A stretch of 63,934 bases of DNA, filler included, from Choristocarpus tenellus KU-1152 (taxonomy: Eukaryota; Protista; Phaeophyceae): NCBI GenBank assembly GCA_964200185.2. It is 8 parts of 8 records of this genome, joined end to end, with 100 filler letters (N's around TTAATTAATTAA, not from the genome) between each part and the next. Parts side by side here need not be neighbours in the genome. Positions count along the whole stretch, not along the records: positions 50,592 to 63,934 come from CAXNAD020001516.1; 7 more parts are not named here. The stretch is one strand, 5' to 3'. Of the stretch, positions 1 through 63,934 are shown piece after piece (the stretch's first letter is position 1; the number at the start of each line of letters is the position of its first letter). A program made the position numbers and the translations under genes. The notes beneath the pieces were generated by a model. It was not told where the DNA came from, ran no database searches, and saw nothing but the letters and a program-made list of their open reading frames with translations.

Positions 1-1
1 G

Positions 2-3000
2 ACACCCACAGCTGGAACAGCGGGAACAGGGGCTGGAACAATAGGGGAAAGACTTGGGGTAGGAGCTAGGAATAGCACTGTAGCAAATGCAGGTACTGGG
101 ACAGTTGCAGGTCCATGGACTGGGGCAGTAGCAGGGGTTGGAGCGGGGTCTGGAGGAGGTGTGGGTATAGGAGAAAAGTCACTAGAGGGTGTGGCGGGTA
201 GAGGGTTGGGTATGCCTCCGCCACGGCCACTTGTGGGTCAGCCTAAAGTGGTGCAATCGAAACCCATGAATGTTATGCGCCCCCTTCATGAAGTTGTGGC
301 ACCACCAGTGGAGCCGGAGCCTAAGGAAGCTAAGCTTGATGGTCCTATGGTGAGCTCAGGGGAGAGTACAACAAGGGAGGGGTGGGAGGGGATGTATGCT
401 AGTTCTAGGAGTTTTGTCATGCTTGCCATGGTATTTTGACAATCAGTATAACCCCAGCTATAATGTCCGTTATATCATAGTTACCTACATTTAATTTTTG
501 CAAAGTGTATGTTTAGTAAGATATACAGCTTTCTATAAAAATGCGATGGTCTCTGATGTTCGAACTATGGTTAAGTTGATGGGGTGTGACTGTTGTGTAT
601 ATATGATTGCTCTTTAGAAAATGGTTACTTACTCTGTAGAGATCAGCTGATGCAGGACTTTCCTCAACAATGAAGTGAAATGAGATGATGCGAATTGAAG
701 CCAAGTGTAGAATGAGATAGTGTGTGCTTGCAGAAGGCACAGAAGTTGATCAAGTGTGAAGTGTAAGTGTGAAGTCAGCTCAATATCTGTTGATGCACCC
801 ATTTTTAATCAAATTGTGTGAGAAGCGCATGCATTGAGGGATGCAAGACTTGATGAGTAGACTACACATTCACGTGAGGAAACAACAAATTGAACGCTTA
901 CACTCAATTTTTAGTTTCAATTAATCACAATCTGATTGATTGAATCATAGTGAAAAGGAAAGTCCTCCAGGTTTTCTAGGTGGTTACAACAATTAGTTGA
1001 GTGAGTGGAATATGCAGTGGTTATGTGTACAGTGCAGTAGTTGGTGTATCACTGTACTACATAGTGTGATTGGGGCTTAAGGAGTATCGTGAAGAACGAT
1101 CTTTGAAGACAGTAAGACATAGATATTTAGCATTTATTGTCAGGCAAGTATAGCAGCTTAGGTATGGACTGTGCAAAGTGGAGTGGAGTGGAGTGGAGTG
1201 GAATTTGCTCCTTACACGTGTATATTCTTGAGGCACCTGCACATGGGAAACAAAAGGATTGCAGAGGCGTTCAGTTCATAGATTACTAGGTAGTCTCTAG
1301 TGCAGAAAGTCAGATATTATCAGGAGGTCAGTATGTGTTACATATATTAGGGTTAGGGTTAGGGTTAGGGTTAGGTTACTTCGTAGTTGAAAGTGAAGAT
1401 GTGGTACCCATCTTGCTGCGAAATGTTCTGCTCACTATGCATGGCGCAGTGGGTATCTCCTACGCTTTCGACCTGAAGTGCCTGAAGTTCCAGTTTGAGT
1501 CGACTTATTTTTACCCCCCAAAAGGGTTTGTTTTGAATAGTGAATTTTTCCTCTTGATGTTGGCATTTGCATATGCATGCCCACAACGATCACCGTAGTG
1601 TAATAGGAAGGATAGACTCAATAACAGAGGGGAAAAGACTGAAAGGCAGGGATCAGGGAGCTGGCACAAGGACTGACAGCCAATATATCCCAGAATTGTA
1701 TATGTCGGATTTACGTTTTTTTTGTTAGGGAGAGTGAGAGCAATACCCAATGCAGTGCAAAAAAAAAAAACTAGTAATACCTGCACCTAAGCTCGGGAAA
1801 ATGATACATTTATATACATATATACATCTGTTGTAATTTGAGAGTTCTTATTTTCTGGTGGTGTTTTGTATCACCTTCTGTATTGAAAAACTCGGGCACC
1901 TTATATTTCTTGGTAATGGCACAGTTTGGCTCCGTTGTAGATGTACAGTCTTTTTTTGTTAAAATAAGGTACTTTATTAAAGGAACAGAGTTGGTGATGT
2001 GAAGTCAATCTTGGACTATTAATGTATGAGCAAGCTCGAACATCCGTTGTTGGGTTTTCCCTGCATCTAGTTGAAACAGTTAGTACCCTTTTTTGTCATA
2101 TTTTTGAATAGTATGTGTACCTGTTCCTGTCAGTACACTTTGAGGGTATGTTAAGGTCATCAATTGAGAGTCACAACAAGACATGGGGTGCACACTCTTT
2201 GGTCGGGTATGCGGTGATTGGGTTGCTGCTTTTTGGTACTTTTGAATTTTATAGCAACAGGTGAGTTTCCAGTAAGAATGTGTTTTTGAAAAGTTATATT
2301 TTTTTGTTTGCTCTGTCTACGTTGGAACTTTCTTTCTGAGGGGAAATAAGTCTGTTATCTGGGTGAGGATTGTTCTCCTCCTGTGGGGATGACTTTCCGG
2401 GTCTCAAATGTGGGTTGATGAAGAGGCGTGTTCATTGCGATTCCTTTGATTGCCATTAAACTTCTGTTTGTGAGATAGGCATGCTGTGGGGGGTACTCAA
2501 ATGTTATCAGTGTTGGTCACAAAACAATGTTTTCATCTTTGTTACTCTGCTTTTCCGTTTTGGCAATTGTGGTCCTAACATATTTTCCTCGGGGTGCATC
2601 TTAAGTAATTTGCCTTCCATTACAATGCTACTTACCTGAGTACCTCTGCTGTACACAGTGACCCATGATGCCCTCCTCTAATGCTCCCGGCCCCTCCTTG
2701 TGCACCTGTGCAACCAGAACGGTCAGAGGTTGAATTCCCTCCTTCGGGAGATTGAGCCAGGCGCAAGCCTTCACCCTGATACAGAGGAGGTTTGTTGATA
2801 CTGCAATATTTTGCATAGCCTGTAGTGTAGGTGATGTTTCAACAATTGAAATATAGCCTTCTATGAGTGTGCATCAGTCTGTTGTTGATCGAAATTGAGG
2901 TTACAATAATACATGCATGGCAATTGTGTTTCTACTTGTACCCTGTTCGTGCTGTCATCTTGTACATCACAACCTTCCCATTCTACATATGTTGAGTGCA

Positions 3001-5515
3001 ATTTAGATTCAGTAAGGTTACACAGTATGCAAGTTTGGATTTCAGATCGAACAAGTGTTGTGCAAGAACAAGATGTCTCTGCCTTGGAAAATAGTCAAAT
3101 GGACATGACATATATATATATATATATACACCATGCTCGCAGTACCGATCGTAACGATCTGCGTGGACGCAACAATTTCTCAGCGGCTTACACATTTCTC
3201 TGCTCTGGAGTGACAGAAAAATACCCTGGAGCTCTCTTGTAGCTTGTCTCTATAGTACTCGCAGGTTGTGAGTCGGTGTTTTGGAATGCACACATAGTTG
3301 CAATTGTACTAGCCCGCACAATTCCTCATTCCCATACACCCTGCCCTGTATTCCCACCCACACCTACTATTTTTCTTTCCAGCTGATTCTGGCAATGCTG
3401 ACAGATCACCTTGATAGTGTGAATGCACACTGCATTGAGCTGGCCAGGCACCGTAAGTCTGACCTGGTAGAGGTTAAAGACCTGCAGATGTGTCTAGGTG
3501 AGGTATTCATTAAACTCGTTCGAAAGGGAAATACACATGTTTATGTTGCTGGGTAGTATACTTTGCGGAAGAGTGATGAATAGCTCAACTGTGTGGAAGA
3601 GTTCTAACGAGCACGGGATCTTCTTTTTTTATTTATTTAGCTTGAAATCGTTCGGTATTGATGGGAAAGATGCACATCAGTTGAGAAAGATCCAAAATGG
3701 AGGCTTACGTTTGTCGAACGGTGTTTTCTTCATTTCAAGAACAACCTTAGGTAGACTATAACTCAGAATGTGTGTATGCACGCTGTTCCTTCTTAGCAAT
3801 GATGGAATTATTCCACGTCTTTGATCTCTTCTTAGATACTTGCTGCAGATTTTGGGTTTTCATTGCAAGGTCACAGTTGCAGTTTGCTAGCATTACAAGG
3901 GGTGCCATTCCCCATGCGCTATCTGTTGTGTGGTTGAGAATTTGGGCCTGCAGATTGTAAGTCATGCAAAGGAAAAAAATATCACAATGATATGTGCAAG
4001 CAAGCAGCCCAACCATACTCTTTCCATGGTTCTACCCTCTCTGTTGCCGCCTTCCCTAGGATCGAATTAGTCATTTGATTGTTAGAAGTAGACAAGTAGA
4101 GTGGTCTCGACTTGTGCCAATGTCTCACCTTGCACCAAGTCTCCTATCTATTATACCCGTAGTGGACTACCAACTCCTTGAGTGAGAACTTTCTTGGTTG
4201 GGGAGTGTCTGCTATCATATTTTTCTGGTGCACCTTGTAATGTGTACTGTTCTTTGTCATGCGCTCATTCACAGAGAAACAGTGGGGAATGCCCTGGCTG
4301 GGTGTGGGAAGTCCTTCATCTGCCTTGTCTAAGCAAGAAGCCGCAAAGGCAAGGGCAAAGCTAAGCGCTGCCTTGGCTACAGATCGGGTGAGTGACTCTT
4401 GGAAAAGGCATGCCAAAGATTAATTCGGTGGGGGAGGGAATAAGGCTGACCTTAGTGTGTTTCCCTCTTGGGATAGACAGAAGAGAGGAGTCCATAGCAA
4501 TGAGCTCATTGTTCAGGATATACACCAAAGGATATCATTGCAAAGCTTTTCCAGAAGGGTATACAGCATAGTGACCCTTGACCCCAAAACTAGGGAATCC
4601 GAGCAGTAACAATCTAAAAAGGTATTGAACACTACTTCTGTCCAGTGCAATCAATCTCTCTCTCACTCTCTCTCTCTCTCTTTCTCTCTTGGTGGTAAAG
4701 AAGTTGTGCCTATGAACCACTTGCACACCAGGCGATGCTTTTGGTTTGTCACTAGGGTAGTACCACTGAACTAGCAGTAACCCTGTTGCTAGGATGTTGA
4801 ACTGTTGTTGTCATGCTTCGAAATTTTGGTCTCATCAAGGAATCTTTTGTTGGCTGGGGAAGTGTAGTATTATTGTGTGCGTTCTAGTATGGGCAGGTTT
4901 GAATTGTTGTTTGCTGTGGGTTTTGTATCCCAATGTGATTTTGATGCCAGGGATGTCTGGACTTCTTACAGCAGTATTTCTCCTCAATGTAGGGTACCTT
5001 GTTATTTTTTTGTGTCCTGAGGGGAGCAGTGAGAGCGGTTACTATTTTTTATTTTACTAACAGCTTATTGTTGATGTGAGTGGACGGTTGGGATGGAGCT
5101 TAGTGCCGGTGGATGCCAAGACTAGTGACTTCGATCTACTGTACTTTTCAAATCATGACTGCATGCACTTTCCCTCCACTTCATTGGGCTCCTTTATCGT
5201 TGTGATATCGTACTCGTGCTTGTCATGACCTGACCTGAGAGCTAAAGTCTTATGCTCGCATTGTCCTCTCAGGCCGGCAAGGGCGGAGGGATAGGAGGTG
5301 GAGTAGGAGGTTCATCGAGTCACAAGAAGAAGAGTTACAAGCGGAAGCAAGACCCAGCAAACCAATCAGTGACTAAGAAGACAAAAAAGATTTCTCCTGG
5401 TGGTGCTGGCCCAGGAGGAGTGGGGGCGGGTATAGGTGGTACGACTGCAAGTCAAGGGGTTGGGGTAGGTGCTGGAGTTGCCCTGCCAAAGATGGAGGGT
5501 GCAAGAACTTTGTAA
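2..5515 (+). CDS. TAF12: TFIID subunit 12 homolog (histone fold), 5'-partial; exons <2-349, 2718-2789, 3383-3497, 4275-4387, 5273-5515
   Basis: Phase-consistent GT-AG splicing gives ...DGPM|NGQRLNSLLREIEPGASLHPDTEE|LILAMLTDHLDSVNAHCIELARHRKSDLVEVKDLQMCL|EKQWGMPWLG. This matches the TAF12 pattern (LxELxxxIDP...LDxxVEE.LL...D.FID.V...C.LAKHRKS...EVKD..L.LE..W). The termini are Gly/Ala-rich and low-complexity. Confidence 0.85.
1347..1377 (+). repeat. Interstitial telomere-type repeat (TTAGGG)4+
   Basis: ttagggttagggttagggttagggttaggtta inside the first visible TAF12 intron. Confidence 0.9.
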
Positions 5516-6783
5516 AAAAAGACATTTGCTCCCTCAATCAAATAGAATGTCCTGTGGAGGCCATCCCTGAAGGTTGTCACTTCCGCTCTTCTCAGCAATT
5601 TCTCAATTTTTTGTATTTTTTGTCAGTGGGACTAGAAGTTTCAACGGTGCTGGTCACTGGGTCTGTATTTTTATTGTTCATCCTCAAATGCTGAACCTCA
5701 CATTCAAAGTTGGATGTATCCAGGTGATGACTGTGCCCATTTCCAATGGTTGTCCTCACCCACAGGGTAGTTGCCATGCCGTAGAGGATTCTTAGAGTGG
5801 GAGCTACCCTGAGACAAGGGAGCTTTTGGCAAGAAGAGGTTATCCCATATATGCAAGTTGCTCCTTAGACGGTGTTAAAAGTATTTTTCCTTGTTGTTGT
5901 ATCTCCCTCATTGCCCGCAGTGGAATTGACAAAACACAGGTCAGCGAATCTTGCTTGAGTTTTGTTCTGTGTGTGCTGGCTTGCTGTATTGCTTGTACAC
6001 ACAAGTTTCGACTAAAACATGGTATGAAGCATGTTGCATCACCTAGAGTAGGGTAGATAACCCAATGGATCCAATCATTAAGGGTTCACAGGTGGTTACC
6101 CAAGGTCACACTGAGTTGTTAACCAAACACTAGCCATGGAGTCAGTTTGGTGTTGGAGAAAAAGGCAGAGCTCGTGCAAGGAAATTCATACAGTATGCCC
6201 CACACATCATGTCTCATTCCGTTAAGTAGGCCTTGCCGGGACTCCAGATGCCACTTACTTGGGTACCATGAAAAACTGGGCAATTCCCATCACTGTGAGT
6301 GTCTGTCGGTCTTCTGTGTGTAACCAATACCGGCTCTTATCCTCACAAGTACACTCACTCTAACGACTCTAGCTATCAAGAAATGGAAAAAACGGTGTTA
6401 AGCTGACACTCCTCAGATTGGAGAGGCTCTATCTCACTCATTGCCATGAGCAACTCTCCTCCCTATCATACGTTTCCTCTGGGCAACTTATGTCTTGTGT
6501 ATTCAGGTCACACAGCACATAGCCTCTTGATATTCATACCAACTTGACTGTTGTGCTGGTCTCCAATGCAATCTGTTAACTCCATCTTGGCTGTGTCACA
6601 TCTCGACCAGCTCATCTTGAGTCTCGTGTGTTTGCTCACTGATTTGCAACTCATGTTCCGATCGTGCATATTATTTCATGACTGCTCTACGGGTGGTTGA
6701 ACTTGAACATAATAAGTTAGAAGTAGGTGCGTACTCTTTTATGTGGCAGTAGCTTTGGGTCGAAGTATTTTAGATGTAGGCGT

Positions 6784-6932
6784 GGCAAAAATATGCCATT
6801 TTTGGGCAGTTGCAGAAAATGCCTTGGCTGAATTGTGGTGTCACTTTGTGTGTGGAAAGAGGGAACATCTATTTTGCACATACACTATGGTACACATATA
6901 GTAATGAAATAGAGTGTAGTGCATAGGGTGAG
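6784..6932 (-). repeat. Dispersed repeat family C, copy 1
   Basis: The reverse complement aligns with 22130-22305 and 23446-23608 (ctatttcatt...atagtgt...ttcc.cacacaaagtgacaccac...ttttgcc). Confidence 0.85.
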
Positions 6933-8196
6933 ACGGCTTAGAATACAAGAGGGGTCCAAATCTTTTGACCTCGAATAATTTGGCTCTTCGTACATGACGG
7001 CTGCCCAAGCTGTGAGGACGGTGACTGCTTGCTGGTTGCAGAGAGTAGATAAAGAGCATGAAGACCTTGATCTCGTGAGTTGTAAGATGCTCAGTACCAT
7101 GGTACACACCCCACAATCGCTCATGACAACATATGCTCATTTCTTGAGTCTCTCACCTCACTGCCGTATGTGTGTATGCCATGGTGAGCAGTCTGGTCAT
7201 TCCATAAAGGGACGTTTAGCTCTTGGGGGGAGAATATTGTTCTATTGGTTGGAAGAACAACACCACAGGAAGATACTGGTCTGCTCGTATTTGAATTTAA
7301 GAATATAATTAGATTAGCTCTATCTGCAGTTTGAAAGCAGTATGTTTTTGAAAGAGGTTGCATACAAAAATGCACAACCTAAAAAAAGTGTTTTCTATGT
7401 AGTTGTCCAAAGTGAAATATGAGGACATTCCAAACTAGTGTATTTAGATGAGCTTGGGGTTGCCAAGTACCTCTTCCAAGGAGAGTAAATTCGTATACAC
7501 ATTGGTACAAGGTATTATATATACTCTTCAAAGTACATTCAATATATAATAATAAGATATACATCTACATTATAGTACGTAATGCGTACGTGGTCGCCTT
7601 GATGATCTCTCTCCTTCTACAAATACTACTGCTATTACTAATACTACTATTCTAATTCAATGATCTGATGCACGATGAGTGAAACAAATGTAAATATAGA
7701 AAGGAAAGAAATTATAATTCATACACCCTATACGTCTTTCTTCAAGTTGTTGCGTCGTATGATTGCTGAAGATTGCCGTCAGATTTGTATGATACTCTGG
7801 AGTAGTAGTATAGTGTGAATTTATGCTAATTGATTGTGTAAGAAAAAGGAAAACACACAATAAACGATATGACTGGACAAAGGATGCAAGAAATGTATGT
7901 GCGTATTGTGTACATGTTTGTTTAAATGCTGTTCAGGTAATGGTTACCAATGTGGTGAAACTCGTCCTGCACCCTAACTCTTGCATCAGACAGGTTGTTA
8001 CCATGCTCTCTGAACTATATTAGGTAGGGTGGTACAGTCAGGCAGCAAAGAGTGCATACTCAACTCCATCCTACTCTCTCAATATATATAAAATCACTTT
8101 TTCTATCTTTCATGTTTCATGGTGTTGTTAAGACGAAGTTCATGACAACACCAAGCGAATTATCTCTACAACCATCGAACACCTTCTTGGGATATG

Positions 8197-8578
8197 TCAT
8201 GGTGGGGTGAGAGGAGCTGGAGGATATTGCAGGAAAGGAGTAGTCAAATCCCTGCTAAGCCAAATTATCTCGGTGGCTACGCAGGTGGCACTGTCTAGAT
8301 GTGTCATGCGCTTTAAACTAGAGTCACCAGGGAGATGGGCACGGAGGGGTTTGTTGGATTCTTGGGATGCCTCCATAGCTCCTCCCCCCGGGGCGCAGGA
8401 GTACGTAGATGGGAAGCACAGGAAGGCAGTAGCACAATATTGATAGTGGTGAAGTAACAGATTAGTATTTTGCACATTTATGATATTTTATTTCTTTAGA
8501 ATAGTGACATGTATAGTTTTCATTTGTTTTCCCCCTGACACATCTGCAAAATATCAGAGGGCATAATAATATAATAAG
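8197..8578 (+). mobile_element. 5'-truncated non-LTR retrotransposon (CRE-like/REL clade) 3' end
   Basis: Encodes GGYCRKGVVKSLLSQIISVATQVALSRCVMRFKL, like the ORF C-terminus at 41740-41900. It is followed by a 3' UTR, a ctgacacatctgcaaaatatcag stem-loop and an ataataatataataa tail. Homologous to the copies at 36596-37400. Confidence 0.75.
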
Positions 8579-9010
8579 TATGCCACAATAACAGCCTATA
8601 ACCAAGTTTTTTTTCTAATGGAACTTTTGTATGGGGTTGGTGAAATATCGCTTATTCATTATCGTCAACTAAAAAAAATAAAGGATCAATAATATTTTTT
8701 CCCCCACTTACTTACAGTCCGCATACTCACGTCACATATAGAATACGTGTTGGAGTTACATGTTGTCAGGGAGTCGTTTGGTTCACAGGGACTCAGCAGA
8801 GACTTCCTAGGACCGCAAAATCAATGCCACTTCGTTCGACAACACAGTGGTGGTGCGCTTACCAAACTGTGTCAATTGAAAGGTCCTACCCTGCTATTTT
8901 CCATGGAGGCATCCGATGATGGCCATCTTGCACACGAATTCCCCTTCTGAAAGAAGAATTTCATTTTTTAGCAAGAAGGAGTACCAAAACCATACCGCTC
9001 AATAAGCTTT

Positions 9011-9181
9011 GGCTCAAAGTATCTGGGGGGGGGGGTGGCATCTGTCCATTTGATGCCCATTTTTCCATGTCGGAATTTTTGGGTGATTTCGTTGTATGCG
9101 TCGGATGGAAAATGTAAGTTCACTTCTCCTGGTCAGGGCCTAAATGGTCACCCTGGTGTATACCCCCCCCCCCCCAGAAAC
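9011..9181 (-). mobile_element. MITE family A copy (inverted), truncated by contig end
   Basis: Starts with the GGCTCAAAGTATCTG(G)n terminus; the interior is the reverse complement of 16584-16762, 20022-20201 and 30064-30239. Confidence 0.85.
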
Positions 9182-9281
9182 NNNNNNNNNNNNNNNNNNN
9201 NNNNNNNNNNNNNNNNNNNNNNNNNTTAATTAATTAANNNNNNNNNNNNNNNNNNNNNNNNNNNNNNNNNNNNNNNNNNNN
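9182..9281. other. Artificial contig linker; identical linkers at 16328-16427, 24155-24254, 32167-32266, 38413-38512, 41901-42000, 50492-50591
   Basis: Identical 100-nt N44-TTAATTAATTAA-N44 cassette with stop codons in all six frames. Confidence 0.98.
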
Positions 9282-11411
9282 TGGTTTTTTTCTTTTGGGG
9301 TGTTCCCGTACCCCCAAGCCAAAGGGGGGGGGGGGGGGGGGGGGGTCTGGTCTACCCCCGGGATTCCATTTGGGTCATGATATTGTTTGGTATTACACTC
9401 TGTAGCTCCTGTAAAAAACCTGTACAGGGCAATACCTCATCAAGAATTAGGACTGGAAGATGAACACTGCCATGATTTCCCAAATCCTAGCAAGATGACA
9501 CCTTTGTCCAAATCGTTACACTGATGAGAAATGATCTCAGCTTGATAGTTACCCCTTAGACATACCTTAGACATACCTTGATCAGAATGTATGACACCAC
9601 ACATGTATAGGAATGAATTGGTGTATGTACCACAAATATTGACAGCATTGTGGTATATGATAAATGCACCGATTGGGTGATGTCGCACAACACAAAACCC
9701 ACATCACAGCTTCCAGAGCAAAGGATTATACCTCTTCATTTCGAGAATAGGAGATTTTCCAAGAAAAAGAAGGGGGGTGTATCAGATTTTTCTTTGTTGT
9801 TTTGAAACAAGGGTTAGGGTTGATGGTCTGATTTCCTCTACAATCATCAAGCAAAATTACTTTTCTAACAACCTCCACAGGAAAGACCAGATCTTGCTAT
9901 TTTTAATACGTAAGTTGTTTGAAAATTCAAAATTTCAACAAAAAAAACAGGGGTCATCTACATCTCTGGGAGAACTCAATCCTGGTTTTCCAAGTACTAT
10001 GACCATTCGTCGTTGACCATTAATATAAATAGTCATATAAATAGTCATATAGAACTGATAATCTTCAACTTAGATAGGATGGACTCAACTTAGGAAAGAG
10101 TATGAACACATTTCTCTGTACCCCTTTGAAAAGGTGAAATGTGGTGTGTTGGCACATTAGATATGATATATGTATATCTCTGTGTTGCTATGCCAGTGCT
10201 TCCTTGCCCATTTTTGTTTCCCATTCTGGTACTTATCCATAATCACTCTAACAATATATGTATATGGATAGTGGAACTGACACAATGTGTACGTTGATCA
10301 ACTGACACAAGAAACCTAGTATATTTTGGGTGAGATTTATTTTACCACCAGGAAGACCAAGCAAAGAGTTGCTCTGAATTCATGTGGATACTCTCTGTTT
10401 ATGTTTAAGGTCTATGTGTGCAGGGGAATATATCGGCATCCCAAAAAGATAATGTGTAACTGCTATTTAGTCTCCTGGACGCATCATGATTTCTTTTTAA
10501 TTTAATAGAGGTCTGTGGGCAACAGGGATTGTGCAGCCCACCGATTTTAATGAGAAATTGGAGCTTGCTGCTGACCAAACATTGGAGGGGCTACCAGTTG
10601 GAGTATTATGGTATGCTACAACTACATCCTAATTAATAGTACACGATGAGGGAAAAGATAGAAATAGTGAAGGTGGTATTAATATTTGATATCTAATAGT
10701 TGATAGTTAATAGTTAATAGTTGATAGTTAATATTCATACAAATTTCATGTCCATTCTTAATATTGACACATTCCTCTCAAAGGTGTGCTGTGCATCCAG
10801 CATGGGGGCATCTCTGATTTCCAAAAATAACGCCTGATCCCTATGATGAAGTATTTCATTACAGGACTCCACTTCAGGTCAGGCAGTTGAACAGTCCTGT
10901 CCCAATCACAACCCGGTTGGTTGTGTTCCAAAATATTTGCAAAATTGCAATATCCAGTCCTGGGTTGTCAAGTATTTCTATGGTCCGGTCTGCAGAGCAG
11001 ACCAACGCAGTACCTTGGTTTATTCCTAACCATGAAACAAGTTGAACGCAGCATATAGAGAATAAAACTTGAATCATTGAGGTTAGGGTTAGGGTTAGCT
11101 TGTGTGAAGATTCCAACTATTTTGCGATCCTCACCGGAATATCATGCATCACACCTCACACCTACAGCAACATTTTTGGTTTGTTTGTGATTGGACTGAT
11201 TTTCAGTTAAAATTTGGAAAAGAAACAAGGAAATATATACATTTATCACTATTTTGTGTCCTTTGTAGTAAATGATATCAGTATGTCCCGAAACGCATTG
11301 ACAAATATTTAAAGAAACCTTTGCTTTCTTGTGCAGACCAGCCTGTAGACCTCGTCTCTATTACCCTCCTGAACTATTTTTAATACACATGTACCACGTT
11401 CATTCCTGCAG

Positions 11412-12797
11412 CCAGGACGGGGGGTGAACATGGGAGATGGTTGGGAAACTGCCCGCAACCCTGATCGTCCTGCTGTGCTTGAGATTGGAGAGGATGGGCT
11501 AGTCAAAGTGAGAGATTGGCAAAGTGGTTATTAGTGATGAAGAAATGTTTCTTGTTCACATGTGTTTGTGAGGCCTTGCCGGGTGTGACACTCACTCCCA
11601 CCTCATTGTAATTTTTGTGATGTATGTATGGTATTACTTGTGTGTAGTATTAGCAATAATAATAGACTTGGTATATGGAAGTGGTGCCACCCTTCACCTT
11701 GTGTTCACCACCCATGTGGCAGGCCCCTGGAAGTGATTGGGCAGTGCTAAAGTTGGGCGCAATTGGCACCATCTCCCGTATTGTAGTGGACACTAACCGC
11801 TTCAAGGGAAACTTCCCGGAAAGTTTTATGGTGGAAGCGTGCCTTGCTCCCATGGCAGCAAAGGAGGTAAGTGGGTGGTTGAACACCAATCAATCTATAG
11901 TTACTTGCCTGTAGAAAATCTTCAGAGCATATATGTGTATGTGTATGTATATATTTATATCGATTTATTGATTATCAACACATAGCATAATGTGCAACTT
12001 GGGGGGTGGTGGGTCCGGAGGGGGTGTGAGCAAAGCTGACTTGGTTTGAGCACATAGGGACTGGGTGTAATTATTGAGTAATTGTGCCCCTTCAGGGAGG
12101 AATATTTTTCTATGGCATTGATTTGATCTGAAGACCTGGAGATAAATCAGAAGGGTAAAAAAGCATATCCTATTGGCCACAACAATCCTCAAGCACTAGA
12201 GAGGTCCAATAGATGTCAAATGAGCTACTCTCACTCCAATAGTGGAGTGAGTTACAATGGTTTGTGTAGTTGAACATTTTTAAACTATGCCTGCTATTTC
12301 TGCAATGTGAATTAGGGGTGGTGTTCAAGTGCTGGAATCTGCGATAGTTGCTGTTAGTAGGTGTGACTCAAACTTGATATAGGCATAGTTTAAAAATCTG
12401 AGATTAACCCTCAACTTGACGTGATCGGGATAGTTGTTGTAACTTACCATGGACTGTCAGGTTGAGAAGCCCCCTCTCACCGTTTCTTCACCCTGCCCTC
12501 CTCCCTTATGCTTGTCCAGGAGCTGCTTCGTGATAATAAAGACAAGACCATATCCTGGAAGTGCCTTGTACCTAGGGTGTGCGCAGGTCCTAGCAGGTAG
12601 CCTAAATTCTTTGGGGTGATACTATCTTAAAGCTTGAACCTTTGCTCCACTTTGTGTGCAGGATTGTATGCACCATTTTGAGCTAGATGTATGGGGATTC
12701 AATTTGTCGTTGAAGTTTCTTCTTGTTCTTAGTGGTACAGGTTACATTGTAGCTACATCTCAAAGGACGAAAAAAAAAGAAAAGGCGTCTTAATGGT

Positions 12798-12831
<34 letters not shown>

Positions 12832-14493
12832 AAATGNNNNNNNNNGTAACAAAAAAAAAAAAAAAAAAAAAGGGGGTGTTTGGGGGGGGGGGGGGGGGGA
12901 GGGAGGAGGGTTGTGGATGCATAATGAAGGATTAGAGAGTTTTGTACTCTGTTTTACCCTGCATGGGTAGGAAAAACTCGAGAGTTGTAGGGTATAAGAG
13001 GAAGGGGAGGAGATGTGGAGCCTGAGAAAAAAGGAGAGGACTACTTGTGTATTTAAGGTCATTATCCCGTTGTACTCGAAATACACAAGTAGAGTGTACT
13101 CTTAGTATTTTTATAGTATGTACTTTAAAAAAATTTAAGTACCTAAGGGGTACACGTTTCAAGAATATTGGGGGGAGGGGGGGGGGGATAACTGAACAAA
13201 GAGAACCCACTTTTCTGTAATCATTAGCCATTTACCTTCACACACAAGACAAAAAAACAAAAACAAGACCCAGCCTAAGCAGCATGGAAGCGGTCAAAAG
13301 CATACACTACATTACTACAGTCTGTTGCCCTCAACAGTATTGATAGTCAGATGACCACCATCAGGTGCCTACATTACTATTTAGTCATCACTTGTTGTTC
13401 CAATTATCCAATAGGAGACGCTTGTAGATGACGCTCGTAGATGACCCTCGTAGATGCCCTAATTCAGTTTGAATTGGCTTTTTGTTGTTTATGTAGTGTA
13501 GAACGGTCCAGTGTGAGACAGAAATTATAGCAGGGGCAAGAGCGCACTACTTATACCACCACACCTTATGCACCATAGATGGTCAGTGAAAAAGAAAAGA
13601 TATTTCGAAATATGATCACTATTAATAGTGCTTTTAAAGTATTAGTTATGAGAATGTGTTTTGTTTTTGATAGGGTCATATTGTGTTAATAGTGATACCA
13701 CACGACATAGTACTAGAGAGGCTTAATGGATAGGGTGGGCTATAAAACTAACATCAAGCGGCAGCACTGATTCCTGCATGTTTTCCTGCATGTCCAACTT
13801 CCTATTCATGATGCAGGGAGCACACGATGGAGCTAGCCAAGGGTGATCTGGAGGACGTGGGGCCTGTCTCCCACCTTAAGGCAAGTGATGATAGAATGGG
13901 GATGACTGTGGTACAAGAGGTCATTGGATGTTACTCATTTCCCACTGTACTGTCCTACTGTAGTGTAGTGTACGGTGGTCTTTGAAGACACTCAAGAGTA
14001 CCAAGGAATGACAATTTGATTTCTAGTGAGCAGCTTTTATGTTGATTACATGTACACGGTCTATTGGTGCTAGAAATGAGGAAAGATTGGGCAGTGACAA
14101 CAAACTATACACAGGAGTGCTAGGAATGGCACAATAATCACCTGCCTGCATACCCTGCTCTGAGTCCTTGCCTGTGCCTTCAGAGTGGGAAGGGATGCCA
14201 CAAATTTTCATAGGTATGTGGCCTTGACGTGTGTATGTGGTTGGGACTAAATTACTAATAATATATGTAAACAAGATGGTTGCATCCTCATCAAGTGCTA
14301 CAGGGTGTGGATTTTGGAGGGCATGCCTCAAGAGCAATAGTCACCCCAGGAACCACTACCTTAGGTCACGCAAGAGACACTCCATCTATTCTGTTCCCAC
14401 TGAACTGTCCTGCCCCAGGTTTCTATCTTTCCTGACGGAGGCATTATGAGATTGAGGGCCTTTGGTCAGAGGTTTGTTAACATGAACAAGTGA
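11412..14493 (+). CDS. ALLC: Allantoicase, 5'-partial; exons 11412-11507, 11723-11866, 12520-12596, 13817-13880, 14419-14493
   Basis: Spliced product PGRGVNMGDGWETARNPDRP...GSDWAVLKLGAIGTISRIVVDTNRFKGNFPES...WKCLVPR...GPVSHLK|VSIFPDGGIMRLRAFG* carries the allantoicase motifs MGDGWETAR, DTxxFKGNxP and PDGGxxRLR. Confidence 0.92.
12276..12397. mobile_element. 122-bp putative MITE with perfect 17-bp terminal inverted repeats, in an allantoicase intron
   Basis: atttttaaactatgcct (12276-12292) is the exact reverse complement of aggcatagtttaaaaat (12381-12397). Confidence 0.6.
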
Positions 14494-16427
14494 ACTACAA
14501 CATGACCGTACATCACTACAACAGCAATGCCCACCCTGTATCACAAAGGGATGAGGAGACAGGCAAATTGCCTTGACTGGCCCAGATGCCTGCATTCAGG
14601 ACAAGCCTGTGTGATTGCCATGGAAATAAGAGGGTAAGATTGGTGCTTTTGAGTCAAGTTTTTTTTGTTATGTTTATGCTTTGATATTTTTCAAACCGAG
14701 TAATGTGCACTGCACCAGTCTTGGAGGTTATTTTGGAGTGAAAATAAAAACATGTTTTTGGTTTTCATTTGAAACATTGATTTGGTTTGAGTTTTGAACC
14801 ACACCAGTCAGTCGAGACAATTTATGTATTTTCTTGCTATATCTCTGTCGTCACAGTCAAGACAGGGATAGACTTGAAGCAAGGTAGCAGGCAAAGTGTT
14901 GCCTGGTTGACACCAAAACATGTTTGTGGTGTACAGGATGTATGGTGTTTTTATTCTGAGGATAAGCAGAACTTGATTTTCTCCTTTTTTAGGTATATTG
15001 AGTACGTATCTCAACCCACTGTTGCCAGTATGATGTATGACCAGTAGTATTACCAGTAGGTAACGGCACTTTTGGAAATATGCTGCTCTCTGTACTCTAT
15101 CAGTTGTGCTTTTGTAACCTGGTATGACATGAACATTGTGTCACTGCAAAGTACTCCGAAGTCGATAAATCGGTCACTTCCGGAGTGGTGAGGCCTGGCT
15201 ATCACAGTATGAGTATATATAATATACAATCAACAATTCTTGGTATGACTTTGTGGAATGCCTATAAAGAGGGTCAATGGATGCAGTGACATAGAGTCGA
15301 TCATACCTTCATAGTTTCTTTGTCCTGTCCCTTCTGGTGCATATCCTTTACTCTTCATGACTCTGCATACATCTGCAACCATCAAGATCGAGGCTCTACT
15401 TCCCTTTCTCTGCTCTTTATGAAGTGTGTGACATTGTAGCATGTGGCTGCCTTGCAGCTTGGGCATTTCACCCGTTAGATAGTTCATGGACAAATAAAAT
15501 ACTAAGTATGAGCTTCGTTGAGACATCAACACTTGAGACCAGCCGTATTTGCTAGGTGGCTATATTTGTCCTCCTCTTTCCCATTATGCACAGACTACAA
15601 AGCTCCTGCCTTTCCTCCTCATGCTGCTGGAGTACTGCTGGTACCTAGTGGCGACTGTTCTCTCTGGTTGTGTTGATTAGAGTGTGTTCCTTAGTCTTCC
15701 ACCAACGATTTCCACGCGAGTCCAAAGGTCCGATAAGGAAGAGAGTCCTTATCGTCGTGTGCCTACATAAACTTTGAACGACACTGTCGTGTAGTTCATT
15801 TCGAGTGACAGAACATACGTTGCAAGAGTACTTTTTGGGGAGAAGACTGCCTCCAAATTCCACATTCTGGCAGGTTTAGAGGTACTTCATCGCACAAAGA
15901 ACATATGATGGGAGCAGAGGGGCAGACAGTTAGCGACAGTAAACGAACATCGATCTTTGATATCGCCGAGCAACCGAGCACAAACCAAGCCAGATATCAT
16001 CGTATGATATCCCCAAGGGCTGCTCCACTATCCAGTGAGTGTGTGGTAATGGGTGGAAGTGAAGAGAAGCGCCATGGATTCTGGAAAAGTTCAAATATTA
16101 CCGAGGTCACCGCTGTGTGATGCAGTGTGTGACAGGGAACACAACACCTACAACTGAATCCATAACAACGTCAGGATTACAGTTGACACTGATCAATTCA
16201 ATCGTACATCAATATCTCTAGTGAAAGCTTAAGATTAGTACAAGGAACATACCCTTAGATATAACAGTGGATTTAAAAAATTGAGGATGGAGCGTACTAT
16301 TGAGGATGGTTTTGACCGAAAATGGTGNNNNNNNNNNNNNNNNNNNNNNNNNNNNNNNNNNNNNNNNNNNNTTAATTAATTAANNNNNNNNNNNNNNNNN
16401 NNNNNNNNNNNNNNNNNNNNNNNNNNN

Positions 16428-16575
16428 GGGTCTACATCAGAGTGTCCATTTGGTTCAAAATCAGGAAAAGTGCATTTACATTATCCATCCGACGTATGCA
16501 CCAAATCACCCAAAAATCGCGACATAACAGAATTGACCCCAAATGGACAGCTGCCATCCCCCCCCCCAGATAATT
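16428..16575 (+). mobile_element. MITE family A copy (left end lost at contig start)
   Basis: Interior gtgtccatttgg...caggaaaagtgcatttacattatccatccgacg...aaatggacag...(C)n agata matches the other copies. Confidence 0.85.
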
Positions 16576-16583
16576 ACTCTCAA

Positions 16584-16762
16584 GACCCAAAGTATCTGTG
16601 GAGAGGGGGGGGCGGTCTACACCTGGGTGTCCATTTAGTCCAAATCAGGAAAAGTGCATTTACATTATCCATCCGACGTATGCAACCAAAACAAAAAACT
16701 CCCGACATGAAAAAATTGACCCCAAATGAACAGTCGCTACCCCCCCCCAGATACTTTGAGCC
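16584..16762 (+). mobile_element. MITE family A, full length, TSD TCAA
   Basis: TIRs GACCCAAAGTATCTG...CAGATACTTTGAGCC, flanked by tcaa at 16580-16583 and 16763-16766. Confidence 0.9.
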
Positions 16763-19700
16763 TCAAGCGTGTGGCTATGGGCGAGCTGATTGGTGACGTC
16801 CTCCCAGAGCCCTCGCATGTAACGCTCGGACACTCCACTGTGAGGGCTGGCCCAACGTGTTGCGGCAGTTTATGCTCACCAGGGACCATCGTGAAGGCAT
16901 GCCGCACTGCAAACGCAACTCCGGTATTCAGGGACACTTGGGGACCCTTCCTACGTGGGGGGGTCGACGGGGGGGTTGCCATGCCGACGTTCTGACCCTT
17001 GGTGTGCCCAGTTCTGGCCTCAAAATCACCCCCAAATATCCCTACTTTGACGGCCTTAAGCACCTCGAGTTTATACCTGATGATCCTCGACCCCCACCTT
17101 TTCTGAAAGCTGAGATTGTCAACCCGATTTCATTCTGTGGGGTTATTGTCCAATTTGACACTGTCCTCGCTTGGCGAGCCCAAATGTTTCCTGGCAAAAA
17201 CTTAAGGCACAGAGGTAGTATGATAGTATAGTTCGTATGGAGGTCAGATTTCCACAAACACCTTGACTTCAAAAACAAAAAACTCTCTCAAGCGCGAAAA
17301 GCAAGGAGTCGGAATGTGCACCTTTCTCTCCTCTCCGGTTTGAACCCCAACCCCTCAGGGGTCCAGCCTGTCCGATTGGGGGCGTATTTATACATTTGCT
17401 GTTTGGTATTATTTATTATTACCATCATTACTATTATTTATATTTTATTATTATTATCATTGCTTTCGTTGTTAAAATTAATAGTGATTTTATACACAGG
17501 TTCCTTCTATTGAATCTCCCACACACAATATTTTATGGATATGGCGCGCAGTCATATACATTTGAGCGCGTCACCTTTTGCTATTGAGGCTAGTGATGTG
17601 GCGTGGGTCACAAGCATGACCAGTTGGTGGTAACCCCAACATGAACGGTGGATTCAAACCAGCAAAGCCCGAAATAGTGTTTCCTGTTCTGAGTGGTCAC
17701 ACAACCAATCACGGCGGAGATTGATCCGCATGCCACCTCTTAGGCTGTCAACATACGCCCAGTATGCCTCGATCTCATCTCTCACTTCCTTTCAGAACCT
17801 CATCTCTGGCGGTTTTCATCAACCCCCATAACACAGAACGAGACCCTGTAACAAGTAGTATACGAGTATGGTATTATTAATGATATTCTTCACATTTGCC
17901 TATGAGGTCACAGACCCTTCATCGAAAAACAGTACAAAGAAGGCTACACAGTTTGCTTGTCACGGATGGGTTCCTTGTTTGGCATCTCCCACGCACGCAT
18001 TTTGTGGATATGCGCGCGCCAACCACGTTACTTAAACTTCCCATATCGACCAGTCCACAACACCAGACACAACCATAAGATACGGATTTAACCAAACAGT
18101 CAGAAGGACTGTCAGAACGAAGATCCATTCCGATTCTGACTGATCCATTTCCCTGATGTGACGTTGCTCAATCATTCTGTGACATATGTTGTGCGCTAAG
18201 ATTTTGGTTCTGAATTTCCTCAACTGACTTTGAGATGCTGGGCCAAGACCTGTGAAACTCGGTCTCGCCCTCTGTTGTGGAAGAGTTCAGTCTGGCCATT
18301 GTGATTGCCCCCTTTTGGAGAGAGCCTTCCTGTCTTGACACTCCCACAGAAGACATTACATTTTGCTTGAGAAATATACGAACACTATATAAGGAATTAC
18401 AAAAAAACAGTGAAAGAAGAAAGAAAAAAGGAAGAAAAAAACAATACCAACCTGGAGGTAAATGCACTAAGACACACACAAAATTAGGTCACATCAGTTC
18501 CATCGAGGCTAAGAAACAAAACTGATCATACATCACATGAAAGAAAGAAATGGTCGTGTGATCGTTTTTGGGCTACCTCAGATCTTGCTTTTAGCATGAC
18601 GTAAATATAAACTATCATGGTTTCCTAATGTCACTCCTCCATGAGGCGTACTGTGCTGGCAGGCACATATAATAATGTACTCTATATACATGTCCATGTA
18701 TCCGTATAATATTCTGACTACAGGGTTCCTTATGATACTGGTTTCACTCTTTACCTGACGCATCTACAACATTTCAGAGCTGAGAGTAATTATGATGTAT
18801 AGGAAGATGGAGGCCAAGCAAAACAACAAATGTACCCTTTTTTGACGTGAGGAGGCGTCTGTGTACCTATTTTTGAAGAGATCCGCGACATCACACACTG
18901 CATCCATCGCGACAGCTCCCATATCGTTAATCTCTTTAGGTCATTTAATCAAAGTTGATTGTGTTAACCATTCACACCTGATTTTGGACACCTTAAACGA
19001 GGGCACAGCATCTATGGTGGATGTCCACGTCCTCCGTGTTTGGAGCTATGAGGAGAGCTTATACATGCCTTCATCAACATCCTGCATTGGGTTCATCAGA
19101 ACGGCGCATCCAGGAAGCGCCGATGAAGTCCTGACATAGATTTGGTGTGGTGAAGAAATTGTTATGAGGCGCATCACCGATCCTGATGTGCAAGTGTGGG
19201 TACTACAAAGAGTAAGAACGGTGCAGGTGTGTTTGGGATTTGTTGTACTGTTTGGGTTAAATGCATAGCGTTAGACCACTCCGTTGGCCACTGATTTCTT
19301 CCTGGGTGGAAATCAGAAAATTTTCAAATAAGTGGGTGACCCCTGAGTAAATATCCCCAACATAAAATACTGACACATTCAATCATTCACTTCACATGCC
19401 GTTGTAGTATGCATATGGAATGTATAGCATCCTATCCATACTACCCTCATCATTTTGTTGACAGAAATCATAGGTTCCTGGAATAGTCAGCAGCTAGCTC
19501 ATCAGCACAGCCTCTATCCAGAGCTCTTAACACAATCAGCGGATTCTCAGTAAGGTATATTGATGGTTCAGACGGATTTAAAACTCTGGTTGGACTTCGC
19601 AACCCAATCGCTAAAGAAAACATGATTGATTTGTGTGTGGGTATCATAAGATGAGTATATAATATATATACTGAAGCCAATAATGTACGACCTGTAGATA

Positions 19701-20021
19701 GATGCTCCCCCATGCCAACATGTGTGTACAAAATGCTATTGGGATAAAATGATGCGCGATATACATAAAAAAAAGAAAAATCTGCAATAAAACAGCAGAA
19801 AAAATATAAATAAACATCTTAAACCTCACAGAAGAGAAAGAATAGACAGTAGATACCTATACAACAGTAGGAGTATATTAGTAATAACAACACATCCCTG
19901 GAAGCATTCACTTACATATGCCCTCGTGCAGACTGGATGCGACCTTATCAAGCCAGGTGTTTCTTCGACAATGAAGATGAACGACAATTGCATGAATTGA
20001 AGATGAATGACTACCCCGCAT

Positions 20022-20201
20022 GACCCAAAGTATCTGTGGGGGGGGGAAGGGGTCTGCACCAGGGTGTCCATTTGGACCATGACCAGGAAAAGTGCACTTA
20101 CATTATCCATCCAACATATGCAACCGAATCACCCAAAAATCGCAAGATAAAAAATTGGCCCCAAATGGACAGCCACCACCCCCTCCCACATACTTTGAGC
20201 C
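20022..20201 (+). mobile_element. MITE family A, full length, TSD GCAT
   Basis: TIRs GACCCAAAGTATCTGTGGG...CCCACATACTTTGAGCC, flanked by gcat at 20018-20021 and 20202-20205. Confidence 0.9.
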
Positions 20202-22129
20202 GCATCCTGATGCTTGAAGAAAACGTAAAGGGGATACCATCTAAGGGGTTGGTGCTATTGAGTGTTAGGGACCCTCGTGACTGCATTATGGTCCATACAT
20301 GTGTTCAAGCGTTGTGAAGGGCAACTTCGGCTATCACTATGTTCACATCTAATTCTCTTCTACAACCACACCCTCCAAGGGAGGTCAACTGCGTTTCAGG
20401 TATATGAGCATGATGATATATAGTACTCCGTATTCCACAAGGTTTTAAAAATACCTTGAACTCAATGGGGGCAAGATTGACCCATCACTTAGGTGTGATT
20501 TCACGTATATTTGCAGGGGTAAAACGGGGTCAGGATGGTGGACATGGTGGGCATGTTTCCAAGATGATGGTCTGCATCTTGGGATCCTTAGTGGTTATGT
20601 GGTGGTGTACAAGGAATGCATAAACTGATCTGAGTGGGGTTAGAAATAGATGTGTTGAGAATGAAGCCAAGCACTTGATAAACAGCTACCTACCTAGCTA
20701 GGGTGCCACAGTGCCAAAACACTGCAGCGAGAGGAGCTGAGTTCACAAGTACGCATGCTACAGTTGTTTTTTCTTATCTTTTTGTCTTAATTTTCCCTGA
20801 ACAATAACATCTCCTAAAATGTCAGTGTGGATACAAAATATACTGCAACAAAATACCAAGTACGAGAGAATACTATTACGGTCAGTGACATTTTGAGAGA
20901 GATGTTGTGATGTAGGGAAAAAGAAGAAAGAAAATACGCAACCAACACAATAACAATATCCAACTTCATGCACGGAATATGTGCCAACAGTTTCTACTTT
21001 TATTTTCATCAAAATTATAGTCTGTATTTCTATTAGGAAAGTCAGTGAGGTACCCAAACAAGAATTGTTGTAGAAGTGAATTTCGAAACAAGAAAAAAAT
21101 GGAAACCATGATTGAAACTGGTCCTACACTGTCACTACAAAGGTTATCAAGACACAGAAAGGGATCTCACAAGTCCGTCAAGACCTTTCTAGCCCACCGA
21201 CCAGGTGTCTCTAGTTTAATACGCGTGACTCCCCCGGAGATATCAACAATCAATAATGAGCTATCTAGTCAATAAGATGGACATTGAAATACTTCCACAA
21301 AAAAACGATGAAAATTTGATTCCATCTTGTGCATTTATAATTTAACCTGTCTTACATACTGTTCAAACTAATACTAAAAAACAGAGGAAGCATTTTACCA
21401 TAGTGCGCCCACTGCTTTGGAGATATTACCCCTCTAGGTATTCTATTTTGTTTAGTTTATTTCTTCGATATGCGGTGTTTGGGTGAATGTATGCCCCCCT
21501 GAGGTTCGATCCTTGATGCTTGTGGTTTTGAATGATGTTCATATTTTGCTGGGTGCTAATTGCGAATGGGTGTGTCTTTCTTTATCCCTCCTTTTCAAAC
21601 ATAGAAGTTTTTATAAATTGGAGAGCGTAACACCTACAACATGCCACAAGTTAACTTTCTAGTGTCCTGCTCAACAAAGCATTATCTCGACAACAAAAGA
21701 CGACATGATGATATAGAGAAACGGCCACGAAAGTATTGTCCTGGACAACAGATGTTACAGACGGAATTGGCTCAAGCGTTTGCCTATGACCCTGAGGTTT
21801 GTTCTGGGCAAAAAACAAATGTTACAGAGCGAGTGTTTCCAAGAGCTATTCAAGACAACGGACCTTACTTACGTAGCAAACGGATCCTAGCGTTTGCTGA
21901 GCGAGCGACTATATTGACCAGATGGGCTTGAGATTTTGTTGGACAACAGACTATGAACTATGAGCATGTGGAAGGATATATATTTTTTCCTTCTTGTAAT
22001 ATTTATTCTTCGGAAAAATTCTTCCCATTTACCCCTTTCTCTGCTTTGAAACTATTACGACACTAATTTGAGAAATAAAAAATATGGCAAGTGGGGGCAG
22101 GTTTGGACCCTTTTGCATAAGCCACATTT

Positions 22130-22305
22130 CTTACCCTGGGCAATGCACTCTATTTCATTGCTTTATGTGAGTGATAGTGTGCGCAAAATCGATATCCCCC
22201 TTCTTTCCACACATAAAGTGACACCACAATTGAGCAAGGACTTTTTCTACAATTGTACAGAATGATATCCTTTTGCCCTTTCTCGGTATCCTTAAAATGC
22301 AACCC
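22130..22305 (+). repeat. Dispersed repeat family C, copy 2
   Basis: Aligns with 23446-23608 and the reverse complement of 6784-6932. Confidence 0.85.
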
Positions 22306-23445
22306 TGCCGACCTCTCAGTCGGTTTGGCTCATTATATGGATCCATAGAAACGTCTAAAACATTTTTTTTTGTACATCACGAAAAGTGTCCTTCGCTCAA
22401 TCCTGGTGAGTGCTTTTGTCTATCTCTATTAACCAGTGACACCTTTTGGGGAGACTCCTATTTTGCACAGAAAACATGAAAATATGGTGCAAATGACCAA
22501 AGAAGGGCGCCGAACAATACCCTGACTACAGATGCCACGTGCAATCCTCACACTAGACAACAGATGTACCATAGAGCAACTGGTCCCCACACCTTGTCCA
22601 GATAATCAGCATATTGAGCGAAATGACGTGAGTTGTCATGGATAGAGATGGATGTCATAGATCAAATACAGTACAATAATAGCATTCCGAGGAATTGTAA
22701 CCCTGGCATTGAGCTTACTACCTCGCCCCCAAGCACCAAAGACACTCATAATTTCTTCATTGAATACAAAACAATACTCCACCTAATTTCTCACAAGGTC
22801 GAACTATTGAGGGACTACATTGGGGATTAGGGGAGTTTTACGCCTATGTAATATATATATCTAATGATATGTTCCCTTATTTCTTACCTCATCCGAAACA
22901 CCGGACTGTGCAGCTGTACATACAGTATCTTAAATTTCGTTATCCCATCTGAAACGCAGTGTGCAGATATCACACCACCTTAACTTTTTGCAGGCTACAG
23001 TGTGTACCTGTTTCTGCTTGAACCAATTGCTGTATCTCTTTTTGAAAAGCAACATATGCAATAACTGGAATGATCTATTTATCACGCTGAGTCAATAGAT
23101 GCAGCTACTTACTACCTCAGCGTAACTCTGATGTCCATCCTCTCGACCTGTTAACTAGCAGAATGATACGGATAAAAATGAGGCAAAAGATTTAAGGGGG
23201 GTACTGTTGTAACAGCCATCCGAGGACAACCCTTGGTTTTTGATACACTGAGAAGATAGGATGTGCCAGAGATATAGATGTAGCCCAAAGGCCAAGCCCT
23301 CTAATATTTGACATGGAATCCGTGATTGCCAACTACTTCGTCCTACTAAATAATTCGTGGGTTCGTGTAAGGGTTGAAGTTATGCCGCTGATGGTATGAG
23401 TGTCATCTTGAGGCAATACATATTTTGTGCAATACATATTTTGTG

Positions 23446-23608
23446 CAATACATCCTATTTCATTGCTCTATGTGCACAATAGTGTACTCAAAGTTGATAT
23501 TCCCTGGTTCCGCACACAAAGTTACACCACCAATCAGCAAAGGCTCTTTCTGCAATTTGTACAAAACTGCGTATTTTTGCCATTTCCTGGGATCCTTAAA
23601 AGAAACCT
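23446..23608 (+). repeat. Dispersed repeat family C, copy 3
   Basis: Aligns with 22130-22305, including the atccttaaaa...aacc end. Confidence 0.85.
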
Positions 23609-24254
23609 CGTGTAGCTCTAAACTACTTACACTCTGGTTCCTTTCACTATCATACTATACCAACTATGCCATTTCTAAACTCCAATCCCCCAGATGCAAA
23701 TAATCTGGTTAACCCGAAGCATCCCGTTACCCCTCCAATGGCAGCATTAAATGCGACGAACTTCTTAGATGGAAGACATGGTGATAAACAAAGTTGCCTC
23801 TCCTTTTGAGTATGCTGTAAGTGAAAAGAGTCGATTGCTTAATACATAATCACACTTGACACTGCAGATTGTGCTGCATTCCACAAATTGAGTGCAAAAC
23901 ATGTATGCATTCAAGAAGTGTAAATATCTTCAGTGTTCAACTTGAAGTACGAGGCTCATAAGCTGATAAATATCTCATAAATTATTACATAGCACACGGT
24001 TATCCATCATCCAGTATGTCATCCAGCCACTGCTCAAGGTCCTGTTCACCCTCCCTTGCATCCCCCAAGACAACACCCCTGCTTTCCCCAACATCACTCC
24101 CCCCCCCCCCACTTCCAAAGGTGCCACCAACAGTGACAGCTGGGATTGTCTCTTNNNNNNNNNNNNNNNNNNNNNNNNNNNNNNNNNNNNNNNNNNNNTT
24201 AATTAATTAANNNNNNNNNNNNNNNNNNNNNNNNNNNNNNNNNNNNNNNNNNNN

Positions 24255-26472
24255 GGGGGGGGGGGGGGGGGGGGGCCAGGGGGCCAGGAGGCATGGAGGA
24301 AGTTGAGAGCGTGTTCATCATTGGTGATACTGAGAGTGAGGCGAGCGAGGTATGATCTCAGTTGTGTTTAACGGATATTTTGGGATTGTGGATTAGTAGG
24401 ATTTTTCTGTCATGAGTTCACACTATTAGCAGGGTGTACCTGGCAGGAGAGCATAAGAGCTGTTACCCTGTAAGCTGAAAACATATTCTTCCTTCTGTGT
24501 TAGGGAGAGGTGGGGAGTTGGTACTTTTTTTGAGGTGGCCGGGTGGTATGTGTGTAGCAGATTTTATTCTGTTGATGGAAATGGTAAGTTTTTCATTGAG
24601 CAGCGATGCTGCCAAAGGAACTCTGCTTTGAATATTTTGTCGAGGAAGATTTGATGGAGTTCTATCTAAGATAAAACAACTCGTGAATTATTTAGTTGCC
24701 AAGTGTGAATTATTTAGTCAAGCAGTAAGTGTGTACGCAAAAGGGTGGACACTGGGTCAAATGTACTACACTATATTCAAGTACTTTTTCGTGCCATTAT
24801 CTACGCTTTGTAAATGCCAATCCAGGGTATGACTTTGCAGAGGGTACACGTATACTCTGAAATGCATCCAAACTTGGTTATTTTTACGTGGAACATTTCC
24901 TCTTTCAGTGGGCTCAACAATTTGATCACATCTATTGCAACCTTAACGGGGGTGAGAAGAGTTTCACTGTGACCTGTAAATGGGCAGAGACTTTAGCACA
25001 AGCACCTCAATTATTGCTTTCTACCAACAGTTTCATATTACTGTACACGGAAGAAAGGCGTTTTGAGGGTGGTTTTTCCAGGCGGGTGCTTCCGACTGTT
25101 TCGAAAATCTATACATGGCAGGAGATAGTGGAAATTTGGGGGGGAAGAAGGGCTGCGGCACTGCTGGGTTACATCATGACCGATGATTACATGCTGTTTT
25201 GATGTTTCCCTGTACTGTGCTGTTACTACAACCTTTTAGTGGAGGCATGTAACAAATTCAGCCTGTGTAAATACCGTTAGAAATGGTGGGGAAAGAAGAC
25301 AGTCACCAGTGAGAAAAGATGAGAATAGAATCGTTATCTTGCTGCTGCAAGAGCTGTTGCATCTACTGTTAATTGTATATTTTTGAAGTATTGATGTATC
25401 CAGCAGCAGGATGGAGGGGGTTCTGCTGTGCTTTTATCTTTCTAGCCCTGACGTCTAAATGTGGACATCACAAGTGTTCCAATAAATCGCAATTGTCACC
25501 ACAGTTTTCATGAGATTGATTCACCACCTATTTCCATGCTTCGGTTGTGGATTGGCAGAGATTCATCACTACCACTGATGTCCTTCCTTTTTAAAAATCT
25601 AATCTACTCCAGAGTAGATGTAAGCTGTAACACCTTGGAAAATAGGTCATGCAACGATATCCTTTGTTGGAATGGGGAATTGAGCCCCAAAACCATCAAA
25701 AAGCTATAACTATAAATGGGTTCATGTTTTTCCACTGTTTGTCCTGTGGAGGTAATGTCCTTGTCCTCTCTTGCGCCATAGGAGAGGCTTCAGTTTGCCT
25801 TTCCCCAAAACATGTGTTGTGATTGGGTATGACTACTGGTGGGTGTAACTGTCATTAACGTCTCCTAGTCTCTCTTTTGTGTTGGTGGGGGGTGTACATT
25901 TTTCTCTCACAGAGCGCTCCAGAAAGCGACTTTGAGGGTTTTGATGGAGAGATGCCTGGAATGATGCGCAAGCTGGGAGGGGAGAGGAGTGAAGCAGAGA
26001 AGCAGCTGGCCTTGCTAGAGCACAGCCTGAGTGGGCAGGTCAAGGGCAGCACTATGGTGGGTAAATGACTGTGGTACTTATTTTGAAAGCCTTGTTACTT
26101 GGTGTACCCTTTGCTGCAAAAAAGTTAATTCTCTTTTTTGAACCTGAAAGGTATGTTGATGGCATGGTCCGATTTTATTCTTCGCCGGCAATCTTGTGAT
26201 TTCACCTCTGTGCAGTAAGAAAACCTGAGTTGCACCATGTACCAATACTACAAGAAGTAGTTGCACCATGTACCAATACTACAAGAAGTAGTTGTTTCAT
26301 GCGGTTCTGTGGTAGGCTTATGATCTGATCCGATCTAATACCAATAGATTAGTATTTTCTGTTGGTACCAATAAAGATTCCTAGGCTTGTTGATTGTATT
26401 TGAGATTCTGAGCTCACAACTGAACCTAGTCCAAGTGTAAAGGTGCACTTTCTTTATCAATAGTATTTATTG

Positions 26473-26504
<32 letters not shown>

Positions 26505-26551
26505 TTTAAATCTCCGTCTCTCTCCTCTTCAATTGAGATTTTTGTATTTTC

Positions 26552-26582
<31 letters not shown>

Positions 26583-27584
26583 GAACCGATCAGTGAGCAG
26601 TCCTTCACATTTGACTAGTACTTTCCACACTGGTTAACCGTGGATATTTTGAGTTGAGTAACACTAAGGTCTCCAACTTTCAATCTTGACCTTGACATTA
26701 CATACGATCCAGCCCCTGTATACCATATATGTATACCCTCATCTAACCGTTGTATGGTAGTTCTTACCCTTCTCACTTGCCATTTGCTTGCTTAGGTTCC
26801 TGATGCTTTCCTGGGTGTCCCTGGAGCCAAATTGTTTACAGTAACCAAGCACAAGGTCAGCTATCACGATGTTGATCCAGAGCCACCCAGAGTTCCTTCT
26901 GTTGGTGACGGTGATAGGGTTAAGGATGATGACTCCTCACCCGAGGCAAAAAAAGAGCTGAATGGGGATGATGTCCACTTGACGACAGTATCGCCTGTGT
27001 CTAACTCTGTGAAGGGTGAGGCTGATGTGGGAGAGGAACGGGGTGGGAATGATCACGGCGAACAAGATGGGACCAGATCGACTACATTGACAGTGGATAC
27101 ACTCTTGTCGGGAAGAGCAGGTTCAGAGTCTGAGCGTGCATCTGAATCAAAAGCAGGAACGGAAACGGATCCAACATCCAAGGTCTCAGAGGAAGATCCT
27201 CCTGTGGGGGAGAAGGCCGAGGAGGGGGTAGACAGGGTGCGTGTCAGGGCGGTTACGGAGCTGGAGCGCAGGGTGTTCCTGTCCCGGGAGCGCATACTGG
27301 TTCTGGCCTGTCCTGAGGGTACAGCTGATCCAGGGCTGGTGAAGTCAAACCACCACCTCACAGAGCTTGTTAAGATGACGTTTATGAGGAAGGATCCGAC
27401 ACTGGTAACCCTTCATTACAGGACAGGCCTGCCACCGCTACTCTCATCGACTGATAGGGTCATGGAGCAGGCACGGGGGGTGCCTCGGCCCAAGGTAAAG
27501 AAGAACGTTTACCGATTCCAGCCTGAAGATAAGGAAGTGTTCATCTCGTTTGTCCGCAAGAGTATGCAACGATTTCAGGCTTGA
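24255..27584 (+). CDS. 3' part of a gene with a TBC1D23-like C-terminal PH-like domain; exons <24255-24349, 25913-26056, 26796-27584
   Basis: Phase-0 GT-AG joins. The C-terminus RRVFLSRERILVL...VKSNHHLTELVKMTFMRKDPTLVTLHY...YRF...FISFVRKSM* resembles, from memory, the TBC1D23 C-terminal domain ([26 protein letters not shown]...RYLI). Confidence 0.6.
26228..26295 (+). repeat. Two-copy local tandem duplication (~32 bp)
   Basis: gttgcaccatgtaccaatactacaagaagta occurs twice back to back in an intron. Confidence 0.9.
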
Positions 27585-28780
27585 TTGAGAGGGGTGGGGG
27601 TGGAGGAGAAATGCTATGGCTAAAAGTGTGAGTGGTCTGATCAGGAGCAGAAATTTCTGGCTTTTTTTGTAGCCACAACTTACACTGGCTAGTTTACATA
27701 ACAAATCCCTGCATGATCTCAAGTTTTGTCTCTTGCTTGTGGGGGTTCACTTGGGGACTCTCAACTTATTTTTTTTGTATTGTTCCTCATTGTGCGTTTT
27801 GTTGATTGTCAAGAAGTGAATCTTTTATTCGTTGTGTGTCAAGTGTCATTATAATACCTCAGTTTTACTCCCCGATTTCTGCTTTGAATTTTGACTCCGC
27901 TGATTCTGTTGCCCTGAATGCTTGCCTCCCTTGGTCTGCAGAAGGCAGTGCCTGGCTTGGGGTATGCGTGGATGGGACAAAATTTAGTTTTTTCTATGGG
28001 TGAAGTAGGAGTGGAATTGGGGAGGCAGGACATCAAGAGTATACTTGTTTAGTGTGAATGTGCCTATGGCAGGGATGCAGACTGAGAGGAAAATGATTTT
28101 GTGATTAGAAGGAGGGAAACCTCTGACATGCTTACGCTATCCTGGCCCTTCCATGTTCCTTTCCTTGAGATTGTGAGATCTTCGTATGTTGGGAAGCAGT
28201 AGGCCCCCAGATTGGTTTTCATACTTGGATTTTGTGATGGATGGTTCCTCTCTTTGCCACTCCCTTCTCTCTGAGCTTTGACAAGACTCATCCCTTGTAA
28301 TAGTGTATTTTAGTACATGATAAAGTGAAGGAGTGTTGCATGACTGGGGATGTAGTTGTGTTCCTGATGGTCACTCCTGCTGGAGGTGCTGTGTTGTTGT
28401 TATGTGATGATTATTGGGAAAGCAGAGTGTAGTTGGCTGATTTTCTTGGTGATGATATATCTTTTCAAGTTTGTTCTATGTCCCTCGGCCATTGAGCAGA
28501 ATCATACCGTTGTATACGCAAAATATATGGTCTCTATCTTGTTTGAAGGGCGATGGGGGTTTCCAAGGCGCTCTATAGTACACAATACCAACCAATTATG
28601 TAAATTGAGACTCACCAATCAAGGGCATTGTGATCTGGCACACACCTGTGAAAAAACAGGGTGCTGCATTGGAATGACCCACGGACCGACTGTAGAAACC
28701 AATAACTGATGGTGTTTGAGTAAGCGCCTTTTTTCTTGGATGTCATCAGGTACAGGTGAAAACAGTGGTTGCTGGCTCGG

Positions 28781-29148
28781 TACCAAACCTTTCACAAATA
28801 CAAGCAACCAAGGCTGGATTTCACATCAGACCTTTGACAAACTGTAACGACCTATGACCAAACCTTCCATAAACAACCCAAAGAACCAGATTTGACTGGA
28901 TCTTTCAAACACTCTAGCGGTTTGGGGGTGAGCCTTTCTCAAACACAGGACAACCAGGGTGTGGTCCTGGCTGGACCTTCCACAAACCTCAGTGGCATGG
29001 GAGAGGAACAAACGTTTAGGCAAACACAACCAAGCGGATAACAGTATAGACCGGACGTTTCTCAAACCACGACAATGACCCAGGACATGACCTTCCACCG
29101 ACATTACTGGCAATTGGATTGATGTTCAGTACAGACCTTTCACTATTG
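28781..29148 (+). repeat. Array of about 10 degenerate GACCTTTCACAAAC-like motifs with non-repeating spacers
   Basis: Copies near 28785, 28828, 28860, 28898, 28930, 28973, 29010, 29053, 29089 and 29133; spacing about 32-44 bp. Confidence 0.65.
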
Positions 29149-30063
29149 ATTTTCTGGCCTCCTATAAGTAGGTTGCTGGAAAAATATGGTGTTGATTTAT
29201 TTGGGAGGGCGAAGGGGGGTAAAGAAAAATGGCTACTAATTGGATAAGCAGTGTAGGACTGGTGCAGTAAATTTTATCGTATCTCAATACGTGTATAACT
29301 CTGTTCTCGATCCATTTTTGTCTTTTTCGTGAGTGTTTTTTCATCTTGTCTTACACATACTACTTCACATAACTCCCACAGTCATGGTCATCATCAACCA
29401 ATCATCTTGGTTGGCAGCATGAATGAATATGAATAAATGTAACAGGCCAACTATGAAGGGCAAGGAATAGATGATGATAATGAAGTAACGTGTCCTCTTT
29501 CTGCCTGTATCGAAATACGTACAACGTATTCTGGAGTAATATATGGTTGCACAAACACGGAAGATAATGCTAATGACAACCCTTAGACTAGAGGTGAAGT
29601 GGTGGATAGAGCACTATTGCCATAATGCTCTCCTTCCCTCCTGTTGTATGTAGTTGTAGTCTCTTCTCATATAGCCGCCCTTCTCTTCTACTATAAATCT
29701 TTGTAGGTGAGATATTAAATTGTTTCTGTATGTCGATTCTTGAAGGTGTCGCGAGGACGCCGTCGTGCAGTTCGACAAAATTCCAAGTACTGTATATATC
29801 TAGAACCACTTGATGAGAAATAGAAAGAGTAGAACTTGAATACCTTGACAAACTCTACCCTATTTCATTGATTTGTATTTTTTTTGGTATGAAATGATGT
29901 GATCTTAGAGACGACTTATGTACTTCCGTACGGGCCAACCATCGTATCTATTCATTTTTTCAATTGTATAAAAAGAATAACACCAATACCACAACAAGAC
30001 GATACCTACCAGCCAGCGAATCAACAACGATTCATAGGGTTCCTTCTAATAGCGCGTTTATAG

Positions 30064-30239
30064 GGCTCAAAGTATCTGTGGGGGGGGCGGTCTACACCAG
30101 GGTGTCCATCCGGGCCCTGACCAGGAGAAGTGCACTTAAATTATCCATCCGATGCAACCAAATCACACAAAAATTGTGACATGAAAAAATGGACCCTGAA
30201 TGGACAGCCGACACCCCCCCCCACAGATACTTTTGAGTC
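30064..30239 (+). mobile_element. MITE family A, full length
   Basis: GGCTCAAAGTATCTGTGGGGGGG...CCCCCCCACAGATACTTTTGAGTC, with tag on both flanks (imperfect TSD). Confidence 0.9.
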
Positions 30240-30873
30240 TAGACTGCGTTCAAAAGCAACTTGGCCTCCATGCCATCCCCAAAAAGGGGACCATAGCTAT
30301 TTAAAAGCTCTGGCCCCCTTTGCATCAAAGGATAGTACAATCGATTATTCACGTAGGTACAGGAGGTGGAGAGAAAACAACCTACAATTAATTGCTACTA
30401 CTATCTACTACTAATAATGTAAATCATTGGAATGAAAAAATAAATCACTGGGATGGAACAGTATGGGAAGAACCTGAGGGTAACGATCGCACCTGCATTG
30501 GAGGAAGGGAAAACTCACTATCCTCTTTCACCTACCTACTATGTTCAAGAAACAATCTACGACATAATGTTGATAATATATGAAACGCGATAAAGGAGGA
30601 AATATATACATTGATAGGGACATGACAAGGATACAATCGTATGTAGTGGGTTTTGATTACCTATCGTCTGTATGCAATTACTACCTCGCACCAAACAAGG
30701 TCACTGCTACTACTGAAATCAATGAAAAGGGAGATAGAACTGCTATTATTCGTACTGAAGTAAGCAATAATTGAATAGGATCCATGCACTTCAACAGAAG
30801 CAGCAAGCCGTACCATTCTCCTCTTCCCTTCCTTGAAGTAAGTGATGCCACAACAAGCTGGAAGGCAGAGCGA

Positions 30874-32011
30874 TCATAATAATAGTCCGCATTGGGATAA
30901 AGGAACCTGTTTACAACCCCCGATCTTACTTGGCCCTCTATGCAGTAATAAAAAAGGTTGCTGCGTGTAAGGAGTGTCGCCAAGAATATACCATGGTTAG
31001 TAGAAGAGTGAAGTATAGAAAATGAGAGGAGGCAACAAATGCAGTCCACTAGGGTTACAAGAACACTGACTATGTATAGTGCCTGCTGTATCGATACTGT
31101 TGTTGAAGAAAAGACAAAAAAATGGACAAATTCGAGGTGTACCTCAGATGGGCATAGGATTTCGATTGATTAAGGCATACTGTCAGGTAAAATGAGGGGT
31201 GTGGGTGGCAAGAGTTTTTTTTCATTTACAACTGTGTGATTACTTTGAAGCTTGGAGGAAACCTTGGTTCGTTCTTGAGCTTGTTGAGACATGCCTTGGC
31301 TATGATCTTTGTGTAAGGAAAGTATTCAGATCTTTACGTGACTGGCAAGGTTAGCGATATGCAATATTTACCAAGCAATACATACGTATCCTTGTTGACA
31401 TTGGGCCGGGGCGCTGATCTGAACTCCTAACTCCCCTGCAGTATTTTCCACCATTAGTGTGCCCTTATTTCTATTAACATCATGTTTGCTCATCGTATTG
31501 GCCGTCTCTGTAAGAGGGCTTGCTTACACTGCCCTACAACATTATTACTAGGGACGTCTGTCAACAATACGGTTGAGGTATTTAACATGAGCTGTGCACC
31601 TGCTATAGTGGGGGGAGGTGATTTTGGGGTAGGAGAGTTGTGGCCTGGCAGTAGCTGGGTGACCAAGCAAAACATATGTATGTGTATACGGTAGAGACCT
31701 GTGTATGAATTGATAGTTCCAGTAGTGGTATGATGAAGACAATAGAGTGCAGAACCAACAATGATTGAACGAGATTGTGGAGTGTGTAAGCCAGTAATAA
31801 GTTTGGAGCAAAGTAAAAGAAGCGAACATCATTGTGTTGTTCACAAAGGGCAATTGCCTCGAGGTGACTGTGGGTCTTAGACAACGACAGTGTAGAGTGT
31901 GATTTCCTTGAGCTTCACGATATTTGATACAAAATGAATGAAATAGATGTACTAAGTTCGTATTGCTTAAGTTACCTTACCAGGGAAAGTGGAAGTGTTG
32001 GCCAATGATAG
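30874..32011 (-). CDS. Possible 3' exons of an unidentified gene (32011-31981, 31435-31386, 31179-31143, 30937-30874)
   Basis: Four short segments bounded by AG/GT join in phase (IIGQHFHFPW-GVRSSDQRPGPMSTRI-LCLNQSKSYAHL-RGPSKIGG...). No homology is recognised and two acceptors are weak. Confidence 0.2.
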
Positions 32012-32143
32012 CTGTCATGTACACTTCAAATTATTTGACTTTGAGTGTGTTTGTTGATAGAGAAGGGGACTTTGAGAGTTCACTATTGCAGAATAGTAAA
32101 TAGAACTTTGTTGTAGAGGTTGAGTACTAAAAAATGACAATCT

Positions 32144-32166
32144 AGACCCAAAGTATCTGGGGGGGG
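32144..32166 (+). mobile_element. MITE family A terminus at a contig end (another at 38379-38412; degenerate copy ~9318-9380)
   Basis: GACCCAAAGTATCTG(G)n or GACTCAAAGTATCTGGGG immediately before the linkers. Confidence 0.8.
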
Positions 32167-33141
32167 NNNNNNNNNNNNNNNNNNNNNNNNNNNNNNNNNN
32201 NNNNNNNNNNTTAATTAATTAANNNNNNNNNNNNNNNNNNNNNNNNNNNNNNNNNNNNNNNNNNNNTTTCAGGCAAGGGAATGGGGTTTCAGGCAAAACG
32301 TTTTTACAAACTTAAAAGATCCTAATCGACCCCCCTCTAGGATAGAACTGCTCACAATACGTATATATATATGTATGCTTACACAATTTCCATCTGAACC
32401 CCCTCCCCAACTCCCACCCCAGTCCCCAGAGGAGGTGCTGTGAAAAAAACAGATACTGATAGGCGGAATGGATAACCTTGAATTCAATGCTACAGAAATG
32501 TTTGACAACAACACACCATATCGTTAATAAGAATATAAATTACTTCAATCCACTAGTTTTAAATTTCATGCGAAGAGAAGTAAATGCTCTCCCGTTGTAT
32601 GTGGCTTCTTGTCCCCAAAACCACAACATCTGTAAATTGTCAGAGGGAAAGAATTGATCAAACAACACCAAAAAACAAGCTGTGAGAATCACAATTCGAT
32701 TACACAATTGAATAATTCAAACGGAAATGTCGTAACAACCAAAGGTGGAGAGAAACATATGGGAGCACCCTGAGTCTCTGAGGGTGGAATAGAGAGGACA
32801 ACCCTTGTGAGTATTCACACCCCAAGAGGAGACCAGAGGACCCATGCCACCATTGATTCATTCACAATGGCATGTATGACACCAGAAAGTCATCAAGCAT
32901 GGGAGATAGACTCATAATAAAATCCATTTATAGTAGTATTGCATTAAGAAGCAACACCTGCAGCACCTTCCCCAAAGCCCAAGCCAGCATGAACATGAAG
33001 GTCAATAGATCTAACCAAACTAACACCGGCAGACCCCAAAAGACAAGACAATAGTAGCATCTTCGTGTGGTAGACAGCAGCAGAAATAAGTGGCTCTGCT
33101 ATTACATTTCCATTCCAATCCAACCTACACGCTTGGGTCAC

Positions 33142-34464
33142 CTTGGCATGTATCCCGTCGTACACCTTTTTGAAGAGTGTGGGAACGGCGTAGAGGACAG
33201 TTGGCTTAACCTCCGCCATATTCTCCAAGAGCTTGTCTACCCCTTGCGCGATGCCCAGAGAACCACCATGTGCCATTAAGGCATGGAGTTCAGCTGTCTG
33301 GCCATAACCTGGGGCACCCAGTGGGTACGGGGCACAAGGGAACGGCATAGGAAAAGACACGTTATCCTTCAAGGAGGAGGGGATAGGTTGTATCTAATGA
33401 AACAAGGGGGAAGGCACGTTGATGTAATGGTGATCAGGGTAAAAAACAAGTGTGTGTGAAGATCGCAAAAATCAGAAGGCAAACTGTTTGGGCAAGAGAG
33501 GACCAGGGAAGATACGTGCGCTTCCCAGACTTTGAGGGAACGCATGAGGGAAGAGAGACAAGGTCGCAATTTTTGGGTTGGGAGAATGGATGATGTCGCG
33601 TTCCTCACAATGTGCCCATGGTAGGAAGCTGAGTGACCGGTCGTGACACGAGATGAGATCCTCTGGAAGGATTGCACGTAGACCAGTGATGTTCGTGATG
33701 AGGTTACCATGGGAGAGCATCACCCCCTTCGGTTTGCCTGTAGTCCCAGAAGTATAAATCAGAGTGGCGAGCTCGTCAGGATGGGGAAGGTAGGCCGGCT
33801 GCCCTGCATCGATCGAGTTCAGGAACCCTTTGAACGAACCTGGCTGCCCCTCCTCCTCCTCGAAGCAGAAAACATTCTCGAGATTACCATGAACACCTGC
33901 AAAGTGAAATGTCTGCCTGTGAATCTCTCGGGTGGATACGAAGAGACACCTTGCTCCAGAGTCCTCCAAGATATACCGCCAGTCCTTGAGTCGCTGCTCC
34001 TCGTACATAGGCACAAATACCGCACCCAGAGAGTAAGTAGCATAGGCGCAAATCGCCCATTCCTCTCTATTATTGCTGATAATCCCGACGGCATCACCGC
34101 GGCCAATTCCTTTGCTGAACAAGGCCGCACGGCATCTATCGACCGCCTTCCCAAAGGCCTTGTACGTGAGCCACTCAAAGGGAGCCGACCCACGCTTTGT
34201 CCCAAAGAGAGGTCTATCACCGAAGCTTTGGCGGGTAACAAGGTGCATATCGACTAGGGTATCGTAGTCCATATAGTGAGGGGTCTCATGGATCAGCTCA
34301 GCGGGCTTCTTCAATGTCCCGAATTGTCGAGAGGCTGCAACGACTAGATATACCGGATGTTTGGTCTCGTGTGATGGAAGCAGCCCTTGTCGAGTTGCTG
34401 TACGAGCACCGCTGGCACGAACAAGTGAGCGACCTCCAGATCGCAAAGCCGAGGCGATAACCAT
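33142..34464 (-). CDS. Long-chain acyl-CoA synthetase (FadD15-like), probably mitochondrion-targeted, 3'-partial; exons 34464-33609, 33308-33142
   Basis: AMP-binding motif LIYTSGTTGKPKGVMLSHGN; SFLPWAHC|YGQTAELH...VKPTVLYAVPTLFKKVYD. The N-terminus is Arg/Ser/Ala-rich and acid-poor. Confidence 0.92.
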
Positions 34465-36595
34465 GGTGATTGAACCACGAGAATCCTCTCCCTAGAGGAC
34501 GTTCTTGGAGTAATGTACTTTTGATCGAAAGACGAATTGTCTCGGAAAAACGATGGCGTCGGTGTCGAGTAGAGAGGGTCTCGCAGGGGTGCCACAGGGA
34601 ACGATAGTTATTTGGACTTCACAAAGTGACACTGAGGACGTCTGTCTCTGGTTCTGCACAACGAGTGACTTTCCTGTCTGTGTGTGTTCCCCACTCAATT
34701 CAACATCAAAGTAGATGTTCCATGTAGGTTTGTGAAGGAGATCGCTGAAATTCAACAGGTTGTGTTGAAGTTGAAGGATGAAGTTACAACATTTCCAATT
34801 TTCCTTTTTTGAAATATAGAATGTTCCTAGAATTACTTGCATATTATTTAGACCAATAAACGGTGATTTTCAACATATAAGCAAATTACTCTTCCGTCTT
34901 CAGGGAAAAAATACGTCATCTTCGTATACCCTATACAAAATATACTATACCACACACACACTATCACAGAATCAAAACTCGTCTTATGAGAAAGATGGAG
35001 ATGGGATCACGCATTATAACCACTTAACTACTTGACCTCGGTTCGCCCCAATTGAGGTAGGAGTGCCAAATGAGTGTTCGTCGTCGATATGGAAGCTTTG
35101 GCGAGTTAGGTGTGTGATATGTACGCCACTTTGTGGGAGAACATTGGGAAAGTAGAACGTGGACCAACGAAACTGGAAATGTAGACAAAAATGGTGGGTG
35201 ACACGCACTCATGAGCAAGCCTTCTTGCAGCTGAGCTGCACTCGTGACTGGAGGATAGATCTACCAGACTACTCCACACCTCTTTCTTGCGTAATGCAAT
35301 CAACACAGGGCTAGTCCAATCTACCGTTCTTCAACCAATCTACATGTTTTATTTAGGAATTGCCTTCGGTAAAGGTCTGTGTTGTTGTATCTTCAGTCCG
35401 AATATCTCAACCCCTTCTAAGTTGTGATTAGGGAGGCTCGGGCTCAAGCTTCTGACTGCCCCCTTCATTATTATCCCACTGCTTGTCCTCCTCCAATTAG
35501 TGATGTTTTGCATAATTCGTTTCAAGTCACACCATTGAGGGTTCTCTCCTCTTTTTTCTTCATCCTTCCAACGGTGCATATACGTATGTGTTACTTTTGT
35601 CCTTACACGGTTTGATATGCCAATGTACTTACTATTACTACACGTGGAGTTTAAAAGGTTAGCACTACTGTAGCACGGAGTTGTCAGTGTGACTGGTTGT
35701 AATTGGTAGGTGCTCTAGGGACAATTACGAGTAGAATACACACTCCTGCTTGGATCTATCTACGGGAATCATCAACTTCTCCACATAAAATGTCTAATGC
35801 TTGTAAGTTATGGAGGCCCCTTGGTTGCGTCTCCCTGACAAAGGTGGGTGCAGTGGTACAGCAGTTATGTGGGTCGACAGGGAGAATGAGTCCCATCTCG
35901 ACAATTCTAAGGCCATGTCATCTACAAGTCAACTTACTACATAATGAGACCACTACATACATAGTTTTGTTCTAGTTCGAGACAAATTCTGGGCCTCAGG
36001 CAATCGAAGTGGGAACGGGGACCATCCTCCCAAGCAAATCTGCTTTGGTACCGTGCTCAACAAATTCCTGTCCGTAGATGTGCACACTGTTGAACCTCTA
36101 TCACGTGGGCACCAACCCAAGCAGAATTGGTCAAGGTAGAGAACGGGAGGGTAATCTCAGACGATTGGGTGTGGATGCTGTCAAATCGTTGAAATACCAC
36201 TGTTCCACCAGGGCAGACAGTCGCGCGACCTTGATCTTCTTCCTCACTATCTCTGAGCATAGATGGCATAATTTAAGTGCTCATTGAAGTACGAATGTGT
36301 TCATAATATGCAGCACCTGGTGAAGAATAGGTCTAGGGAACATGTGAGGGTCATGGTGAGCATGTTGTCTACACTACGCAATGATCGTAGAGGTGACTTA
36401 ATTTATTAAGGGTCGTGACAAGGGTGAGAGGGCCTCAGCAACATCCTAAATCCTGTTTCCAAGTTGTCGAAAACAATTTCTCATGTATTGCACCAGTGGG
36501 CTATACGTTCAAGGTAAGTGACTGAAGCGCGGTACAGTAGTAGTTATAGTATATTGTCAGGGTTTCCGAAGAACTGGGTAACGGTGTGATATTAT

Positions 36596-37400
36596 ATTAT
36601 TATGCCCTCTGACATTTTGCAAATGTGTCAGGGGAAAAACCAATGAAAAGTCAGTCCCATATCATAAGAACTCCTGTAAAAGTACCAGTTGTCGCAGATA
36701 TGAAAGATACATTTCTATAATCTGTTTACCATTTGACTAGCACCTATGCTACACCACTCTCCTCCTGTGCCTCCAACCTAGATTAGCCCCACACCACGGG
36801 GCGAGCAGCTTGTGAAGCATCCCAAGAATCTGACAGACCCCTCGTGTGTAATCATGTATGTTTTCCCTGACAAATGTGGAAAATGTGAGAGTGGAAAAAT
36901 GTATATGCTGGACGGTATGGTTCTAACTGTTAGTAGTAGTAGAAGCAGTACTAAATATTATATTTCTCTCTATATATATTATTATGCGCTTAAACATTTT
37001 GTAGAAGATGTGTCACAGGAAAAGCCAATGAAAAGCCAATTCATTACCTTAAGAACCGCTGTAAAACTAACGGTTGTTGTAAGTGTGAAAGATACCATTT
37101 CTATCATCATTATATTACTGTTTATATATTATTATGCCGTCTGACATTTTGCAGATGTGTCAGGGAGGAAACCAATTAAAACTATTCGCATGTCAGTATA
37201 ATCCCGAAATGAATACAAAATGTCACAACTATGAAAAACACTAACCTATTTGTTATTACACTACTATCCATGTTGTACCACTGCCTTCCTGTACGTCCAA
37301 TCTACCTATTCCTGTACCCCAGGGTGAGGAGCTAGGGAGGCATCCCAAGAATCCAACAAATCCCTCCATGCCCATCTCTCTGGTGACTCCAGGTTAAAAT
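36596..37400 (-). mobile_element. Cluster of three head-to-tail LINE 3' ends (36596-36850, 36978-37110, 37126-37400) plus a short inverted end (~36858-36895)
   Basis: Each starts on + with a variant of tattattatgccctctgacattttgcagatgtgtcaggg, the reverse complement of the 8197-8578 tail. The third copy aligns with 8313-8570 throughout. Confidence 0.8.
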
Positions 37401-38512
37401 ATTATGGTGTTTTTTATTATTACTATCGTTATTTGTATTATGATATCATTATTAGTAGTAGTATTAATAGTATCCAATATTTATCATCACAATAGTCCAA
37501 CAGAATCTCAGATCACTGATTAAAAAAGTAGTCGAAAGAAAGTAATATAGTACGCGTATCTACTAAGAAAGACCGATATAAGAGAAAACAGGATTTAAAA
37601 GAGGGTAAATTGCCTTGTAACGACTTTTCAGACTATAAGAGAGGTTTCGGGGGTTTTCTGTGAATTCTCTCTTATACTGAGCAAACTCGCATTTTTTTTC
37701 ACTACTTTACGAAGGGGTTTCACAAAAAGCCATGTCTAAAGTTAAGCACAATATAACAAAGTAAGGCACAAACCTGCTCGAGACCAGCACTACACACCAT
37801 AGCAGTCTTTTGTTGTCTACTGCACAGTGCAGTATATATGCAGTATATGACATCAAGTTTAGACGACTGAATTGTCCAGATATAACAATGCCCTTCGAAG
37901 CGGGATCCAGCTGCAACATACAGGGTAATACTGTTGCAGCAGGCGTATAGCGTGAGTATTTCTTCCCGCGCTTTAACCGGCGCGAGCAGTGTACGCGCGT
38001 GTGGAACCCCAAAAAGGGGGATTTCCGATTTGATAAAAGTTGCAGAATAAAATCTGTAACTTGGGAACGTCGCATCAATTCTCAGATGCATTCCAACGTC
38101 TGCAAACCAAAGAAACAAGACGGTAAATGATGATAAGAGGTCCTAAAAACGGCTCCAAGTGGCTCAGATCCCAGAGGGCTCAAGCACCCCCCAGGACACA
38201 CTCTTAACTGATGCCAATTTCTCATATTCATGCCTTATTGATTCATTAAAAGAGTAGCCCTCTTCTGCTGAGCTGAGGTTCATTAATTAACCTGTGGATT
38301 GGATCCCCTTGACTTTCCGAGTGTCCGGGGAGCCTCGTACGAGCATCAGCGTCATCTGTAGGCTTGTGGATTGGAGCTGACTCAAAGTATCTGGGGAGGG
38401 GGGGTTGTGAGGNNNNNNNNNNNNNNNNNNNNNNNNNNNNNNNNNNNNNNNNNNNNTTAATTAATTAANNNNNNNNNNNNNNNNNNNNNNNNNNNNNNNN
38501 NNNNNNNNNNNN

Positions 38513-41147
38513 GGCTCTCTGGCCTTGCATCTTTATCTGCATCATTTCTCCTCCTCCTAGTGCCAGATGATAGTGTAGTGGAAAGAGTAGTTGACGAAAG
38601 GAAGGGTGGCACCCCTCCCCCCCATGTCATACTCTCAGATGAAGACGTCTCCCTGTAACTCAGTGGTAATAACTCCTTGGCTTGGACACTAACAGACCTT
38701 GGTAGCAAACCTTCATCCCTCCACAGCCCGTACCCCCTTTCCTCCCTGTCGATCATGGACGGTTCACCAATCCCATCGCTAGGTGCTGAGCCCTCAGCAA
38801 GGTCATTCACAGGGAATGGTGGCAATACATTAAATAAAGATGGTCCACCAAGGCCTTTTGTACCTTTTGACATTGATGTTGTTGCCCTACCTTGCGCTAT
38901 TAGGAACTCAGCATCAAGATCACTAACATTTGACTGTGAGTCCGCACACCATGACATCCCACCGCCTAAATGTGACACCTGGCTAAACAATGATATATCT
39001 TCTCTAGCATGTGAAACTGAGGCAAGTACATTACTATTATCACCACCCACAAATTGTTTACTTCCAGCAGGTTGCACCTGTACTTGCACAGATCTTTGCA
39101 TTTTTGATGGAAGCATTATCAAGTCTCTAGAAAACGATTGTGTTGACCAAAGCATTGCTGGGTTCCTACGAGTGCCCGCCAACGTTGCACCTGGTAGACC
39201 ACCTTGTAATGACACCGCCGTAGACTTTGACTGTGTCCCCTTGTCCTCAGTGACACTGACGTTGTTTCCCCATCCCCCATTGAAGGCATCCTGGTGCATG
39301 TTTGGAGGAAGATGACAATCAGGGCGATGGAATTGGTGACAGTCTTCATTCTGACCCGATACCACAAAAGTGGAAGAACCTGAATGGTGTTCCTGATTTC
39401 CCATTGTTGTGGAGGTTGCTGCTGTCGTGACATTAGCTGCATCCCTTTTTTTCGGACCAGTACGCTTACGCACACTGAAGATGCACTGAGTCCTGCGGCG
39501 AACACAACGATAACAGGGCCTGGTTCCGTCACAACCCTGCCGTGGTGGAAAAGAGGGTAAAATTGTGTGAGCTCCTATTGATTACTGTCAGAATGAAGTG
39601 CTGATATAAATACATGCTACGATTATTTAAAAAAAATTGTAGATGCCATATCAATTCTACCTCCCCTAAATTGTTCACAAAAAGTGAAACACAGCCAGAA
39701 AAGTCCCTCAACATTACCGTCTTATTCAAACATCTTTGGTATAGGAGGGTAAAGCGACCTTGGGAGAGTAAGAGGAATATATAATTATTGTCATTCACGC
39801 TACATAAATCACAAGGAAATCATTAGATGAGGTGAAGAGGTAAGAGCGTAAGATCAGAGGATGGCGATGACTGAGATTTTCTTTGCTTTTGACTTGAAGA
39901 GAGTGGAATGCTTCTTGCAGCTTGATGTGTGGAGCTTGTTCTCTTGTGATTTTTGGAGAGTGACAGAGATAAGAAATATTGATAGATCAACACAAGGTTT
40001 ACATATCTGACACTGTCAACGAACCACCATAGGTTCATCCATTTCAGAACAAAATAATTAACCAAGCACAAGGAATAACTATCGACCGTGAGAGATTCTA
40101 CTTTCTCCAAAGTGCCTCATGGAGCAAGGAGGATATATGAGCAGTTAGTTACTTCTGAGGGATAACCACCTACCTGGATTTACTAGTGGTATAAGAGGAA
40201 GGCGTGTTTAGTGTTATTGATGGGTTAAGTGGAAGAGGAAATAAGGGAATTTTATCCTTAGCATCATGAAACAGGGGCAAGGAGGAGGTATTTTCGAGGA
40301 GAGGGTTATGGAAGTAGAGGCTTTTTGTGCTTGTGCTTGTGCTTGTGTTTTTATGCCTTTAGATACACTTTCTACCTTTTGCTTTGCTTTTGCAACGTAC
40401 CCATTTCAGGTTTGGGAAACTTTGGACAAGTGGAGAGGACATAGACGGCAGTGGTCCTTGTCGATCCCCTCTTAAAATCCGTCCTGTTACATCTACAACG
40501 TTCATATCATTTGTTGCTCTCACCTTTTTGTGCCGGCTGCATGCGTCGCATGTTTTGCGTAGCTTGGGTATTCCATGAGCTGGGGACACGAGGGGACCGT
40601 ATGTGGGTACCTGTTGTGTGTACATCCGGGCCTGTTGAGGGTCCAGAACACCCCCCCCCTGTAAAGTATTCCCGTCTGCTGAAAATTCATTCCCCACATC
40701 GTCCGCCTTTGTGTCACCTACCCCCGCTGACAATGATGCCACTGTAATTGGAAGAAGCACTCTATGACTCATGGTACACCCCGGACCTCGACCTGCTGAC
40801 CCCAAAGGCCCTCGTCCATCGGCCCGATATTCAATCGAGGTGTCTTCTTCTCCCACGAAATCCTGATTAACATGGGACTGTATAGATCCTTGGATTGGGG
40901 TGTATGGCGGAGGGCAAGCCAGCAATGGCAGCACTCGTAGGGTGCTACTGGGTGGGTGATGGTTTCTGGAAGGGTTGTGAGGACTCCAGGTCTGGTGTTG
41001 AACAGTTGTGATAGAGTCGAGATCTATGTATGACTCAACATCTGAAAAGGGTACGATTGAGGGGTGGTGTGCTCCAGGAACTACCCTGGTTGTTTCATGT
41101 ACTACAGAACTTGAAGGGGGCGTGATTGTCACATGGTGGGGGTTCAT
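38513..41147 (-). CDS. Zn(II)2Cys6 (Gal4-type) transcription factor, 3'-partial; exons 41147-40524, 39536-<38513
   Basis: Splicing reconstructs KLRKTCDACSRHKK|GCDGTRPCYRCVRRRTQCIFSVRKRTGPKK, a complete CX2CX6CX5CX2CX6C cluster with basic flanks. Confidence 0.9.
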
Positions 41148-41609
41148 CGATCGAATTGTGTGAAATGTAAATTTGGTGGTTGTTTAGGAAACGAAAGCAT
41201 ATCCACTTGTGGATATCCCTAGCAAGAACCAATTTGACAAACCTCACCTTCGTTCATCGACTGGTTTCTTATCTTCTTTGATGGTATTGGATCTCCCCCT
41301 ATGACGTATGTTGATCTTTTTCGCGAAGGTGATAGAACCTTTTTATATTACATTACCGAACAATGTTGTTGTTGGCTTTGGTCAGGTTCAAAATAGAACT
41401 AGAAGTGGATAGTTCACAAGAACTTAGGGTTAGGTTGAAGGATTAAGACGTGTTGGGGTTTCTTTCCCTGTTCTCTCTATAGATTAACAGTAGGAACCAA
41501 ACTGACTCTACAGTAGACAGTTCAACTATTCTCAAAGGGAAGTAAGTCTGTGACTAATGAGGAAATTTCCATCTTTCGCCGTCTTCCAAATATACAATAT
41601 TGAATTGGA

Positions 41610-41900
41610 TATTCATCGGCTTTTCCCCTGACACATCTCCAAAATGTCAAAGGGCAAAATAAAATAAACCAACAATTGGTGGAACGTTGTAAGTCTAGAA
41701 TCTGCGTTATACTAGTTCCTTCCTTGATTATAGTGTAGTTTTAACCTCAACACCTTACCATTGGAAGGTTTTAGGGGCTCGGTAAGCAAGCAGAAAGTTT
41801 TCTGGATGAGATTGGCTACACACGTGGTGGGGGGAGAGGGGTGGGGGGTTACAGCAGGAAAGGAGCTGTCAAATCCCGTTTACTACAGATAGTGTGTGAC
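41610..41900 (+). mobile_element. CRE-like LINE fragments: short 3' tail (41610-41670) and degenerate ORF C-terminus (41740-41900)
   Basis: Tail cccctgacacatctccaaaatgtcaaagggcaaaataaaataaa. Frameshifted translation SFNLNTLPLEGF/GLGKQAESFLDE/LATHVVGGRGVGGYSRKGAVKSRLLQIV has the ExxGxLG restriction-like endonuclease end. Confidence 0.7.
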
Positions 41901-42272
41901 NNNNNNNNNNNNNNNNNNNNNNNNNNNNNNNNNNNNNNNNNNNNTTAATTAATTAANNNNNNNNNNNNNNNNNNNNNNNNNNNNNNNNNNNNNNNNNNNN
42001 GGGTACAGAGGCGAAACCCATTTCTGATTGGGTGTGTCACATTACCTGGATCATGTCTCTTTAAGTGCAATGGAAACGAAATGAAGGGAATTGAGCAAGT
42101 CAATCAGTAATAAAATAAAATTACAAGTGCATGACATCCACGAATGACTTCAAACACTGATACACAAAATGTTCTGGTACTGACTTGTCATGGTACTGAC
42201 TTGTCACTTCAAAAGCGAGATGACTGGATTTTACCCCACTTACAAGGGAGCTGCTTGAGGGAGACCTCTGAC

Positions 42273-43979
42273 CTGCAGAAGTGCCCCACACATACCCCCC
42301 CCACGAGCCTCAATCTCGACTGTCACCATGTAGAACCATGCCTCATCCTGTCCCCCAAGAAAGAGGCAATTGCATGCCAGATTCTCAACACTTAACGGTC
42401 CCATGGGATCCAGACGGCGCCAATTGCTGAGGACGATGGAAAGGTGGGTTAGGACAGGGGGCATGCCCTCACCCTTGGCCAGTGCATGCAATGGGACTGC
42501 TACCCCTGAGGATAGATAGCCAGAGAGTAGAGCATTGGAAAGAGAGCAGACAGAAATGCGTAAAGGTTGATAGTGGGGTCTACATACTTCAAAACCCCTG
42601 CGATTCAAGCCAGAGGGAACCAGTACTGCTGAACAATGGAATTTCTGTTCTCTTCCTGTGCATAGCACCATGGCTGTATTGGGAGATACTCAAAGTGGCC
42701 AAGAGAGGATTGGGATCACTGTAGAGTACACCGAACAGATCCCTTGTTCTATTGCTTTGCAACATGAGCCTCAAGAGAGGCCACAGAATGGTTGGTCACA
42801 AGCATTGCATAGGAAAATCAAAGCACTCTGAGTAAGAATTGTCCAACAATGTGTGAGGCAAGAAGTCCAAGGACCCATAATTTCCTCTTCATCCCTGCCC
42901 AGCATCCTGCAAGGGGGATATTACCTTGTGGGATGGTATCATGAGGCTTGTCAACCCTGCCCCAAACATAGGCATGGGCCAACACACTGAGTAACAGCAG
43001 AGCACGCATTCGTTCCTCCTTGTTTTGAAGAAGACCTACGAAGAGCAGGGTGGGTACAAAAAATGAGGTGGATGGGGAAATCAGACAGACCTCCAGGTTG
43101 CCTGGTCCTGCAACTGGAATGTATTTACTCTTGATGTGCTCATCTTCTTGACCAAATCCTGTACGACGTTTGAATAACGGAGGCTACAAACAACATTACT
43201 ATGATATTAGCTTTGTCCTGGCTGCACCAGTCCACTTCGTTACTAAAGCTTGAGTATTACAAGCCTTGAGTCAGATATAGGGAATAACAAACACAGGACG
43301 CAGCTCCTGTCCACTCAGAAAGCCTGCAAAAGGGTCACACATCACTCTCTTTCATAACTATTTTTGCATTATCTCCTTCCTATTGTTATGATAGTCCATC
43401 ACACATCATGCTCCACTAAAGCTCTCTACATCACCAACTGAAAGGAAACGCTCATTTTGATGCAACTAGCTAAAGTACTATTTTGTGTACCAGACAGATC
43501 AACATCCCTTCCTTCAACATGCATGAATACACACTTTCCTGCGGACAAGGTGACCTTATTTATCTCACCAACAGGAAGCACAGTGAGGTCATCTAACACC
43601 TTGCTCGCCTGCCCTGCAACAAGGAGTTCTGGTATGGCATTTACTAGATCTTCCCAAGGCTGCAATTCCTGCTGAGGAAGTCGCAGAAGCGGGTCTTTGC
43701 TCGGAAGGAAACCTGACCACACAGCAAGAAAAGAAAACAGTATAATTTGAAATCTCTGCATACAGCGAAATTCGAGGTTCACCTGAAGAGAATAGAAAAC
43801 TATATACTGCTAGGCGGTCCCTCCCAGGTGAAGCATCGGAGATTCTCCTTGGTTAGGAAGTTATATCCACTTTCACCACACGCAAGAGCATCCTCACCTC
43901 GTACTGGGTCCACATCGAAGGATTCCAAGAGCGACAATGTGTTTGCCGAGAGCTCCATCACATGCCCTTTGGAAGGCAT
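42273..43979 (-). CDS. IDO: Indoleamine 2,3-dioxygenase, 3'-partial; exons 43979-43898, 43712-43569, 43035-42925, 42505-42273
   Basis: FDVDPVRGFLPSKDPLLRLP...PWEDL...LSVLAHAYVWG...AVP...GMPPVLTHLSIVLSNWRRLDP...FLGGQDEAWFYMVTVEIEARG are IDO-family motifs, and all phases are consistent. The start could be ATG 43958. Confidence 0.92.
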
Positions 43980-46900
43980 GTCCTCAGCTGAGTACAACGA
44001 AAAAACTCCAGGCTTTTGATGCCCCCAACAATCACCGTGCGGCATTTTTACTACAGTTACCTTCCAAAGGAGCACCTAGTGAGACAGCAGGTGATGCAAG
44101 ATAGAGGTTGAAACTTCATCGTTTGGGATTGGAGACAAGCAACCATGATGGTGAAAGAGGGGGTGGAGTTTAGTGGAGATCAAGAGGTTGGTTGTATGTT
44201 GGAACCTTGATCCGTAGAGATAGCACAATCTACACCTATCGAATTTGACATACCTAAGGAATATATGTTGAGACGCCTACCTGTCCCCCACAACATCGTT
44301 TCCTATTTAATGGGGAGGCCAATGGAATTCAAATTGAAGAGGCAGAGGAGAAAGCTGGAGGAAGTATACACGTCTCCTTCAAATGCACTTAGCACACTTA
44401 ACGAGAAAGAGTAGAGATTATCTAGGACAGCGTGGTTGTCGCTCCTTCCGACATGCCGTCGTACACGTGAGAATACCTGAGCTCTAGGGTTTCAGTCGAT
44501 TCATAGAGGATACAAAACCGGAGTCCGAAACATGTATAGATGTCAAGTAATGATACAAGAATTGGTTGATCAAATCAGGGAAGGTTTGGATCATAATTTT
44601 GTTAAACAATAGATTTCCAAAACTTCTCTGTGGCCAAAGCATATGCACACACTTGGTCTGTTCTAGGTGATTGTGCTAATTTCTGGTTGAGCTGCTCCAC
44701 GTTTAGAGCGAAAACTGTACTGCCGATCGATGTTTTCACAACATTCAACAAGATGTAGTATTCAAACATATTTTATCGAGGTTGGTAAGGTATGATAAAT
44801 ATTATTTTGCTTCTCCCAATAAAAGGCGTTATTTTGACATTTTAACTACTATATGTAATCTCTCGCAATGAATAGATTAAAAGAGCTACCCAAGAACAGG
44901 AATCAGATTGTATCAACTACTACAATATAGCAGTATACTACTACTAGCAGTATACTACTACATAACTCTTCATGATGAGGAACCTGCTGATGAACGCACT
45001 GGTACCCCCAAATCTAATTTGTCCGTGTTAGGTTGCCATTTTTTCATTATTAAGTGTACACATACATGTTGTCACGGTTTGTGGTAGGCATTTTTTTCCA
45101 AGTGTACACATCGTCGCTACTACGACTACTACTGTTCTGAATGGTGTTTGAAGTATGTTTCAAGTATCGTAGTGATTACACAAGAAGAAAACAACAAATG
45201 TGTTATATTTTATTATGACAAATAATTAACCACAACAAATAAGAGCAACATTTAACATCTGAATGCCTCCAAACTGAGAATATTATTACACATACATGGT
45301 TGCATGGCATGGAAAACCCTAAATCACAAATTCCTCACAGAGTAGTAGTAGTAGTAGTAAGTAGTAGGGTGTTAGTATAGTGTGGCAAACCAACTGAGAA
45401 GTAGGCAGGGGTGCATTTCAAGGACCATGAGAATGGGCAAAAAGATTAAATTAATACAATAATTGCAGAGTCCTTGCTGAATTGTATTGCCACTTTATGT
45501 GTGGAAAGGGGGATTCATTTTGTTGTTGTGCACAATGTTATGTACATAAAAATAAAATGGAGTGTTTTGTACTGGGTAAGAATATGACTTGAATGCAAAA
45601 GGGTTCCTGTTCGTGGATTGTGCTGCTGATACACAATAGATACCACTGGTGGAGTAGATAATAGGATGAAGAGCCAGTGATGGATATACCAGATGTATTG
45701 ACTCATTGCTGTCCAGTGATTTGTGTTATGTTCAAAAATATAATTGTCATACTGAAGACAAGTAAGTGAGTGATTCATAGTAAGTTAGTGTGGACGATTG
45801 GGAACCTCATAATATAAGAAGAGTAATGGGTGCCATCAGTTGTGAGCCCCATGAGTTCAATCAATGGGACTGAGACCGTAAGACCTTGCAACGCTAACAT
45901 TGTATGTTCACACCAACCCGCATTGTCCTGTACCAAGGCACACAATCGATCATCTTAACCACGGGTCCACTGTGGAATAATTTAACAGTTCGAATATGCC
46001 TACCTCTCAATTATATACTACTAGTGCATCAGATTTCACAAACAACAGGAGCTCACTGATCACACACTAAGAAAGGTGCCCTTTTGGGGAAGACTAGGTG
46101 TGAGGGTATCGTGGTGACTGTACGAAAATGAGACTCCTATTTGCAGGGTGAGTTCACGCACAGACAGGGAATGATGAGCGACTTTACAGGCTGTTGGTGA
46201 TGTCTGAGAAGCTTACAGACATCTGCTACAAAATGGAACTAAGGTGGACAGGAGAAGAATAACCAATGGTGGATGGATGGGTATGCCTGCGAGCAAGAGG
46301 ATTTTGAGACGATGGGATTATGGTTGAGGGATGGAGCACAAGGGTTTCTGAACAACACAGATGGCATGAATGTGTGGTTGGCACAACAAGTTTCATGGCA
46401 AAGTAGCTTTCCAGGGAAACTGTTGTGATAGCTGATGATGGTGCACGTCATGCTAAAGCAGCTACTAACGCAGCCCCAGCACCCACCGCCACCACCATTT
46501 TCTGGTGAAAGCTCTTATCCTCATTGTAAATGTTCTCTTTTTTGGTTGGTTTTCTTGCAATCCTCTTTTTCCCTCGCCTTTTATTTCCTTCAAGTGACAT
46601 GTGACGATGAGTGATGACTTGTCCGATTGGATGGAACTAGTATGACTCAAGTTTTTGTGGGCGAGTGATATTTGACATAATTAGTGTATTGCACCTACCA
46701 GGGAGGGTACTCTTCGTTACCCTAAGTGTACTGTGTTATTTCTCCTAGTTTTTCTTTATTCTTCATTCTTTTTGCTGCTTTTTTTCTGTGATAGAACCTC
46801 TTACTGCATCTGTATCCCAAGCAGTGTTTGTGGTGTGTATGCATTGTGGTGCGGCAGATCACCTCCAAGGACAAGCTTTTATCCTCATGGACATGAGCTT

Positions 46901-49398
46901 CCAAAGTGAAAGGAGGGGCAAGGGAGAGAGAGAGATCATGACAGGATACTTGGGGCATATGGCTACGGTGTGTTGAATAACAATGGTGATGGCCTGTTGA
47001 TGTTGCAGGAGTAGTGAACAGACTTGCACTTTTCAACACATTTTTCGGTGTACCCAAACGTACTTGTGTTTGGCGACTGTGATCACTTTCATGTGGCAAT
47101 CTCCTCCTGCACCAGCCTCATTCAAATGCCAGATGTTCATGAAGAAGTATTCGTCTCCATCCTCCACACATTTTTACGACCTACCCATATCCTGTCTACT
47201 TGGGTCCTCTGCAAGAAAACATCACTTTTTAACTGGGATCCTTTACACCACCACCAACTTTTCTCAGGTCCTCCCGTTCCTCCCTCCAGTTTCACAAGAA
47301 CTGCGTACAATTTCCCCAAATATACTTACATATACATACATAGATACAAACGTACATACATAATACATACACCAAGTTTTTAAGGAAGCATAAATCATCT
47401 ACGCACATCATGAAACTACAAACCCCGCCTGTTTGGTGGATATAGTCATGTTGATCATCTCATGCCCAGTTTTCAGTGTTAAATTTGTTCTTCCCTGTTA
47501 TATATCAGTCAGGGGGTGATCTGTGCCACATTTTAAAATTCGTATAGTTACTTGTCTTCAGACTGGATAGGTTCCTGAATGTTATAACATTTCGTACACT
47601 GTCTACACTTGGCATATTCCTTTTCCTTAGGTATTCAAGATTGAAGCCTCCAGGGAGAGATTGATCGGATCAGGCTATTTTCATACATACATCCAAAGAC
47701 TTTGCAAGTCCAGTGATTCTTGCGCCTTGCACATGACTTTGGTTAACTGGTGTGACGTAGCCACAATGGAGGCATAGATGTTATGGGACGTCACGAGATG
47801 AAATATTGGCACGTTTCATGATCCTCAATACAACTGCTGTTCTCCTTGTGAAGGAGAGGCATAGTATGAGCAAGGCATCCAGATTCTGAGCTCTACCTTC
47901 TGCCTTGAGGGGTAAAGGGGGGGCAAAGAGGGGGCATTTTCATTACTGACTACAAGCACAAAAAATGGAATGAGAGTGTGGGGACTTACTCGAGTTCATC
48001 ACAAACAACAGAGTAGAGAGTGAATCAGGTCACCACACTATGCCAGCCATGGATCATTATTTATATGCTGCACATTGCACCCTGCTAGCTGTAATAGGTT
48101 ATATTATCTCCTTCCAGTAGGTTTTGAGTCTTCTGGTGCTTTGCCTATACAGGAGCACATTCTCAGCCTCTCCGGGTGATGTTGGTTGGTGATCATGTTG
48201 CAAGTCGCCTCTAACCCAAGATGATCCTCCTAGTCAGTATTTCTGTGACTATTATACGAAACATTTGTGGAATAGTGCATTATGACACACATGGACACAC
48301 AGCCCAAGTGGCAATATCTATAAACAGTCCACACACCTAATACATGCAATGCATTCTATTACACAGTAGTAGATTGATTGGAGACATATTTGCTTATGGG
48401 TCAGGAAGGATTTTTTTATTTGGTTTTCTTCCACAGCATCGCAAATACATAACTGGAAATATATTCCTACTTCATATTGTTGTTGAAGAAAACGCTTAAT
48501 TCTTCTTAACAAATTTTGTGATACACAACACCATTAAATCACACCTAGAATCTTAGAGGGGGCGTGTTTAGTCCAAGTTGTCTATACAGGGCTTGGCGGG
48601 ATTTTATAAGATACCCCAGCTTGATGCAGTCCACACTTTTCCTTTTCCACAGGAAACAATACTGTTTCATTTTCTCAGTCAACAGTTTCCAAATCATTCT
48701 TTAACACAAGGGTCCAAGCATGTTTTTGACAAATGATAACTAGCCTGTAAAAAAGAAAATCAACTGTATTGTTAGACTGCACGAAACATAGTGACCTTAA
48801 ACATGCAAGAAAAAAACATGGTGTTCTAGAGGTCAGAGTCAACTACACACTATGCCCATCAGGCTACTGTGTTCCAGTTAGTAGTGGTAGACAATAATCC
48901 TTACCACACAATCAATTAAGGAATAAACTAGTCTAGGAGTTGGTTCACCATGACCAAAATCTAATGTTACCATCAAACAAAAAATACTCTAGAGTAACAG
49001 TCACCTCTTGGGAAATACAACCTGCTCTCACAATAACAGTCACCTGGGAAAATTTACAAGACAGATTTGTGTCAGTATCTCTGTGCCAATGAAATAGTGA
49101 AAAGGCATCATCTAGGCTCTTCATCGTGTACCAATTCTTGGTGATCGTTCTCCTAACAACGATCAAAAGCAAAGTAATCACATCATCACTATCTTTGACT
49201 ATTGGTATGTAGTAATTCAGTGCATTTTTTACAGAAAGTTTCTATTGCAGCAGAGGGTCAGAGTCTCCTCACTCTATTTCAACCCATCCTACACTGCCCA
49301 CCCAGTATTAAAAATGACATCAAAATACCCCACTTTAAGTAATCCTGTCAAAACAGAGGAATCTAGATGCCACAGCTTGAGAGACACTTCAGGCACTG

Positions 49399-50327
49399 TC
49401 ACCCTCGACCTGAAGACACACGATCACGGTTGGAGGAGGCAGCATCCAGCAACGCCTTGCAGGTATTCCACATTTGGAGCGAGGCTGCAGGCTCATTTGC
49501 TGGAAGGCTGGGGCAGGCAGGCGCACAACCAACATACACTCCCAACAACTCAAACGGGAGCGTTATCCCAAAAGGAAGCCAGTAAGGTTGATAGTAGTCG
49601 CTCCCTGTCAAGAAAAAAAAAATGTCAACCCAATAAGGAGGTGCAAGGGTTATGGCTAAGTGGGATGGGGAGGTCGTGCATGAAGGAGCATTACGGCCGA
49701 CCAAAATTGGAACACACAAATCCAGCAAAGCTCTTGAACAAGCATGCCCCTAGCCCATTCATAGGAACTGTGCTAGCCCATGTGAAACGGGATGGACAGC
49801 CTTCCCACACTTTCTTTCCATCCCACACCTTGCAACATTGACACATCTTGTCCTAAGCAAAGCTCAAAAAGTGCATTGCAACCAGTACACACAATACAAC
49901 CCACAACACACACCGTATATAAAACACGTGCATCTTGCACGAAAGCCAAGCAAACACCTCACCTCAAACCCTCCTGTACATACACATTCCACTCCAGCTG
50001 CACTAGAACACTAGAACACTAGAACACTGTAACACCAACACACGCATAAATCAAAACATACCATCCACTCAATAGCAAAGACCAGGAAAGAATGCCTTAC
50101 ATACCCTGGTAACACTCACCACTAAGTCCCTCAAGGGGCAGAACAGATGCACACACGGTGGGATGACAGCCCTGCTCCACACTTAGGTACAGCATCCAAG
50201 TGAAGAAGTCATACACAAACCTCACAAAACTAGGTAAAAAACGCCAAATATCGCTTCGTACTGCTCCAGGATTGACTGCAAAGGCAGTAGATGTCACCCC
50301 AGCGGACAAAAACCTTCGTCGGAGCTC
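49399..50327 (-). CDS. Short-chain dehydrogenase/reductase (retinol dehydrogenase/WWOX-like), last two exons (50327-50120, 49604-49399)
   Basis: ELRRR...GVTSTAFAVNPGAVRSDIWR...SVEQGCHPTVCAS...YYQPYW...SLQMWNTCKALL is a typical RDH-type SDR C-terminal half. Confidence 0.85.
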
Positions 50328-51224
50328 CTGTAGGATCAGGCAGGGCACACAGAGTGTGTAAGGCGGGGAGTGGAGAGGGGAGGGATAGCGTGGTAGTGAA
50401 TGGAAGGTCCACAGTGAGACAAGCATATTGTTTCAGTTCAAGGATATCCCAAGTGGGGGGGGGGGGGGGGGAAAAGGAATGCTTCTTGCGGNNNNNNNNN
50501 NNNNNNNNNNNNNNNNNNNNNNNNNNNNNNNNNNNTTAATTAATTAANNNNNNNNNNNNNNNNNNNNNNNNNNNNNNNNNNNNNNNNNNNNATATGTGGT
50601 TTGTGCATGGGGAACAGGGAAGGAGAAGCTCCATCAACCAGCAACGACAATGCTCTTGCTGAACCAGGAGTAAGGGCACAGAGGGGGGCTGTGAGTGGGT
50701 ACCAAGAATAATAGAACAGGGGTGGGCAATGCCGGGTTGATGGTCTGTGCCTGCCTGTGCCTGCCTGTGCCATAATTGGTGATCGTCCAAATGAACACAT
50801 CACAGACCAGGACCTCTACCAAATACAAATCAAATTTTGGCTGACCATCCTCTCTCACCAATGATTTTATTGTTAAAATTAGGGTTATATACAAGATCTT
50901 CATGTATGTGAACCTATTTTGTGAACTTTTATAGACTATTAGTATATATGGTAGAATAGAAGGGTTAGGGCTGAGGGAAGGTGGGAGTTCGATGAGGAGA
51001 TGAAGGAACAACTTACATTTTTTGAAAATTATGTTCAAACAAAAATAGGTTTCTTTATTGGTGGGTACCACCTCTGAGAATGGGAGGGGCAAGTTCTCAA
51101 ACTGAGATCAACACGGATTTTGTCACATTGGTTTTAGAGACTCAGGAGGGTTGGGTGTTCCATTCTAGTGAGAGATCTGAGAAGGTTAAGGGCGCTAGTT
51201 TCCCGTAGATTAGTACGCAAAGGG

Positions 51225-53633
51225 ATGCCCATATGGAGATTTTTTACCAGACCTTCAACTCTACTCTGTTTGCCCCTCCTCGTGCTGGCGAATCAATACA
51301 AGACTATCTGGGCTGCTCATCAGGATGAAATCAAGATGAGTAACAATATTGAAATGGACTTCGGTGGTTACAGCAGGTGTGACAATAGTGCAACAAGTCG
51401 TTATCATCGAGTTGTTTCTGTGTGCTTCCAACTATGCTCACATGAACAGTGGAGATGGTTGGAGGAATCTGTTAGAAAGGGTAGACCTACTACTTAGAAT
51501 CCTTCTTTCTCACTTCTCACCTTAAATAGGCGATTCAACAGCAATAGCTGAAACACAACATGACAGCTACCGGATATGCACTGGAAGCTTGGCCCAACAG
51601 TTGGCTTACATCTTCCTCCCATTACGGGCAATGAAACATGAACGGCATCGGTTGAAAACCACCGGACAAATCTCACAGAAGATAGGAGGATGTGATTGAC
51701 TTGCCTTGATTTTCCTCGCCCAGCCACCGCATTATCTCCTGTGTAATATTATCCTTGAGCAGGCGTCCAGATGACCTATCTAGAGACCAGCAACATGAAG
51801 ACGCTACCAGTCCTGGCAGTCCTCATCATCACAAACGCCCGGAAGAGACCTTGGAGGTGTGCGTAATCGGATTTTCTCGCGAGTGACACCTTCTCTCAGC
51901 TACAGAAGTGTATCAAAATATCTCCACATCAAAATATGCAATTTCTGAGGGTGCTTGTGAACGCAGGGAAGGTCTTTCGGACCGATGCCCGACTTCTCCC
52001 GACCTGGTTTCAGGGACCTCACCCCGCTAGTGATTCTCTTATCCCCAGGCCACAAGCGGCATGCTACCCCTGGGTGATGGGTCATCTGCAAAGCTGGGCT
52101 TAGGCGAGACAATGCGCTTTGACGAAATAGGACCCGTCATAACAAACACTGATGGCACTGTCAGACGCATAGGTGAGGTTAGAGAATTCCTTCTCAGTTC
52201 GTGCTGGTCAAGCAACGAAATGGCACAAGTTTCCGTTCACTTAGCGATTCGTGTTACATTGCCTCGTTGCCCACCTCCTATGTTATGTAGCCCTTCCGAA
52301 ACGCGAGTCCCAGCCCCTGCCCAAAGCTCAAGTTCTCGATTGTGTTTGAATTACGTTGTATCCAAGATACAACCTGAGGAAATTTGTGCTCTTATTTTTT
52401 TCTTCCATGATGTGAATGTTTCAGTTTTTTATTCCGTAACGATGATGGCGCAGAAGTGCAGGCAAGTATGTCAGTATACACCTGACACAACTACTTCTAC
52501 ATTTACAAAGAATCTTTGGTGGCCTTATTTGGCACACACAAGAATAGCGATGGAATGCTCAGGACCAAAGGAAGGGAAGGCATTGTGCTTGGAGAGATAC
52601 TATCACCACAATGATTGCAATGGGCTTTAGGACTGGCCATTTTCAAGCATATCTCTCTACTGTAAAAACCTCTGCACTTAGTGCTGTTCTCTTCTAGTGT
52701 CTCCATTTTTTTTCCATTACACTGCACTAGCTGTATTTATGTAATATGCTCTACAGGATATTTGTGGTCTTCCCTTGCACCAGTGTGAAAGCTATTCCAC
52801 AAAGGGTATCAAGTACTGTAGAACAATTGAGTAGATTCAAAATGAGCTTTCCCCCCCCCCCTCCCCTCCTCCCCCAACCCCATAAATTCCCTTGCTCCTC
52901 CCTTATCTGCATACGGTTGAGGGATAGTGGTACATGATACGAAAAAAAGAAGCTTTGTGTGGGCAGAACGGTTTATTTCTGTTCAATATTATTTTCATTC
53001 ATTTGCACAAGTAAAATGCACTCTTGTTCAACACATGTCACCTATAGTTTCACCTTGTTGGGTTGTTTTGGAACAGGTTGTGTGTTCTATCGAGTCAATG
53101 GGATGAATTTAAACAGGTTCTCTTTTTCTATTGAGAGCCAATGGGATGCATTGTAACTATGCATGTGTTCCAATGAGCCAATAGGATCCATCGGAACAGG
53201 TTACATATTATGGCGGATCAAATAGGGCAATTCAATCCGAATTTCCCAATTCTGCTGACCGGAAAATGATACAATCGGTCTGCAGAGCGATAAGAGGTTA
53301 CAATATTTACTTTCAGTGGTATTAGCAATCTGACATAACCTGACATAACCTCTCAAAGGTTTGGTATGATCATACCACGTTCCTGGCCAAACCCTAACCC
53401 TATGTTGTCCACTTTTATGATCTGTGCAGAGTGAATATAGGATGCGTTTGACCTGTAACTTCCCCTCCTCCCTCAACTGCTCTTAAGCCAACTGGCAGGA
53501 ACTAACTGATAGGGAAAGGGAGGTCACGTTAAGGAGAATTGGTAACCGGAACAGGGAAAGAACAGCAGCACTCAAGTCAAAAGCAATTCAAGAGGAGGAA
53601 GTGGAGGGGTGCATTGATGCCCCTACAATGTAA
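51225..53633 (+). CDS. Small conserved protein of unknown function; exons 51225-51376, 51763-51856, 52049-52172, 53488-53633
   Basis: Phase-consistent splicing. Core FDEIGPVITNTDGTVRRI|ANWQELTDREREVTLRRIGNRNRERT matches a eukaryotic family motif recalled as LGPxVVNxDGTLxRIxNWxxMTxxExxxTLRxLxxRN. The first two exons are less certain. Confidence 0.75.
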
Positions 53634-55027
53634 CAGGGTGGTCCATCTTCGGAAGAGCAGAGTATGAGCCCTGGTCCTGATCCTAACCTAACCCACAAAT
53701 ACATGTATTGTGTAGGAATGTCCTGCCATTGTACCCTGGGCTCTGTGTGATTCAATGCAACAGATGCATTTCTTGAACTTTTTTTTCATTTTTTCCCCCA
53801 CCCTTTGTTTTAGGTCACCTCTGAATTTTAATGCCATTGTTCCGTAAGAGGGTTCATTCTTTTTCATGAGCATTATGACCCCCTTTTCCTCACCACATGG
53901 CAAGATTTAGCTCAAAAACAGTTGAAACGGAGGCATTTTGTTCCTATATAAATTTAGAGGCTATAATCCATGTTTCCATTGGCAAGAAAGGCACCATTGT
54001 TGTTTCTAGTAAGAACGAACCTTCTACCAACAGTGCTAATCTAATGTTCACCTCCCCCAAGGTTACCCTTGTATTCTTGCAACTGTGCTCTCTATTCCAG
54101 TTTGATACACTGGTGACCTAGACGCCTCGTTGTGTACTTTTTCTTTCTTAAGCGATACATGCAACCTGCCAGACAAAGCACCCTTTCCTAATATATATTT
54201 GTGAGACATAAAGATGCTATCAGCACAAGAATTGGGTGTCAAAACCTGTCAATAGTGAAGTGGGCGAGAGAGCTTGAGATTTCCATCTCGCCGTTGAAAA
54301 TTAAGGTACTTGAGGTCGAAGTATGCCCCTCAAAGGTTTCCATGCTGCTGAAGGCTTGTTTCTGTCGAAGCTAGAGAAAAATATATATATTTAAAGCTCT
54401 TGTACGCACAGAGTGTTTAGGGGTGTTCCAAGCGCAGTGACAATTTTCGAACAGTGCTGTGGATTTCTTCTGCTTCCTCTGCCTTACCCTTGCTTTCGAG
54501 GGGTGCTTCAGTCGTTACACATGCAGACAGTGTTGTGTCAAAATTTAGTGACGTAAGGTCTTCCTCTTTGGAAAAAAGATACACCACTTTTGGTTGGTTA
54601 GGGTTAGGGTTATAGGTTTGGCTGCATATATATATATACATATATGCATGGAACATAAAAAATAAAAAATAAAAAACTTGACTGCCTTGGAGGGATGAAT
54701 TGGCTCCTAGACGGGTGGAGGTTTCCCTCTGTTTGTTGACGCACTTGTAGTTACGACCTAGAATCAATGCCAAGAGTACAACCCTTGCTCCTTTTCCTAA
54801 GATATCCGAAAGCCTCAGCAGCATGCTCTGACCTCACAGGGTGACAAATCTCGTGCGACTGTATTGTATTATTGTATTATTGTACCTAGATCTACTCGGA
54901 ATGTTTGAGACCCGGATGGGTGGATGGGGAACAATGTAGAGAGAGGTCTGTTCTTGTATTATGGCAATGTGTGTCTGCAGAACACTTGTTTGGTATGGGC
55001 GTTTCTTCTGGGTATTGTACTATTTTG

Positions 55028-55050
55028 AGGGTTAGGGTTAGGGTTAGGGT
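55028..55050 (+). repeat. Interstitial (TTAGGG)n; shorter tracts at ~11083-11098 and ~54598-54611
   Basis: agggttagggttagggttagggtt. Confidence 0.85.
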
Positions 55051-55922
55051 TTTATGTGGAGTGTCGAGGTCATTTGTAAGCAAGAGGAGGTTCGACTTTG
55101 GCCTCCTGTTTTTTGCGACATCTTTGATCCTTGCGGAATATATATACCCAGTCTAAACGTGTTAAAATCGTCTTTTTCGTATATTTACTGTGTCTAGCAA
55201 AAAATAAACAAAGAAAAATTGTGTGGTCATACCCAGTCTTTCAGGTGTATAGTGTGGAATGCCCCACAAATAGTGCAAGTACGATTTGTTCTTGAAGCTC
55301 AAGATGCTCCCTTCTTTCACCCCATCTCTGGACTCCAACAGTGAGAAGTGTCAAACGCTCTAAAGCGTTGAGAGCAGCTGCAAGGACTAATCAACATTGA
55401 GAACCTCGAGTCAGTTGATGTAACATTGTTCTCTGAAGAAATATGTAAGTCCCGAAAGAGGAAATCCTAAACACTCCTTTTGAGCTAGACAGTTCTCGAT
55501 TGATGGGGACTACATGCCCTCATCCTACGGCATAGCTTCAGCCCCTCAATGTCAAGTACCTTTCGCTAAAGGATATAAATTGAAGCCTAGATGTAATAAT
55601 AGTCTCCATAAGCCCTAACCAGGGTCAGGTCCTCTTGGGGTCAGGAGAAATGCAAACATTAATATTAATAATCATTTTCCTAGCAGAAAGCTTGCTCGGC
55701 TCCTTGTGTTTTTATATCACCACCTCCTCTTGCTTTAGGTGGAAAATCTCACAACGGTCACACCTCAAGCCTACAATGCTGCTGTATCATGCTCCAGAGT
55801 GCAACATTAAAGAATAGAGCAATATATCTTACTAGAAAAAATATAATCTCAAACAAAGCCAGTGCAATATTCTTGACCCCTTCTTGCTCAATGCAGGGGA
55901 ACTCACGCTCGTTTGGTCATAC

Positions 55923-58772
55923 CTTCAAGTTGCATGAGGAGGGGGAGAGTTCATAACATGCCAATTGCACCACAACTGAGATCAAAGTCCATAATAATCC
56001 CACCAACCCATCATATACTCTGGAGTATGCATATAATGTACGACCAGTGACCTTATCAACTCCACAATAACCATGCTTCCAATGACACCTCAATAATCCA
56101 TGTATATATATATATATATGCTGCAATTATAGAACAAGGAATATATGGTTACAAGCTAAAAGTAAATCCCTCAATCAATTTCTAAAACTCAAAAGATGCA
56201 TACAGTGAGGCCAGTGTGAGGACAAGGCACACATGCTTGAGGAGTTATTTCGCACAGGATCGGCAATATGGGGCAATCAACTGGTAGTTGAAGCACTTTG
56301 TGCTTCAAAGTACTTTTTTGTATGTTCCACTAACTGCACCTATTTTCTTCAGTCGCTTTTTGACTGTTCATTGCATACACATGCTCTGTCTGACACCGTG
56401 TTGTACTCCAAGCGTCTATGCCTGTGAGGGTGGGTAACACCATCTCCTATCCCCTCAAGTCTGCAAGTCTTTTCCGTTTGTTGATTATCATTGTGGAATG
56501 GGTTTGGTTCACCGAGGTCTCTTGGCAAAAAAAGCCGACTGGCAGCTACACAACTGTGCAGGGATATGTGCTATGTGAGGGGGTACCCACAGCAGCAGGC
56601 ATTACACCCAACAATGCACAGACTCAAGGAAGCGACGCACATCAACCCCAGGACGCTGACAGAACCAAACAAAATATACTCCGTTTCCTGAGGTAACGGG
56701 ATTGGACAGGGGAGTCAAACGTTGGCTGATTGCAGTATGGAAGAGACTTCAAGCACAGATGTCTGTGTATGGAGGCCCATAACAAAGGCTGGCAGACAAT
56801 ACCCGAGTTGGAGATATGTTGAGTACATACTGGTGAAGGAATAGAATTACTACATAGTACAATTCGTGCCTTGAAACACTTGAAACTGCTAATTGAGCCT
56901 GACACTGGGGGTCACCAACTGAAACATTAAGAACAACACAATCGACACACCGGTATGTCTTGACAGCTGCCCTTAAATTCGACACACCAAGTAGTACCAG
57001 CCTCCTCCTCGGCACTGATGATGACAATAGGACAAAGTGGTGGGTGGTTCAGTGCTTGACCAATGGTGGAAGATATTATTGTATCCAACCCATGCAGACA
57101 TCCCCAGGGTCTCATGGGGTTGTTATCATTCCTCCAAAATGATAAAAAGAGGGAGAAAACAATGCACACAATTTCTGACACTGAAAGGAATACCAAGGTT
57201 GAGGCAGGGAATAGATGCCATTGCAAAGCAAATGGTTGCAGTCTATCGATTGGTACAAATGTTTTTCTCCATGTAGGTTGCATACTCCATAGGTCGGCAT
57301 GACTGGTAGATTTGAGGCGATTGGGGCGATTTCTTAGTAACCCTGCCTGAGAGAACTTTTTTTGTGCAAGGCCATTTCAAGTTGAACCCTATTGCAAGGA
57401 GTATGGGTGGAGAATGGCGACGTAGTTTGGAGAAAGAACCAGTTTGTCCCAGAGTAACTTTGCATGGAAGAGGTCTCACCAAATGCATCTGCTACAGATA
57501 TCACCCAGTAGTTCAAATGTGTAAGATGATGCCAGTATGCTCATGTCAGCACAGGTACGAATGCCCTTGACCACCCTGTATGCTGAGGAGAGTATGATTT
57601 GTTGGAAAAAATGGTTAATGAACCTATTGCCAGACCTTCTGGGTGAAGCATTCATTGTATTTCATTCTCCAACTGGACTGATTATCCAAAATAACGAATT
57701 TCAACTGTTCAATTTACGCAGACTCCCTATATCTTACTGCTACTTCTTCGGTTGTCTTAGTCTTTGGAGTCTCAACGATAATAACAAAGGTAGAACGTGC
57801 TACCCCAGCGAATTATCAAATGAACACCTGTTGGCGCTAGTCCTCCTTAAGGTACAGCACTACAAACTGAGAATTTCTCTGTCGGTTGATTAAGGTCTGT
57901 CAACCTCTAACAAACACGGTGCTGCGATTGTGTGTCACGGATCTCTGATACAAAAAAAACATATTTGTCGACATATTGGTCTAAGATGCCTTCCGCGTTG
58001 TACTTTCTCGTATCCTTAGGTTCTCAGAAGTTAAGGATCACCAGGTCTACTCTTCATCGTGGTAATTTCGAAGAACAGGGGCCAGGAAGTATGTAGGGGG
58101 TAACCACTACAGCCACAAACGGTATCTATCATTTGCCCATGACTCTTGTGAAAGTAGCATGCTGTTACATACTGTATAAGGAGATAATATATTTAGACTT
58201 CATTGTTGAAAATCTCGGACAGAAGGAAACGAAGAATTGCTCATACTCACCAGCCCCATCTATAAGTAAGCAGGCTATCATGCAGGCTATGTCCGTGATA
58301 GCAGCGCATCCAATGACGATTCCGGTGAACGGACCACCACGTGGAGACGTCTCCTCCATTAGTAGAGCTGTTGCTCCTGACACCATACCCATGAGACCAG
58401 CCCAGAAGGACCCGACATTACCCCACTAGTTTACATGCCGTAAGGAAGTGGATATGTCAGGAAATACATTGCCTGAGGTAGGCACTAATGCTTTTCGAGA
58501 AATTTTGTCCGCCCCTTCCATGACAAAAGGACTCTCCAGCTATCACATATTTAAGAGCACACACCATACTCCCTAACTCTCACCTTCGAGAAGACCAAGC
58601 CCCCGAGGATGACTTCGACAACACCGAGTAAGTAGATAGTCACGCCCAGTACTTTGGACAGGCGGACTACCGACATGTGTTTGGGAAGTACAGCGTATCC
58701 TTTCGAAACAATGTCATTATTTACCATGCCTGATTTATCAAGAGGGTCTATTTCCTTACGAGCACTGTCCAT
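55923..58772 (-). CDS. CD20/MS4A-like multi-pass membrane protein; exons 58772-58584, 58425-58251, 57582-57480, 57014-56951, 56687-56587, 56019-55923; 3' end uncertain (possible last exon ~54566-54417)
   Basis: Six exons join in phase: LGVTIYLLGVVEVILGGLVFSK|WGNVGSFWAGLMGMVSG...ACLLIDGA|AYRVV...CSRCIC|AEEEAGTTWCVEFKGSCQDIP|ETEYILFGSVSVLGLMCVASLSLCIVGCNACCCG. It has four hydrophobic helices, a GxFWxG motif and a Cys-rich loop. Confidence 0.7.
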
Positions 58773-61180
58773 AGATTGCACTCTAGTTACTTCACAGTAA
58801 TGTGATGTCGTCCTCATTTCAAACCCACCCATAAAGCATCACACGGTATCCTCTCTTCTTTGCATTTTCCTTCAAAATCAACATGAAACCGTTGTTCTGG
58901 ATTATCAATCCAACAACGACCGACAACTCGACAGGTGAATTCATCATACATATATAGTGGTAGTGTGGCCATTATATCAGATAGAGATAGATACTGTCGT
59001 GAAATCAGCAAGGTGATGACAGCATTCTTCGCTAAGTAACACGAATGAAAGCACTCGATCAACTTTTCTAATTGAGTTGGGATTTCGCCCTGTGTAGGTT
59101 ATCAGAGAGAGGAAATTTTTTATCCACCACACATAGGAAAGACAACCTTAAAGGGAAAAGGATTCTTGCCACCTTTGATCGCCTGGCCATAGTAGTACTA
59201 CTGTGGGGTCCATACTATGAAGCTGTTGCCGTCAACTGTGCAGAGATACGGCATCTAGCTATACTTATGGTAGCTCTCACAGTAGTACCTTCCCTGCTGA
59301 GCTGCTCGGGCGGTCTCTCCTTTGCAGACGATGCTCGACAACCCACACTGTGAAGGGGGAGGCCTTCGGGTTGCTTCCTTTTCGAAATGATGCTGTCTAG
59401 TTGGCAACCTCTTGTGCTGAGGAAAGGAGAGGACTTTTGTCGGCGATTGGGGACAGAAGGAGTGAATGTAAAAGGAGGAAGATCTTTCCCAACAGAGGGA
59501 AATAGGACATAGGTTCCAGGTTATGTTTCTTGTGAAGAAAGGTTGGGAGGAGTAACTTCCTTTCCGAGCAAGGTATGTGTTTGAAGTTATAGCGGTCACG
59601 CCTCCCCTGCATTGACTATTCGTACCCAGATCATAGACTCCCTGTCCTCTTCCGAGGAATTGTTCCTACGGAGACATGAATACTGACACCCAAGACAAAG
59701 ACAGTGGCGCTTGGAGAAGGTGTGACAAGGACTGACAGCAACTCTTGATATGAAGTGGATAAGAAGAAGATCAGCAACACGTCAACCAGAAAAGTTCAGA
59801 ATCGGCCAAAAATTGCCCTTGAGCGTATCTTTCTCCTTTTTTTTGTATCACAGCGACCATCTTGGAGCTCAGTGGATCACATCCGCAAGATGGGCCCTAG
59901 TCATCTCCAGTCAGAAGTCGACCTTAACGTCTACCTAGTACTTGTGAATGCGAGGAAGCCATTTGGGGTCCCCATGTTGTTTCTTGCAGACTCCCTAGTC
60001 ATGGCTCCGGAACTGAATCACATACTGTGGAGCCTCCAGCATCAAACTCAAGGATGGGGACGCTGACTTGGACTCTGGAACGAGAATGCACTGGAATATG
60101 AGCCTAATATGCCAAAGGTATGTCTTACGAAATAAAAACCATGTCGCCTGATGCTTCAAATGGTGCATGGACTCACATTCCTCAATGAGGACGAATATTG
60201 AGTTCAACAACAAGAATGAGACTATTGGGTATCTTAGTGTAACCTCTAGAGTAGTCATCACCTTTGTGTACATGGGAAATACTACACCATCTACACTTGC
60301 AATAAAGCAATCATTTCTCTGTTGTTTTTGTAGGTCAGGGTTAAGGTTAGCTGTTGTGTGCATGGTTTGACCTGCACTCTGGAACACAGAAACCACTATC
60401 TAGTATTATACTCAGCAATAATAATATAAACAAATGGAGTATATGTGTTATAAAGCGAGTTGAACAACAAGTATTCCCAACAAATAAATATCACTAAACC
60501 TTAACCGTATTTGAACCAGTAGGCCCAAATATATGTAGTACTTGAGCCAGATGTTCAATTTGAGTGCATGCAGCAGCATCTCAAATAATCAACAATAACA
60601 ACGTCCATCTTAGCCCAGTGGCTCTCCAGAAGCAGGTAGGGTTAGAGTGAAATTAAGGAGGTAGGATATTATCCCCAGAGCAACAATTGGTTCGGTGAAA
60701 TGTTGCAATCAAACCATCACTTTAGTGTGATGTAAATGGACCCCTCAATAAGGTTGTCCAGTAATATACCTTGTCACAGTTTGGGAAGAAATAATAAAAT
60801 AATATAATCAATAAGAAGAAAAAAATAGAACTTTACAACTACTGCTACTGCTACCACATATATAGTAACAAATAGACTAATAATCACGGCCAGCAAGTGA
60901 ATTTTGATTTGGTGGGAGGCCTGTATAGTTCTGTAAGTATGTAGGACTTGGATTACAACTTGTTGCTGGCTTGATTTTGTGAAATGAGTACTTGAGCTAT
61001 CTAAAATGCACTGTGCACGTAGTCCTTGTGAGGTTTGTGGAGACTCCAATTTCGTGGCAGAATTTGCTTAACAGGGGTCAAACTATAGCCGGTGAATTGA
61101 TAAATGGAGTACTTAGACCGAGACCCGCTCAGCACTACAACTGCAGCAACATACTTCATGCTTCTAGCTCAGGTGGGGGG

Positions 61181-61204
61181 TTAGGGTTAGGGTTAGGGTT
61201 AGGG
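61181..61204 (+). repeat. (TTAGGG)4 tract abutting the bacterial pseudogene
   Basis: ggggggg-ttagggttagggttagggttaggg-tactttttctgag. Confidence 0.95.
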
Positions 61205-61675
61205 TACTTTTTCTGAGTCGCAATCAGTATCCAACGTTTGCGCTTTATCCAACCTTTTGCTAGATTAATTGGTTTTGCTACAGCTTGGATGGCTTCATTT
61301 TTTAATGCATCCATCATTATACACACGGTCTATAATGTAGTTTTTCTAGCAAGAGTGCATTGATAGTTTCTGTCCGGATCCAATTTTGATGGAACTTTTT
61401 GTAGAGAAGCTAAAAGGGCTGCTTCATTTGAAGTAAGCTCTTCAAACCAACTTTAAAGAATGATTAAAAGCAGCTGATGCAACTCCATAGTCATCTTATA
61501 CAAGATAAATTTGATCTAGATAGAGTTCTAATATTTCTTCCATAAATTTTTGAGTAACCATGTAAGACTGGATTGCTTCAGAAATTTCCTATCTAAAGAT
61601 CTTTCAGAAGAAAACAAAAAATCTTACAACTTTCTAAGTAGCTGTTGATCCGCCTTCTACACGTTGCTTATTAAT
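61205..61675 (-). pseudogene. mrcA: Decayed bacterial penicillin-binding protein 1A, transglycosylase-domain fragment (Rickettsiales-like)
   Basis: Minus-strand translation through 2 stops and about 6 frameshifts: QRVEGGSTAT*KVV/DFLFSSERSLDRK/ISEAIQSYMVTQKFMEEILELYLDQIYLV*DDYGVASAAFNHSLKLV/EELTSNEAALLASLQKVPSKLDPDRNYQCTLARK/NYIIDRVYNDGCIK/NEAIQAVAKPINLAK/DKAQTLDTDCDSEKV. GT51 motifs (GGSTITQQ, RKxxE, ILELYLNxIY, YGVxAA, EAALLAxLPKAPS) are in the correct order. The region is intronless and AT-rich. Confidence 0.85.
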
Positions 61676-61711
61676 TGGTGTAGAGGAGTGCAGCTTCATT
61701 GCACAAATAAT

Positions 61712-61969
61712 GAGCCGAAGTATCTTAGAGGGTAGGGCCCCGTCCATTTGGGGGTCAAAATTCAATGTTGTGATTTTGATGTAATTTTGGCTATCGTGCT
61801 TGTTAGGAAGTGTCAATATCCTTGTTCTGGACACACCTTTTCACATTGTATCTATTTTACCTACTCGGAAGCATTTTGGAGTAGAAAAACGTCGTAAAAA
61901 ACGTATGGGAAGCCAAGCCCTAAATGGACAAACAGGGCAAAACTCGTACCCCCTCAGATACTTTCACTC
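61712..61969 (+). mobile_element. MITE family B copy 1 (258 bp)
   Basis: GAGCCGAAGTATCTTAGAGGG...CCCTCAGATACTTTCACTC termini, with an inner GTCCATTT/AAATGGAC inverted pair; colinear with 62190-62448. Confidence 0.8.
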
Positions 61970-62189
61970 AATACAGACACGTCTGTGAAATGGATGCGCA
62001 TAGACACCTCTTGAGTTGTAGGCATAGACACTCTACACAAGATCTTTGTTCGGTTCATTTTATAGTGGAGTGAAGTTCATTTCTGTTACCACAACTTGTC
62101 GTGTACGTCATACATCTGTACAAGCACTCATCTACCCCAAGCCCAAATTGACCAGCCCATCATGTGAATCTGAGAAAATAGCAATGAAA

Positions 62190-62448
62190 GAGTCAAAGTA
62201 TCTTAGAGGGTAGGGCCGCGTCCGTTTGGCGACCAAAATCCAATGTTGAAATTTTGATGTAATTTTGGCAATCATGTTTGTTAGGAAGTGCCAATATCCT
62301 TTTTCCAGGCACACCTTTTCATAACATACACATTTTGCCTACTCCGAAACATTTTGGAGTAGGAAATATGTCGTAAGAAACCCGTGGGAGTCCAAGCCCT
62401 AAATGGACAGACAGGGCAAAGCTCATACCCTCTAAAGTACTTTCACTC
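62190..62448 (+). mobile_element. MITE family B copy 2 (259 bp)
   Basis: GAGTCAAAGTATCTTAGAGGG...CCCTCTAAAGTACTTTCACTC; colinear with copy 1. Confidence 0.8.
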
Positions 62449-63715
62449 ATTATTGAACTGGGGTGGAGGTGTGAGAGGGGTGAAAGAAAAAAATAAAAAT
62501 AGAAAAAAGAAGAGGTGCAGAATTTAGCAACCCGTGTTTCTGGAGGTATTGTTGAACTGAAGTCATTGATATCTTGAAGAAAGGTACACTGGCTCTTTGT
62601 CTCACTCCTGCATCATGTGACCCTCCCTCCAAAGCCAGAGAGTATATACCCATGAGCAAGCCTGAGCTTGAAGATTTGTAGACCAGCGAAAAAAACTTGA
62701 TTCCAGTCCTTCGAGATCAATATCACCTCAATATATTCACTCAATGGACACAAGAATGCATTTACACACCCAGGTTGGGGTTCTTAAAGTGCACCCATCC
62801 TACAAACGTCAATTAACAAACATAAACATACTCTAACACACTAAAGTGCGCACGACCACATATATGTGTTTTTTAATCCTTCAGGCCATCCCAGGGTAGA
62901 GTCTTTGACAGAATGAACCATCTACAAGTTGGAATGTCGTTTGCAGCCTTCTAATACACTAACAGCATGCAGTTCACACCACCAATAGAAACCTACTGCA
63001 TGACACACATCAACCACTCACAGTTAATGTCTCCATTCCCCCTTTGGCTACTGTGTTGACCGCTCTCCTATCTGGAACACTTGTGCTCAAATCAACCTTG
63101 AAATACATAACATTTTTTCTTCACACGGAAATCTATGATGGCACAGAGCATACGATGGATCCTGCCACAACATAAGGGGTCAAGCAGGGACTTGAGTGAA
63201 TCTGATACCTGCGAAGGGCAGGTTAGATGCCCAGGTTAGCTTGTCTGCCCCCCACACTTAACAAGATTCAAAGCACACTGCTCTGCACTGTGACTGTTTC
63301 ATGTTGACTGGGTCAGAACCTGCCAACTTAATCATGGTCACGCCATTGTGGTTATGCACGATAGCTACAAACACAGCAATGGTGTATCAATCAATAGAAT
63401 AGTGAAGTCCCCCCATATTCCCCCTCACTTTATTGTGGAGCCACACGCTAGACACACACACAATACATATATACATGTACACACCCTCTGCTACTATACT
63501 CAAAGTCACCACACAATTCAATATTAACTGTCACAAAGCACTGAAAGAAGGGCTCATATCCCTAAACCTAATATTCCACTACACCCTCGGTTACCAAGAA
63601 GAAGTTCAATTAGGTTTGGGTGCCCGATTTTTCCAGAGGGTAGTCGCTTTATCTCTCTGATGCGTAGGATGAACACTCAATGATTTTGTGGACCCATGTT
63701 TTCTCCATGCGATTT

Positions 63716-63822
63716 TCAAACTTTTTTGGTACAGAACCATGCTGAACAACCCACCGCCAAAGTGACAACTGCGACAATGGTCAAAGCGACCAGGTTGACA
63801 TTCAAACAATATAGAACGTATC
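63716..63822 (-). CDS. Possible terminal exon of a membrane protein whose upstream exons lie beyond the window
   Basis: cacag acceptor followed by YVLYCLNVNLVALTIVAVVTLAVGCSAWFCTKKV*, a hydrophobic helix with a KK tail; no homology recognised. Confidence 0.3.
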
Positions 63823-63934
63823 CTGTGCCTAACGTCAGTGCACCGTGAGACATCGCGATTTGGATGGGGGGGGGGGGGGGGGGGGGGGCTGCAGGGGGGG
63901 GGGGGGGGGGAGGGAGGGGGGGGGTGGGGGGGGG

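What the first reader, a model, noticed from the sequence alone, without database searches (positions are those of the whole stretch)
61205..61675. Fossil Rickettsiales-like peptidoglycan gene (PBP1A/mrcA) inside an algal nuclear contig
Seen: about 470 bp of AT-rich, intronless DNA reads through stops and frameshifts as a class A PBP transglycosylase domain with its motifs in order. It lies on a contig with spliceosomal genes and is 36 bp from a host MITE. Known: class A PBPs are bacterial peptidoglycan synthases, and stramenopiles are not known to build peptidoglycan. The EAIxSYM, PxRNY, NDGxI and DKxxTxDxD segments resemble Rickettsiaceae PBP1A as I recall it, and Rickettsiaceae such as Ca. 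Megaira infect algae. Inference: this is an old endosymbiont-to-nucleus transfer, recording a past intracellular infection. The heavy decay argues against a live contaminant.
Basis: partly seen in the sequence, partly recalled or inferred. Interest (0 to 1): 0.9.

Follow-up and report, generated by a model that had tools for sequence, protein, structure and literature searches.

The report
Dead Megaira-type PBP1A gene fragment
About 0.5 kb of a peptidoglycan-synthase gene (PBP1A) from a Megaira-group Rickettsiaceae bacterium lies broken and non-functional between host repeats in a eukaryotic contig. It is a genomic fossil of a past intracellular infection, and this kind of relic has been described before.

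Summary
The minus strand of 61204-61674 (perhaps to 61707) reads as codons ~104-262 (perhaps from ~89) of a class A penicillin-binding protein. This covers the second to fifth transglycosylase motifs and the linker. It is broken by 2 in-frame stops and about 6 frame changes (8 indel events).

The donor guess is also confirmed and can be narrowed.
- The fragment is 77-78% identical in DNA to intact PBP1A genes on two AT-rich bacterial contigs (blastn E = 4e-106 and 1e-96). It is 65-67% identical to other relatives.
- The named proteins in that clade are Rickettsiaceae MAGs, Ca. Megaira venefica and the Megaira endosymbiont of the brown alga Nemacystus.
- Generic alphaproteobacterial PBP1A proteins reach only 37-45% amino-acid identity.
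- The protein tree (100/91) and the DNA tree (97/98) both place the fragment inside this group.

Independent Logan contigs from two samples carry the fragment at about the depth of the single-copy flanks. They run from it into a very abundant host MITE on one side and into a TTAGGG run on the other. A live contaminant is therefore excluded.

Two points remain open. The join across the TTAGGG run was not bridged.

Rickettsial DNA in an algal nucleus is already known from Volvox carteri. This is a new member of a known kind, of modest interest.

The parts
61204..61674 (-). Pseudogene fragment of a class A PBP (PBP1A/mrcA), codons ~104-262 of a ~780-codon gene. It holds transglycosylase motifs 2-5 and the linker up to the '..YxEKV' motif.
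   Evidence: blastn to L074: 78.3% over 480 columns, E = 4e-106; to L077: 76.9%, E = 1e-96. DNA alignment. Pfam Transgly pieces. Frameshift-aware alignment.
61675..61707 (-). Possible further, more decayed PBP1A sequence (codons ~89-103) between the clear homology and the MITE.
   Evidence: The frameshift-aware protein alignment extends weakly to 61711-61723. The DNA alignment does not. Uncertain.
61634..61636 (-). In-frame stop (TAG) at the first Q of the GGSTITQQ motif.
   Evidence: CAG in L074, TAG here.
61496..61498 (-). In-frame stop (TAA) within the IYLGxGAYG motif.
61178..61206 (+). Interstitial telomere-type run, GGG(TTAGGG)4TA, abutting the truncated 3' end of the PBP fragment. One C is shared at the join.
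   Evidence: The donor sequence continues GAGAAGAA where the window continues CCTAACCC.
61708..61973 (.). Host MITE-like element, copy 1, with 27-nt terminal inverted repeats.
   Evidence: TIR 78% complementary. (summed depth ~0.5-1.2 million against ~17 for unique flanks; also present in organism B).
62182..62452 (.). Host MITE-like element, copy 2 (82-83% identical to copy 1).

Best explanation
This is a non-functional relic of bacterial DNA in a eukaryotic nuclear chromosome. A piece of the PBP1A (mrcA) gene of an intracellular Megaira-group Rickettsiaceae bacterium entered the host nucleus and was ligated into a chromosome break. The donor was closely related to the bacteria represented by contigs L074 and L077. 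The piece carries no start codon, no first catalytic motif and no transpeptidase domain, so it was dead on arrival. It has since drifted neutrally, accumulating 2 stops and about 8 indels. It does nothing now and is a marker that this host lineage once carried such a symbiont.

Shown: the identity of the gene, the donor clade, the decay, and the linkage to host repeats at single-copy depth in two samples.

Inferred: the route (symbiont lysis, then end-joining at a double-strand break). Also inferred is that the telomere-type run at one edge was captured in the same repair event, and that the transfer happened millions of years ago.
For: **Gene identity.** Pfam Transgly pieces are colinear. The frameshift-aware score is 396 against at most 55 for shuffles. 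The read-through gives blastp E = 2e-51.

**Donor.**
- An unbiased metagenome scan gave three AT-rich loci far ahead of 67 others (130-135 bits against at most 107).
- Their named relatives are Rickettsiaceae MAGs, Ca. Megaira venefica, the Ca. Megaira endosymbiont of Nemacystus and Ca. Trichorickettsia.
- The best protein, P0151, is 66% identical over 148 non-X columns, against 37-45% for 120 other alphaproteobacterial PBP1A proteins.
- DNA identity is 78% to L074 and 77% to L077, against 65-67% to L075, L078 and L007.
- The protein tree places it inside a 44-row set that holds both named Megaira sequences, with support 100/91. The Rickettsiaceae-type clade separates from the rest at 100/96.
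- The DNA tree groups it with L074 and L077 at 97/98.

**Neutral decay.** Differences from L074 by codon position are 19%, 13% and 28%. A live bacterial pair shows 14.5%, 5% and 46.5%. The terminal branch is 0.32, against 0.02-0.07 for the relatives.

**Integration.**
- Logan contigs of two samples (562 nt at depth 26.5; 555 nt at depth 6.8) cover 61215-61740. They continue into the TTAGGG run on one side and about 30 nt into the MITE on the other.
- Flank depths are 14.6-16.8 and 5.5-8.6.
- One SNP inside the fragment (61553) differs between samples.
- No other bacterial-like sequence lies in the 13-kb piece.

**Precedents.** About 9 kb of rickettsial gene-like sequence lies in the Volvox carteri nuclear genome (PMC4324946). 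Megaira-group symbionts occur in stramenopile algae (PMC10132079; bioRxiv 10.64898/2026.03.27.714854).
Against: - The independent contigs from both sides stop inside the G-rich TTAGGG run. The join between the fragment and the left flank therefore rests on the window's own short-read assembly. The piece ends in a poly-G artefact.
- On protein data the AU test does not reject a position just outside the 70 sampled Rickettsiaceae-type sequences (p = 0.209).
- The reference set was gathered by similarity to the fragment's best hit. It lacks Rickettsia proper and most other phyla.
- The host organism is unknown to me.
Confidence: 0.85

Rival explanations
1. Assembly chimera. The fragment is a pseudogene in the genome of a live symbiont or contaminant bacterium present in the sample. 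It was joined to host repeats by the assembler.
For: The contigs break in the TTAGGG run in both samples. The assembly is short-read based and ends in poly-G. Rickettsiaceae genomes do carry pseudogenes (a split PBP occurs in a relative).
Against: Two independent Logan assemblies of different samples give the same ~560-nt contig. It starts in TTAGGG repeats and ends about 30 nt inside the host MITE. Neither feature belongs in a Rickettsiaceae genome. Depth matches the unique host flanks in both samples. There is no neighbouring bacterial gene: miaB lies upstream of PBP1A in all four relatives whose neighbours were examined (L074-L078), but it is absent here. Substitutions are spread over all codon positions.
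Confidence: 0.05
2. The fragment is host-integrated but belongs to a mobile or duplicated host sequence. A transposon or segmental duplication captured it, so it is present in several copies and its present neighbourhood says nothing about the original insertion.
For: In X1 the depth of the fragment contig is about 1.6 times the flanks (26.5 against 16.8 and 14.6). It lies directly beside an extremely abundant MITE and a telomere-type run.
Against: In X2 the depth equals the flanks (6.8 against 5.5-8.6). Only one contig per sample covers it, with 0-1 differences. No second copy lies in the 13-kb piece.
Confidence: 0.07
3. The donor was some other AT-rich bacterium (for example Pelagibacterales, Holosporales or a non-alphaproteobacterial symbiont). 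The Rickettsiaceae affinity would then be a sampling artefact.
For: The transglycosylase domain is conserved across bacteria. The reference panel is biased, and the AU test is not decisive. A signature scan of 185,579 species genomes found only two PBP matches, neither close.
Against: DNA identity of 77-78% with E = 1e-96 to 4e-106 to two contigs whose PBP1A sits within the clade of named Megaira/Rickettsiaceae sequences. Other AT-rich metagenome loci (GC 0.25-0.31: L022, L010, L049, L044) score only 90-100 bits, against 130-169.
Confidence: 0.03

Closest known systems
Rickettsial (Megaira-type) gene-like sequences in the Volvox carteri nuclear genome (Kawafune et al. 2015, PMC4324946)
   Same: DNA of a Megaira-group Rickettsiaceae endosymbiont is integrated in an algal nuclear chromosome. 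It consists of truncated peptidoglycan and cell-division genes (murB, ddlB, ftsQ) and a 16S fragment, interleaved with host-specific multicopy repeats and a transposon. The authors read it as a trace of a past infection.
   Different: Here there is a single ~0.5-kb piece of a different gene (PBP1A). It is much more decayed: the Volvox murB and ddlB copies had no frameshift or premature stop. The host uses TTAGGG-type repeats, so it is not a volvocine alga. A telomere-type run lies at one junction.
Nuclear Wolbachia transfers (nuwts) in insects and filarial nematodes, used as 'ghosts' of lost symbionts (e.g. PMC12693587)
   Same: Rickettsiales DNA is inserted into host chromosomes, is mostly non-functional and decays neutrally. 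It is informative about former infections.
   Different: The donor family and the host group differ. Nuwts are often many and large, whereas only one small piece is visible here.
Class A penicillin-binding protein PBP1A of Megaira-group Rickettsiaceae (Pfam PF00912 + PF17092 + PF00905; NCBIfam TIGR02074)
   Same: Colinear with residues ~104-262 (perhaps from ~89) of the 778-aa protein P0151, with 63-66% amino-acid and 78-80% DNA identity. It shares the lineage motifs EAILSYM, PERNY and DKVQTLDAD.
   Different: Only a fifth of the gene is present. There is no start codon, no EDxxFxxHxG motif, no OB-like domain and no transpeptidase domain. It has 2 stops and about 6 frame changes. It is a relic of the gene, not a member of the enzyme family in any functional sense.

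Membership tests
GT51 transglycosylase domain of class A PBPs (Pfam PF00912) | Motif 1, EDxxFxxHxG, carrying the first catalytic Glu | tested here: not met
   The fragment starts after it. P0151 has AAEDKNFYTHAG at residues ~74-85. The alignment begins at residue 89-104.
GT51 transglycosylase domain of class A PBPs (Pfam PF00912) | Motifs 2-5 in order (GGSTITQQ; RKxxE; KxxILExYLN; RRxxVL-type) | tested here: met
   GGSTAT*, SLDRK.SEA, EEILELYLDQ and ARK.NYIIDR are present in order. Pfam pieces match profile positions 89-117 and 137-170.
GT51 transglycosylase domain of class A PBPs (Pfam PF00912) | Intact reading frame able to encode an enzyme | tested here: not met
   2 in-frame stops and 8 indel events in ~470 nt.
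Bifunctional PBP1A (rather than monofunctional MtgA, PBP1B or PBP1C) | Sequence continues past the TG domain into the PBP1A linker, and the closest relatives are full-length PBP1A | tested here: met
   The alignment runs to residue 262, 'DKVQTLDADYYAEKV', beyond the TG domain. The L005-type relative scores 592.7 bits on TIGR02074 PBP_1a_fam, above its cutoff of 508.75. The window's short pieces alone cannot separate the subfamilies.
Bifunctional PBP1A (rather than monofunctional MtgA, PBP1B or PBP1C) | Transpeptidase domain (PF00905) present | tested here: not met
   tblastn of full-length P0151 and P0148 against the 13-kb piece finds nothing beyond residue 262. The fragment is cut off by the TTAGGG run.
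Megaira-group Rickettsiaceae origin | Closest sequences are Rickettsiaceae, and the fragment nests among them in trees | tested here: met
   100/91 in the protein tree, 97/98 in the DNA tree, 77-78% DNA identity. Caveat: the AU test gives p = 0.209 for a position just outside the sampled set.
Megaira-group Rickettsiaceae origin | Genome-level taxonomy of the two closest bacterial contigs (L074, L077) | not testable with these tools
Bacterium-to-nucleus transfer (nuwt-like integrant) | Physical linkage to host DNA on both sides, confirmed independently of the assembly | tested here: inconclusive
   The right side is met: Logan contigs of two samples run from the fragment about 30 nt into the host MITE. 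On the left side the contigs from both directions end inside the TTAGGG run, and none bridges it.
Bacterium-to-nucleus transfer (nuwt-like integrant) | Read depth like nuclear single-copy sequence | tested here: met
   26.5 against 14.6-16.8 in X1; 6.8 against 5.5-8.6 in X2. These are k-mer depths of contigs, not raw reads.
Bacterium-to-nucleus transfer (nuwt-like integrant) | Flanking DNA is eukaryotic nuclear | tested here: met
   No ORF with a significant Pfam hit in 13 kb. A MITE at a summed depth tens of thousands of times that of the unique flanks. Four TTAGGG-type runs. The host species is unknown.

The most novel reading that the evidence does not exclude
The fragment may be one visible piece of a larger, so far undescribed wave of Megaira-group DNA transfer into this host lineage. 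If the host is a stramenopile alga, this would be the first documented Rickettsiaceae-to-nucleus transfer in that group. The exact abutment of the truncated gene to a short TTAGGG run, with 1 nt of overlap, would record a double-strand break patched by both telomerase-type repeat addition and capture of symbiont DNA.
Probability: 0.2. Interest if true: 0.55.

Novelty: new member of a known kind. Interest (0 to 1): 0.35.

Why it matters
The fragment is a datable molecular fossil. It shows that this host lineage once carried, or was invaded by, a Megaira-group Rickettsiaceae bacterium. Such bacteria are common but poorly understood symbionts of algae, ciliates and other aquatic eukaryotes.

Relics like this can reveal past host ranges and the age of associations, as Wolbachia relics do in nematodes and insects. 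They also warn annotators not to mistake such pieces for contamination or for a host peptidoglycan pathway.

The fragment has no functional consequence for the host.

Tried and rejected
**Searches with the window's own pieces**
- An exhaustive HMMER search with the 40-aa stop-free piece gave one hit, a spurious tandem-repeat protein.
- The search for homologous proteins with the same piece found no candidate, because the tool only compares proteins of similar length to the query.
- NCBIfam on the pieces could not separate PBP1A, 1B, 1C and PbpC. PDB gave only weak hits to Aquifex PBP1A.

**Donor searches that added little**
- I built a signature pattern partly from my memory of a Rickettsia sequence (RNY-x4-AR-x-[DN]Y..[DE]R) and scanned 185,579 species genomes. 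It hit only one Rickettsiales MAG, one alphaproteobacterial MAG and a chance Bacteroides site, and no Rickettsia.
- A profile search seeded with those MAGs returned only Rhodospirillales-type PBP1A proteins at 37-45% identity.
- The AU test could not reject placing the fragment just outside the sampled Rickettsiaceae set (p = 0.209).

**Context checks that found nothing**
- Rfam and tRNA scans of the piece found nothing.
- Pfam on ten host ORFs gave nothing significant, so the host stays unidentified.
- There are no other bacterial-like segments and no further PBP parts anywhere in the 13-kb piece.
- Accession searches in the paper library (DRR496536, GCA_024449895, JAANSX) found nothing.

**Method note.** The read-through peptide was built only inside scripts, with X at each break. 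It was never typed into a database tool. A direct BLASTX-like search of the whole fragment was therefore not possible and was left out.

Full report
**1. What is in the sequence**

The minus strand of 61205-61680 translates in three frames to pieces that follow the order of a peptidoglycan glycosyltransferase (GT51) domain..NKQRVEGGSTAT*, FLFSSERSLDRK, SEAIQSYMVTQKFMEEILELYLDQIYLV*, DDYGVASAAFN, EELTSNEAALLASLQKVPSKLDPDRNYQCTLARK, NYIIDRVYNDGCI, AIQAVAKPINL and KRLDKAQTLDTDCDSEKV.

- The two longest stop-free pieces match Pfam Transgly at colinear profile positions, 89-117 and 137-170 of 178.
- I wrote a protein-to-DNA aligner that allows frameshifts. With the best reference found later (P0151) it scores 396, against 31-55 for twenty shuffles of the same DNA. 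It gives 106 identities in 169 aligned codons, from protein residue 89 to 262 and window 61723 to 61205.
- The fragment has GC 0.342, against 0.431 for the whole 13-kb piece.

**2. Finding relatives**

The tools refuse translations that contain stops, and the stop-free pieces are 40 aa or shorter. The direct searches therefore failed or were uninformative.

- A signature scan of the GTDB species genomes, designed partly from my memory of a Rickettsia sequence, returned only two PBP genes. One was from a 'Rickettsiales' MAG and one from an alphaproteobacterial MAG. Both were about 43% identical to the fragment.
- A profile search seeded with these gave 120 Rhodospirillales-type PBP1A proteins at 37-45% identity.
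- The useful step was a scan of JGI metagenome contigs. Its patterns came from the fragment's own 34-aa piece plus two of those proteins, and the fragment's piece served as the confirming sequence. Of 70 loci, three AT-rich ones (L005, L007, L008; GC 0.30-0.33) stood well clear: 130-135 bits, against at most 107 for all the others.
- I then searched the protein database with the full-length PBP1A of L005, restricted to residues 100-300. This returned 120 proteins. Those with organism names are 'Rickettsiaceae bacterium' MAGs, Candidatus Megaera (Megaira) venefica, 'Candidatus Megaira endosymbiont of Nemacystus', Candidatus Trichorickettsia mobilis and 'Rickettsiales bacterium'.

**3. Donor**

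I re-ranked all 240 proteins against an X-masked read-through of the fragment.

- The Rickettsiaceae-type set scores 105-169 bits (median 138). The general alphaproteobacterial set scores 82-110 bits (median 93).
- The best protein, P0151, is identical at 98 of 160 alignment columns, or 66% of the 148 columns that are not X.
- At the DNA level the fragment is 78.3% identical over 480 columns to the P0151 gene (L074, a Logan contig of run DRR496536), with E = 4e-106.
- It is 76.9% identical to the P0153 gene (L077, NCBI assembly GCA_024449895.1), with E = 1e-96.
- It is only 65-67% identical to three other members of the clade.
- Both close contigs are ordinary bacterial DNA with an intact 778-788-codon PBP1A preceded by a miaB-like gene. 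L074 also carries an ABC-2 permease gene and clpB upstream.

A maximum-likelihood protein tree used 109 rows, 160 columns and LG+C20+F+G4.

- It separates the Rickettsiaceae-type clade from all other sequences with support 100/96.
- It puts the fragment inside a 44-row subset with support 100/91.
- That subset contains Megaira venefica, the Nemacystus Megaira and seven 'Rickettsiaceae' MAGs. It excludes Trichorickettsia.
- A DNA tree of the eight available gene segments groups the fragment with L074 and L077 at 97/98.
- The AU test on the protein data does not reject a position just outside the 70 sampled sequences (p = 0.209). The nesting therefore rests mainly on the DNA result and the bootstrap support.

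**4. State of the gene**

Relative to L074 the fragment shows the following.

- Two in-frame stops: CAG to TAG in GGSTITQQ at 61634-36, and TAA at 61496-98.
- Eight indel events (15 nt) that change the frame about six times.
- Differences by codon position of 19%, 13% and 28%. Two live bacterial genes at similar overall distance show 14.5%, 5% and 46.5%.
- A terminal branch in the DNA tree of 0.32 substitutions per site, against 0.02-0.07 for its two relatives.

This is the pattern of neutral decay. A rough reading is that some 10-15% of sites changed after constraint was lost, and more if the corrected branch length is used. At common nuclear rates that means millions to tens of millions of years, but this is inference without a calibrated rate.

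Only about a fifth of the gene is present. Motif 1 with its catalytic glutamate, the start codon, the OB-like domain and the whole transpeptidase domain are missing. None of them lies elsewhere in the 13-kb piece.

**5. Context and integration**

The 3' end of the fragment (gene sense) stops after ..GAAAAAGTAC. The donor continues GAGAAGAA, whereas the window continues CCTAACCCTAA.., that is GGG(TTAGGG)4TA at 61178-61206 on the plus strand, sharing one C. Three further TTAGGG-type runs lie in the same orientation at 54589, 55023 and 60326.

On the other side, clear DNA homology ends at 61674. A 266-bp MITE-like element begins at 61708, with 27-nt terminal inverted repeats. A second copy lies 478 bp further on.

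I laid the Logan contigs of four public runs from one study on 59500-63500.

- In two samples of 'organism A' a separate contig covers 61215-61740 with 0-1 differences. It is 562 nt at k-mer depth 26.5 in one sample and 555 nt at depth 6.8 in the other.
- These contigs run 31-36 nt into the TTAGGG run on one side and about 30 nt into the MITE on the other.
- The unique flanks have depth 14.6-16.8 and 5.5-8.6.
- The MITE reaches summed depths of 0.5-1.2 million and also occurs in 'organism B'.
- One SNP inside the fragment (61553 A>C) distinguishes the samples.

The fragment is therefore inherited at about single-copy nuclear depth and is physically tied to host-type repeats in assemblies independent of the window. 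This excludes a live contaminant and makes a chimera unlikely.

One weakness remains. The contigs coming from the left flank and from the fragment both end inside the G-rich telomere-type run, and none bridges it. That join therefore rests on the window's own short-read assembly, whose end is a poly-G artefact.

**6. Host**

I could not identify it.

- The run names are coded.
- No ORF in the piece has a significant Pfam match.
- Rfam and tRNA scans are empty.

TTAGGG-type repeats, an extremely abundant MITE and the lack of long ORFs show eukaryotic nuclear DNA. From general knowledge, TTAGGG fits stramenopiles, but also animals and fungi. It does not fit volvocine green algae, land plants, ciliates or arthropods.

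The literature shows that Megaira-group bacteria do live in stramenopile algae: Nemacystus decipiens (PMC10132079), and Ectocarpus and the dictyochophyte Ciliophrys (bioRxiv 10.64898/2026.03.27.714854).

**7. Mechanism**

Most likely, DNA released from an intracellular Megaira-type bacterium reached the nucleus, and a random ~0.5-kb piece was ligated into a double-strand break by end joining. The short telomere-type run that abuts it exactly suggests capture or addition of telomeric repeats in the same repair. The MITE either was already there or inserted later and trimmed the other end. These steps are inferred. Only the end product is shown.

**8. Comparison and novelty**

The closest published case is the ~9-kb block of rickettsial 16S, murB, ddlB and ftsQ pieces in the Volvox carteri nuclear genome. 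It is interleaved with host multicopy elements and is read as a trace of an earlier Megaira-type infection (PMC4324946). Wolbachia relics in nematodes are used in the same way (PMC12693587).

The present case differs in three ways: the gene, its much heavier decay, and a host with TTAGGG repeats. It is a new member of a known kind. It does not bear on whether the host makes peptidoglycan.

I rate interest at 0.35. It would be somewhat higher if the host proves to be a stramenopile and if more fragments exist.

Noticed in passing
window 54589-54619, 55023-55053, 60326-60356, 61172-61206: Four interstitial telomere-type (TTAGGG)n runs within 7 kb, all in the same orientation on the + strand. This could mean a subtelomeric or formerly telomeric region.
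   Followed up: partly
window 61708-61973 and 62182-62452: A ~266-bp MITE-like element with 27-nt terminal inverted repeats. Two copies lie 478 bp apart. Summed contig depth is ~1e6 against ~17 for unique sequence, so tens of thousands of copies are likely. It is also present in a second, related organism of the same study.
   Followed up: partly
window 63855-63934: The piece ends in an 80-nt poly-G run with a few interruptions. This is typical of a two-colour Illumina artefact, so the end of the contig is not genome sequence.
   Followed up: no
L077 (NCBI GCA_024449895.1, contig JAANSX014500328.1) and L074 (Logan run DRR496536): The two bacterial contigs closest to the fragment come from a very fragmented NCBI assembly (the contig number is in the millions, so presumably a eukaryote host assembly carrying symbiont contigs) and from a DDBJ run. 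Their hosts may point to the natural host range of the donor lineage.
   Followed up: partly
P0243/P0244 (ENA contig of 56 kb, cluster of P0151): In one close relative the PBP1A is recorded as two products of 463 and 153 aa on the same contig. This could be a pseudogenised or frameshifted PBP1A in a live Megaira-type genome.
   Followed up: no
window 60426, 60974, 61553: Single-base differences between the window and the two public samples. 60974 A>G is seen in both samples. 60426 A>G and 61553 A>C are seen in X2 only. The window therefore comes from a slightly different individual or strain, and the locus is polymorphic.
   Followed up: no
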